Positions 1-37,163 of a stretch of 37,163 nucleotides of DNA are shown in pieces. The position numbers were made by a program, and so were the translations under genes. Under the pieces are notes generated by a model, which saw only the letters and a program-made list of their open reading frames with translations, was not told the origin of the DNA and searched no databases. Source of the stretch: Thermoproteota archaeon. Lineage in GTDB: Archaea; Korarchaeota; Korarchaeia; B14-G2. Location: the NCBI GenBank assembly GCA_037917675.1, contig JAVCBW010000024.1, positions 1 through 37,163 of the forward strand. Reading direction: 5' to 3'. Every line of letters starts with the position of its first letter. The stretch's first letter is position 1.

Positions 1-200
1 AAGTACTCTCTGACTATAGTAGACTCCCACTCCTCAACCTCTCTCAAAAGACCCTCAACAGACAAGAAAACCACCCTGAATAAGCTTATCCCTGAGGGTT
101 GATAAAGGTTGTTAAGATGGTTGAATGTATTGAGGGCTATATTAAGTGCTGCATAGAGACTGAGATGATACTGCCCCCAAGTGACGTGAAGAGAATCCAT
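1..200 (-). CDS. Possible 5' part of a hypothetical protein running off the window edge
   Basis: Open frame from ATG at 200 to base 1 (MDSLHVTWGQYHLSLYAAL...EGLLREVEEWESTIVREY). GGAGA lies ~10 nt upstream. No family recognised. Confidence 0.25.
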   Translation of the reverse strand, partial: MDSLHVTWGQYHLSLYAALNIALNTFNHLNNLYQPSGISLFRVVFLSVEGLLREVEEWESTIVREY

Positions 201-310
201 AGCGCAGGTTTCTCCAAAAGCTACTTTTGCAGATGGAAGCGGGCAGAAACGGCTAGTGTTGCATACGTGACATGTGATGGTTTTGTGATAAAAGCTTTAT
301 AGGGGGAGCG

Positions 311-635
311 TTGGCTAGCGTTAGGTGAGCTCTGCTCGAGATGTGGGATGGGTGGTGTGAGGGATGGTAAGCTGAGAGAGCAGAGCTAGCAGCAGATAGA
401 TGTGGGGAGCCCAGCTCCCCCGAAAGCCCTCCAATGAAACCTGAGGAGGGAAGGTTTCCCGCTACAAATGTAACGGAAGTTATAAACGTGGCGGAGAACC
501 AGAATGGTGTAGAGCTTACCCTGTGGTCTATGACCTGGAGCTAGGAGCTATCACCATAGATAAGGCCTGCCCTCTCGTGGGGGGAGCCTGTCATCTAGTG
601 GCTTTGCAGCTAAGGCTCGTGTGCTTCTGGAGGCA
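311..635 (+). pseudogene. Possible decayed YkgJ/CxxCxxCC cysteine-cluster protein
   Basis: Broken frames give ELCSRCGMGG (CSRCG at 333-347) and KCNGSYKRGGEPEWCRAYPVVYDLELGAITIDKACP (CRAYP at 508-522), resembling the CxRCGxCC and P..CRxYP..CP motifs. Stops lie between the pieces. Confidence 0.3.
402..466 (+). ncRNA. Candidate H/ACA-like K-loop guide sRNA
   Basis: Lower stem GTGGGGAGCC/GGTTTCCCGC, 6-bp upper stem CCCTCC/GGAGGG closing AATGA-AAC-CTGA (K-loop pattern), ACA at 464-466, 13 nt after the upper stem. Confidence 0.4.
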
Positions 636-1214
636 CTACACGAGCTCGGACTGGTTGATGCCTGATAGCTCTCTTAGGTCCTCTTCACTCAGCCCAGATT
701 CCCTTCTTATAGCATCTAGTGCCCTCCTCAGGTCTTCTGAGCTCTTTGAACTTAACTCCTCAATCACTTCCTTTATCTCCCATGGAAATATCACCCACCT
801 CCTGGTCTCATATACCCAGTAGTCTGGCTTGATGATAGACCATGGCTTATAGTATATGGTGGCTACTCTGACTTCTGCTGCCCCTCTAGACTTGAGGTGT
901 ATCATAGCTTCCTTCAGGCTCTCTCCGGTATCAGCTACATCATCTACTAGAAGCACCTTGAGACCCTTCACTTCAGCTGAGACAGGTTGTAGAACCTCTG
1001 CCTTCTGGATCTCTCCTACAGCTCTGTATGCTAGAACTCTCATGCTAGCTACCTCCCTGACCATCAGAAGGTCTGAGAGGATCCTGGCTGGAACCCAGCC
1101 TCCCCTCGCTATGCCAACTAGCAGCTCTGGACTATATCCGCTCTCTCTCACCTTTCTAGCTAGCGTTATGCATGCCCTGTATATCTTAAGCCAGCTTGGC
1201 GATGTGAACTCCAT
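636..1214 (-). CDS. Purine phosphoribosyltransferase (type I PRT, xanthine/hypoxanthine-guanine-like)
   Basis: IARGG motif, PRPP-binding VLLVDDVADTGESL, C-terminal WVIFPWE. Confidence 0.9.
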   Translation of the reverse strand: MEFTSPSWLKIYRACITLARKVRESGYSPELLVGIARGGWVPARILSDLLMVREVASMRVLAYRAVGEIQKAEVLQPVSAEVKGLKVLLVDDVADTGESLKEAMIHLKSRGAAEVRVATIYYKPWSIIKPDYWVYETRRWVIFPWEIKEVIEELSSKSSEDLRRALDAIRRESGLSEEDLRELSGINQSELV

Positions 1215-1328
1215 ACTTGATCACTGAGCTCTCTATGGTGGTGCTTTAAACATTGACTGCTAGTGGAATATGGCTATTGGTTAGCTAGGCTACTGGCCTC
1301 ATGAAACGCATTGAGCTACCTTACCCTG

Positions 1329-2291
1329 CTACATGTGTGTCCTGCTCTCAGATGAGATGAGATTGTCGAGCTCCTTTATCATGGTCTCTAGGTCTGTCAG
1401 CTGGAGTGGATGCCTCCTTCTCCTCGATAGGATGCTGATCAATCGAGATAGCAGCTTAGCTCTCCTCTCTGCTTGACATATGTCTTGGGCTGGAGCTGAC
1501 GCCGTTAGAACATGCGCTAGCAGTTTTATGTCCCTAGAGGCTTTAGAGCCTGGTGCATAGAGGACCACTGGGACACCTGCCTCATATGCCTCTCTAGCCT
1601 TCCTGTCATCTCTTACTGTTAGAATCTGTGTTCTGCCAGCTACCAGCGAGGCTTTAGCATATCTGACTGCCCACTTGCCTCCCCTATACTTGTTTATGAC
1701 GGCAACTGGAACAGTCCCACCAGCTAGGGCAGCTATATCCACTAGCTGACTTGCCTCATCTATGCTAGGCTTATCAGGTTGAGCTACAGGTATGAAGCTT
1801 CCTAGCGGCATCAGGAGGAGGTAGTCTGCTAGCCCTGAAAGCCCACCTGCCCCTGGTGCATCTATGACCAGAAGCCTGCACCTAGGCTCCAGGAACCTGA
1901 GCAGATTAAGCATCTTCTCTGAGTACTCACTGTAGCTCTTAAGAATCTCTCTGTCACTTGAGCTCAGTGGAGCTGCAGGGATCATGACTAGACTCTTGTA
2001 GGCAGGATGGGAAGTAGAGTATGCAATCTCCCATGGCTCAGCTACCCCAGTCAAGTACTCTCTCAGAGTAGGGTAGCTTTCTGGGTCAGCCTCTCTCTCC
2101 TCTATGAAGTGTGGATTCCAGATGTAGACTGCAGATTGCCTGCCAAAATCACATTCGATAAACACGTCTACTAGCCCTGGTGGAGGAGGTGCTATGAGCT
2201 GTGCAGCCACTAGTGTGTTGAAGCTTATGGTAGTTTTCCCTACTCCTCCACTTCTAGCCCCAAACACATAAGCATCCATGCCACCACCCAT
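1329..2291 (-). CDS. MinD/ParA-family P-loop ATPase (divergent)
   Basis: Walker A variant RSGGVGKTT, Walker B VIDAPG, VINK motif, and C-terminal GVPVVLYAPGSKASRDI typical of MinD. Confidence 0.8.
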   Translation of the reverse strand: MGGGMDAYVFGARSGGVGKTTISFNTLVAAQLIAPPPPGLVDVFIECDFGRQSAVYIWNPHFIEEREADPESYPTLREYLTGVAEPWEIAYSTSHPAYKSLVMIPAAPLSSSDREILKSYSEYSEKMLNLLRFLEPRCRLLVIDAPGAGGLSGLADYLLLMPLGSFIPVAQPDKPSIDEASQLVDIAALAGGTVPVAVINKYRGGKWAVRYAKASLVAGRTQILTVRDDRKAREAYEAGVPVVLYAPGSKASRDIKLLAHVLTASAPAQDICQAERRAKLLSRLISILSRRRRHPLQLTDLETMIKELDNLISSESRTHM

Positions 2292-2510
2292 CTAGGCAGG
2301 TAGGTAGCCATAGAGGCTGTGCTCTATGTGACAGGCTTCATCTGCTGCAGCTAGAGTGAAGCCTACACGCGACTCTCCATGCAGGCATCCATCTGAAGCT
2401 GTTATGAAGGAGAACAGAGCCAACTAGGGACACCACCGCTGAAGCTTTTAGACAGCAGCTTCAACTCCAATTGGAATGTAAACGTATTTACTGAGAGAAG
2501 TTCTAGCAGA

Positions 2511-3896
2511 GTGGTGTGGAAGTTGATTGAGAGAGAGCTTGTGATCAAGGGGGGGCATGTCGCCTATAGAGGTAGAGTCGTGGAAGCTGATGTTAAGATC
2601 TCTAATGGCGTGATCGCTAGAGTAGCTAGGTCCATTAGAGGGGAGAGAAGGGTTGAAGCTGGTGGTATGCTCATCATGCCATGCTCCATAGATGTCCACG
2701 TGCACTTCAGAGGGCTAAGACAGAGCTTTAAGGAGACTGTTGAGACGGGGAGCAGAGCAGCATGTACAGGAGGGGTGTCTGCAGTACTGGATATGCCGAA
2801 CACGGATCCCCCATTGGACAGGGTTAGCGTCCTCGTTGAGAAGCTTTCTGAGGCCAAGGGGAAGTGCTACACAGACTACACGCTTGCAGCAGGATACGGT
2901 GGAGACCTAGAGGAGCTTAGGAGGCTGCTGGCATCAGGCTTGCCAGCTGTAAAGCTGTACCTACATGAGCTAGGTGATGATGAGAGAGAGGTTATCGATG
3001 TGATAAGGGATGCTGCCTTAGCTTGCGCTAGGCATGGTGCTCTACTCATGATACACCCTGAAGCTAGGTGGCTTCTGAGGGAAGGAGAAGCTAGTAGCCC
3101 AGAGGAGTACTGTCAGCTCAGGCCGCTTGAAGCAGAGCTGGAGGCTATAAGAACTGTTATGAAGGCTATAGCCCAGCTGACAGAAACACCTAGAGTACAC
3201 TTCTGCCACCTGACTTCAGCTAGAAGCATAGCTGAAGCTTTAAAGCTCAGAGAGAGGGGAGTCCCAGTCTCAACTGAGGTTACACCACATCATCTACTCC
3301 TTAGCTTAGAGCATGCAGGACCAGAGTGTAAGGTGAACCCTCCTCTGAGGAGTATAGCTGAAGTAAAGGGGCTTCAGAAGGCTCTTGTAGAAGGGCTGGT
3401 TGATGTGGTGGCCAGCGACCATGCTCCACATGAAGCTGAGAGGAAGAGGGCATTTAGAATGAGCCCTCCTGGGCTCCCTGGAGTAGAGCTCACCTTGACC
3501 CTCATCTTAGACTGGGCGATAAGACGAGGAATAAGTCCAGCAAGGGTAGTGGAGTGGGTTTGCATGAAGCCAGCTAGACTCCTTGGGATAAGGAGTAGAG
3601 GAGAGATAGCAGAGGGTATGGAAGCTGACATCGTAGTCCTGAGCAGAGGAGAGTATAGGATAGAGGGAGAGAAGCTGTATACAAAAGCGAAGTACACGCC
3701 CTTCGCCAGAAGGCAAGTGTGTGTGAGAGTTGAGATGGTTTTCAAGAGAGGCATCTTGGCCTTTGAGAGAGAGACTAGCTTTGTTAGCAGGCCTCTGGGG
3801 AGGCTTTTGCTCTGGGATGGTGAGAAGCTCAGTCCAGTGAGCTGGAGCCTAGAGAAGCTTTCCACAGCACCTCAGCAGCCTCCCTTGGGTTGCTAG
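2511..3896 (+). CDS. pyrC: Dihydroorotase
   Basis: DVHVHFR, DMPNT, EVTPHHL, KVNPPLR and SDHAPH motifs; clustered with pyrF and pyrBI. Confidence 0.9.
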   Translation: MVWKLIERELVIKGGHVAYRGRVVEADVKISNGVIARVARSIRGERRVEAGGMLIMPCSIDVHVHFRGLRQSFKETVETGSRAACTGGVSAVLDMPNTDPPLDRVSVLVEKLSEAKGKCYTDYTLAAGYGGDLEELRRLLASGLPAVKLYLHELGDDEREVIDVIRDAALACARHGALLMIHPEARWLLREGEASSPEEYCQLRPLEAELEAIRTVMKAIAQLTETPRVHFCHLTSARSIAEALKLRERGVPVSTEVTPHHLLLSLEHAGPECKVNPPLRSIAEVKGLQKALVEGLVDVVASDHAPHEAERKRAFRMSPPGLPGVELTLTLILDWAIRRGISPARVVEWVCMKPARLLGIRSRGEIAEGMEADIVVLSRGEYRIEGEKLYTKAKYTPFARRQVCVRVEMVFKRGILAFERETSFVSRPLGRLLLWDGEKLSPVSWSLEKLSTAPQQPPLGC

Positions 3897-4656
3897 CATA
3901 TAGCACAGCCCTCCCGACATTTACCAACAGAGGCATCCCAGCGTCCCTGACAGCCTTCCTGAGATCACCCCCCTGAGCTCCAACCCCAGGAGATAGTATG
4001 ACTCTATCTGGCCCAATGGCCTCTCTGACAGCCCTGATCTCCTCTGGCTTAACATGGCCTGTTACACCGACAACACACCCATCTGCATCGGAAGAGAAGG
4101 CGTCTCTGGCGAAAGCCATATAGAGAGGCTCACCCCCTAGCTTGGCCTCCTTCATGTAGCGAGTAGCCTCAGGGTTAGACATGAGCACAAGCGAAAAAAC
4201 AGCTATACCATGCTGGTGAGCACATTCAACGATGTCTCTTAAGTTGCCAGGTAGAGGGTTGGCTGTAAGCGCATCAAAGCCAAGCCTAGCTACATTTAGC
4301 ACACCAATCTCAGCGCTCGCACCTATGTCGCCAAGCTTGCAGTCAAATATTGAGATGAGCCCATGTTGCTCAGCTTCCTTAGCTATGGAAGAAAGCTGGC
4401 TGCTTGATAGCCCCCTCACATACTGCTCATTAACCTTGACTGCAGCAAAGTACATGTGAAGCTCTTTGATCATATCGAGGCAGAACTGAAGCTTAGCTTC
4501 CTCAAGGCTCCTCTCCCTCAGATAGCTCTCTGGAGCAACATGTCTTCTACGCTCACCTGGCATAGCTGGATCCAAGCCGAGGCATAGGATACTCCTTCTC
4601 TCAGATATAGCCTCCTCCAGCCTGGAGATGAAGCTTTCTAGAGGCAAACCATACAC
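3829..4656 (-). CDS. pyrF: Orotidine 5'-phosphate decarboxylase
   Basis: LCLGLDP, DCKLGDI (DxKxxDI), PGVGAQGG and NVGRAV motifs. The start may be TTG at 4647. Confidence 0.93.
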   Translation of the reverse strand: MYGLPLESFISRLEEAISERRSILCLGLDPAMPGERRRHVAPESYLRERSLEEAKLQFCLDMIKELHMYFAAVKVNEQYVRGLSSSQLSSIAKEAEQHGLISIFDCKLGDIGASAEIGVLNVARLGFDALTANPLPGNLRDIVECAHQHGIAVFSLVLMSNPEATRYMKEAKLGGEPLYMAFARDAFSSDADGCVVGVTGHVKPEEIRAVREAIGPDRVILSPGVGAQGGDLRKAVRDAGMPLLVNVGRAVLYASNPREAAEVLWKASLGSSSLD

Positions 4657-4671
4657 CCCTATGAGGCTATT

Positions 4672-4679
4672 GTTAAATA
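4672..4679. promoter_or_regulatory. Shared TATA box of divergent pyrF/pyrB
   Basis: GTTAAATA sits centrally in the 39-nt intergenic gap and reads as a TATA box on both strands. Confidence 0.5.
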
Positions 4680-4695
4680 CAGCCCTGGTATAAGG

Positions 4696-5634
4696 GTGTA
4701 CTTGCCACTTTCAGGTAGAAGTTTAGTCTCGATATTAGATCTTACGTCAGATGACATAAAGCATGTGTTCCAGGCTGCAGAGAAGCTTAGGAGCCTGCTA
4801 AACAGAGGAAGTAAGCTGAGTATAGCTGAGGGCAGGGTCATGGCCACAGTGTTTATGGAGCCATCTACTAGAACGAGGCTGAGCTTCCAGTCAGCCATGC
4901 TGAAGCTTGGAGGAAGCATACTAGACTTCGGAGAGGTTGAGAGGACATCTATAGTCAAAGGAGAAACCCTAGTAGACACCATAAGGATAGTGGACTCATA
5001 TCTAGTAGACCTGATAGTCCTCAGGCATCCAGGAGAGGGTGCATCAAAGCTTGCAGCTGAGATAGCGAGTGTACCAGTCATAAATGCTGGAGATGGATCT
5101 AGAGAGCATCCGACACAGACACTACTCGACCTCTACACGATATGGAAAGAGCTAGGTAGAGTAAGCAACCTTAAGATAGGGGTGATGGGCGACCTCAAAT
5201 ATGGCAGGACACCAAGCAGCCTATGCTATGGGCTGAGCCTATTCCCTGGGAACAAGGTCTATCTGATATCTCCACCAGAGCTGAGGATGAGACCTGAAGT
5301 GCTCGAGACGGTTAAAGGAAGACTTGATTGGGAGGAGGTCAGAGACCTATCTCAGGTGATAGAGGAGCTAGATGTCCTATATGTCACGAGAATTCAGAAA
5401 GAGAGGTTCCCAGACCCATATGAGTATGAGAAGGTGAAGGGCTCCTACGTGCTCAAGCTAAGCGACCTAGAGAAGGCGAAACCAGAGCTCATAGTGCTAC
5501 ATCCACTGCCAAGAACGGAAGAGCTACCGCCACAGATAGATGCCACGAAGCATGCTAAGTACTTCAAGCAAGCTAAGAATGGCCTCTACATCAGAGCAGC
5601 TCTGATAGCTGAGATACTAGATCTAAGGTGGTAG
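4696..5634 (+). CDS. pyrB: Aspartate carbamoyltransferase catalytic subunit
   Basis: EPSTRTRLSF, HPTQTLLD, TRIQKERF and HPLPR motifs. Confidence 0.97.
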   Translation: MYLPLSGRSLVSILDLTSDDIKHVFQAAEKLRSLLNRGSKLSIAEGRVMATVFMEPSTRTRLSFQSAMLKLGGSILDFGEVERTSIVKGETLVDTIRIVDSYLVDLIVLRHPGEGASKLAAEIASVPVINAGDGSREHPTQTLLDLYTIWKELGRVSNLKIGVMGDLKYGRTPSSLCYGLSLFPGNKVYLISPPELRMRPEVLETVKGRLDWEEVRDLSQVIEELDVLYVTRIQKERFPDPYEYEKVKGSYVLKLSDLEKAKPELIVLHPLPRTEELPPQIDATKHAKYFKQAKNGLYIRAALIAEILDLRW

Positions 5635-5635
5635 C

Positions 5636-6106
5636 TTGGAGGAGCAGGAGCTCAGGATAAGGAAGATAAGAAATGGAACAGTAATAGACCACATACCTGA
5701 TGGAAGAGCCTTAGTGGTTCTGGGTATACTTGGGATAACTGGAGAAGAGGAGGAGGTAGTCAGTATAGCGATGCATGTCCCAAGTAAAAAGCTCGGTAGA
5801 AAAGATATAGTAAAGATAGAAAACAGGTTCCTCAAGCCAGAGGAGGTCAATAAGATAGCACTCATAGCAGAGACGGCTACAATAAACATCATAAGGGAGT
5901 ATAGGGTTGTTGAAAAGTGGAGGGTAAGGCCTCCAACCATCTTCAGGAACCTAATAAAGTGCCCAAATGCAAGATGCATCACAAACTTCAGTAGAGAGCC
6001 CGTCGAGCCAGCATTTGAAGTAATAGGACTCAGCCCGGTGAAGGTAAGGTGCAGCTACTGTGGTATAATAGTCAGTGGCAGAGAGCTGCTCGAGCTAGTG
6101 AGATAG
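5636..6106 (+). CDS. pyrI: Aspartate carbamoyltransferase regulatory subunit
   Basis: IRNGTVIDHI, KDIVKIE, Zn ligands CPNARC...CSYC; directly follows pyrB. Confidence 0.96.
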   Translation: MEEQELRIRKIRNGTVIDHIPDGRALVVLGILGITGEEEEVVSIAMHVPSKKLGRKDIVKIENRFLKPEEVNKIALIAETATINIIREYRVVEKWRVRPPTIFRNLIKCPNARCITNFSREPVEPAFEVIGLSPVKVRCSYCGIIVSGRELLELVR

Positions 6107-6825
6107 TGAATGCAATACGCGAAGTTGAGAGAGAGCTCCTAAGAGATAAAGCAGCCTACTCACCCATGCTGTGCGGCTTAAGAGGGTGCATGTGGCTGAT
6201 AGCAAGAGAAAAAGGCAGGAAGGCAGCAATCATGCTATACAGTAAGCTCAAGACGCCACTTGCATCATGCTATGGTGATCTAGAGCTGGCTAAGAGAGCT
6301 ATAAGAGAGCTCCAGTACCCGCAGGTCAGGGTGCACAGCATGGAGCCTATCAGCCTGGAGGCTGCTGAGGCCCATAGGCTTATCAGGATGAAGCTAGATG
6401 AGAAGCCAGCTGCACCCAAAACAACCATAGCTAAGAGAGTGGGAGAAGAGGAGATACCTCTCCTAGACAGATTCTATAGGAGCCATGGAGCTGAAGGCTG
6501 GGATCCAAGTCAAGCTAGAGAGGGCGTATACTACATGGTAGCTGTCGGAGGAGAAGTCATGTCTGCAGCAGGGACACACTGCACATCAGACAAGTACTCT
6601 ATAGCTGTAGTGGGCAATGTGCTGACATCCCCAAGATACAGGGGGAGAGGCTATGCTAGGGCAGCGCTATCCCAGCTTCTAGCTGAGCTATCCGTGAGCT
6701 TTAAGTGCATAACCCTAGATGTCAGAGAGAACAATGCTTCCGCGCAGAGACTCTACAGGAAACTCGGATTCAAGACGCATGCAGTAGTCTACTCCTACCT
6801 GATCGACTTGAGAAAGGCACCATAG
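6106..6825 (+). CDS. GNAT-family N-acetyltransferase (FR47-like)
   Basis: VLTSPRYRGRGYA and NASAQRLYRKLGF motifs. The likely start is GTG at 6106, overlapping the pyrI stop, rather than 6049. Confidence 0.85.
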   Translation: MNAIREVERELLRDKAAYSPMLCGLRGCMWLIAREKGRKAAIMLYSKLKTPLASCYGDLELAKRAIRELQYPQVRVHSMEPISLEAAEAHRLIRMKLDEKPAAPKTTIAKRVGEEEIPLLDRFYRSHGAEGWDPSQAREGVYYMVAVGGEVMSAAGTHCTSDKYSIAVVGNVLTSPRYRGRGYARAALSQLLAELSVSFKCITLDVRENNASAQRLYRKLGFKTHAVVYSYLIDLRKAP

Positions 6826-6888
6826 GCTAGTGTTCATGGTAGAGCTGAAAAAGTATTTTAACAACTGGAATATTGTGAGGGGTGCTCG

Positions 6889-7440
6889 ATGGCCTTTGAG
6901 ATAAGGTGGCATGGTAGAGGGGGCCAGGGATGCTGGACTGCAAGCACGATCCTAGCTCTAGCAGCTTTAAGTGAGGGAAAAAGCGTTCAGTCGTTCCCAG
7001 AGTTTGGGCCGGAGCGGATGGGAGCTCCAGTCCAAGCTTTCACTAGAATAAGTGATAGAAAGATCAGGATGCACTGTAACATCTACAAGCCTGATGCCAT
7101 CGTGGTCTTGGACCCCACCCTCCTAGATAGGAGCATTGTTGAGGGGCTTGTAGAAAAGGGGACACTTGTAGTTAACACGAAGTACACACCCTCTCAGGTC
7201 AAGAGCAGCTTGGGCATCAAGGAGGTGAAAGTATGGACTGTAGATGCAAGCAGAATAGCTCTAGAGGTTCTAGGGAGAGAGGTGACGAATACTCCAATGA
7301 TAGGCGCCCTCGTCAAGGCAACTGGAGTCGTGAAAATAGACTCCGTGATATCAGTTGTAAAGGAAAGATTCCCAGGAGAGCTGGGAGAGAAGAATGCTAC
7401 GGTAGTCAGGCGAGCATATGATGAGGTGGTGGGAGAATGA
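6889..7440 (+). CDS. porC: Pyruvate/ketoisovalerate:ferredoxin oxidoreductase gamma subunit
   Basis: EIRWHGRGGQG and FGPERMGAPV motifs; GGGGTG SD upstream. Confidence 0.93.
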   Translation: MAFEIRWHGRGGQGCWTASTILALAALSEGKSVQSFPEFGPERMGAPVQAFTRISDRKIRMHCNIYKPDAIVVLDPTLLDRSIVEGLVEKGTLVVNTKYTPSQVKSSLGIKEVKVWTVDASRIALEVLGREVTNTPMIGALVKATGVVKIDSVISVVKERFPGELGEKNATVVRRAYDEVVGE

Positions 7441-7709
7441 AGAGGAGGTGGAGGGAGATTCCGATCGGCGGCATATGTTGGATGAGCTCAACAGAGTATA
7501 AAACAGGAACATGGAAAACCTATGCACCAAAGATAGACTACGAGAAATGCACAAACTGCGGCTTCTGCTGGTTCTACTGCCCAGATGGAGCCATCCATTG
7601 GAATGGAGAAGAGAAGCCTAAGGTGGACTATGACTACTGTAAGGGCTGTGGCATATGCAGCCACGAGTGCCCAGCCAAAGCGATAACGATGGAGCTGGAG
7701 GTGAGGTGA
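7437..7709 (+). CDS. porD: 2-oxoacid:ferredoxin oxidoreductase delta subunit (2x[4Fe-4S])
   Basis: KTGTW, CTNCGFCWFYCP and CKGCGICSHECP motifs. Confidence 0.93.
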   Translation: MKRRWREIPIGGICWMSSTEYKTGTWKTYAPKIDYEKCTNCGFCWFYCPDGAIHWNGEEKPKVDYDYCKGCGICSHECPAKAITMELEVR

Positions 7710-8927
7710 ATGAGCCAGAAGGTGGTAGGGCTAAGTGGAGACGAGGCTGTAGCCTATGCTGTGAAGCAGTGTAATGTAGATGTGGTGGCAGCATATCCGA
7801 TAACGCCTCAGACCATAATAGTTGAGAGGATAGCAGAGTATGTGAATGATGGTGAAGTAGACCTCGAGTACATACCAGTAGAGAGTGAGCATAGCGCCAT
7901 GAGCGCCTGCATAGGCGCTGCTGCAGCTGGCGCCAGAGCATTCACAGCTACAGCAGCAAATGGGCTGGCATTGATGCATGAAGTCGTGTACATAGCCTCA
8001 AGCCTCAGGCTCCCAATTGTGATGGCTATAGTTAACAGAGCACTATCAGGGCCGATATGCATACACTGTGACCACAGTGATACAATGGCTGAGAGAGACT
8101 CATCCTGGATACAGCTCTACGTTGAGGATGCACAGGAGGCTTATGACACGACAATCCAGGCGTTTAAGATAGCAGAGGACCAAAAAGTCCTTCTCCCAGT
8201 GATGGTGAACCTAGATGGATTCATAGTAAGCCACACGCTACAGGATGTGAATGTCCTACCAGATGAAGTCGTCTCGAAGTTCGTAGGAAAAAGGAAGATA
8301 GCTGACATAAATGTAGCAGGAAAAACTGTGCCAATGATGCTTCACCCAGATAACCCGCTCACATTTGGGCCACTAGACCTCTTCGACTACTACTTCGAGC
8401 ATAAGAGGCAGCAGGAGGAGGCCATGGAGGCTGCTAGGGATGTAATAAAGAGGGTTAATGAAGAGTACTATGAGATAAGCGGCAGAAAGTATGGAGATGG
8501 GATGGTGGACGTCTACAAGATGGATGACGCTGATATAGCTGTAGTAGGCTTAGGCTCAACAATGGGGACTGTCAAGGAGGTTGTAGACGACGAGAGAAGC
8601 AGGGGGCTGAAGATAGGGGCAGTGAGAATAAGGTCATTTAGGCCTTTTCCAGTAGACCAGCTGCTAGAGGAGCTGAGCAAAGCAAAGGTGGTAGGAGTAC
8701 TAGATAGGAGCGGAGCATATGGTGCTCCTGGAGCACCAGTATATAATGAGATAAGATCTCTGCTCTATGACCTAGATGAGAGGCCAGCTGTCCTAGGCTA
8801 CATCTACGGGCTTGGAGGCCGAGACATGACGCCAGACTTAGTAAGATCTGTGATTAGAGAGCTAGAGAAGACAGCAGTAGAGAAGCCTCCTAAAGCTAAG
8901 GTCGAGTTCATTGGGGTGAGAGAATGA
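7710..8927 (+). CDS. porA: 2-oxoacid:ferredoxin oxidoreductase alpha subunit
   Basis: AAYPITPQT, VESEHSAM, RPFP and GLGGRD motifs. Confidence 0.94.
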   Translation: MSQKVVGLSGDEAVAYAVKQCNVDVVAAYPITPQTIIVERIAEYVNDGEVDLEYIPVESEHSAMSACIGAAAAGARAFTATAANGLALMHEVVYIASSLRLPIVMAIVNRALSGPICIHCDHSDTMAERDSSWIQLYVEDAQEAYDTTIQAFKIAEDQKVLLPVMVNLDGFIVSHTLQDVNVLPDEVVSKFVGKRKIADINVAGKTVPMMLHPDNPLTFGPLDLFDYYFEHKRQQEEAMEAARDVIKRVNEEYYEISGRKYGDGMVDVYKMDDADIAVVGLGSTMGTVKEVVDDERSRGLKIGAVRIRSFRPFPVDQLLEELSKAKVVGVLDRSGAYGAPGAPVYNEIRSLLYDLDERPAVLGYIYGLGGRDMTPDLVRSVIRELEKTAVEKPPKAKVEFIGVRE

Positions 8928-9889
8928 GTGGAGAGTGGAAACCTACCCTTAAGGAGCTAGCTAAGAAGCCTGAGCTCCTAGCATCAGGGCATAGGCTATG
9001 TGCAGGATGTGCAGCGGGAACCATAGTCAGAGCGATACTAAAAGCAGCTTGGAAGCCTGTGGTAGCAGTCAACGCGACAGGATGCCTCGAGGTAGCTACT
9101 ACAATATACCCTTATACATCATGGAGGATCCCGTGGATCCATAATGCATTTGAGAACGCGGCTGCTACAGCAGCTGGCATAGCTAGAGCAAGAGACAAGC
9201 TCCTGAGAGACGGGAGGCTAGATAAGGACTACCATGTGATAGCATTCGCAGGAGATGGTGGCACATATGACATTGGAATCCAGGCTCTCTCAGGTGCTTT
9301 GGAGAGAAGAGAGAAAATACTCTATGTACTCTATGATAATGAGGCATACATGAATACAGGGATCCAGAGATCTGGGGGGACACCGATGGCAGCATGGACC
9401 ACAACCAGCCCAGCAGGACGCAAGATACCAGGGAAAATAGAGTGGAAGAAGCCTATAACAAGGATCGTAGCTGCACACGACGTGCCATATGTAGCTACAG
9501 CTACACCATGGCAGTGGAGGGACTTGGTTATAAAAGCCAGAAAGGCCCTAGAAGCTGATGGCCCAGCATTCCTCCATGTGCTCTCACCGTGCCCAAGAGG
9601 CTGGAGGTTCAATACAAACCTGAGCATAGAGATGGCTAGGCTAGCTGTCCAGACATGCTTCTTCCCGCTCTATGAGATAATAGATGGTGAGAAATATGCG
9701 TTAACAGGATACAGCAGAAGCATAGCAATGAACCCCAAGCTAAAGAAGCCTGTAGTAGAATACCTGAGGCCACAAGGTAGGTTCAGCCACCTCTTCAAGC
9801 CTGAGAACGCTGACCTGCTAGAGGAGATACAGAAGAGAGTAGACTACGAGTGGGAGAGACTCTTAAGGCTAGCAGGCTACGGTAGCTGA
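8924..9889 (+). CDS. porB: 2-oxoacid:ferredoxin oxidoreductase beta subunit (TPP-binding)
   Basis: GHRLCAGC, TPP motif GDGG...DNEAYMNTG, SPCPRGW. Confidence 0.94.
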   Translation: MSGEWKPTLKELAKKPELLASGHRLCAGCAAGTIVRAILKAAWKPVVAVNATGCLEVATTIYPYTSWRIPWIHNAFENAAATAAGIARARDKLLRDGRLDKDYHVIAFAGDGGTYDIGIQALSGALERREKILYVLYDNEAYMNTGIQRSGGTPMAAWTTTSPAGRKIPGKIEWKKPITRIVAAHDVPYVATATPWQWRDLVIKARKALEADGPAFLHVLSPCPRGWRFNTNLSIEMARLAVQTCFFPLYEIIDGEKYALTGYSRSIAMNPKLKKPVVEYLRPQGRFSHLFKPENADLLEEIQKRVDYEWERLLRLAGYGS

Positions 9890-10377
9890 AACAGAGCTGA
9901 AATCTATCTAGAAGCTTTCTCAGCAGCTAGCAGCTCTACCCCACCTCTCTTCTTCCAGCAAGACTTAGAAAGCAGCAATCATCAAGATATCAAGGCTACC
10001 TCCACAAGCCCTACCTTAGGCGAAGTGGATGTAGCCATGTAGTTGATTGCTCAGCTTTTAAGCTTACATGCATCTTCTTTCCACTAGCCTCTATACTCTG
10101 AACATGAAAAGCTGTATATTAGAGCTAATCAGGCTTGAGCATAGGCTAAGAGGTAGAAGAGCTAAGGTAGAGTGTACAATTGGATGTGTCAGCCTCCTGA
10201 GAATGAGATCATGTAAGCTCAGTATGCATCAGATACACGCTGGAGGCTGATTTTAAGCCTTCTACATCCATGCTCAAACTACGCTTCATAACCATGAACA
10301 CAGCAGTTGTTTGGCATGTAAATGCTTCTGAATGTGTAGCCTAACTTTATAAGGCTGCTGATGCTAGCTTGTGAGAG

Positions 10378-11118
10378 GTGATTCTCCTGTACACTACGAT
10401 CGAAGGTAGGAAGGTGCCGCTGATAAGCATAGGGACCTCCCCCTTCATTGGAGCAGGGCAGTTTGGTGTTAAGGGGCTCTTGTGGAGAAGCAGATTCCTC
10501 CATAACGCTCAGGCTATGGCTGAGCTCATGATGGAGAGCTATGAGCTAGGAGCTAGGGGAGCTCACATCATACCGCTAGGAGATATACCCAAGGCCATTA
10601 AGCTGGTGAGAAGAGAGTACCCTGACTTCACAGTGATTGGAAGCACTCCTCCAGGAAGGGTTGAGGAGGGGATCAAGGCTCTGGTCGACCTAGATGCCGA
10701 AATCATATTTGTGCATGGCTCTATAGCTGACAGCCTGAAGTATGAGCTATTAGAGAGGTACTGTAGGATCATAGAGGAAGCTGGTATAGTCGCTGGCATA
10801 GCTACACACAGGCCAGTTCGCACAGTCAGGTATGTAGAGAACAATGGCTTATGTAGAGTTATCCTGCTTCCATTCAACCCAGTAGGCTATAGCATGGAGA
10901 ACAGGAAGCTCCTAGAGGAGTTGGTGGACAATAGCAGCCTAAGCTTCATAGCTATGAAAGCTCTTGCAGCTGGGTCTGTCAGCCCCGAGGAAGCTTTCAA
11001 GTATATATCACAGCACAACATAAAGGCTGTCACAGTCGGTATAGTGAGTAAGGAGGAGGCTGAGGAGACGATACCTACAGCACTTAGGTATCTTAGGGAG
11101 AATGATAGCCGCACCTGA
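10378..11118 (+). CDS. Aldo/keto-reductase-like TIM-barrel protein of unknown function
   Basis: IGTSPFIGAGQFG, GIATHRP, LLPFNPVG and IAMKALAAG motifs. Confidence 0.65.
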   Translation: MILLYTTIEGRKVPLISIGTSPFIGAGQFGVKGLLWRSRFLHNAQAMAELMMESYELGARGAHIIPLGDIPKAIKLVRREYPDFTVIGSTPPGRVEEGIKALVDLDAEIIFVHGSIADSLKYELLERYCRIIEEAGIVAGIATHRPVRTVRYVENNGLCRVILLPFNPVGYSMENRKLLEELVDNSSLSFIAMKALAAGSVSPEEAFKYISQHNIKAVTVGIVSKEEAEETIPTALRYLRENDSRT

Positions 11119-12094
11119 GAGGGTATGGTTTACCTGAAAGCCTGTCTCTAGTGAAGTCGAAGACGACCACGCTTTCCCCCTTGAACTCGATTGAGAGCTT
11201 TAGTGTACTATCCACCTCACCTACCACTCTAGCCTCCAGCCCATAGCTTGCTGCTAGCTTGCATGCTTCTTCAGCTTTGCTTGGGGAAGCAGCTGCTATG
11301 AGGCCGAAGCCAGGATACATCAGGAGCCAGCTGCTCCAGTCCACTCCTCTTGGCTTAGGCACATCCTCTATTCTCACGATTCCACCGACTCCGCTGGCAT
11401 CTAGCATCATTCCTATGGTCCCGATTACTCCAGGGTTGCTTATGTCCTTAGCTGCCCTGAGTAGACCTCTTCTAGCAGCTTCCCTAGGATAGCTTAATAT
11501 TCTGGCAAGCTCACCTGGAGACTTGTGTGTAGTTGTATCCCAGGCAAGCTTGTACCTACTGTGTACTCTACCGTCTAAGTCCACTATGGCCAGTATCTTG
11601 TCTCCAGGCTTAGCTGAGTCAGATGGAATAAACCTGCCCTCAACATAGCCTAGGATAGCAGCTGACACTGATGGCTGAGGTGAGTCAGGGTTGTAGTGGC
11701 CTCCAACACAAGGCACTCTGAACTTCTCTGTGGCAGCAGCCATCCCGCTAGCTATCTCTGCAGCAAGCTCTCTTCTAGCTCCTATGACAGAGACCATTGC
11801 TACTGGGACACCGCTCTTGCAGCATATGTCATTGACGTTAACTAAGACAGAGCAGTAGCCTGCGAAGTAGGGGTCTGCATCAATCAGCCTATGCCATATG
11901 CCATCTGATGACAGGAGAAGCATCATGTCTGCGACCCTAATGAGAGCTGAGTCTTCACCGATGGATCTAAGCACCTCAACTTGAGCTAGCGGTGGGATCT
12001 GCGGAAGCCTAGAGGTCACTTCGAGTATAGACATCTTCCTAGCAACTCCCGGGAACCCTCTGATAACCTTGGCTAGCATCTCAGCGTCAGACAA
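11093..12094 (-). CDS. AIR synthase-related (PurM superfamily) protein, methanogenesis marker 2-like
   Basis: GVARK, GEDSA, DGIW..L..ADP..AGYCSVLVNVND, GGH, DLDGR, WDTTT, KDISNPG.IGT.GM and YPGFG motifs. Confidence 0.8.
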   Translation of the reverse strand: MSDAEMLAKVIRGFPGVARKMSILEVTSRLPQIPPLAQVEVLRSIGEDSALIRVADMMLLLSSDGIWHRLIDADPYFAGYCSVLVNVNDICCKSGVPVAMVSVIGARRELAAEIASGMAAATEKFRVPCVGGHYNPDSPQPSVSAAILGYVEGRFIPSDSAKPGDKILAIVDLDGRVHSRYKLAWDTTTHKSPGELARILSYPREAARRGLLRAAKDISNPGVIGTIGMMLDASGVGGIVRIEDVPKPRGVDWSSWLLMYPGFGLIAAASPSKAEEACKLAASYGLEARVVGEVDSTLKLSIEFKGESVVVFDFTRDRLSGKPYPLRCGYHSP

Positions 12095-12159
12095 GGCTAT
12101 CAGAGCTAGTACATGGAGAACAGATATAAGGTTGCAGGTGGAGCTCTTTTGGGGGTCTC

Positions 12160-12795
12160 TTGAGGATTGAAGGAAGGGTTCCTGGTAGCGGGATATACCC
12201 TGTCCTCCAGGGAAACATCTGGGGTACTAGGCTCTCTGGGTACGCTGACCTTATATTTGGAGACTATAAGAGCAGAACTGTGTTCTATGAGGGAAACCCG
12301 CTGACATGCATGCTGGAGAATGATGAAGTGCTAGAGGGGACAGAAGCCCTGGTTAAGGTGCTGAAAGAAGCTTATAGGGCAAAGGAGGTCATGTTCAGGA
12401 TAGTCTCAGACAGCCAGGAAGCATCTTCAGTCTTGGTTTCAGTCGAGCAGAGAGCACTCAATGCTCTTAAAGATAGAACTGGGATCAGAGCATACTGGCT
12501 TGCAGACCCAGAGAAGTATATAGAGGATCTGCCAGCTGAGCTGGAAACAGGGTTCATTGTGGTCAAGGGGGCAGAGCAGCTAGCTGTAGGAGTGATATAT
12601 GAGAGGAAAGTTATAGCTGCAATCCAAAGGGTGAGTGGAGTCTATAGAGTTGGCGGTATGGAGCTGCTTAAGCCACGTGGCAGAGACGTCATAGACTACA
12701 TTAAGGCTAAAGATGTACCTAAGCTTGTCGAGTATAGGGCGGAGGGGCTCAGAGACTACATTGTAGAGCAAATTGCAGCGAGCATCGAAACTTAA
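12160..12795 (+). CDS. Hypothetical protein, possibly tandem DUF2226-like domains
   Basis: Two similar modules (LSGYADL..VFYEG..LEGTEAL and ETGFIVV..VIYER.VIAA..G). Family guessed by eye. Confidence 0.6.
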   Translation: MRIEGRVPGSGIYPVLQGNIWGTRLSGYADLIFGDYKSRTVFYEGNPLTCMLENDEVLEGTEALVKVLKEAYRAKEVMFRIVSDSQEASSVLVSVEQRALNALKDRTGIRAYWLADPEKYIEDLPAELETGFIVVKGAEQLAVGVIYERKVIAAIQRVSGVYRVGGMELLKPRGRDVIDYIKAKDVPKLVEYRAEGLRDYIVEQIAASIET

Positions 12796-12828
12796 TAACA
12801 GGCTAACCCTGACAGTGCAGGTGCTATC

Positions 12829-13827
12829 TTGGTCAGCATAGAGGAGCTAGCTGAGCTCGGTAGGAGAGTAGATCCAATAATAGAGAGATACGTGGAGAAG
12901 GCGGGGGAGTTCAAAGACTTACTCCTCTACCAGCTTAAGCTAGGTGGAAAGAGGATTAGGCCTGCAGTGACCATGCTGAGCTGCGAAGCCTCTGGAGGTA
13001 GGGCAGAGGACGCTCTGGTGACAGCAGCCCTACTCGAGCTTGTACACAACTACACTCTGGTATTAGATGACATAATAGATAGAGCTGACCTGAGGAGAGG
13101 AAAGCTCACAGTGAGAAAGAAGTATGGTGACAACATAGCTATATTGATTGGAGTATATTACAGAGAGGTCATTGAGGACATGGTGCTCAGCACGAAAAAA
13201 CCCATCGAGGTGAGTAAGGTTGTCTCAGACACGATCAAGATGATAGCTGATGGAGAGAGGCTTGACATACTATTTGAGCAGGCAGGAAGAAGAGACCCAT
13301 ATGTTTTGGAGAACAGGTACAGCAGCGTAAGTCTCAGAGACTACATGGACATGGTGAGCAAGAAGACTGCAGCTCTCTTCGCAGCATGCTGCAAGCTAGG
13401 TGCCATGATGGCTGAAGCTGATGAATCTACCATAGAAAAGCTCACTAGATATGGCTGGGAGCTTGGGGTGGTGTTCCAAATAGCAGATGACATAATAGAC
13501 CTGTTCAGCGCAAAAAGCGGTAAGCAGCTTGGCAAGGATATAATAGAGCACAAGCTCGGAAACATCTGTATACTAGCTGGGCTAGATAAGCTTAAGCCAG
13601 AGGGCAAAACGCTCATCTTAGAGAAGCTTAGAAAGGAGAGAGTAGGGGAGAGAGACGTCAACCAGGTCATATCACTCCTGAGAGATGCTGGCGCCAAGGA
13701 GATGGCTCTTGAACTCGGTAGAAAGCATGTTAAGGCTGCCAGAGAAAGCTTAGCTGACATACCAGATAGTAGAGCTAAGAGGATCCTGATGGAGATCCCA
13801 GAGCTCGCACTAGAGAGGACATACTAG
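12829..13827 (+). CDS. idsA: Polyprenyl (geranylgeranyl) diphosphate synthase
   Basis: GGKRIRP, DDIID..DLRRG, KTAALF, FQIADDIID and GKD motifs. Confidence 0.92.
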   Translation: MVSIEELAELGRRVDPIIERYVEKAGEFKDLLLYQLKLGGKRIRPAVTMLSCEASGGRAEDALVTAALLELVHNYTLVLDDIIDRADLRRGKLTVRKKYGDNIAILIGVYYREVIEDMVLSTKKPIEVSKVVSDTIKMIADGERLDILFEQAGRRDPYVLENRYSSVSLRDYMDMVSKKTAALFAACCKLGAMMAEADESTIEKLTRYGWELGVVFQIADDIIDLFSAKSGKQLGKDIIEHKLGNICILAGLDKLKPEGKTLILEKLRKERVGERDVNQVISLLRDAGAKEMALELGRKHVKAARESLADIPDSRAKRILMEIPELALERTY

Positions 13828-13845
13828 GCAGGTAGCAGGTGGAGA

Positions 13846-14601
13846 ATGGAGACTATAGTCGTTAAGGTTGGTGGATCAGCCATAACATGGAAGGACAGAG
13901 CTAAGGCAGCTAGGATAGATGTGATGGAGACTATCGCAAGAGAGTTGAAGGAGGCATCTAGCAGAGCTAGGATACTACTAGTCCATGGAGCAGGGTCGTT
14001 CGGACACCCAATAGCTAGGAGATATGGGATAACAACATCATCTGGTAGAGCACGTGGGGTAGCTGAGATTAGGCTCTCACTGCTTGAGCTCAGCTACATG
14101 CTTTTGAGCAAACTGAGTGATGCTGGAGTCGAAGCCACTCTGCTGAGCCCTATGGGGCTCATGGTAGCTAGAAGAGGGCGGATTGCCAAAGTCCTCATGG
14201 AGCCTATAGTGAAGCTCTTGGATAGCGGCATAATGCCTGTGCTCCATGGAGACGTCGTCTCTGATATTGAAGGAGATTTTACGGTAGTTTCTGGAGACCA
14301 GATCGCGTCTAGGCTTGCAGTGGAGCTTAAGGCCAGTAGGCTGGTGTTTGGAGTGGATGTGGATGGTGTTTTAGATGAGAGGGGGGCTTTAATCAGGAAG
14401 CTGAGCTTAGGTAAGATACCAGAGTACACTAGGCGTCAGGGTATACCTGACGTCACGGGAGGGATGGCTGGAAAGCTTATGGAGGCTAGAGCCGCCTTGG
14501 AGGCTGGCATACCTGTCCTGGTGGGGAGTGCAGTCAGGCAAGGTGTGCTATTGAAGATGATGTGTGGGGAGCCTGTCGAGTGTACTCTCGTCACTCTATA
14601 G
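13846..14601 (+). CDS. ipk: Isopentenyl phosphate kinase
   Basis: KVGGSAIT, VHGAGSFGH, SGDQI and DVTGGMAGK motifs; follows idsA. Confidence 0.92.
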   Translation: METIVVKVGGSAITWKDRAKAARIDVMETIARELKEASSRARILLVHGAGSFGHPIARRYGITTSSGRARGVAEIRLSLLELSYMLLSKLSDAGVEATLLSPMGLMVARRGRIAKVLMEPIVKLLDSGIMPVLHGDVVSDIEGDFTVVSGDQIASRLAVELKASRLVFGVDVDGVLDERGALIRKLSLGKIPEYTRRQGIPDVTGGMAGKLMEARAALEAGIPVLVGSAVRQGVLLKMMCGEPVECTLVTL

Positions 14602-15064
14602 CTGGCTTCCAGTACTTTATGTCGTTTATTGAGCCAACCCTCTCCTCAGGAGGCTTCCAGACAGCCTTGACCATCATCCCAGGGTAGATTTCATCTGGGC
14701 TTACCTCACTGACCCTGTGTATCATGCCACCAGTCACGCCATTGAATGCTATAAGTGCGATGATCTCAGGTGAGTCCAGCTTATTGCCGTCTGCATCTAC
14801 TTTGAGTACCGTGAAAGCCTCTATGTAGCCTTCATCTGGTAGCTCAACCCACTCATCTAGCTCACTGAAGCATTGCTCACAGTATATCCTTGGTGGGAGG
14901 TACGTTAGCTCACACTTCTTGCAGTGGGTTGCTACTATCCTGCCATCTTTTAGTTCTCTGAAGAACCTCTCACCTGCCTTTCCTAGAGTGTACAGGTAGT
15001 CTGCCTCCATATCACCAAGCCAATATTTAGCTCTACCTGCTTCAGCTATCTTCTCAATAGACAT
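14591..15064 (-). CDS. DUF35 Zn-ribbon/OB-fold protein (paralog 2)
   Basis: CKKC..YLPPRIYCEQC followed by an OB fold ending VKAVWK. Confidence 0.9.
   Translation of the reverse strand: MSIEKIAEAGRAKYWLGDMEADYLYTLGKAGERFFRELKDGRIVATHCKKCELTYLPPRIYCEQCFSELDEWVELPDEGYIEAFTVLKVDADGNKLDSPEIIALIAFNGVTGGMIHRVSEVSPDEIYPGMMVKAVWKPPEERVGSINDIKYWKPAIE
14603..14672. repeat. 70-nt exact direct repeat, copy 1
   Basis: Identical to 15079-15148. Confidence 0.95.
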
Positions 15065-15066
15065 GC

Positions 15067-15594
15067 TTACACCTCGATTGGCTTCCAGTACTTTATGTCG
15101 TTTATTGAGCCAACCCTCTCCTCAGGAGGCTTCCAGACAGCCTTGACCCTCACCCCGAACTTCTCCCCTCGCATCCATGCTGGAAGCTCTTCCTTACTGA
15201 CCTCACCTATCCTATGGAGGATCCCAACATTAGGTGGTGTGTCATCTAAGTCTATGACAGCTACTATAATGGGCTCCTTAAGCCTTTTGGCGTCAGCTGA
15301 AAGATAGGATATTGAGTAGGTAGCTATTCTCCCTGTATCCCTCACATAGATCCATTCATCAGTTGGCCTGAAACAGAGCTCACAGTACATCCTGGGTGGC
15401 ACAAGTACCCTGCCACACTTGCTGCACTTCCTGCCTAATAGCCTCCCATTCTTTAGCTCCTCTAGGAATCTAGTTATGGCAACTCCAGCTGACCAGGCGT
15501 ACTTGGCTTTAGGCCTCCAGAAGGCTGTGAGAACCTGCTTCTCCTTGATGTCAGCTTCCTTCAGAGGCGTACCAGGGTAATTGCTAATCTTCAC
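15067..15594 (-). CDS. DUF35 Zn-ribbon/OB-fold protein (paralog 1)
   Basis: CSKCGRVLVPPRMYCELC followed by an OB fold. Confidence 0.9.
   Translation of the reverse strand: MKISNYPGTPLKEADIKEKQVLTAFWRPKAKYAWSAGVAITRFLEELKNGRLLGRKCSKCGRVLVPPRMYCELCFRPTDEWIYVRDTGRIATYSISYLSADAKRLKEPIIVAVIDLDDTPPNVGILHRIGEVSKEELPAWMRGEKFGVRVKAVWKPPEERVGSINDIKYWKPIEV
15079..15148. repeat. 70-nt exact direct repeat, copy 2
   Basis: Identical to 14603-14672. Confidence 0.95.
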
Positions 15595-15629
15595 ACTCAG
15601 CTAAACCACCACACCCCCTGCTGCCATCG

Positions 15630-16424
15630 CTACTTAAACCTTCTACGCTTCAAGTTCCATTCTCTTGAGGAGTACTTCCTCCTCAGCTCACCTGCTCTCC
15701 TGGCTTCCCAAGAGGTGAGAGGCTTCTGCTCAAAGCCTACGCCTAAGACCTCGGTGAATCCAGCTAGAACACAGTCAGCTACCTCTTGTCTCGAAACCCA
15801 GCGGCCTAAGATCCTGGATATGGAGGATATCCTCGTGGAGAGCCTCTCAGCTGCCTCCTTAGGTGAGCTAAATGGGTGCCTTAGGACAGTAAACATCTTC
15901 ACTAAGTCGGTTGAAACGAGGAGAGTCCCATGCTGTAGGAAGAAGTCTCCTCTTATCAGCTGAGCGCTACCTGATATTTTGGCTGATCCAACTCTTATGT
16001 TCGGGCACTCCCTACTACTTCCCATTGAGACTGATGGCTTGATGCCAAGAAGCTCTAGTCCAGATGTTATAGACCCTATTATCCTCTGGTATATGCCTAT
16101 GGTATCAGATGCTCCGATGGACTTAAAGTCAGCTACTACACTGTATGTGAGCTCACCAGCTGAGTCATGGTAGACAGCTCCTCCCCCAGTTGGCCTCCTG
16201 ACAGCTTGTATGCCAAGCCTCCTGCAGGCTTCGAGATCTATGTACTCCTCCATGTCTTGGAAGTACCCTACTGAGGCAGCTGATGGAAGCCAGGTGTATA
16301 GCCTGAGAGTGTTGGGAGCTATCCCTCTCCTCCTAGCGTCCAGTATGGCCTCATCTATTGCCATATTCAAGTAGGCGTCTCCAGGTGGGCTTATGACAAG
16401 CCTCCACTTCAAGCTTTGACCCAT
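15630..16424 (-). CDS. lplA: Lipoate-protein ligase A family (catalytic domain only)
   Basis: NMAIDEA, RRPTGGGAVYHD, KISGSAQ and LQHGTLL motifs. Confidence 0.9.
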   Translation of the reverse strand: MGQSLKWRLVISPPGDAYLNMAIDEAILDARRRGIAPNTLRLYTWLPSAASVGYFQDMEEYIDLEACRRLGIQAVRRPTGGGAVYHDSAGELTYSVVADFKSIGASDTIGIYQRIIGSITSGLELLGIKPSVSMGSSRECPNIRVGSAKISGSAQLIRGDFFLQHGTLLVSTDLVKMFTVLRHPFSSPKEAAERLSTRISSISRILGRWVSRQEVADCVLAGFTEVLGVGFEQKPLTSWEARRAGELRRKYSSREWNLKRRRFK

Positions 16425-16432
16425 TGCATAGA

Positions 16433-16747
16433 TCAGATACCTTCTATTCTCGTTATCTTAAAGATGAAGACATCTCCAACTGAAGGCCTTCCAAGATCCT
16501 GAAACTCCTCCATTGAAAGCGATATTATGATATCTGGAAGCTCAGGCGTCCTGTTCAGCTCAACAGGGAGGCCCATTGCTCTGAAGACCTGAGCTGTTGC
16601 TCTAGCAACGCTCCTTGCAACCTCCTCTTCCTCACTTGAATAGTAGCGTTCCTCACTCTCCTTAAACTCCTTAAGAGCAAGCTCCACCCTATTGCCAAGA
16701 GACTTGACGTTGATGACAGCATACCTCTTTTCTATGCTAGACATCAC
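16433..16747 (-). CDS. Small protein, Arcadin-1-like
   Basis: 104 aa with N-terminal beta strands, a central helix (EEEVARSVARATAQVFRAM) and C-terminal IIISLSMEEFQDLGRPSVGDVFIFKI, resembling Arcadin-1 as recalled from memory. Confidence 0.5.
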   Translation of the reverse strand: MMSSIEKRYAVINVKSLGNRVELALKEFKESEERYYSSEEEEVARSVARATAQVFRAMGLPVELNRTPELPDIIISLSMEEFQDLGRPSVGDVFIFKITRIEGI

Positions 16748-16775
16748 ACACCCCTTCCAGCTTCCCTAGCCTAGC

Positions 16776-17651
16776 TTAGCTTATAAGCTTCCTCAAGGCT
16801 TTAGCTATCCTCCTATCCACCCTCCATGCACCCTTCTCCGCATCTATGACTTCAAAGTAGCTCTGCTTATAGCCTGTTATGTTATAGAGCCAAGGAAGCA
16901 CCTTCTCCCACAACTGCCTAGCTGAAGTCCTGAACATGAAGAAGTTTATAACATCACTTTCTGTGAAGTCGAAGCTGGAAGCTGGATCGAGCTCCACACC
17001 CCTACTTATCAAGAATATTATCAGAGAGTTTGCTGTCCGAGGAATAGCTAAACCTCTCCTTCCGAGAGGGTATGCTTTAGCAGCCCCAGTACTGCTGTCA
17101 GCTTCCCCTCCTGAAGCTGCCTCCATCAAGACAGCTAGCCCTCCTGCCCACAAGCTGCCTGCCAGCACTTCAGATGCAAGCTGAGAGCTGGATGGAAGCT
17201 TTGATCTTATGGATCTGCTGACATGGAGGTATGCTATAGGCCCTTCTCTCACCAGCTTAGCTACATCTAAGTCTGCCATAAGCTCTATCGTCCCTGTTAT
17301 CTGGCGTATCCCTCTGCTGCTAACTCCCCTTATGATGTCAGCTACACACACCTTGCTTTCTCCCTTGGTAACATGAGCTGCCAGCACCTGAGAAACCTCA
17401 TGTACTGTCCTTGTGTTCTTGAACACAGCTAGCACGCTACCTATGCTCTGGAGCACACGTAGGTATGGCTCTGCCTCAGGAGAGCTTAAGCTTGCTGCAG
17501 CAGGCCACAGCCCTCCTAGGACACGGCGGATAACCTGGCTGCTACATATTGAACAGAGAAGCTTCTCACCAGGCTCTAGCTCTATGCCACAGATCAGACA
17601 CCTATCCTCAGGGAGTAGAAGAGACATGCTGCACCCTGCACATTGTATCAT
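16776..17651 (-). CDS. Hypothetical protein with N-terminal CxxC-x10-CxxC zinc finger
   Basis: CLICG...CSIC; long ORF heading a codirectional gene run; TATA-like sequence upstream. Confidence 0.7.
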   Translation of the reverse strand: MIQCAGCSMSLLLPEDRCLICGIELEPGEKLLCSICSSQVIRRVLGGLWPAAASLSSPEAEPYLRVLQSIGSVLAVFKNTRTVHEVSQVLAAHVTKGESKVCVADIIRGVSSRGIRQITGTIELMADLDVAKLVREGPIAYLHVSRSIRSKLPSSSQLASEVLAGSLWAGGLAVLMEAASGGEADSSTGAAKAYPLGRRGLAIPRTANSLIIFLISRGVELDPASSFDFTESDVINFFMFRTSARQLWEKVLPWLYNITGYKQSYFEVIDAEKGAWRVDRRIAKALRKLIS

Positions 17652-17758
17652 GAACTATGTATTTAAGAATTTTGTATCATATAAGGGAGGTGCAAGCTAC
17701 TGTAGCCTAATTAGGTAATTTTTATATCCAGCATCAGGAGAGAAACTGGGATTAAGGT

Positions 17759-19435
17759 ATGCCACTTGATGAGAGGCCATGGTTTAAGTTTTATCCTGAA
17801 AGGGTCCCTAGGAGCATAGAGTATCCGAAAAAGACGCTACACCAGGTGCTCAGAGAGAGTGCTAAGAGAGTACCTGACAAAGCTGCCCTCATCTACTTTG
17901 GTAGGAAGGTCACGTTTAGGGAGTTAGATGAGCTGAGTGACAGGTTTGCTGCCGCACTAGCCGGCATGGGTGTGAGGAAAGGTGACAAGATAGCTATAAT
18001 GCTTCCAAACTGCCCTCAGTTCGCGATAGCATACTACGGTGCATTGAAGGCTGGCGCAGCCATTGTCCCACTCAACCCCCTGTATACTCCTAGAGAAATA
18101 GAGTATGTTTTGAATAATTCTGAGGCAAAGATCATAGTTGTACTTGATCAGATCTATGACAGAGTTAAGGAGGTCAAAGACAAAACTAAGCTTGAGCATG
18201 TAGTGTATACTAGCATAGTGGACTTTATGCCTCCATTCACCAAGCTTCTGGCTGGAGTCTTTAAGGGGCTGAAGCCACTGAGGATACCTGAGGCAACAAG
18301 CTTCCTAGAGCTGCTCGGAAAGTACCCGCCTAAACCACCTGAAGTTGATATCAAGCCAGATGAGCTTGCGATGCTCCTCTATACTGGAGGTACCACAGGA
18401 GTGCCTAAGGGAGTCATGCTCACACACTTTAACCTCCTAAGCAATGCAGTTCAGACATGCAGAGTAGGGTACATAGATGAAGATGCAGTTGTTCTCGGGG
18501 TGCTCCCACTCTTCCACTCATATGGCCTCACGACCGTGCTGAACTCAGCGATATACATGGGTATTACAGCCGTAATACTACCTAGATTCTCACCTGAAGA
18601 AGTCTTTAAGGCCGTCAAGAAGTATAAGCCTACACACTTCCCTGGTGTACCCACAATGTACATTGCACTACTGAACCACCCTGCACTAAGCAAGTATAGG
18701 GAGCACATGAGGAGCATAAAGTACTGCATATCAGGAGCAGCCCCACTTCCAGTGGAGGTAGCTAAGAGGTGGAGGGAAGTCACTGGAGGCATGATAGTAG
18801 AGGGCTATGGGCTATCTGAGGCGAGCCCAGTGACGCATGTCAACCCACTTGATGACATAAGGAAGGTGAAGCCTGGCTCAATAGGCATACCACTACCGGA
18901 CACAGATGCTAGGATAGTAGACTTGGAGACTGGTGAGAAGGAGCTGCCTCCAGGAGAAGTCGGGGAGCTTGTAGTGAAAGGGCCTCAGGTAGGCTTAGGC
19001 TACTGGAAGATGCCTGAGGAAACTAAGAATACATTCAGAGAAGGATGGCTCTATACAGGTGACATAGCTAAGATGGATGAAGACGGCTACTTCTACATAG
19101 TAGACAGGAAGAAGGATATGATAAATGTAGGTGGCTTGAAGGCTTGGCCTAGAGAAATAGAGGAGGTTCTCTACCAGCATCCTGCAGTCAAGCTGGCTGC
19201 TGCAGTCGGGATCCCAGATGAGTACTATGGTGAAGTTCCTAAGGCCTTTGTAGTGCTTAAAGACGAGTATAAGGGTAAGGTCAAGCCAGAGGAGATAATA
19301 GAGTTCTGCAGAGAGAGATTAGCCAAGTATAAGGTGCCGAAGCAAGTAGAGTTCAGGGAAGAGCTGCCAACCACGCTAGTAGGGAAGGTACTCAGAAGAG
19401 TGCTTAAGGAGGAAGAGCTGAGGAAGAGAGGCTAA
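17759..19435 (+). CDS. Long-chain acyl-CoA synthetase (FadD-like AMP-binding enzyme)
   Basis: YTGGTTGVPKG, EGYGLSEASP, TGD..DRKKD and LPTTLVGK motifs. Confidence 0.95.
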   Translation: MPLDERPWFKFYPERVPRSIEYPKKTLHQVLRESAKRVPDKAALIYFGRKVTFRELDELSDRFAAALAGMGVRKGDKIAIMLPNCPQFAIAYYGALKAGAAIVPLNPLYTPREIEYVLNNSEAKIIVVLDQIYDRVKEVKDKTKLEHVVYTSIVDFMPPFTKLLAGVFKGLKPLRIPEATSFLELLGKYPPKPPEVDIKPDELAMLLYTGGTTGVPKGVMLTHFNLLSNAVQTCRVGYIDEDAVVLGVLPLFHSYGLTTVLNSAIYMGITAVILPRFSPEEVFKAVKKYKPTHFPGVPTMYIALLNHPALSKYREHMRSIKYCISGAAPLPVEVAKRWREVTGGMIVEGYGLSEASPVTHVNPLDDIRKVKPGSIGIPLPDTDARIVDLETGEKELPPGEVGELVVKGPQVGLGYWKMPEETKNTFREGWLYTGDIAKMDEDGYFYIVDRKKDMINVGGLKAWPREIEEVLYQHPAVKLAAAVGIPDEYYGEVPKAFVVLKDEYKGKVKPEEIIEFCRERLAKYKVPKQVEFREELPTTLVGKVLRRVLKEEELRKRG

Positions 19436-19460
19436 CCGTTCTGGCTCTCCGCCACTTTCG

Positions 19461-20573
19461 ATGCTACAAAAGCATCCTTATGCTACAAATCCAACACTAT
19501 ACATTTCTCCCCCTACTTTTTGGCTGGTCTCCTTGAGCCTACCTGCTAAGCTTAAGCAGGCTATCGAGCTTAAGGAGGGGGAAGTAGGCTACCTGTGTAG
19601 CTATACTCCAGAGGAGATTCTTGAGGCTTCAGGTAGGAGCTACAGTAGGATACTGGGTTCTGACGTCACCTACTTAGCTGACTCAGCTATCCCGACTTTC
19701 ACATGTAGGTTTGCTAGGAGATGTCTAGAGCAGGTGCTTAGTGGAAGGTTTAGAAGGATAGTTGGAGCCTATACCTGTGACACCATGAGGAGTATAGCGA
19801 GTGTAGCAAGCTGGAGAGGAGTAGACACATGCTTCATCAACATTCCTAGGGATGCTAGCAAGAAGAGGAGCTCAGAGTACTTTGTCAGAGAGCTTGAGAA
19901 GCTGATGGGGTTCCTCAAGACATCAGAGGAGAGGGTTGAGGAGGCTATTAGGGTCTGTGAAGAGGATAGGAGAGCTGTCATGAAGCTTGCTGAGTTCAGA
20001 GCAATGGATGAGCCACCAATCACAGGATTAGAAGCCTATCTAGTTGAGCTGAGCGGGATGCTTATGCCGAAGGAGGAGCACTTGGAGCTTGTTCAGAAGC
20101 TGCTAGATAAGCTACCCTCCAGGAGTGGAGTCCCCGGAGCTAGGGTAATGGTTATCGGAAGCGTCCTGACGAATATAAGGATGCTGGAGGCTATTGAGAG
20201 AGGAGGCTGTGTCGTCGTATACGACGACCTCTGTACTGGATGCAGGTTCTATTTGGGGCTAGCACCAGCTTCAGGCAAGCCTCTGGAGAGGATAGCTGCC
20301 AGGTACATTGAGAGAGCTAGATGCCCTTGTATCACGCCATTCTCTGAGAGAGCAGGGTACATCATGGAGCAAGCTAGGAAGTTCAGGGCTCAGGGAGCTA
20401 TATTTCTGCTCCAGAAGTTCTGTGACCCACATTCATTCGAGTATCCAGCGCTCAAGAGGATGCTTGAGTCTATTGGTGTTAAGACCATGCTTTTCGAGAC
20501 AGAGGAGGGGGCAGCTGAGGTTGAGAAGCTCAGGATAGCTGCTGAAGGCTTCGTGGAGAGGCTTGGTGGCTGA
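19461..20573 (+). CDS. 2-hydroxyacyl-CoA dehydratase / benzoyl-CoA reductase family subunit (HgdB/BcrC/BzdN-like)
   Basis: GYLCSYTPEE, CRFARRC, TCD, DDLCTG and QKFCDPH motifs. The start may be TTG at 19533. Confidence 0.85.
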   Translation: MLQKHPYATNPTLYISPPTFWLVSLSLPAKLKQAIELKEGEVGYLCSYTPEEILEASGRSYSRILGSDVTYLADSAIPTFTCRFARRCLEQVLSGRFRRIVGAYTCDTMRSIASVASWRGVDTCFINIPRDASKKRSSEYFVRELEKLMGFLKTSEERVEEAIRVCEEDRRAVMKLAEFRAMDEPPITGLEAYLVELSGMLMPKEEHLELVQKLLDKLPSRSGVPGARVMVIGSVLTNIRMLEAIERGGCVVVYDDLCTGCRFYLGLAPASGKPLERIAARYIERARCPCITPFSERAGYIMEQARKFRAQGAIFLLQKFCDPHSFEYPALKRMLESIGVKTMLFETEEGAAEVEKLRIAAEGFVERLGG

Positions 20574-21780
20574 AATGAGAGCTAGCAGGCTAGCTACAGC
20601 CAGGGAGATATCCTATGCCATAGGAGCTAGAGTACTTGCTGCAAAGCTCTACAAGGAGCAGGGTAGCAGGAAGGTAGCTTGGGTGACAGCCCTAAGCCCA
20701 GTTGAAGTCCTCTATGCAGCAGACTTCATGCCGCTCTATCCAGAGCAGTACTCTGCTGCATGTGGTGCATTCAAAATGTCACTTGAGCTAGTGGAGAGAG
20801 CTGAGAAAGCAGGCTATCCACAGGACCTATGCTCCTATTTCAGGTGTAATATGGGGCATGTCCTCTCTGGAGATGGGCCTTTAGGAGGGCTTGCTAAGCC
20901 AGATTTCCTCCTTCTCTCAGGTAACTTCTGCTTGACTAGAGTGAAGTGGTGGGAGATCCTCTCAGAGGAGCTTAAAGCCCCGCTCTTCCACATTGACATC
21001 CCCTTTGTAACAGAGGAAGACAGGTGGCACCTGGAGTATGTCACGTGGCAGATTGAGGAGCTGATCTCTCTCCTAGGTGAGCTTGGGGCAGAAGTCACAC
21101 AAGACAGCTTAAGGAGGAGCGTCGAGCTCTCAGATGAGGCCTCTAAGCTCTGGAATGAGGTCATGAACCTGAGGAAGGCTAAGCCATGCCCCATGGGCGC
21201 CAGAGACGCGTTCACAAGCATGTTCTTGATCGTGACGTGTCCAGGCCACCCTATTGCAGTAGTCCTCCTCAAAAGACTGCTCAAGGAGGTCAGAGAGAGG
21301 GTAGCTGATGGAAGAGGAGCCTTAGAGGAGGAGAGGTTCAGAGTGATGCTAGATAACATACCGACATGGCATGATCCCTGGATTATCAACTACCTGGAAG
21401 AGAAGGGCGCCATATCAGTAGCAGAGACCTACACGTACTCAGTGTGGTCCCCTAGGCTAGACTCCTCTAGGCCTCTCGAGAGCCTTGCCAGAAAGTGCCT
21501 TCATGCAGGGCTTAATGAGAGCTTTGAGAGAAGAATAAGGGCTACAGTTAAGGTAGCTAAGGAGTTTGAGATAGATGGAGCTGTGATCCATGCCAACAGA
21601 AGCTGTAAGCCGTATTCCTCCTGGGCCTATGAGCTTAAGAGAGCTCTCAGAGAGGAGCTTGAAGTCCCTAGCGCCATTTTTGAAGCAGACATGGTGGACC
21701 CTAGGGTGTTCTCGAGAGAGCAAATTAGAGCAAGGCTGGATGCGCTGATAGAGGCGATGGCTGAGAAAGCGAGGAGATGA
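20563..21780 (+). CDS. 2-hydroxyacyl-CoA dehydratase / benzoyl-CoA reductase family subunit (HgdA/BcrB/BzdO-like)
   Basis: YPE...A.CGA, GYPQDLCSY, NFC...KWWE, NRSCKP and EADMVD motifs. Confidence 0.88.
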   Translation: MVAEMRASRLATAREISYAIGARVLAAKLYKEQGSRKVAWVTALSPVEVLYAADFMPLYPEQYSAACGAFKMSLELVERAEKAGYPQDLCSYFRCNMGHVLSGDGPLGGLAKPDFLLLSGNFCLTRVKWWEILSEELKAPLFHIDIPFVTEEDRWHLEYVTWQIEELISLLGELGAEVTQDSLRRSVELSDEASKLWNEVMNLRKAKPCPMGARDAFTSMFLIVTCPGHPIAVVLLKRLLKEVRERVADGRGALEEERFRVMLDNIPTWHDPWIINYLEEKGAISVAETYTYSVWSPRLDSSRPLESLARKCLHAGLNESFERRIRATVKVAKEFEIDGAVIHANRSCKPYSSWAYELKRALREELEVPSAIFEADMVDPRVFSREQIRARLDALIEAMAEKARR

Positions 21781-22379
21781 ACATGAAGACTCTAGTAGTC
21801 AACCTCTACCTAGACAAAGAGAGATACGGGCGTAGCTTTAGCAGGCTCCTCAGTGAGCTAAGGAATGCAAGTAGCGCATCGCTTGAGCCAGCATACTACA
21901 CTGAGATAGAGGACATAAGCAAGTATGACTGCGTGGTTTTAAGCGGGACAGAAGGCTGCCTAAGTGAGCCAAACACTGCTAGGAAGTTCAGCAAGCTTGC
22001 CTCAGCCATAAGAGAAGCTGAAACCCCAGTGCTCGGCATATGTGGAGGGCATCAGCTGATAGGTCTAGCATACTCGAGGAGGGTAGTCAACCTAGGCAAG
22101 CTGATAAAAGGCTTTAAGGAAGTCAGAGCTACGGCTGCTGATGAAGTCTTCGAGGGGCTACCTGAGACCATACTCGTGTATGAGAGCCACAGTGAGTGTG
22201 TTGAAATGCTTCCAGAAGGCTTCGTTAAGCTAGCCACCTCAGAGGACACTGATATAGAGGCCATGAAGCTAAGCTACCCACTCAGATATGGCTTCCAATT
22301 CCATCCTGAGAGACATGATAGAGAGCACCCTCATGGTAGAGTAGTGCTCATGAACTTCTTTAGGATCCTGCGTAGATGA
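21777..22379 (+). CDS. Class I glutamine amidotransferase (stand-alone, GuaA-like)
   Basis: LGICGGHQ nucleophile elbow, ESH and QFHPE triad; ATGA overlap with the upstream gene. Confidence 0.9.
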   Translation: MNMKTLVVNLYLDKERYGRSFSRLLSELRNASSASLEPAYYTEIEDISKYDCVVLSGTEGCLSEPNTARKFSKLASAIREAETPVLGICGGHQLIGLAYSRRVVNLGKLIKGFKEVRATAADEVFEGLPETILVYESHSECVEMLPEGFVKLATSEDTDIEAMKLSYPLRYGFQFHPERHDREHPHGRVVLMNFFRILRR

Positions 22380-22480
22380 GAAGACCCTTACATGAGGCTT
22401 ATCTGCCTTCATACTACCTTAACAGCTAACTGAGCCAGTAGAGCTTGAGGCAGGAGACGGAAGCTAAAATTAGCGTGCAG

Positions 22481-23065
22481 CTACATCTCTGAGGAGCTAG
22501 TTGACAACTCAAGTGAAGGGCATGTTAGGAAGCCGCCGACATGAGACTTAGCAAGCCTGTGGTAGAATAGGGCATGGTTTCTTATCATTGAGTATGTTGT
22601 ATCATCTACCTTCCTCACTACCTTAGCTGGGACACCTACCACAATAGATCTAGGAGGCACCATCATGCCCTCAAGAACCACAGCACCCATCCCGACTATA
22701 GACCCCTCTCCAACCACTGCCTGATTGAAGACTATAGCTTTCACCCCGATCATGACTGTGTCCTCTACTCTGCAGCCATGGACTACTGCACCGTGAGCTA
22801 TAGTCACATAGCTCCCAACCTCAACTGGAGTATGTGAAACTAGCTTACTGCCCTCATATACGTCTCCGCCATGCAGCACAGCATTCTCCTGTATGTTCGT
22901 GAACTCTCCTATCCTTATCTTCGCAACATCTCCTCTGAGAACTGCTCCAGGGAAAACTGAGCTACCTCTCCCAATCTCCACATCACCGACTATGAGAGCT
23001 TGAGGGGAGACCATGGCTTCAGGGTGTATCCTAGGCTTCTTGCCATTATACTCGAGGACAGGCAT
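22481..23065 (-). CDS. Gamma-carbonic-anhydrase-like hexapeptide repeat protein (PaaY/CaiE/YrdA family)
   Basis: LRGD, NIQEN..LH, TIAHGAVVHGC and GVPAK motifs. Confidence 0.92.
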   Translation of the reverse strand: MPVLEYNGKKPRIHPEAMVSPQALIVGDVEIGRGSSVFPGAVLRGDVAKIRIGEFTNIQENAVLHGGDVYEGSKLVSHTPVEVGSYVTIAHGAVVHGCRVEDTVMIGVKAIVFNQAVVGEGSIVGMGAVVLEGMMVPPRSIVVGVPAKVVRKVDDTTYSMIRNHALFYHRLAKSHVGGFLTCPSLELSTSSSEM

Positions 23066-23842
23066 CTACTTCACCTCCTCCAGAGCTATTACGGCAGCTC
23101 CTAGAGCTCCAACCACCTGAGGGTCTATCGGAGGCCTTTTAACCTCTACCCCCAGCTTCCTCTCCAGCATTCTAATGAAGCCTTCATTCTTAGCTATACC
23201 ACCAGTCACCATCACATCCCTCTCAACACCAACCTTATACACTAGAGAAGCTATCCTCCCAGCTATCGAATCGTTTACCCCAGCTGCTATGTCAGCTATA
23301 TCCCAGCCCTCAGCTATGAGCCCTATGACCTCAGTCTCAGCGAATACGCTGCACTGGCTTGTTATTTTAGCTGGCCTCCTAGCTTTAAGAGACAGAGGGC
23401 CAAGCTCCTCTACACTAACTTCTAATGCCTGAGCCATTATCTCTAGGAAGCGGCCAGTACCAGCTGCACACTTCTCATTCATTATGAAGTCTATAACCCT
23501 ACCCTCTGGATCAACCTTTATAGCCTTGCTATCCTGCCCACCCACATCTATGACAGTCCTCACAGATGGAAGCAGATAGAAAGCCCCTTTAGCATGGCAG
23601 GTTATCTCAGATATACATCTATCAGCAAAGGGTATCCTAAGCCTACCGTATCCAGTTCCTATGATATACTTGACTTCATCTACCCCGATGCCAGCCTTAG
23701 ACAGAGCTTCCTCGAAAGCCTCTCTAGCTGTCTTCTCAGGCCTAGGAGAAGACCTCACGATGCTATATGAAACTACACCACTACTATTCAGTAGGACCGC
23801 TTTGCCAGTGAGGGAGCCCACGTCGATGCCAGCCACAAGCAC
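23066..23842 (-). CDS. Acyl-CoA dehydratase activase (HgdC/BadF-BadG-BcrA-BcrD ASKHA ATPase)
   Basis: GIDVGS, TGYGR, DVGGQDSK, NEKCAAGTG and CSVFAE motifs. Confidence 0.93.
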   Translation of the reverse strand: MLVAGIDVGSLTGKAVLLNSSGVVSYSIVRSSPRPEKTAREAFEEALSKAGIGVDEVKYIIGTGYGRLRIPFADRCISEITCHAKGAFYLLPSVRTVIDVGGQDSKAIKVDPEGRVIDFIMNEKCAAGTGRFLEIMAQALEVSVEELGPLSLKARRPAKITSQCSVFAETEVIGLIAEGWDIADIAAGVNDSIAGRIASLVYKVGVERDVMVTGGIAKNEGFIRMLERKLGVEVKRPPIDPQVVGALGAAVIALEEVK

Positions 23843-24105
23843 AAGGATCCCTATAGCTCGTGAGCATAGGGTATAAAAGATCCTGCCCCTAAAGCCATCA
23901 GGAGCATAGAACCAGCTCTGCTAAAGCACCTCAGAAGCAACTGATAGTATACTTGACAGCCTCCTCTAGATCTCTCAGAGACAGGCAGCCAATGGACACT
24001 ATCTAGTTCCAGTAGCCTCTACTTACTCCAGCCCTCTTCCTCATTCTTGACTTGGCTTTAAAAGCCATAAGGCTTCGCCTAGGCTCTGAGCTTATCACAG
24101 CATCC

Positions 24106-25260
24106 CTATGTAGTGCTAGGATTATCTGTAGGCCTCGTCTTCGCTAGCAGCATGGTGTTTGCTGCCAGAATCATAGCTGATGCCATGAAAGGCATGTAGT
24201 GTGCGATGTCATATAAGAGGCCTCCTAGGACTGGCGCTGGTATGGCTGCTGCCGTACGGTATGCTGTTATCTTGCTGAACTCAGCTACTCTCTGCTCTTC
24301 TGGTGTCAGAGCTGCTATGAGCTTGTTGTATGATGGGATCCAGGTTGAGATCGAGAGGCCTATGGCTGCAAATGCTGCCAGAGCTGCTTTATATGAAGTC
24401 GATACCGCCAGGATAGCTGCTGCCACAGCCCCTAGAGCTTCTGAAGCCAGCAAAGTTGGTATAGCACCAGCTCTATCTACAAGAACTCCACTAGCCATCT
24501 GGGAGAGAAACCAGCTTATATTCATCACACTCGCCAGAGCACCTACCTGCAATGGAGTCGCTGACAGCTCCTTTGACACGTGAGCATATACTATGGGCAT
24601 CCAGACCATCCAGCCAAATCTGTCCATTGAGGAAAAGAAGTAGATAGCTTTCAGCCTCCCTAGTGGAGCTAGGCTAAGCCTCAGAGGCGCCTGATTAACC
24701 CTCTCCTCTCTTATAGCTAGGGCTGCAATGGAAGCTATAGCCATGAACACTGCAGCAGACGCCACTCCAAGCCTCAGCCCAATCTTCTCTGCCATAAGGC
24801 CACCTAAAGCTGGAACCACGATATTAGGCACTACTCTAAATGTCGTTATGAGAGCATATGCTGTCCCCATCCTCGAGGAGGGAGAAGACTCAGCTACAAC
24901 TACAGACCTAATAGGAACTCCCAGGTAGAATGATAGCTCAAAGAGCATCAGGCTAGCTGCTATATGAGCTAGGCTCCTAGCCTGAGAGCATAGGACCGCC
25001 CCTACTGTGGCTGAGATGTAAGCTATCACGAGCAGGTCTCTTTTCTCAAGCTTACCTGCTATATGCCCAGTAGCTACCAGAGCAAGAGAGGTGAAGGCTG
25101 TCGAAGCTGCTGAAGCCAACCCTAAGCTGCTGACCTTAACCCCTATAGAGACAGCTAAGACAGGGTATAAAGGCCTGAATATGTTGTAAGCTACACCAGA
25201 AGCTACACCTATGACAGATAAGACAGCTATGTTCCTCCTATCAAAGCCTGAAGCCCTCAT
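24106..25260 (-). CDS. MFS transporter
   Basis: 384 aa with about 12 hydrophobic segments; G.L.DR.G motif and PVLGGLLYD. Confidence 0.9.
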   Translation of the reverse strand: MRASGFDRRNIAVLSVIGVASGVAYNIFRPLYPVLAVSIGVKVSSLGLASAASTAFTSLALVATGHIAGKLEKRDLLVIAYISATVGAVLCSQARSLAHIAASLMLFELSFYLGVPIRSVVVAESSPSSRMGTAYALITTFRVVPNIVVPALGGLMAEKIGLRLGVASAAVFMAIASIAALAIREERVNQAPLRLSLAPLGRLKAIYFFSSMDRFGWMVWMPIVYAHVSKELSATPLQVGALASVMNISWFLSQMASGVLVDRAGAIPTLLASEALGAVAAAILAVSTSYKAALAAFAAIGLSISTWIPSYNKLIAALTPEEQRVAEFSKITAYRTAAAIPAPVLGGLLYDIAHYMPFMASAMILAANTMLLAKTRPTDNPSTT

Positions 25261-25938
25261 CTCACTGCTGCAGCTAGAGCAAGCTAAAATCTCTTAAACA
25301 TTACGTACCAGCTATACGCAAGGAAAACCTAGAGAGAGCACTATGTAGCATGACCAAGCTAGCTCACGCAGGAGACGTTAATATAGCTAAAGCTGGTGGC
25401 TAGGAGGCTAAAACACAGAATCAGCATAATTAGAGATATGATAGCCATGCTATAACTGGCGATAGCATAGTCCCTCTCAAGCTCTCCTCGGATATATTAT
25501 CAGGTAGCCTCCCTCTTTCTCCCAGCGATAGCTGCTTAGGTGGCTCTCTGGCTTCAGCTGGAATCCAGTAGTGTATATGTAGCTTTAAGGAGGCCATCAG
25601 CTCAGACAACAGGCTCTCTTGTAGCAGAGGAGAGAGATATAGGGGGAATCAGGCTGCGATAGGGTATGTGGAGATTCTGTAAGATTTAGGGTGAAGCTAG
25701 TGGGTGATTAAGCTACCATGCTGGCACTAGAGGCTATTAGTTGCCTTAAATTAAATGATACTAAACCGCAAGCATTTCACTTAGAAGTTAGGAAAGGTAG
25801 GCAGCAGGCAAGCTGATATCATTAGAGCTGTAGCATATGGAGCTTACCAGTCTTGCAGCTGGCATCACCTTGCTTCAGTTAGATGGCAGTAGGCTGCTGA
25901 GTTTATAGGTTTATGAAAGTGGGGTCTGGGGCCCAGGT

Positions 25939-27150
25939 ATGAGTGATGTGGTTGAGTTACTTAGTAGGCTGATAGAAGTAGATACGACTACAGCCAACCC
26001 AGATGAGGGATATGTGAACAGAGGTGATTATGGGAGGGCTTTAGATGTACTCTTGTCTTGCTGTAGGGATTGGGGGCTTGAAGCTAGGTACATTGATGTC
26101 GGAGACAGGAGGGTTGGGCTTAAGCCTCATTTGCTTGTCAGGGTAGGGAGCAAGGGAGCTACTCTCCTGCTGCTTACGCATTTTGATGTTGTCCCAGCTG
26201 ACGCTAGAGAGTGGAGTACGCCTCCCTTTGAGGCTAGGGTCCATGATGGGAGGGTCTATGGGCGTGGTGCTGCTGATAATAAGGGAGCTTTGGCAGCTTG
26301 CCTCACTGCTCTGGGTGAGCTTGCTGGCGAGAGCCTTGAAAACACTATTGTGCTTCTTGCAGCATGCGATGAAGAATGTGGTGGGCCATATGGTGTAAGG
26401 AGGATTGCTGAAGTGCTTGCTGAGAGTAAGCTTGGAATTAGGCCAGATCTATGCTGGGTTGTAGACGCTTACTCAGAGTATATTGCTGTAGGAGCTAGCG
26501 GCTCCATAATCCTCAAGGTTGAAGTTGAAGGGAAAGGAGGCCACTCAGCCTATCCCTATAGAGCCCTGAACCCGATATATCCTCTAGCTCAAGTAGCCCT
26601 TAGGATTGAGGAGTGGGGTAGAGAGCTTGAGGAGCATGAGCTCTCAGAGCACCCGTGTATGGAAGGCTACACTATGGTGCCTGCTCGAGCCTCAGTTACA
26701 GCGTTCGTAGCAAACCCCTCTATGGCAGGTAACATCATACCTGAGAGAGGGGCTCTCAAGCTTAACCTCAGAGTTCCACCTGGACTTGACATGAGGAGGC
26801 TTGAGCTGGAAGCTATTAGGAGGATAACGTCAGTTGTGGGGAACAGGTGGAGCAGCTATAGGGCTAGAGTCGAGGTTGAAGAGGCATTTAAGCCATACTA
26901 CACTGACTTAAGCAGAAGCCGAGAGGCATCTTGGCTTGTCTCACTCCTAAGAGAAGATAAGCCTGAGCTTCAGTGTGCTGTCGAGCTGGCTTCGAATGAT
27001 GGATGCTATTTCAGCTGGCTTCCAGTAGTGTGCTATGGGTGCATCAGAAGAGACTGCAACATTCATGCACCAGATGAGTTCGTCTACATAGAAGATCTAG
27101 AGAGGCTGAAGGATGCTGTGAAGAAGGCTGCTCTAACTGAGCTCAGGTAG
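25939..27150 (+). CDS. M20 metallo-hydrolase (ArgE/DapE family)
   Basis: HFDVVP, YGRGAADNKG, DEECGG, GKGGHSA and NIHAPDE motifs. Confidence 0.92.
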   Translation: MSDVVELLSRLIEVDTTTANPDEGYVNRGDYGRALDVLLSCCRDWGLEARYIDVGDRRVGLKPHLLVRVGSKGATLLLLTHFDVVPADAREWSTPPFEARVHDGRVYGRGAADNKGALAACLTALGELAGESLENTIVLLAACDEECGGPYGVRRIAEVLAESKLGIRPDLCWVVDAYSEYIAVGASGSIILKVEVEGKGGHSAYPYRALNPIYPLAQVALRIEEWGRELEEHELSEHPCMEGYTMVPARASVTAFVANPSMAGNIIPERGALKLNLRVPPGLDMRRLELEAIRRITSVVGNRWSSYRARVEVEEAFKPYYTDLSRSREASWLVSLLREDKPELQCAVELASNDGCYFSWLPVVCYGCIRRDCNIHAPDEFVYIEDLERLKDAVKKAALTELR

Positions 27151-27200
27151 GGGTATAGTTAGCCTCTGAAGGTTCTATACTCTGCAGCAGCCGTGCCATG

Positions 27201-28055
27201 TCATCTTGGGACGCCTTCTTTTGCCACCCTGAATTGTCTAGCACACTTCTCACATACCTTAGCCTTGTATGAGTAGGCTGCTGAGATGAAGTACAGTAGG
27301 CTTGCTATCACACCTCCTAGCGCACTAGGTGGGAGGTTCAGAGGGACTGCTAGGAGGACTCCGGTTACAGCTGAGGTTATTGAAAAGGCTACCGAGAAAA
27401 TCATCATCCTCTCAAGTGTATGGGTGATCTGGTAGGCTGCTGCAGCAGGAGCAACTAGAAATACTATGGTGAGTATTGAGCCCACTACTCTCAAGCATAC
27501 AGCTGAAGCGAGAGCTATCAGAGCTAGCATGAGAGTGTGGTATAGCTTGACGTTTAGCCCCATTGCCTCAGCTACCTCAAAGTCGAATGTTATGAACTTG
27601 AACTCCTTGTATGCTAGCGCTATGGCTGAGACAGTCACTGCTGTAGCTAGAGCCAGCACCGAGATTTCTTCCATGGAGACTCCTAAGACATCTCCCACTA
27701 GGAACCTCCATGCTACAACCATATACTCGCTTGTCATGGCTATCAGGAGGACTGCTATAGCTGTGGTGAATCCAAATGACATTCCTATGATTGTTTCCAT
27801 CCTCCCTTTCTCCCTTAGCCCAATGCCCGCTACTATAAGCGAAAACAAGACTGCAGCTATAGCGCCACCGACATATGGTGGTGCTCCAATCAGGTAGCCT
27901 GCTACTGCTCCAGCTAGGGCTGTGTGAGCTACTGCAGCCCCCATAGAGGATAACCCTCTTAGGACTGTGAAGCAGCCTACTATGGCAGTGACCACGCTTG
28001 CTACCGACGCTGCTAGTAGAGCCTGTATTATAAGGCTAAGCGTGAGTATCACCAC
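27201..28055 (-). CDS. Zn/Mn ABC transporter permease (ZnuB/MntB family)
   Basis: AVAHTALAG, TFDFEVAEAMG and VVGSIL motifs; multiple TM helices. Confidence 0.93.
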   Translation of the reverse strand: MVILTLSLIIQALLAASVASVVTAIVGCFTVLRGLSSMGAAVAHTALAGAVAGYLIGAPPYVGGAIAAVLFSLIVAGIGLREKGRMETIIGMSFGFTTAIAVLLIAMTSEYMVVAWRFLVGDVLGVSMEEISVLALATAVTVSAIALAYKEFKFITFDFEVAEAMGLNVKLYHTLMLALIALASAVCLRVVGSILTIVFLVAPAAAAYQITHTLERMMIFSVAFSITSAVTGVLLAVPLNLPPSALGGVIASLLYFISAAYSYKAKVCEKCARQFRVAKEGVPR

Positions 28056-28815
28056 AGATGATTATCTTCCTACCTTCATGCATGACCACCTTATATCTCT
28101 CACCATACATGTCAGCTACCTCAGGAAGCTCCAGGACTTCCTCTGGGGGCCCATATGCTATGATTCTCCTATTTAGTACTAGAAGCTTATCTGTAGCCTC
28201 TAGGAATGGTGTAGCATTATGTGTGACTAAAACTGTTGAAATTCTCTTCTCAGAGAGCTTCTTAAGCAAGCCTATGATGATGCTCTGAGTATGTGAGTCT
28301 ACTCCTGAGAGAGGCTCATCTAGTAGCAGGATCCTAGGGTCTGAGGCTAAAGCCCTAGCTATAAGCACCCTCTGCTGCTGCCCCCCAGAGAGGTGGCCGA
28401 ACGGCTCATCCCACATGTCTAGCACCTCTAGTGCTCTAGCAGCCTCCCTAGCAGCCTCTATGTCCCTTGTAGTGAAAGATCTTAGAGGGCTTAGCTTAGG
28501 CACTCTCCCCATTAGAACTACATCTCTCACTGTGACTGGGAGAGTAGGGTCTATTCGCTCTCTCTGAGGGACATAGCCTACTAGCCTTCTGACTCTAAGC
28601 GGGACCATAGCTGGATTTAAGCCTAGTACCCTGACTTCACCTGCTAGAGGCTTGATTATGCCTAGTATGGCCTTAAGTAGAGTTGTCTTCCCAGCTCCAT
28701 TAGGCCCCATGATGCAGAGGAGCTCTCCGCTATCTAGCTCTAGAGAGATGTCTTCTAGAACTATGTTCATGGGTGGATAGCCGACATAGAGGCTTCTGAC
28801 CTCTATGGCCTTCAA
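28036..28815 (-). CDS. Zn/Mn ABC transporter ATP-binding protein (ZnuC family)
   Basis: GPNGAGKTT, GYVPQR, LSGGQQQRV and LLLDEP motifs. Confidence 0.95.
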   Translation of the reverse strand: MKAIEVRSLYVGYPPMNIVLEDISLELDSGELLCIMGPNGAGKTTLLKAILGIIKPLAGEVRVLGLNPAMVPLRVRRLVGYVPQRERIDPTLPVTVRDVVLMGRVPKLSPLRSFTTRDIEAAREAARALEVLDMWDEPFGHLSGGQQQRVLIARALASDPRILLLDEPLSGVDSHTQSIIIGLLKKLSEKRISTVLVTHNATPFLEATDKLLVLNRRIIAYGPPEEVLELPEVADMYGERYKVVMHEGRKIIICGDTHA

Positions 28816-29783
28816 GCTCCCATCCTCTGCCTAATTAGGATAGCGGATAGAGCTAGGTTTAGGGCTAGCATCATGAGTATTATAGTGTGCTCTAGGGTGA
28901 AGCTCTGCTCTGGCTGTAGGCTAGCTGTCCTTGACGCCTGTATCCCAGCTAGAAGCGATGTGATCGTGTACTTCATGAACTCAGTATATGTGTCAGACTC
29001 TGAAGCCGGTATGCCCCACATGTAGACTACTGGAATCCCTGTCTGCTCTGATATAGCTCTAGCCACCCTGTCTTCATCTCCACCTTTAGCTGTAGCTAGC
29101 ACAATGATCACCTCAGCCTTCAGCTCTAGGGCCTTGCTAGCTGCCTCACTGACCTCCTTTGGAGATGGCATGTGCTCTTCTCCACCATGGATCACGGTTG
29201 CCACAGGTTTTAAGCCTAGGGCCTCGACTAGAGGCTCAAAGTGAGATGCAGCTAGGACTACTCTTGCTCCACTGGCTCTATGGAACTTGACCTGACTATG
29301 CGCCCACCTGATAAGCTCAGAAACCTCCGCCTCAAACTCTCTGAGCCTCAATTCATAGTACTCTGAGCCTTCTGGATCTATGCTAGAGAGAGCTTGAGCT
29401 ATGACACCAGCTATGACAGCTGCATTCTTAGGGTAGAGCCAGAGATAGTGTGGGTTTCCATTCCTGACGTATGCTCCAGCTGAGATCCAGTCGCTCCAGC
29501 CTACTCTAATCCTTCCACCTGAGCCTATGCTTGCTAGGAAGGGTTCAGTTCCGATTGTGAGAAGGACGTCGCATCCTCTGACAACCTCTATGTCTCTTGG
29601 TGTAGGAGCATACTGGTGGGGGTCGCTGCCAAACGGGACTAGTGTATAGACGGTAACACGGCTTCCACCTACTTCTCTAGCTATAGCCGCTAGAGGAGGT
29701 ATTGTAGCTACAACAGCTATCTTGCCTTGAGGCTGAGGTGCACTGAGCAAAGCTACCAGCATGAAGAGAGACATTATAGACAT
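28812..29783 (-). CDS. Zn/Mn ABC transporter substrate-binding protein (ZnuA/TroA family)
   Basis: Signal peptide, DPHQY and NPHYLW motifs, C-terminal TM anchor. Confidence 0.92.
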   Translation of the reverse strand: MSIMSLFMLVALLSAPQPQGKIAVVATIPPLAAIAREVGGSRVTVYTLVPFGSDPHQYAPTPRDIEVVRGCDVLLTIGTEPFLASIGSGGRIRVGWSDWISAGAYVRNGNPHYLWLYPKNAAVIAGVIAQALSSIDPEGSEYYELRLREFEAEVSELIRWAHSQVKFHRASGARVVLAASHFEPLVEALGLKPVATVIHGGEEHMPSPKEVSEAASKALELKAEVIIVLATAKGGDEDRVARAISEQTGIPVVYMWGIPASESDTYTEFMKYTITSLLAGIQASRTASLQPEQSFTLEHTIILMMLALNLALSAILIRQRMGA

Positions 29784-29823
29784 GCTTTACTAAACTGGTG
29801 AAGCTGCCTTTAAAGCTATCGGG

Positions 29824-30091
29824 TTAGAGAGCAAAGCCGAAGGCAGCTAGGAACTCCTCTATCCTCCTAAGCTCAATGAGGAAGTAGGCTCCCTTCCTAG
29901 CCAGCTTATAGGCTGTGTGTTCTCCAGCAACCTCTTCTATGAAACCCTCTCCTTCAGGTAGGCTTGAGCCTAGCATATGATAGGATTGCCCTATACATTA
30001 TGCGTGTAGGCCTGGCTTCACCTCCCTCATCCTCTATAGTCTCCAGGATGTCACTGAATATCTTCACTCTACTTCTGAGCTTCCCCTTGGA
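29824..30091 (-). pseudogene. Frameshifted winged-helix (HTH_45-type) transcription regulator
   Basis: KLRSRVKIFSDILETIEDEGGEARPTRIMYRAILSYARLK, then TGA at 29954-29956. It continues in another frame as GFIEEVAGEHTAYKLARKGAYFLIELRRIEEFLAAFGFAL*. No clear start codon. Absent from the ORF track. Confidence 0.8.
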
Positions 30092-30700
30092 CCGTAAGCC
30101 TCTCTACCCTCATCAACATAGCTAGGAGGCTGCTGAAGCCAGCTAACCTCACTATTCCTGCCAGCATGAGCATTAGAGGCATTATCTTAGCCATTACCAG
30201 CATCAGGTGGCTCAAAGCGATCATTGCGAATCCAGCTGAGACCAGCAGCGAGTTGAGAAGCCTTCTGGCAAGGTGATTTTGAGCTGCAAATGCTGTGACA
30301 GCTGACAGTACGAAGAGGAGGACTAGCTCATAGGCTGGATCGTACTCTCTCGGGAGCAATAGGAGGGCAGGGTATCCTCTAGCCTTCTTGAGGTATGCAC
30401 AGAGAAGCGTCAGGTAGCCGAATGCTCCAGCTGTAAAGTATATGAGGTATCCTACCCTGACTACTGGGAGAAGCTTGACTGGCGGAGGGTTTCTCGAGGA
30501 CATAACTGCAGGGAGGATCACGGACAGCTTTGAAATCACATGGGCAAGCATGCCGCTGCCAACTAGGGTGAAGCTCAGGTTGATCTGTAGGAGGTCTCTC
30601 CAGCTACTCTGTATCCCTTAAGAGCATAGTATCCGATAGAGAAGGCTATCAGAGAGCTTACTAGCTCAGCTAGAATGTCAGCTACCAGAGGAGCTGGCAT
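30069..30700 (-). pseudogene. Frameshifted multi-TM membrane protein
   Basis: ATG at 30700 gives MPAPLVADILAELVSSLIAFSIGYYALKGYRVAG. A -1 shift in a GA run near 30595 joins DLLQINLSFTLVGSG and the 30069-30551 ORF. Confidence 0.7.
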
Positions 30701-30744
30701 CACCCATGGGCTCATAAAGCCTGATGTGGTGTTCATTTAAAGGT

Positions 30745-31602
30745 TTAGCAGCTTCTGCTATGTAAGTTAGATCTGCTGAAAGGCCTTGGTAAGAGGTCCC
30801 TTATGCTGGCTATCTCCAGGCTTCCTCTGGTGTTAGCCATAGCGACCACAGCAGCTGGGCCATGCTCGTAGATGACCTGCCTGCATGCTCCACATGGGAG
30901 CGTGGGTTTCTCTGCTTCTGTCACGACAGCTATAGCCTTCACCTCACGCTCCCCCTCTGATATAGCCTTGAAGACTGCGACTCTCTCAGCGCATATGGTT
31001 AGGCCATAGGATGCATTCTCAACATTACATCCAGTGTATACTGCTCCACTAGACGCCAAGACAGCTGCACCAACCCTGAACCTAGAGTATGGGGCATAAG
31101 CTGCCTTCATAGCTTCTGCTGCAAGCGAGACAAGCCTGGGTAGCTTGGTGCTCACATCAACCTCCCTTGAGAAAACCCTTGTAAGCCATCCTATCCTGAT
31201 GAGAGAAGGCCTATCTTTGAAGGTATAGGGCTTTAAGTCCAGCACAGGTGAGCCATCCACGGCATCGACCCCTCTAACCTTGAGAGAGCCCCCTTCAACT
31301 GATAGAAGCTCCATTACAGTCAAGGCTATCCTGTTAGGTCTGTTAGGATGCCTAGTAGCAAACACGCCCCTAATCTCATGGTCATGGAGAGGCTTAACTA
31401 GCAGGCTCTCTTCTCTCGCCAGGTGGAATAGCCATAGGACTATTATATGTGAAAACCCATCTAGGTCTCTGAGCCCATCCCTGTACTCTGGATAGATGCA
31501 TATTTCGCCCTCAACCTGGCTGTAGTCCCATGGCACCTCCTCAACACGTTTAAATGGAGACTTTATCACGCCTATGGGTGATATCGAGGCTATCATGGTC
31601 AT
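30745..31602 (-). CDS. Fusion of TsaA/TrmO (YaeB-like) methyltransferase domain and cytidine deaminase
   Basis: N-terminal PIGVI, LDGFSHI, GVFATR.PNRPN.I, DAVDGSPVLDLKPY; C-terminal AYAPYSRFRVGAA, GCNVENASY, CAE and PCGACRQ; one uninterrupted frame. Confidence 0.88.
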   Translation of the reverse strand: MTMIASISPIGVIKSPFKRVEEVPWDYSQVEGEICIYPEYRDGLRDLDGFSHIIVLWLFHLAREESLLVKPLHDHEIRGVFATRHPNRPNRIALTVMELLSVEGGSLKVRGVDAVDGSPVLDLKPYTFKDRPSLIRIGWLTRVFSREVDVSTKLPRLVSLAAEAMKAAYAPYSRFRVGAAVLASSGAVYTGCNVENASYGLTICAERVAVFKAISEGEREVKAIAVVTEAEKPTLPCGACRQVIYEHGPAAVVAMANTRGSLEIASIRDLLPRPFSRSNLHSRSC

Positions 31603-31653
31603 CTGGTGAGTTTATCTGCAGCCGCTTTTAAGCATGGAGTACAGGTGTAGGCT

Positions 31654-32745
31654 ATGCCAGGCAGTAGGCTAGAGAAGGCTTTAGGGCTCCTGGAGGAGCT
31701 CAACCTAGATGCTATAGTGCTGCTTAACTTAAGCTATCCTCAGGTCGACTTGAACTTCATATATCTGCTTCAGCCTGAGTCAGGGTTATTTGAGGGCTCC
31801 TACCTAGTGCTCTCTAGGGAAAGAGCAGTTCTCTACACGTATAGGCTTGAGGAGCCTGCAGCCAAGAGGATAGATGCTGTCAGAAGCGGAGCTGTAGAGA
31901 TTGAAGTGATAGAGAAGCCTGAAGACGTGCTTAAGCAGCTGAGGAAGTTCAGGAGGCTAGGCATGAATCTCAAGTTCACGCCAGCTAGCACAGCTACGAG
32001 AGTAAGGGACATGGGTGTCACTCTAGTTGATGTCTCAGAGGAATTTGACGAGATGAGAATGATAAAAGAAAGCTCTGAAATAGAGGCTATACAGAATGCT
32101 GCTAGAGCAGCTGAGAAGGCACTCAGTGTAGTCTATACAGTGGATATCAGAGAGACTACTGAGAGAGATCTCAGAGCTGAGATAGAGTATAGGATGCTGA
32201 AAGAAGGATGTGAGCCAGCATTCCAGACCATAGTGGCATATGATGAAAATGCATCAATACCACACTACACGACAGGCTCTAGGGATAGGAAGCCAAGGAG
32301 GCTTGCTCTAATAGACCTGGGAGCCAAGTGCAAGTGGTATGTCTCGGATTTAACAAGAACCTTCCTTCTGGAAGAGGACAGGGAGCTGGAAGACCTGTAT
32401 ATGGCTGTACTTGAAGCGCAGTCTAAGGCGATAGACGCAATTAAGCCAGGTATCAAGGCAGGTGAGCCAGATAAAATAGCGAAGGAGACGCTGAAGTCTA
32501 GGGGATACCAGCCATACCCGCATTCACTAGGCCACATGATAGGCCTCAATGTACATGAGGGAAGGAGGCTTAAGGAGGGAGAAACATATGAGCTTAGGGA
32601 GGGCATGGTGTTTACAGTAGAGCCTGGAGTATATATTCCAGAGAAGCTTGGAATCAGGATAGAAGATGATCTAGCTGTGGGGAAGCAGGGAGCGAATCTT
32701 CTCACCTCCTTCAGGAAGGAGCTGGAAGACATAGTACTCGCTTAA
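31654..32745 (+). CDS. pepQ: Xaa-Pro peptidase (M24B)
   Basis: IPH, DLGA, SDLTRT, HSLGHMIGLNVHE, TVEPGVY and GIRIED motifs. Confidence 0.93.
   Translation: MPGSRLEKALGLLEELNLDAIVLLNLSYPQVDLNFIYLLQPESGLFEGSYLVLSRERAVLYTYRLEEPAAKRIDAVRSGAVEIEVIEKPEDVLKQLRKFRRLGMNLKFTPASTATRVRDMGVTLVDVSEEFDEMRMIKESSEIEAIQNAARAAEKALSVVYTVDIRETTERDLRAEIEYRMLKEGCEPAFQTIVAYDENASIPHYTTGSRDRKPRRLALIDLGAKCKWYVSDLTRTFLLEEDRELEDLYMAVLEAQSKAIDAIKPGIKAGEPDKIAKETLKSRGYQPYPHSLGHMIGLNVHEGRRLKEGETYELREGMVFTVEPGVYIPEKLGIRIEDDLAVGKQGANLLTSFRKELEDIVLA
32515..32539. repeat. 25-nt exact direct repeat, copy 1 (inside the peptidase YPHSLGHM motif)
   Basis: TACCCGCATTCACTAGGCCACATGA, identical to 32794-32818. Confidence 0.95.
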
Positions 32746-32792
32746 TGCTAGGGCTACAGCCGTCTCAGAGCCTGCTGCAGGCCTCTAGGAGC

Positions 32793-33524
32793 TTACCCGC
32801 ATTCACTAGGCCACATGACATCGTGTTCTGCAGCCCTAGAAGTAGCTGCTGGAGCTCCTGTCTTGAAGATAGTAGCTGATATTGGGCTATGCATTATATA
32901 ATACCTGAGATAACTCTCAGCATCTATCCTCCGTACAGCTGTAGAGTCTACATCTACTATGTATATGTATGCCAGCTTTGCTTGCCTTAGCTCCTCAAGT
33001 GTTATCGGTGGGTTCTTGTAGTAGCTGTCGCAGATAGCCTTCAGCTCCAGGAGCTCCTTCACACTTCTCCTCTCTGGAGGCTTAACTAAGACTATAGGGA
33101 TCTGTAGGATGTGATATGGAGGGGTAGCTAGAGCAAAAACCTGTGCATGCCTGCTGTACCTCGCTATCTTAGCTGCTACCCTCGTGTACCTGTATGCTAT
33201 AGGGTCTAAGGCGTTCTCTGGTGGGACATATCCGGTCTCAACCTCGACTATGAGCACTTCACCACCTCTCCTAGCATACACGTCACAGACTAGGCTGCCA
33301 CCTAGCTCATGCTCGACATCTACATCATATCCTCTGGTGGCTAGATGCCAGGCACATATGGCCTCCATTACGCTGTGATTGCTCTTTAGAAGCCCTCTCC
33401 TATGCATATCCTTTAGCTTCCTAATGATCTTCTTAAGCTGGTAAGCAGCCCATGTACCTGAGCTAGGATGCAGCTTGCTGACAAGTATGTCAAGGTCTTC
33501 TTCGATATCCTTCAAGAATACCAC
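32793..33524 (-). CDS. Uncharacterised protein with PD-(D/E)xK nuclease-like motif
   Basis: HSVME..L..RGYDVDVE..CDVYARR..LIVEVETG pattern fits a restriction-endonuclease-like fold, with ExE in place of ExK. KIARYS and YYKNPP resemble a conserved TACK hypothetical family recalled from memory. Confidence 0.75.
   Translation of the reverse strand: MVFLKDIEEDLDILVSKLHPSSGTWAAYQLKKIIRKLKDMHRRGLLKSNHSVMEAICAWHLATRGYDVDVEHELGGSLVCDVYARRGGEVLIVEVETGYVPPENALDPIAYRYTRVAAKIARYSRHAQVFALATPPYHILQIPIVLVKPPERRSVKELLELKAICDSYYKNPPITLEELRQAKLAYIYIVDVDSTAVRRIDAESYLRYYIMHSPISATIFKTGAPAATSRAAEHDVMWPSECG
32794..32818. repeat. 25-nt exact direct repeat, copy 2
   Basis: Identical to 32515-32539; supplies the last codons (MWPSECG) and part of the stop of the 32793-33524 ORF. 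Confidence 0.95.
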
Positions 33525-33607
33525 CTGAAAACCTGGAGCTTTACTTTCAACATGTTATAAAGCTATTTAATGGGAAAAGCTAAAATGGGCTTCGAGAAGA
33601 TGATAGT

Positions 33608-33745
33608 GGGCTGGCGGAGCAGGCCGGTGTATGGGTTTCTGCTGAATCTCAGGGTAGCCGCAAGGCTACTCAGAGGCTCAGTGGGAACTCCCTGAGGTCT
33701 GAGGACCTTAAGGGAGGCTCATACACCAGGCTTCGACGCCAGCCC
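33608..33745 (+). ncRNA. Unassigned highly structured Y-shaped RNA candidate
   Basis: Terminal stem GGGCTGGCG/CGCCAGCCC, stem GGTGTATGG/TCATACACC, long arm capped by GGGTAGCC-GCAA-GGCTACTC, second arm TCCCTGAGGTC-TGAG-GACCTTAAGGGA. Many G-U pairs on the + strand. Confidence 0.7.
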
Positions 33746-35010
33746 TACTTCCCTGACCTTCTAAGTACAGCTTGAAGAGCAGCTGAGACAGCTAGTGAGG
33801 GCAGACTAGCACCTAGACTTGGCATGTACTTTACCAGTAGGAAGTAAGTTATCAGCCCTGCTACCCATGATGCTATCGACCTCCAGGCTACGTGTGGAGC
33901 CTTCTCATAGAACTCATCTAGCTCCACTCGCCCTCTCCTCACAATGAAGTACTCTGAGAGAGTTGTACCAAACAGTGGGATGAATGTTGCTCCTATCATG
34001 AGAAGGAACCACTCATACTCTGCTAGAGGAAGAGTGTAGGCTAATACTGCTGATACTGCTGTGATAGCTAGGACAAGCTTCCACTGCCTTAACCTAGGTA
34101 GCATGTTCTGTATCGAGACTGCTGAAGAATAGACGTCTGCAAACGCATTATCTGTCTCATCGACTAAGATAGCTATGAGAGCTAGTGTGCCCATGTATAG
34201 CTGTAGTATTGAAGCTGCTACAAACTCCTCTCCTGCCAGAGCAGCTAAAGCTGCACCTAAGGCATAGAACCACGTGTTAGCTGCTGTGTAGCCTAGTAGT
34301 GTACCGGTGAAACCAGAGGAGGGCTTCATGCTGAACCTGTTGTAATCAGATATCAGAGGCATCCATGAGATAGGCATCGCTATCACGAGGTCTAGTGCTA
34401 GAGGCCATGGCATGCCTCCCTGCCCACCTTCTACAGTCCATGTTGGAGCCTTAAGCACCTGGTATGTTATCCAAGCTGTTGATATGTAGACTAGCCATAT
34501 AGCGAACTTCTCAAGCCACTGCCTGATGACAGCAAGTGGCCCTCCTATCGCTAGGAGCACTACAAATGCTGAAAAGGCTGTTAGCCACACTAGTGTCAGC
34601 CCTGATCCTCCAGCTATCATAGCAGCTGCCTCAGCCATCACCTTGAGCTCGAAGGCTGTCCATCCTACTAGCTGAAGCACATTTAGGGCTGTAGCAATAT
34701 ATGAGCCTGACTTGCCGAACACTGGACGTAAGGAGACCATGGTTGGAACGCCATGTCTAGCTCCTATGACTCCAGCTGCAGCTAGCAGCGTGCTTCCGAT
34801 TATGGAGCCTATGAGAGAGACTACCAGCGCCTGCCTTAATGTGAGAGATGGAATCATTAGTGCTCCAGCTTGCAGCACTAGTATACCTACTCCGAGGCTT
34901 GACCACAGCACGAAGAGGTCTATGCCTCTTAGAACCCTAGCCTCTCGTGGAACCGGCTCAACCCCCCACTCAGGTGGAGCTCTAATCCAGGATCTCCTCT
35001 TACTAGGCAT
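33745..35010 (-). CDS. cytX: NCS1-family permease, putative hydroxymethylpyrimidine (thiamine precursor) transporter
   Basis: FVLWSSLGVG, NVLQLVGW..FE, AMPISWMPLISDYNRF and DETDNAFADVYS motifs; preceded by a TPP riboswitch. Confidence 0.87.
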   Translation of the reverse strand: MPSKRRSWIRAPPEWGVEPVPREARVLRGIDLFVLWSSLGVGILVLQAGALMIPSLTLRQALVVSLIGSIIGSTLLAAAGVIGARHGVPTMVSLRPVFGKSGSYIATALNVLQLVGWTAFELKVMAEAAAMIAGGSGLTLVWLTAFSAFVVLLAIGGPLAVIRQWLEKFAIWLVYISTAWITYQVLKAPTWTVEGGQGGMPWPLALDLVIAMPISWMPLISDYNRFSMKPSSGFTGTLLGYTAANTWFYALGAALAALAGEEFVAASILQLYMGTLALIAILVDETDNAFADVYSSAVSIQNMLPRLRQWKLVLAITAVSAVLAYTLPLAEYEWFLLMIGATFIPLFGTTLSEYFIVRRGRVELDEFYEKAPHVAWRSIASWVAGLITYFLLVKYMPSLGASLPSLAVSAALQAVLRRSGK

Positions 35011-35046
35011 AGCTCCCCTCCAGCAGACACCGGAGGGGGCTGAGGT
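35011..35046 (-). promoter_or_regulatory. SD-sequestering hairpin (riboswitch expression platform)
   Basis: AGCCCCCTCCGG-TGTCTG-CTGGAGGGGAGCT immediately before the cytX ATG; the GGAGG SD lies in the stem. Confidence 0.8.
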
Positions 35047-35061
35047 GCGGTAAGGAAGCGT

Positions 35062-35166
35062 GCGGGCACGCTCCCTACGCCGGCATTACCCGGATCAGGT
35101 TCAAGGGGTCGGCGGCGCGATAGCCGCCCTCTCAGCCAGGTTGCCCCCAGCTCCCCCGGTGCCCGC
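35062..35166 (-). ncRNA. TPP riboswitch (THI element) aptamer
   Basis: Minus strand: P1 GCGGGCAC/GTGCCCGC, GGGG, CTGAGA, ACCC-TTGAACCTGAT-CCGGGTAATGCCGG-CGTAGGGA; matches the TPP consensus core. Confidence 0.95.
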
Positions 35167-35187
35167 TAGATAGCCTACAGGGGCGTA

Positions 35188-35196
35188 CTTTAAAAA
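35188..35196 (-). promoter_or_regulatory. TATA box for the riboswitch-cytX transcript
   Basis: TTTTTAAAG centred ~26 nt upstream of the first P1 nucleotide. Confidence 0.7.
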
Positions 35197-35234
35197 CTTC
35201 AGGTATGCTATGCTGGTTCTCTGTAGCTGCTGAT

Positions 35235-36239
35235 CTACTGGAATTTGAAAACACCTTCAGCTAAGATCTCCCTTGTTGAGCCATCTCTGTACTTTACTGT
35301 GACAGTTGGCTTTGTTATGAGGAAGTCTATGTGGCTTCTGGAAGTGTTTCTTCCACCTGGCATATCTCTATTGCTCCCGAAGGCGACGTGTGCTGTCCCA
35401 TAGACCTTCTCACTCTCCAAGAACTCCTCTACCACTCTAGCCTTTCTGTTGATCCCTATCGCAAACTCTCCTAGCATACTAGCTTGAGCGTCTGCTTTAA
35501 GCACCCTCTGGATCACATCTCTGACTTCTGGCCGGCATTTCAGGCTTTCTAAGTCAGCTTTCCCCCCGCTGGCTCGGAGCTCTATACCTCCCTCAACTAG
35601 GCCTATGCCACCTGCAGCCTCAGCTACAAGCTTACCGCTCATACTGCTCTCTATAGGAGCTACTGTAACCTCTCCAACAGGTAGGTTTATCCACATGAGG
35701 CTTCTCCAGTCTAGCTGCACATCTGTGAAGAACTCTCTGCCCTCTACTGAGATGGTGAAGTCTGCTCCACTAGAGCTCATCACCCTAACCTCCACTACAT
35801 CCTGTAGTGTGGTGAGCAGCTCTTGCGCTAGCTGCCTCATCTCAATGTAGTCTTCCTCAGATAGTGCAAGTGCTCCTTCAGCTAGCATATCTAGAGTTAC
35901 ACCTGGACAGTGAGCCAGTCTAACTCTACGCCTTCTCTCAAGGCTTATAAGCTCTATCCTGAACTCCACTTCTTCAGCAGGCCCCCTCAGGAGGTTCATG
36001 TAGACATCTGGGTGGCTAGCAATTATGGCTTCCCTCAGATGCAGTGGGATAGTTCTCCTGTACTCTTTAGAGGGCTCTAGAGTGATTAGTCTTGTCCACA
36101 AGCCCAATGAGAGAGCCGCTTTAGAGAAGGCTTCAGCTACCTCAGCCTTCTCCTCGTCAGCTACCACCAGGATACTCTCTCCAGGCACAGCCTCGAGGAC
36201 GAACTTTAAAGCATTACCTGCAGCCTTAGCTGGATCCAT
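35235..36239 (-). CDS. Aminopeptidase (M29 / aminopeptidase T family)
   Basis: NLPVGEV, LGEFAIGIN, ESEK..GTAHVAFG and SHIDF motifs. Start taken at MDPAK (36239). Confidence 0.9.
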   Translation of the reverse strand: MDPAKAAGNALKFVLEAVPGESILVVADEEKAEVAEAFSKAALSLGLWTRLITLEPSKEYRRTIPLHLREAIIASHPDVYMNLLRGPAEEVEFRIELISLERRRRVRLAHCPGVTLDMLAEGALALSEEDYIEMRQLAQELLTTLQDVVEVRVMSSSGADFTISVEGREFFTDVQLDWRSLMWINLPVGEVTVAPIESSMSGKLVAEAAGGIGLVEGGIELRASGGKADLESLKCRPEVRDVIQRVLKADAQASMLGEFAIGINRKARVVEEFLESEKVYGTAHVAFGSNRDMPGGRNTSRSHIDFLITKPTVTVKYRDGSTREILAEGVFKFQ

Positions 36240-36322
36240 GGAATCCCTAGGCCTGCTGTGCTGCAATGATTTAGGCTTTCCTGTCTGAAGCAGTCTTAGG
36301 CTATACTTATATCACCTTCTCA

Positions 36323-36892
36323 ATGAAGACTCTAGCTGATGTCAGGTTGCATGCAAGGTTAGCTAAACTTGTTTCAGCTACTATACAGCCTCCTTCAATG
36401 GCTGTCTTAGCCATAGCTGTTATTGCAAGTGAATACAGGCTAGATGCCTTAGCTGTTGTGGTAGCTCTAGTCTTCATCGCTATTCTCCCTGTAGTCCCTG
36501 TGGTAGCTGGTGTAGCAGGTGATAGAACTGATCTGAGTGTCTCCAAGAGAGAGGAGAGACCCTGTTATCTAGCTGCAGCTCTGGTCTCATACATACTTGC
36601 GCTAGCTCTCCTTGATGGAGCTCAGCCGCTTGCTAGGCTTGCCAGAGCTTACCTTATGACTACAGTAGGCATACTAGCTGCCAGCCTCAGGTTTAAGGTA
36701 AGCATCCATGTAGCATGAGTTGTAGGGCCTACCATAGCTTTAGCCTTTGAAACTAGAGCATCCTACCTGCTACTCCTACTACTTCCAGTAGTCTGGTGGG
36801 CTAGGCTTAAGCTTAAAGCACATGATAGCAGGGAGCTAGCTCTAGGAGCTGCTATAGCAGCCTTACTTACAGTTCTAAGCTACACGCTATAG
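36323..36892 (+). pseudogene. PAP2-like membrane protein interrupted by an in-frame TGA
   Basis: After KVSIHVA and TGA (36716-36718) the frame continues VVGPTIALAF...LLPVVWWARLKLKAHDSRELALGAA...TL to TAG at 36890-36892. Confidence 0.8.
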
Positions 36893-37163
36893 CTTAAGCT
36901 AACTCTACAACATGCTCTAGGGAAGTTGAGGAGAGCACACATGTAGAATGCGACAGATGCTTCTAAGGAACTCTACTAGCTGAAGTATATTGCTCTTAGC
37001 CGACATGAGCTATATTAGCTTTAAGTCGCTGTAAGATGCTAGCTAAGCTGTATGCTATCTTAAGGCTGCGAACTCTGCTAGCATGTAGGGTTTAGAGCTC
37101 CATATAGAGGAGACAATATGAAGTGTGTGATAGTGAGCATGTGGTGAATAGCTGTAGGGAAAG

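Follow-up and report, generated by a model that had tools for sequence, protein, structure and literature searches.

Introduction

Apart from the universal RNAs and the guide RNAs, archaea are to our knowledge home to only a small number of recognized classes of structured non-coding RNA. A number of RNAs are encoded beside their protein partner: Y RNA beside Rsr/Ro60, omega-RNA beside TnpB, HEARO beside IscB, and bridge RNA beside the IS110 recombinase. RNA–protein pairs such as guide RNAs with their nucleases or Y RNA with Ro have repeatedly been a source of new biology and tools. Type III toxin–antitoxin systems pair an RNA antitoxin with an endoribonuclease toxin. The archaeal K-turn RNAs (box C/D and H/ACA) are associated with the protein L7Ae, which binds sites such as a tandem G-A beside a terminal stem.

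The locus described here resembles each of these systems in part. It consists of a structured RNA of about 140 nt and a divergent gene for a PD-(D/E)xK-fold protein, and it has relatives in several archaeal lineages. In common with RNAs that are encoded beside a partner, it shows conserved adjacency and co-occurrence of a structured RNA with one protein family. It differs from those systems in that the protein has a PD-(D/E)xK fold and the RNA is divergent, not co-transcribed; the family RNA carries no transposon ends, we saw no guide segment in it, and the Rfam models of those systems do not match it. Like type III toxin–antitoxin systems, the locus combines an RNA with a nuclease-like gene and is patchily distributed. 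Unlike those systems, however, the family RNA has no tandem repeats, the two genes are divergent instead of forming one operon, and the protein has no match in PADLOC. The archaeal K-turn RNAs are similar in that they are small, in their terminal stem with adjoining G-A and A-G, and in the fact that the family RNA, too, is multi-copy in some genomes. In contrast to the K-turn RNAs, the family RNA has a far greater length with nearly all of it paired, lacks C/D and H/ACA boxes as well as any Rfam match, and, in the register supported by covariation, contains a 6 × 5 internal loop instead of a 3-nt bulge.

Results and Discussion

The RNA lies near one end of the window, by which we mean the whole stretch of 37,163 nucleotides that was analyzed. 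The relevant features are listed below by position in the window. MFE denotes the minimum free energy fold, G000 is the genome of the window, and G001 is the sole other species of the genus in the comparison.

32793–33524 (−): divergent gene for a 243-aa protein predicted to have a PD-(D/E)xK fold, the candidate partner (from the AlphaFold model and its structural neighbours)
33563–33587 (+): promoter block with the BRE/TATA-like stretch GGAAAAGCTAAAAT (33573–33586), located about 25 nt before the 5′ end of the RNA
33608–33616 (+): P1, 5′ strand, GGGCUGGCG, forming nine perfect pairs with 33737–33745
33617–33622 (+): core internal loop, 5′ strand, GAGCAG (R-A-G-Y-A-N in the family), in register with the family models and with the consensus of the family alignment A7
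33621–33636 (+): P2, 5′ strand, pairing with 33717–33733 in the MFE
33637–33686 (+): arm A of a three-way junction with a GCAA tip at 33660–33663 (from the MFE; the arm is kept in G001)
33688–33716 (+): arm B with the conserved tip GUCUGAGGAC (from the MFE and the comparison with G001)
33717–33733 (+): P2, 3′ strand, with terminal AGGCUU (from the MFE and both-side changes in G001; GGCUU is invariant in the family)
33732–33736 (+): core internal loop, 3′ strand, UUCGA (UUAGA in the family), a T-loop-like pentanucleotide (from A7)
33737–33745 (+): P1, 3′ strand, CGCCAGCCC, the final base of which overlaps the stop codon of a convergent cytX-like gene

An earlier note on this DNA, made from the letters alone, had described the element as nested stems with a loop of opposed GA dinucleotides and a Y shape with two arms. 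The stretch from 33608 to 33745, read directly, matches this description, and the MFE confirmed the layout. GA at 33617–33618 stands opposite GA at 33735–33736 and adjoins P1, and 33626–33634 forms nine pairs with 33719–33727, the final one being G-U. The plus strand of 33600–33755 reaches an MFE of −97.2 kcal/mol, compared to a mean of −59 kcal/mol for shuffled sequences (z = −8.80), and none of 200 shuffles was as stable. The 143-nt fold from 33605 to 33747 contains 59 pairs, including nine G-U pairs, and leaves 25 nt unpaired. The plus strand at 33605–33747 is a real and tightly folded structured RNA element.

The plus-strand asymmetry pointed out in the earlier note also held up. The same stretch of the minus strand (33600–33755) folds with −74.1 kcal/mol, which leaves a gap of 23 kcal/mol in favor of the plus strand, and the G-U pairs of the plus strand turn into A-C on the opposite strand. 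Still, the minus strand folds well in its own right (z = −5.98) and the element abuts the cytX stop codon, both of which speak for an element of the minus strand (the leader of the nuclease-like gene, or for the cytX-like gene a terminator or 3′ UTR), or else for a DNA palindrome bound by protein. We consider this reading extremely unlikely in view of the stability gap and the nine G-U pairs, and of four properties of the wider family that is described below: one U-G pair is invariant in 32 of 32 members, the RNA keeps one orientation to the protein gene throughout, the plus-strand unit has promoter-like and T-run signals on its flanks, and among 80 family loci a single one has cytX next to the RNA. 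On the basis of this last count we also rejected a linkage of cytX to the RNA.

G001 provides an independent view of the same element. Both genomes share the order of cytX-like permease gene, RNA, and divergent protein gene, and the RNA of G001 adopts the same fold (−102.6 kcal/mol, z = −8.12) at a sequence identity of 77%. Among 48 consensus pairs, eight differ on both sides and eight on one side with pairing kept. Covariation, the lack of which would have spoken against the earlier note, is thus present. Four both-side changes fall in the P2 helix. The stem of arm B has three pairs with both-side changes, and its 10-nt tip is identical. Arm A itself is kept, but its tip reads GCAA in the window and UAUC in G001. 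The GNRA loop had been taken as a sign of selection on RNA; since G001 does not keep it, this loop is not conserved and provides no argument for selection.

Whereas the RNA itself is just 77% identical between G000 and G001, the 25 consecutive nucleotides at 33563–33587 are the same in both. The BRE/TATA-like stretch that had been noted about 25 nt upstream lies inside this block. The block is probably also the promoter of the divergent protein gene, the start of which lies 83 nt from the RNA on the opposite strand. TATA-like A/T-rich hexamers occur within 45 nt upstream in 23 of 33 family members, and the window RNA has such a block as well. A run of four or more T follows P1 in 25 of the 33; the window RNA has no such run. 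A scan for bacterial-type promoters and terminators gave no match, as expected for an archaeon. We infer that the window RNA is an independently transcribed small RNA gene. An ORF of 41 aa (33570–33695, +) shares sequence with the promoter and with the 5′ half of the RNA. A coding role for this ORF was rejected, since its copy in G001 stops after 17 codons.

No family of Rfam 15 (tRNA, 5S, SRP, RNase P, C/D, H/ACA, ribozyme, riboswitch) matches the element, either at gathering scores in a search of the whole window or at E ≤ 10 in 33400–33950. Eleven loci of the wider family were equally without a match at E ≤ 1 or E ≤ 0.5, and ARAGORN found no tRNA at the element. Covariance models can overlook divergent members, as our own models R2 and R3 do with the window RNA (see below), and a very divergent representative of a known class, for example a ribozyme, a guide-type RNA, or a fragment of SRP or RNase P RNA, may have been missed in this way. 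These negative searches, together with the RNase P RNA elsewhere in the genome and the lack of a guide-like variable segment between paralogues as judged by eye, make such a case very unlikely. Specifically, a minimal RNase P RNA was rejected, because a canonical archaeal RNase P RNA is encoded on another contig (159 bits).

The sole Rfam match in the window is a full-length TPP riboswitch (35054–35167, −; 68.9 bits). It precedes the cytX-like hydroxymethylpyrimidine transporter gene (33745–35010, −; TIGR02358, 306.9 bits, just below the cut-off), and we read this pair as a transporter gene under the control of an archaeal TPP riboswitch.

In the 1.78-Mb assembly the element occurs once, and the next matches are chance similarities of 14–29 nt. 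This agrees with the view that it is not a multicopy sequence, and a MITE or other multicopy repeat was rejected, as only the element itself matches in the assembly. A literature search by keyword and by motif found no paper that describes the window RNA. No mention of the RNA family was found in the available part of 10.64898/2026.10.21.760802. With neither an Rfam match nor a paper, the proposal of an undescribed archaeal non-coding RNA stands, and the RNA family and its pairing with the protein family appear undescribed.

The neighboring gene had been assigned to a PD-(D/E)xK-like protein on sequence features, and the structural evidence leads to the same assignment. The 243-aa protein has no Pfam family match and only a weak match to YraN, no sequence relative in the PDB, and no match in PADLOC. 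A protein atlas places it in unnamed archaeal clusters only, with PDDEXK_14 (0.85) as a lead. For the AlphaFold model (pLDDT 85.6, pTM 0.82), Foldseek ranks the CdiA-CT nuclease domain (4g6v_A, E = 8.7e-5) first, ahead of SfsA, XisH, MspJI, AF1548, and Cas4. A structure search independent of Foldseek returned 3dnx (Z = 9.2, rmsd 2.7, 105 aligned), the XisH-like 2okf (Z = 8.6), AF1548 (1y88, Z = 8.4), AF2093, and NucS (2vld, Z = 6.8), and then restriction enzymes and the nuclease domains of Can2/Card1. The best of these structural neighbours are PD-(D/E)xK proteins. Residues E71, D81, E94, E96, and K119 are the same in all of 22 diverse sequences. The mark of the superfamily, an alpha-beta core that bears acidic residues on strands 2 and 3, is thus present, with D81, E94, and E96 among the invariant positions. 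As modeled, the protein core (residues ∼47–204) is a PD-(D/E)xK fold with a putative nuclease activity.

At least 558 relatives of this protein are present in the genome collection, in metagenome-assembled genomes labeled Bathyarchaeota, Brockarchaeota, Thermoproteota, Nitrososphaerota, Marsarchaeota, and others. The distribution of the protein family is patchy, and the gene is single-copy. In one genome of the sister genus (G007:C128:4420–5033) it is broken by TAG and matches in two pieces. Farther along the minus strand of the window, an ORF at 30745–31602 shows an unusual fusion of a TrmO N-terminal tRNA-methyltransferase domain with a cytidine/deoxycytidylate deaminase domain.

The search for a wider RNA family started from 80 fetched protein loci, for which the upstream 350 nt were folded. 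Many of these loci contain very stable hairpins on the divergent strand. The hairpins have a common base, consisting of a terminal stem with R-A-G-Y-A-N-GCU on the 5′ side and GGCUU-A-GA-C on the 3′ side. Three models were built. Model R1, made from G000 and G001 only, found no match beyond the genus, either in 40 class genomes or in the 79 other protein loci. Model R2, made from 16 family sequences without G000 and G001, detected the RNA at 32 of 80 loci (E ≤ 0.002), where it lies upstream of the protein gene and divergent from it. When the 80 upstream regions were scanned with a relaxed motif, which missed eight loci that R2 finds, only L016 was added. With L016, the RNA lies beside the protein gene in 33 of 80 loci. 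Model R3, made from 32 members, recognizes three independent ones (L142, L143, and L114). R2 gave no match in 27 genomes of the phylum of the window, and a strict DNA pattern of the G000-type base matched only the contig of G001 in a metagenome collection.

Covariation supports the base of these RNAs. In the R2 alignment the base helices are 92.2% paired, as opposed to 73.6% in shuffles, 12 of 19 pairs show both-side changes, and slid controls collapse. In P1, pairing holds in 95.8% of cells, and both-side changes affect five of six modeled pairs; in P2 they affect 7 of 13 pairs. GGCUU is invariant in all 32 of 32 members. UUAGA occurs in most members of A7, and UUCGA in L017 and L020. The family is defined by P1 and the adjoining internal loop (5′ R-A-G-Y-A-N, 3′ U-U-A/C-G-A), followed by a helix GCU.../...GGC. 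Beyond this base the RNA is variable, with the Y shape in the window and long hairpins or a pseudoknotted hairpin elsewhere. A subtype of 18 sequences has a pseudoknot and three more helices. These findings refine two points of the earlier note. The Y shape is present in the window and in G001, but it is lineage-specific, as only the base is family-wide. Likewise, the RNA belongs to no database family, but it does not stand by itself and is part of a wide unannotated family.

The subtypes show further particularities. In alignment A8 of the pseudoknotted subtype (for example, L079 2756–2898), the pseudoknot joins an apical loop C-R-R-C-U with a 3′ bulge G-G-Y-Y-G; two variable pairs of this pseudoknot covary, and no cell is unpaired in 18 sequences. 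Variants of 240 nt (L096 1501–1740, L098 1501–1741, and L101 1501–1738) contain an extra domain before the 3′ base motif. Up to five family copies occur per genome (G071), and G143 has two matches in tandem. By eye, we saw no guide-like variable segment between paralogues.

How does the window RNA relate to this family? Its base has the hallmark of the family, a P1 stem with GAGCAGGC on the 5′ side and GGCUUCGAC on the 3′ side. Compared to the base motif (P1, 5′ RAGYANGCU, 3′ GGCUU(A/C)GAC), the window sequences GAGCAGGCC and GGCUUCGAC contain one mismatch in 18 defined positions, and P1 scores 7/7. The C variant of the 3′ motif that is present in the window also occurs in L017 and L020. R2 aligns 33602–33751 full length and in register with 7.3 bits (E = 0.045 in 4 kb), a score that ranks below a spurious match of 9.1 bits. 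R3 gives 8.7 bits (E = 0.056) as its top match with filters off, and no match with default filters. Since the family models score the window RNA weakly, membership rests on motif and position. A genome-wide motif scan (at most one mismatch, P1 at least 6/7) produced six matches, compared to 0–1 in ten shuffles. Only the match in the window is structured (z = −9.2); the other five have z values from −0.9 to −3.5, and the motif alone is therefore not very specific. The window RNA does have the position and orientation of the family, divergent and upstream of the gene for the 243-aa protein, and its middle differs completely from the other subtypes. We think it likely that the window RNA is a divergent member of the family by homology.

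The conserved core beside P1 is a 6 × 5 internal loop with R-A-G-Y-A-N opposite U-U-A-G-A, and the family (A7) keeps the G-A and A-G positions of this loop that adjoin P1. Covariation in A7 at pairs 28–285 and 27–286 supports the helix G24–C289. A standard K-turn would need G20–C289 and is not supported; in the G24–C289 register there is no 3-nt bulge, and four extra letters lie on the non-bulged strand. A double T-loop was rejected as well. Its core, as given in PMC3664808, consists of two five-letter loops with conserved AG..A and UG..A, a pattern that R-A-G-Y-A and U-U-A-G-A lack, with G2 and A5 together in neither. Judged by sequence pattern alone, UUAGA/UUCGA fits the letters of a single T-loop, U-U-N-R-A beside a helix, and only its third position varies. 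In three dimensions a T-loop is marked by a reverse Hoogsteen pair between positions 1 and 5 and by a stacking gap.

A hairpin of the large ribosomal subunit contains similar letters. G006, G048, and G178 each contain a single copy of the 15-nt stretch GGCUUAGAAGCAGCC, and G004 contains it with one mismatch. The stretch lies inside LSU rRNA genes in L140 (∼1501–1515, −) and L141, and we take this hairpin to be helix 43 of the GTPase-associated centre. The rRNA context in L140 and L141, GGAGGUAGGCUUAGAAGCAGCC, resembles both GGAGUAGGCUU on the 5′ side and AGGCUUAGA on the 3′ side of the family core. The archaeal T-loop hairpin and the family core have in common the order GGC, UUAGA, AGCA, and a strand that pairs back to GGC. 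In the family, by contrast, the loop is split by P1 and has two extra letters, and the remainder of the RNA bears no likeness to LSU rRNA.

Hence one could read the core, GGC-UUAGA-[P1]-R-AGYA-N-GCU, as a mimic of the rRNA hairpin. The RNA would then, much like an RNA antitoxin, be a decoy for or an inhibitor of a factor that recognizes this hairpin, possibly the neighboring nuclease. The resemblance on both strands, the presence of the stretch inside LSU rRNA genes, and the fact that the third letter of UUAGA is the sole varying position in the RNA would agree with such a mimic. So would the patchy protein family, the fold neighbours of which include the PD-(D/E)xK toxins CdiA-CT, TseT, and PA3907. 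The likeness is short, however, and was noticed after the fact, and the entire helix P1 interrupts the loop in the RNA. The antitoxin part is further weakened by a protein that is single-copy and has no match in PADLOC, and by toxicity or an action on the ribosome being suppositions. We judge the mimic unlikely and treat the rRNA likeness as a lead only, although it would be compatible with a partnership of RNA and protein.

Genome comparisons bear on such a partnership. We drew 121 genomes evenly and unselected from the class of G071. In this sample 30 genomes contain the RNA and 66 the protein, with the protein present in 28 of 30 RNA-positive and in 38 of 91 RNA-negative genomes; related genomes are not independent, and these figures overstate the co-occurrence. 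In 20 of the 30 RNA-positive genomes, the best RNA match is divergent, on the same contig, and within ∼520 nt of the protein gene. Adjacency and co-occurrence are given as counts without a P value, the genomes being related. Among 40 genomes from the class of G078, four contain an RNA match, and two of the four (G236 and G228; L142 and L143) have the divergent RNA beside the protein gene. The adjacency recurs in at least three class-level groups. Linkage to the neighboring gene, as the earlier note had proposed, is therefore conserved far beyond the genus (33 of 80 loci, 20 of 30 genomes), but it is frequent and not obligatory.

The exceptions fall on both sides. Among 47 genomes without the RNA at the protein locus, R2 finds one to five copies elsewhere in 19. 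We fetched 30 such extra RNA loci, and a protein homologue adjoins the RNA in only two of them; the other neighbors are varied (VIT1, DUF211, HSP20, CBS), and no tRNA gene lies beside the extra copies in 17 loci. The sister genus g2 has the protein in 18 of 21 species. None of the protein-bearing species has the RNA upstream, and neither R1 nor R2 detects it genome-wide. Another 38 genomes, those of the 121-genome sample that are protein-positive and RNA-negative, show the same pattern. Absences of the RNA are weak evidence, as even the window RNA escapes R2 and R3.

These exceptions are what one would expect of a stand-alone small RNA that works with a general archaeal RNA-binding protein, for example L7Ae, and that lies next to the nuclease-like gene as a remnant of an old shared bidirectional promoter region. 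The RNA occurs at many sites without the protein, in up to five copies per genome, the protein occurs without a detectable RNA in g2, and the tandem G-A beside the terminal stem of the family RNA is of the kind bound by L7Ae. On the other side, the protein is much more frequent in RNA-positive than in RNA-negative genomes, divergent adjacency holds in two thirds of the former, and an adjacency that recurs in at least three class-level groups would be hard to keep without selection. As to L7Ae, the register supported by covariation has no 3-nt bulge for a standard K-turn. We regard a stand-alone RNA as a possible but doubtful reading.

The repeated back-to-back placement in several archaeal lineages instead suggests that RNA and protein work together. 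The possible partnership with the PD-(D/E)xK-like protein that the earlier note had raised is supported by the conserved linkage and the co-occurrence, and on the likeliest reading the window RNA is a partner or regulator of the nuclease-like protein. In our preferred reading, to which we assign a probability of roughly one half, the locus produces a transcribed small RNA, the base of which is a protein-binding platform, and this RNA is a cofactor, scaffold, or inhibitor of the neighboring nuclease-fold protein. The RNA gene and the PD-(D/E)xK-fold gene would be read back-to-back from a short common promoter region. The conserved basal loop of the RNA may then form the platform to which a protein binds. 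Bound in this way, the RNA could serve the nuclease-like protein as a cofactor or scaffold, or inhibit it.

Conclusions

The RNA family described here is absent from Rfam 15 and combines strong covariation with a sharply conserved core and a reproducible genomic partner. This partner is an uncharacterized protein with a predicted nuclease fold that is spread over several uncultured archaeal lineages. We can also imagine, as a rather unlikely extension of the partnership, a new archaeal ribonucleoprotein in which the conserved RNA base imitates the LSU rRNA T-loop hairpin (GGCUUAGA..AGCA) and thereby inhibits the nuclease by mimicking its substrate or directs it to ribosome-related targets. Both components are small, with ∼140 nt for the RNA and ∼215 aa for the protein, which makes direct testing in vitro feasible. 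If the extension just described is true, the pair would represent an RNA-controlled nuclease without a described counterpart.

What the first reader, a model, noticed from the sequence alone, without database searches (positions are those of the whole stretch)
35011..35196. Archaeal TPP riboswitch with a complete translational switch in front of cytX
Seen: a canonical TPP aptamer starts where the TATA box predicts +1, followed by a hairpin burying GGAGG right before the ATG. The aptamer 5' strand CCGGGGGAGCUGGGG (35159-35145) is near-complementary to the anti-SD strand CCUCAGCCCCCUCCGG (35045-35030), giving a mutually exclusive ON fold. Established: riboswitches are rare in archaea, TPP elements are best known from Thermoplasmatales, and many archaea use the ThiR regulator instead. 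Inference: an SD-sequestration riboswitch in a TACK-type archaeon that feeds TPP enzymes such as the POR encoded here.
Basis: partly seen in the sequence, partly recalled or inferred. Interest (0 to 1): 0.8.

Follow-up and report, generated by a model that had tools for sequence, protein, structure and literature searches.

The report
TPP riboswitch before korarchaeal cytX gene
A genuine vitamin-B1 (TPP)-sensing RNA switch sits in front of a vitamin-precursor transporter gene of a Korarchaeia archaeon and most likely hides the ribosome-binding site when TPP is plentiful; the kind of switch is well known, but its detailed design in this lineage has apparently not been described.

Summary
Rfam RF00059 (TPP) matches window 35054-35167 (-) full length at 68.9 bits, against a cut-off of 54.3. 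A TATA-like box lies 21 nt upstream. Downstream, a 10-bp hairpin buries GGAGG 6 nt before the ATG of a CytX-like NCS1 permease.

The aptamer 5' strand pairs with the anti-SD strand at -43.2 kcal/mol, against -28.0±3.3 for 1000 shuffles, none as low. Across 24 Korarchaeia leaders this helix is 94.3% paired, against 49-64% when slid, and three of its pairs show compensatory changes. RNAalifold predicts it on its own.

A second conserved element (CUCCUUAUGC in relatives) clamps the aptamer 3' half. No leader has a T-run above 2, so control is most likely translational.

The genome shows no ThiC, no ThiE and no second ThiN (ThiR-like) gene. It does have ThiD-ThiN and Thi4, which fits precursor (HMP) salvage.

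The element is common: 25 of 41 related genomes score over the cut-off, and it also precedes cytX in Bathyarchaeia and Chloroflexota. Verdict: a new member of a known kind, moderate interest, with no experimental or RNA evidence.

The parts
35189..35196 (-). TATA-like box UUUUUAAA. 21 nt lie between it and the first base of the Rfam match, so the predicted transcript start is within about 2 nt of P1.
   Evidence: Sequence. An A/T-rich box at a similar distance was found by my pattern in 18 of the 28 related leaders with 60 nt upstream (box starts 24-30 nt upstream, plus one extra hit at 41). The other 10 show A/T-rich boxes by eye that the pattern missed. The transcript start is inferred, not mapped.
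35054..35167 (-). TPP (THI-box) aptamer, Rfam RF00059, full length, G+C 0.72 against 0.49 for the window
   Evidence: 68.9 bits against 54.3, E 1.1e-11. Window G+C. 30 aptamer pairs are 99.3% paired over 719 cells in 24 Korarchaeia leaders, against 39-56% when slid.
35145..35166 (-). Switching strand, GCGGGCACCGGGGGAGCUGGGG: the 5' strands of P1, P2 and P3. In the TPP-free fold it pairs with 35022-35045.
   Evidence: MFE pair list. (conservation and covariation).
35062..35069 (-). P1 3' strand, GUGCCCGC
35053..35062 (-). Clamp element CACGCUUCCU. In the TPP-free fold it pairs with aptamer AGGGAGCGUG (35067-35076). It corresponds to the conserved CUCCUUAUGC of relatives.
   Evidence: MFE folds. 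The aligned helix is 93.8% paired over 258 cells, against 48-60% when slid, and RNAalifold predicts it.
35022..35045 (-). Anti-SD strand plus hairpin loop, CCUCAGCCCCCUCCGGUGUCUGCU. The loop and 5' arm imitate the P1 3' strand and compete for the P1 5' strand.
35015..35038 (-). SD-sequestering hairpin: CCCCUCCGGU (35038-35029), loop GUCU, GCUGGAGGGG (35024-35015)
   Evidence: -19.9 kcal/mol local fold. It forms whenever the aptamer is enforced. The aligned hairpin is 83.7% paired, against 49-66% when slid, with no covariation.
35017..35021 (-). Shine-Dalgarno core GGAGG, starting at -11 relative to the A of AUG
   Evidence: It is complementary to CCUCC in the 16S rRNA 3' end ...GGAUCACCUCCC of the same genome. 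Genome-wide, SD 5-mers peak at -10/-11.
33745..35010 (-). cytX-like NCS1 permease, 421 aa (putative hydroxymethylpyrimidine importer), start AUG 35010-35008
   Evidence: The N-terminus aligns with relatives.

Best explanation
This is a TPP-responsive translational OFF riboswitch in the 5' leader of cytX of a Korarchaeia archaeon.

Transcription starts about 25 nt after a TATA box, right at the P1 helix (inferred). With TPP bound, the aptamer (P1-P5) holds its own 5' strand. The downstream segment CCCCUCCGGU...GCUGGAGGGG then folds into a 10-bp hairpin that buries the Shine-Dalgarno GGAGG, so the 30S subunit cannot load and CytX is not made.

Without TPP the aptamer opens into two alternative helices. 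In the first, its 5' strand (P1/P2/P3 5' sides) pairs with the anti-SD arm and loop of that hairpin; the loop is a copy of the P1 3' strand. In the second, its 3' part (AGGGAGCGUG) pairs with a conserved clamp just after P1. The last 14 nt (GGAGGGGAGCUAUG) are then single-stranded and translation starts.

Physiologically, the cell appears unable to make the pyrimidine moiety of thiamine. It would import it through CytX only when TPP is low.

Shown here: the aptamer match, the two folds, their conservation and covariation, SD/16S complementarity, and the absence of terminator signals. Inferred: TPP binding, the transcript start, the effect on translation, and the CytX substrate.
For: Aptamer: RF00059 at 68.9 bits against 54.3, full length. 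Its 30 pairs are 99.3% paired in 24 Korarchaeia leaders, with 3 compensatory pairs.

ON helix, alignment columns 2-15 with 143-156: 94.3% of 336 cells paired, against 49-64% for six slid registers. Three pairs and 19 cells changed on both sides, and 0 of 500 shuffles reach the covariation score. P1 positions 3 and 8 co-vary both with the P1 3' strand and with the hairpin loop. RNAalifold, given no structure, returns this ON fold plus the clamp helix and leaves the SD/AUG columns unpaired.

Window duplex: -43.2 kcal/mol against -28.0±3.3, with 0 of 1000 shuffles as low. The MFE of the 160-nt leader is the ON fold at 37, 60, 75 and 85 C, with the last 14 nt free.

SD accessibility: with the aptamer enforced, the SD is 0.02 unpaired at 75 C, against 0.66 in the free ensemble. 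The two states differ by 5.0 kcal/mol at 75 C and 0.7 at 37 C. The free ensemble is more open than the aptamer-enforced one in 22 of 24 leaders at 75 C.

The 16S 3' end ...CACCUCCC complements GGAGG. SD 5-mers precede 303 of 1222 long ORFs, against 119 of 1222 in the control, and peak at -10/-11, where this one sits.

No T-run longer than 2 occurs in any of the 24 leaders.

Regulon logic: in relatives the same leader type precedes cytX, an ABC solute-binding protein, ThiC and another NCS1 permease. The own genome has no ThiC or ThiE hit, one ThiD-ThiN open frame, Thi4, and no second ThiN domain that could be ThiR.
Against: There is no experiment and no RNA data. No RNA run holds the stretch, so the transcript start, TPP binding and the effect on translation are all inferred.

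The SD hairpin shows no covariation: 1 pair changed on both sides, and shuffles do as well. This is expected if both arms are fixed by the rRNA, but it is not positive evidence. Four of the 24 rows are also misaligned by one column there.

At 37 C with 15 nt of coding sequence added, the window's MFE is already the aptamer fold, and the SD is 0.06 unpaired without ligand. The predicted switching window therefore exists only at high temperature, where the energy parameters are extrapolated.

In 2 of 24 leaders (G015, G036) the modelled SD is more open with the aptamer enforced, and in 13 of 24 the difference is under 0.2. The fixed -13..-4 window and some start codons are my own choices.

The sequences are related, so the shuffle counts overstate independence. 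By eye there are about two independent events per covarying pair.

CytX scores 3 bits under the TIGR02358 cut-off, and its substrate is itself only predicted. The genome is 92.7% complete, so missing ThiC, ThiE or ThiR is 'not found', not 'absent'.
Confidence: 0.8

Rival explanations
1. The aptamer is functional but acts on transcription or mRNA fate: premature termination, factor-dependent termination, or decay of the leader. The SD hairpin would then be incidental.
For: The Chloroflexota cytX leaders with the same aptamer carry a GC hairpin plus U-run after it (for example L057, L069, L070). The aptamer-cytX pair can therefore use termination platforms. Archaeal factor-dependent termination would leave no sequence signal that I could scan for.
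Against: Archaeal intrinsic termination needs oligo-T (recalled). The longest T-run between aptamer and start codon is 2 in all 24 Korarchaeia leaders. The conserved, covarying alternative helix ends exactly at the SD and frees it.
Confidence: 0.08
2. The aptamer senses TPP, but the SD hairpin is constitutive, for example as a thermostable structure or thermometer. Regulation would then be weak or absent in this particular genome.
For: At 37 C the model predicts a buried SD even without ligand. The window's clamp element deviates from the relatives' consensus (CUUCCUUACC against CUCCUUAUGC).
Against: At 75 C the free ensemble opens the SD to 0.66, against 0.02. The window keeps every pair of the ON helix (pair list). 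Its same-genus relative has the same design.
Confidence: 0.07
3. The element is a relic, or a bacterial contaminant contig binned into an archaeal MAG.
For: The genome is a 62-contig MAG with 1.92% estimated contamination. The closest non-archaeal CytX proteins are from Chloroflexota, at about 50% identity, and also carry TPP aptamers.
Against: The same leader occurs in 25 of 41 related genomes over the cut-off, including one assembled as a single 1.6-Mb contig. In the CytX tree the 9 Korarchaeia-type rows form one clade (SH-aLRT 99) on the archaeal side. All 29 Chloroflexota rows lie on the other side of a branch with support 100. The promoter is TATA-type, not sigma-70-type. The aptamer is intact at 99.3% pairing.
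Confidence: 0.02

Closest known systems
Escherichia coli thiM TPP riboswitch (translational; PMC1920254, passages read)
   Same: Same aptamer class and the same logic. TPP-bound: the anti-SD pairs with the SD and translation is off. TPP-free: the anti-SD is held by part of the aptamer and the SD is free. [quoted passage not shown]
   Different: In thiM the anti-SD region (nt 108-125) pairs with the aptamer 3' half (nt 71-86: P5, P4 and P1 3' sides). Here the anti-SD arm and loop pair with the aptamer 5' half (P1/P2/P3 5' sides), and a separate conserved element takes the 3' half. The host is an archaeon with a TATA promoter, and the leader is very G+C-rich (0.72).
THI elements of Thermoplasmatales (Rodionov et al. 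2002; recalled, not read here)
   Same: Archaeal TPP aptamers in front of thiamine transport or salvage genes.
   Different: A different phylum. I could not read their platform description. The six Thermoplasmata- or Methanobacteriota-labelled cytX loci fetched here have no TPP aptamer within up to 1500 nt upstream (0 of 6).
Bathyarchaeia cytX TPP leaders
   Same: Same aptamer, same downstream gene, archaeal A/T-rich promoter-like box upstream.
   Different: A different platform. In L053, L055 and L064 a GUG that opens the CytX frame lies inside the aptamer's 3' end, 7 nt after the aptamer's own GGAGGG, so the aptamer itself would hide the SD and start codon. Others have a UUUUGGAGGU site 60-70 nt downstream. 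None has the Korarchaeia P1-mimic hairpin.
Chloroflexota (Anaerolineae, Thermoflexus) cytX TPP riboswitches (27 of 29 loci)
   Same: Same aptamer class and an orthologous transporter at about 50% identity.
   Different: Among the six printed leaders, hairpin-plus-U-run terminators follow the aptamer (for example L057, L069, L070). The CytX proteins form a separate clade.
Fluoride riboswitch of Thermococcus kodakarensis (Speed et al. 2018, as cited in PMC8241225; passage read)
   Same: A natural riboswitch in a hyperthermophilic archaeon, thought to act on translation.
   Different: A different aptamer class and ligand. According to that 2021 passage it is the only archaeal riboswitch shown by experiment, so archaeal TPP switches had not been tested at that date.

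Membership tests
TPP riboswitch aptamer (Rfam RF00059) | Covariance-model score at or above the curated gathering score, over the full model | tested here: met
   68.9 bits against 54.3, model positions 1-105 of 105, E 1.1e-11; found again in the whole-genome search
TPP riboswitch aptamer (Rfam RF00059) | Helices P1, P2, P3, P3a, P4/P5 around a three-way junction, kept in relatives | tested here: met
   30 pairs, 99.3% of 719 cells paired, against 39-56% when slid. Compensatory changes in P1 (2 pairs) and P3a (1 pair).
TPP riboswitch aptamer (Rfam RF00059) | Conserved ligand-sensing sequence blocks (CUGAGA; ACCUGAUC...GGUAAUGCC...GCG). Their role in binding is recalled. | tested here: met
   Both blocks are present at 35135-35130 and 35100-35078 and are identical to the consensus line. 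They are invariant in the 24 leaders.
TPP riboswitch aptamer (Rfam RF00059) | Lies in the 5' leader of a thiamine synthesis or transport gene | tested here: met
   43 nt after the Rfam match comes the ATG of a CytX-like permease. In relatives the downstream genes are cytX, an ABC binding protein, ThiC and an NCS1 permease.
TPP riboswitch aptamer (Rfam RF00059) | Binds TPP | not testable with these tools
   Needs in-line probing, ITC or similar
SD-sequestering translational riboswitch (thiM type) | A Shine-Dalgarno site that matches the host 16S 3' end, at working distance from the start codon | tested here: met
   GGAGG starts at -11. The 16S 3' end reads ...GGAUCACCUCCC. The genome-wide SD peak is at -10/-11.
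SD-sequestering translational riboswitch (thiM type) | The SD is paired to an anti-SD when the aptamer is folded | tested here: met
   10-bp hairpin at -19.9 kcal/mol. The SD is 0.00-0.02 unpaired with the aptamer enforced. 83.7% paired across 24 leaders, without covariation.
SD-sequestering translational riboswitch (thiM type) | A mutually exclusive pairing of the anti-SD strand with aptamer nucleotides that frees the SD | tested here: met
   94.3% paired, 3 compensatory pairs, 0 of 500 and 0 of 1000 shuffles reach it. The partner is the aptamer 5' half, unlike thiM.
SD-sequestering translational riboswitch (thiM type) | No terminator between the aptamer and the start codon | tested here: met
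   The longest T-run is 2 in all 24 leaders
SD-sequestering translational riboswitch (thiM type) | Translation falls when ligand is added | not testable with these tools
   Needs a reporter or toeprint assay
CytX, putative hydroxymethylpyrimidine transporter (TIGR02358) | Score over the curated cut-off of the hypothetical-equivalog model | tested here: inconclusive
   306.9 bits against a 309.85 cut-off, covering 2-384 of 386. Pfam PF02133 scores 87.1 against 23.5. It is best called CytX-like.
ThiR-type transcriptional control of thiamine genes (archaea; family recalled from Rodionov et al. 2017, not read) | A ThiN-domain regulator gene in the genome, separate from ThiDN | tested here: not met
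   PF10120 gives one match only. It lies in the same 489-aa open frame as the ThiD kinase domain (C19:12568-13848). The genome is 92.7% complete.

The most novel reading that the evidence does not exclude
Korarchaeia use a distinct 'double-clamp' TPP expression platform. The loop of the SD hairpin is a copy of the P1 3' strand that captures the P1 5' strand. A second conserved element (CUCCUUAUGC) captures the invariant GCGUAGGGAG of the aptamer. Together they would form a reversible thermodynamic switch tuned to about 75-85 C.

This switch would be the only thiamine regulator of a lineage that lacks ThiR and, in this genome, ThiC. It would have been inherited vertically within the class rather than borrowed recently from bacteria. 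It would also be the first archaeal TPP riboswitch whose mechanism can be read from sequence, and a ready test case for translational riboswitch control in hyperthermophiles.
Probability: 0.45. Interest if true: 0.5.

Novelty: new member of a known kind. Interest (0 to 1): 0.35.

Why it matters
Riboswitch control in archaea is thinly documented. One paper read here says only a fluoride riboswitch had been shown by experiment as of 2021 (PMC8241225). A 2017 survey counted a single riboswitch in Korarchaeota (PMC5473149).

This locus, with 23 related leaders, gives a full and testable wiring diagram for an archaeal translational riboswitch: promoter, aptamer, anti-sequestor, clamp, SD hairpin and start codon. 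It includes specific covarying positions that could be mutated.

It also shows that one aptamer-cytX unit carries three different expression platforms in three lineages. Korarchaeia use a P1-mimic hairpin, some Bathyarchaeia place the SD and start inside the aptamer, and Chloroflexota use terminators.

Finally, it marks this organism as a likely pyrimidine-moiety (HMP) auxotroph that depends on its community. None of this overturns current understanding. It extends a textbook mechanism to a little-studied hyperthermophilic lineage.

Tried and rejected
RNA evidence: the look-up of sequencing runs listed no RNA holder, only two DNA metagenome runs that may be the source. Read laying was therefore not used, and nothing about expression or the transcript start could be tested.

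Literature: Rodionov et al. 2017 on ThiR was asked for by DOI and by PMC id and is not held. Statements about ThiR, and about TPP elements being best known from Thermoplasmatales, are recalled. Full-text searches found 0 papers for 'Korarchaeum' + 'TPP riboswitch'. 'Bathyarchae' + 'TPP riboswitch' also found 0. 'Korarchaeum' + 'riboswitch' found 5 papers, of which I opened one (PMC5397151, passages); it concerns the riboflavin regulator RbkR. 'TPP riboswitch' + 'Thermoplasmatales' found 1 preprint, seen in the listing only. Supplementary tables of McCown et al. 2017, which would say which class the one Korarchaeota riboswitch belongs to, were not seen.

Wider taxonomic survey: a 'phylum' search returned only 32 genomes, essentially the same set as (23 of 32 with a match). 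It says nothing about other TACK lineages; for those I relied on the 80 CytX loci.

Horizontal transfer: the quick CytX tree used 78 rows; L040, L045 and L078 were dropped as under 350 aa. It gives no sign of recent transfer from Chloroflexota into Korarchaeia. However, it covers only the 80 best tblastn loci, is unrooted, and has long branches among rows without the aptamer. No direction or order of events is claimed. The nearest CytX sisters of the Korarchaeia clade (L039, L041, L042, L046) lack the aptamer, so gain and loss cannot be told apart.

Covariation in the SD hairpin itself was sought and not found.

Folding at 37 C with coding sequence attached did not reproduce the ON state for the window. 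I report this as evidence against, not as a rejection.

The upstream in-frame AUG inside CUCCUUAUGC was considered as an alternative start and set aside. It lies in frame with the CDS, with the frame open, in 11 of the leaders listed. It is absent in the window, has no SD, and its conservation is explained by pairing to GCGUA of the aptamer.

The antisense ORF 34712-35053 (+) was treated as a mechanical ORF overlapping cytX and not pursued.

Group labels are my own reading of the record titles. 'Kor' includes rows titled Thermoproteota archaeon, uncultured archaeon or uncultured Nitrososphaerota archaeon that fall in the Korarchaeia-type clade. This is partly circular for that group.
Full report
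**1. What is at the site**

On the minus strand, the intergenic region lies between an M29-peptidase-like gene (35235-36266) and a 421-aa ORF (33745-35010). It reads: UUUUUAAA (35196-35189), 21 nt, then a 114-nt stretch that Rfam's TPP model RF00059 matches end to end. The match scores 68.9 bits against a gathering score of 54.3, with E 1.1e-11 and G+C 0.72. It is the only Rfam family over threshold in the window. It is also the only TPP match in the 1.78-Mb, 62-contig genome, which is 92.7% complete. Window G+C is 0.49.

**2. The gene**

The ORF matches Pfam PF02133 (NCS1 permeases, 87.1 bits). It also matches NCBIfam TIGR02358 'putative hydroxymethylpyrimidine transporter CytX' at 306.9 bits, 3 bits under that model's 309.85 cut-off. 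I call it CytX-like. Its substrate is a prediction of the family, not tested here.

**3. The organism**

The closest CytX loci in named genome records are titled Thermoproteota archaeon (91% identity), Candidatus Korarchaeum sp., and 'Kor1'/'Kor2'. The genome's class relatives carry the same leader. I take it to be a Korarchaeia-type archaeon of a small order apart from the main family. This is an inference from titles and kinship labels.

The partial 16S gene ends ...GGAUCACCUCCC.

**4. The two folds in the window**

Folding 35175-35000 gives an MFE of -94.4 kcal/mol (z -2.97) in which the aptamer is not formed. Instead the 5' strand A1-G22 (RNA numbering from 35167) pairs with nt 124-146. 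That partner is the anti-SD arm and loop of the downstream hairpin. In addition, AGGGAGCGUG (92-101) pairs with CACGCUUCCU (106-115). In this fold the last 14 nt, GGAGGGGAGCUAUG, are free. It is the MFE of the 160-nt leader at 37, 60, 75 and 85 C.

If the Rfam aptamer pairs are enforced, the remainder folds into CCCCUCCGGU/GCUGGAGGGG. This is a 10-bp hairpin of -19.9 kcal/mol on its own, and the SD becomes 0.00-0.02 unpaired.

The two states differ by 0.7 kcal/mol at 37 C and 5.0 kcal/mol at 75 C, in favour of the open-aptamer fold. That is the near-degeneracy a ligand-driven switch needs.

With 15 nt of coding sequence added, the 37 C MFE is the aptamer fold, and the SD is closed even without ligand (0.06). 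At 75 C it is 0.66 open without the aptamer constraint.

The 5'-strand/linker duplex is -43.2 kcal/mol. The mean of 1000 dinucleotide shuffles of the linker is -28.0±3.3, and none reaches it.

**5. Comparative test**

RF00059 matches 27 of 41 related genomes, G000 included, and 25 of those are over the cut-off. Among genomes at least 90% complete and at most 5% contaminated the figure is 18 of 24. By family the counts are 25 of 36 in f2, 0 of 2 in f3 and 0 of 1 in f4.

Of the 30 places fetched:
- 13 precede a CytX-like frame.
- 10 precede an ABC solute-binding protein.
- 2 precede ThiC.
- 1 precedes another NCS1 permease.
- 4 are cut by contig ends.

Pfam was checked on five representatives; the others were assigned by N-terminal likeness.

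I aligned the 24 leaders that reach a start codon (A1). The start codons were chosen by me as the first in-frame ATG/GTG/TTG preceded by a GGAG-like site. Results on A1:

| Structure | Cells paired | Slid registers | Covariation |
|---|---|---|---|
| Aptamer, 30 pairs | 99.3% of 719 | 39-56% | compensatory changes in P1 (2 pairs) and P3a (1 pair) |
| ON helix, columns 2-15 with 143-156 | 94.3% of 336 | 49-64% | 3 pairs and 19 cells changed on both sides; 0 of 500 shuffles reach the score |
| Clamp helix, aptamer GGCGUAGGGAG with CUCCUUAUGCC | 93.8% of 258 | 48-60% | almost none, since the aptamer side is invariant |
| SD hairpin | 83.7% | 49-66% | none |

In the SD hairpin, four rows are shifted by one column in this alignment.

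The telling detail is in P1. Its positions 3 and 8 change from C to A and from A to G between clades. Both the P1 3' strand and the hairpin loop follow (columns 109 and 104; columns 155 and 150). In G019 the loop follows (G-C) while P1 keeps a G-U. The loop therefore behaves as a P1 3'-strand mimic.

RNAalifold, given only the alignment, returns the ON helix plus the clamp and leaves the SD/AUG columns open.

Because the sequences are related, the shuffle figures overstate independence. By eye there are about two independent events per covarying pair.

**6. Why translation rather than termination**

GGAGG starts at -11 and complements the 16S tail. Genome-wide, SD-like 5-mers start at -16..-8 before 303 of 1222 long ORFs. 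At a control position inside genes the figure is 119 of 1222. The peak is at -10/-11 (the start codons there are crude longest-ORF starts).

No leader has a T-run longer than 2 between the aptamer and the start codon. By contrast, the Chloroflexota cytX leaders show a GC hairpin plus U-run.

**7. Promoter**

An A/T-rich box preceded by purines lies at a nearly fixed distance upstream of P1 in the relatives. My pattern caught it in 18 of the 28 leaders with 60 nt upstream, with box starts 24-30 nt upstream (plus one extra hit at 41). The other 10 have A/T-rich boxes by eye. With the usual archaeal spacing (recalled), the transcript would begin within about 2 nt of P1. This is inferred, because no RNA run was available.

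**8. Physiology**

The whole-genome family searches gave:
- ThiC (PF01964): no match.
- ThiE (PF02581): no match.
- ThiD kinase (313.8 bits) and ThiN (204.5 bits): both present, in one 489-aa open frame.
- Thi4: 263.3 bits.
- ThiM-family (PF02110): a weak hit of 41.1 bits.
- A second ThiN domain that could be a ThiR regulator: none.

Within the limits of a 92.7%-complete MAG, the cell looks able to make the thiazole part and to couple the two moieties, but not to make the pyrimidine part. That makes TPP-repressed import of the pyrimidine precursor sensible.

**9. Distribution beyond the class**

Of the 80 closest CytX loci in named genomes, Rfam finds a TPP aptamer upstream as follows, counting only loci with at least 200 nt of upstream sequence held:

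| Group (my reading of record titles) | Loci with aptamer | Too short to judge |
|---|---|---|
| Korarchaeia-type | 7 of 8 | 2 |
| Bathyarchaeia-labelled | 13 of 16 | 0 |
| Chloroflexota-labelled | 27 of 29 | 0 |
| Nitrososphaeria- or Thaumarchaeota-labelled | 0 of 12 | 2 |
| Thermoplasmata- or Methanobacteriota-labelled | 0 of 6 | 0 |
| Other TACK-labelled | 0 of 4 | 0 |
| Culexarchaeia | 0 of 1 | 0 |

The platforms differ by lineage. Among the six Chloroflexota leaders printed, terminator-like hairpins with U-runs are evident (for example L057, L069, L070). In three Bathyarchaeia leaders a GUG start lies inside the aptamer's 3' end, just after the aptamer's own GGAGGG.

In a quick maximum-likelihood tree of 78 CytX proteins, the 9 Korarchaeia-type rows form one clade (SH-aLRT 99) on the archaeal side. 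The 29 Chloroflexota rows form one clade (96), and a branch with support 100 separates the two halves of the tree. I see no sign of recent transfer from bacteria, but the tree is unrooted and narrowly sampled.

**10. Comparison with what is known**

The logic is that of E. coli thiM, where the TPP-free RNA pairs aptamer nt 71-86 with expression-domain nt 108-125 and frees the SD (PMC1920254, passages). Here the anti-SD partner is the aptamer's 5' half, and a separate clamp takes the 3' half.

McCown et al. 2017 state that TPP and fluoride classes are the commonest in archaea and that Korarchaeota 'possess only one' riboswitch in their survey (PMC5473149, passages). Which class that one belongs to is not in the passages I read.

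A 2021 paper states that only the T. kodakarensis fluoride riboswitch had been shown by experiment in archaea (PMC8241225, passage).

My searches found no paper that describes a Korarchaeum or Bathyarchaeia TPP riboswitch. These searches cover open-access full text only.

**11. Verdict**

This is a new member of a known kind with a well-resolved, covariation-backed expression platform in an under-studied lineage. It is not rare within that lineage, and any Rfam-based annotation would detect it. Interest is moderate (0.35).

Noticed in passing
L053, L055, L064 (Bathyarchaeia-labelled cytX loci), aptamer 1391-1503: The TPP aptamer overlaps the start of the CytX match. A GUG right after ...GGCGGAGGGAAAACC opens the frame. 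The aptamer's own conserved GGAGGG could therefore serve as the SD, and P1 would hide the start codon, giving a platform-free design.
   Followed up: partly
L057, L069, L070 (also L059, L061, L066; Chloroflexota cytX loci), 20-90 nt after the aptamer: A GC-rich hairpin followed by a U-run (for example gcgccgccc...gggcggcgcuuuu) follows the TPP aptamer. The same aptamer-cytX unit thus uses a terminator platform in these bacteria.
   Followed up: partly
G006:C2:749598-749709 and 751244-751357: Two TPP aptamers lie 1.5 kb apart on the same strand in one related genome (55.2 and 76.1 bits). The gene between them was not examined.
   Followed up: no
A1 columns 118-128 (relatives); window 35053-35062: The conserved CUCCUUAUGC element contains an AUG. 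It lies in frame with the downstream gene, with the frame open, in 11 of the leaders listed. It is absent in the window. I take it to be a by-product of pairing to the aptamer.
   Followed up: partly
L002 (G030), 1338-1500 minus strand: In one thiC leader the SD-preceded ATG runs into a stop after about 21 codons. The ThiC match (from profile position 42) begins 162 nt after the aptamer. This could be a frameshift in the MAG or a short upstream ORF.
   Followed up: no
window 32793-33524 (-): A 243-aa ORF lies 220 nt downstream of cytX on the same strand, with no Pfam or NCBIfam match. Whether it is co-transcribed is unknown.
   Followed up: no
G000:C19:12568-13848 (-): The ThiD kinase and ThiN thiamine-phosphate synthase domains lie in one 489-aa open frame (a ThiDN fusion). 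It is the only ThiN domain found in the genome.
   Followed up: partly
window 17759-21780 (+): An AMP-binding acyl-CoA synthetase-like gene is followed by two 2-hydroxyglutaryl-CoA dehydratase D-component genes, near several peptidase genes (M24, M20, M29-like). This suggests an amino-acid or peptide-fermenting lifestyle.
   Followed up: no
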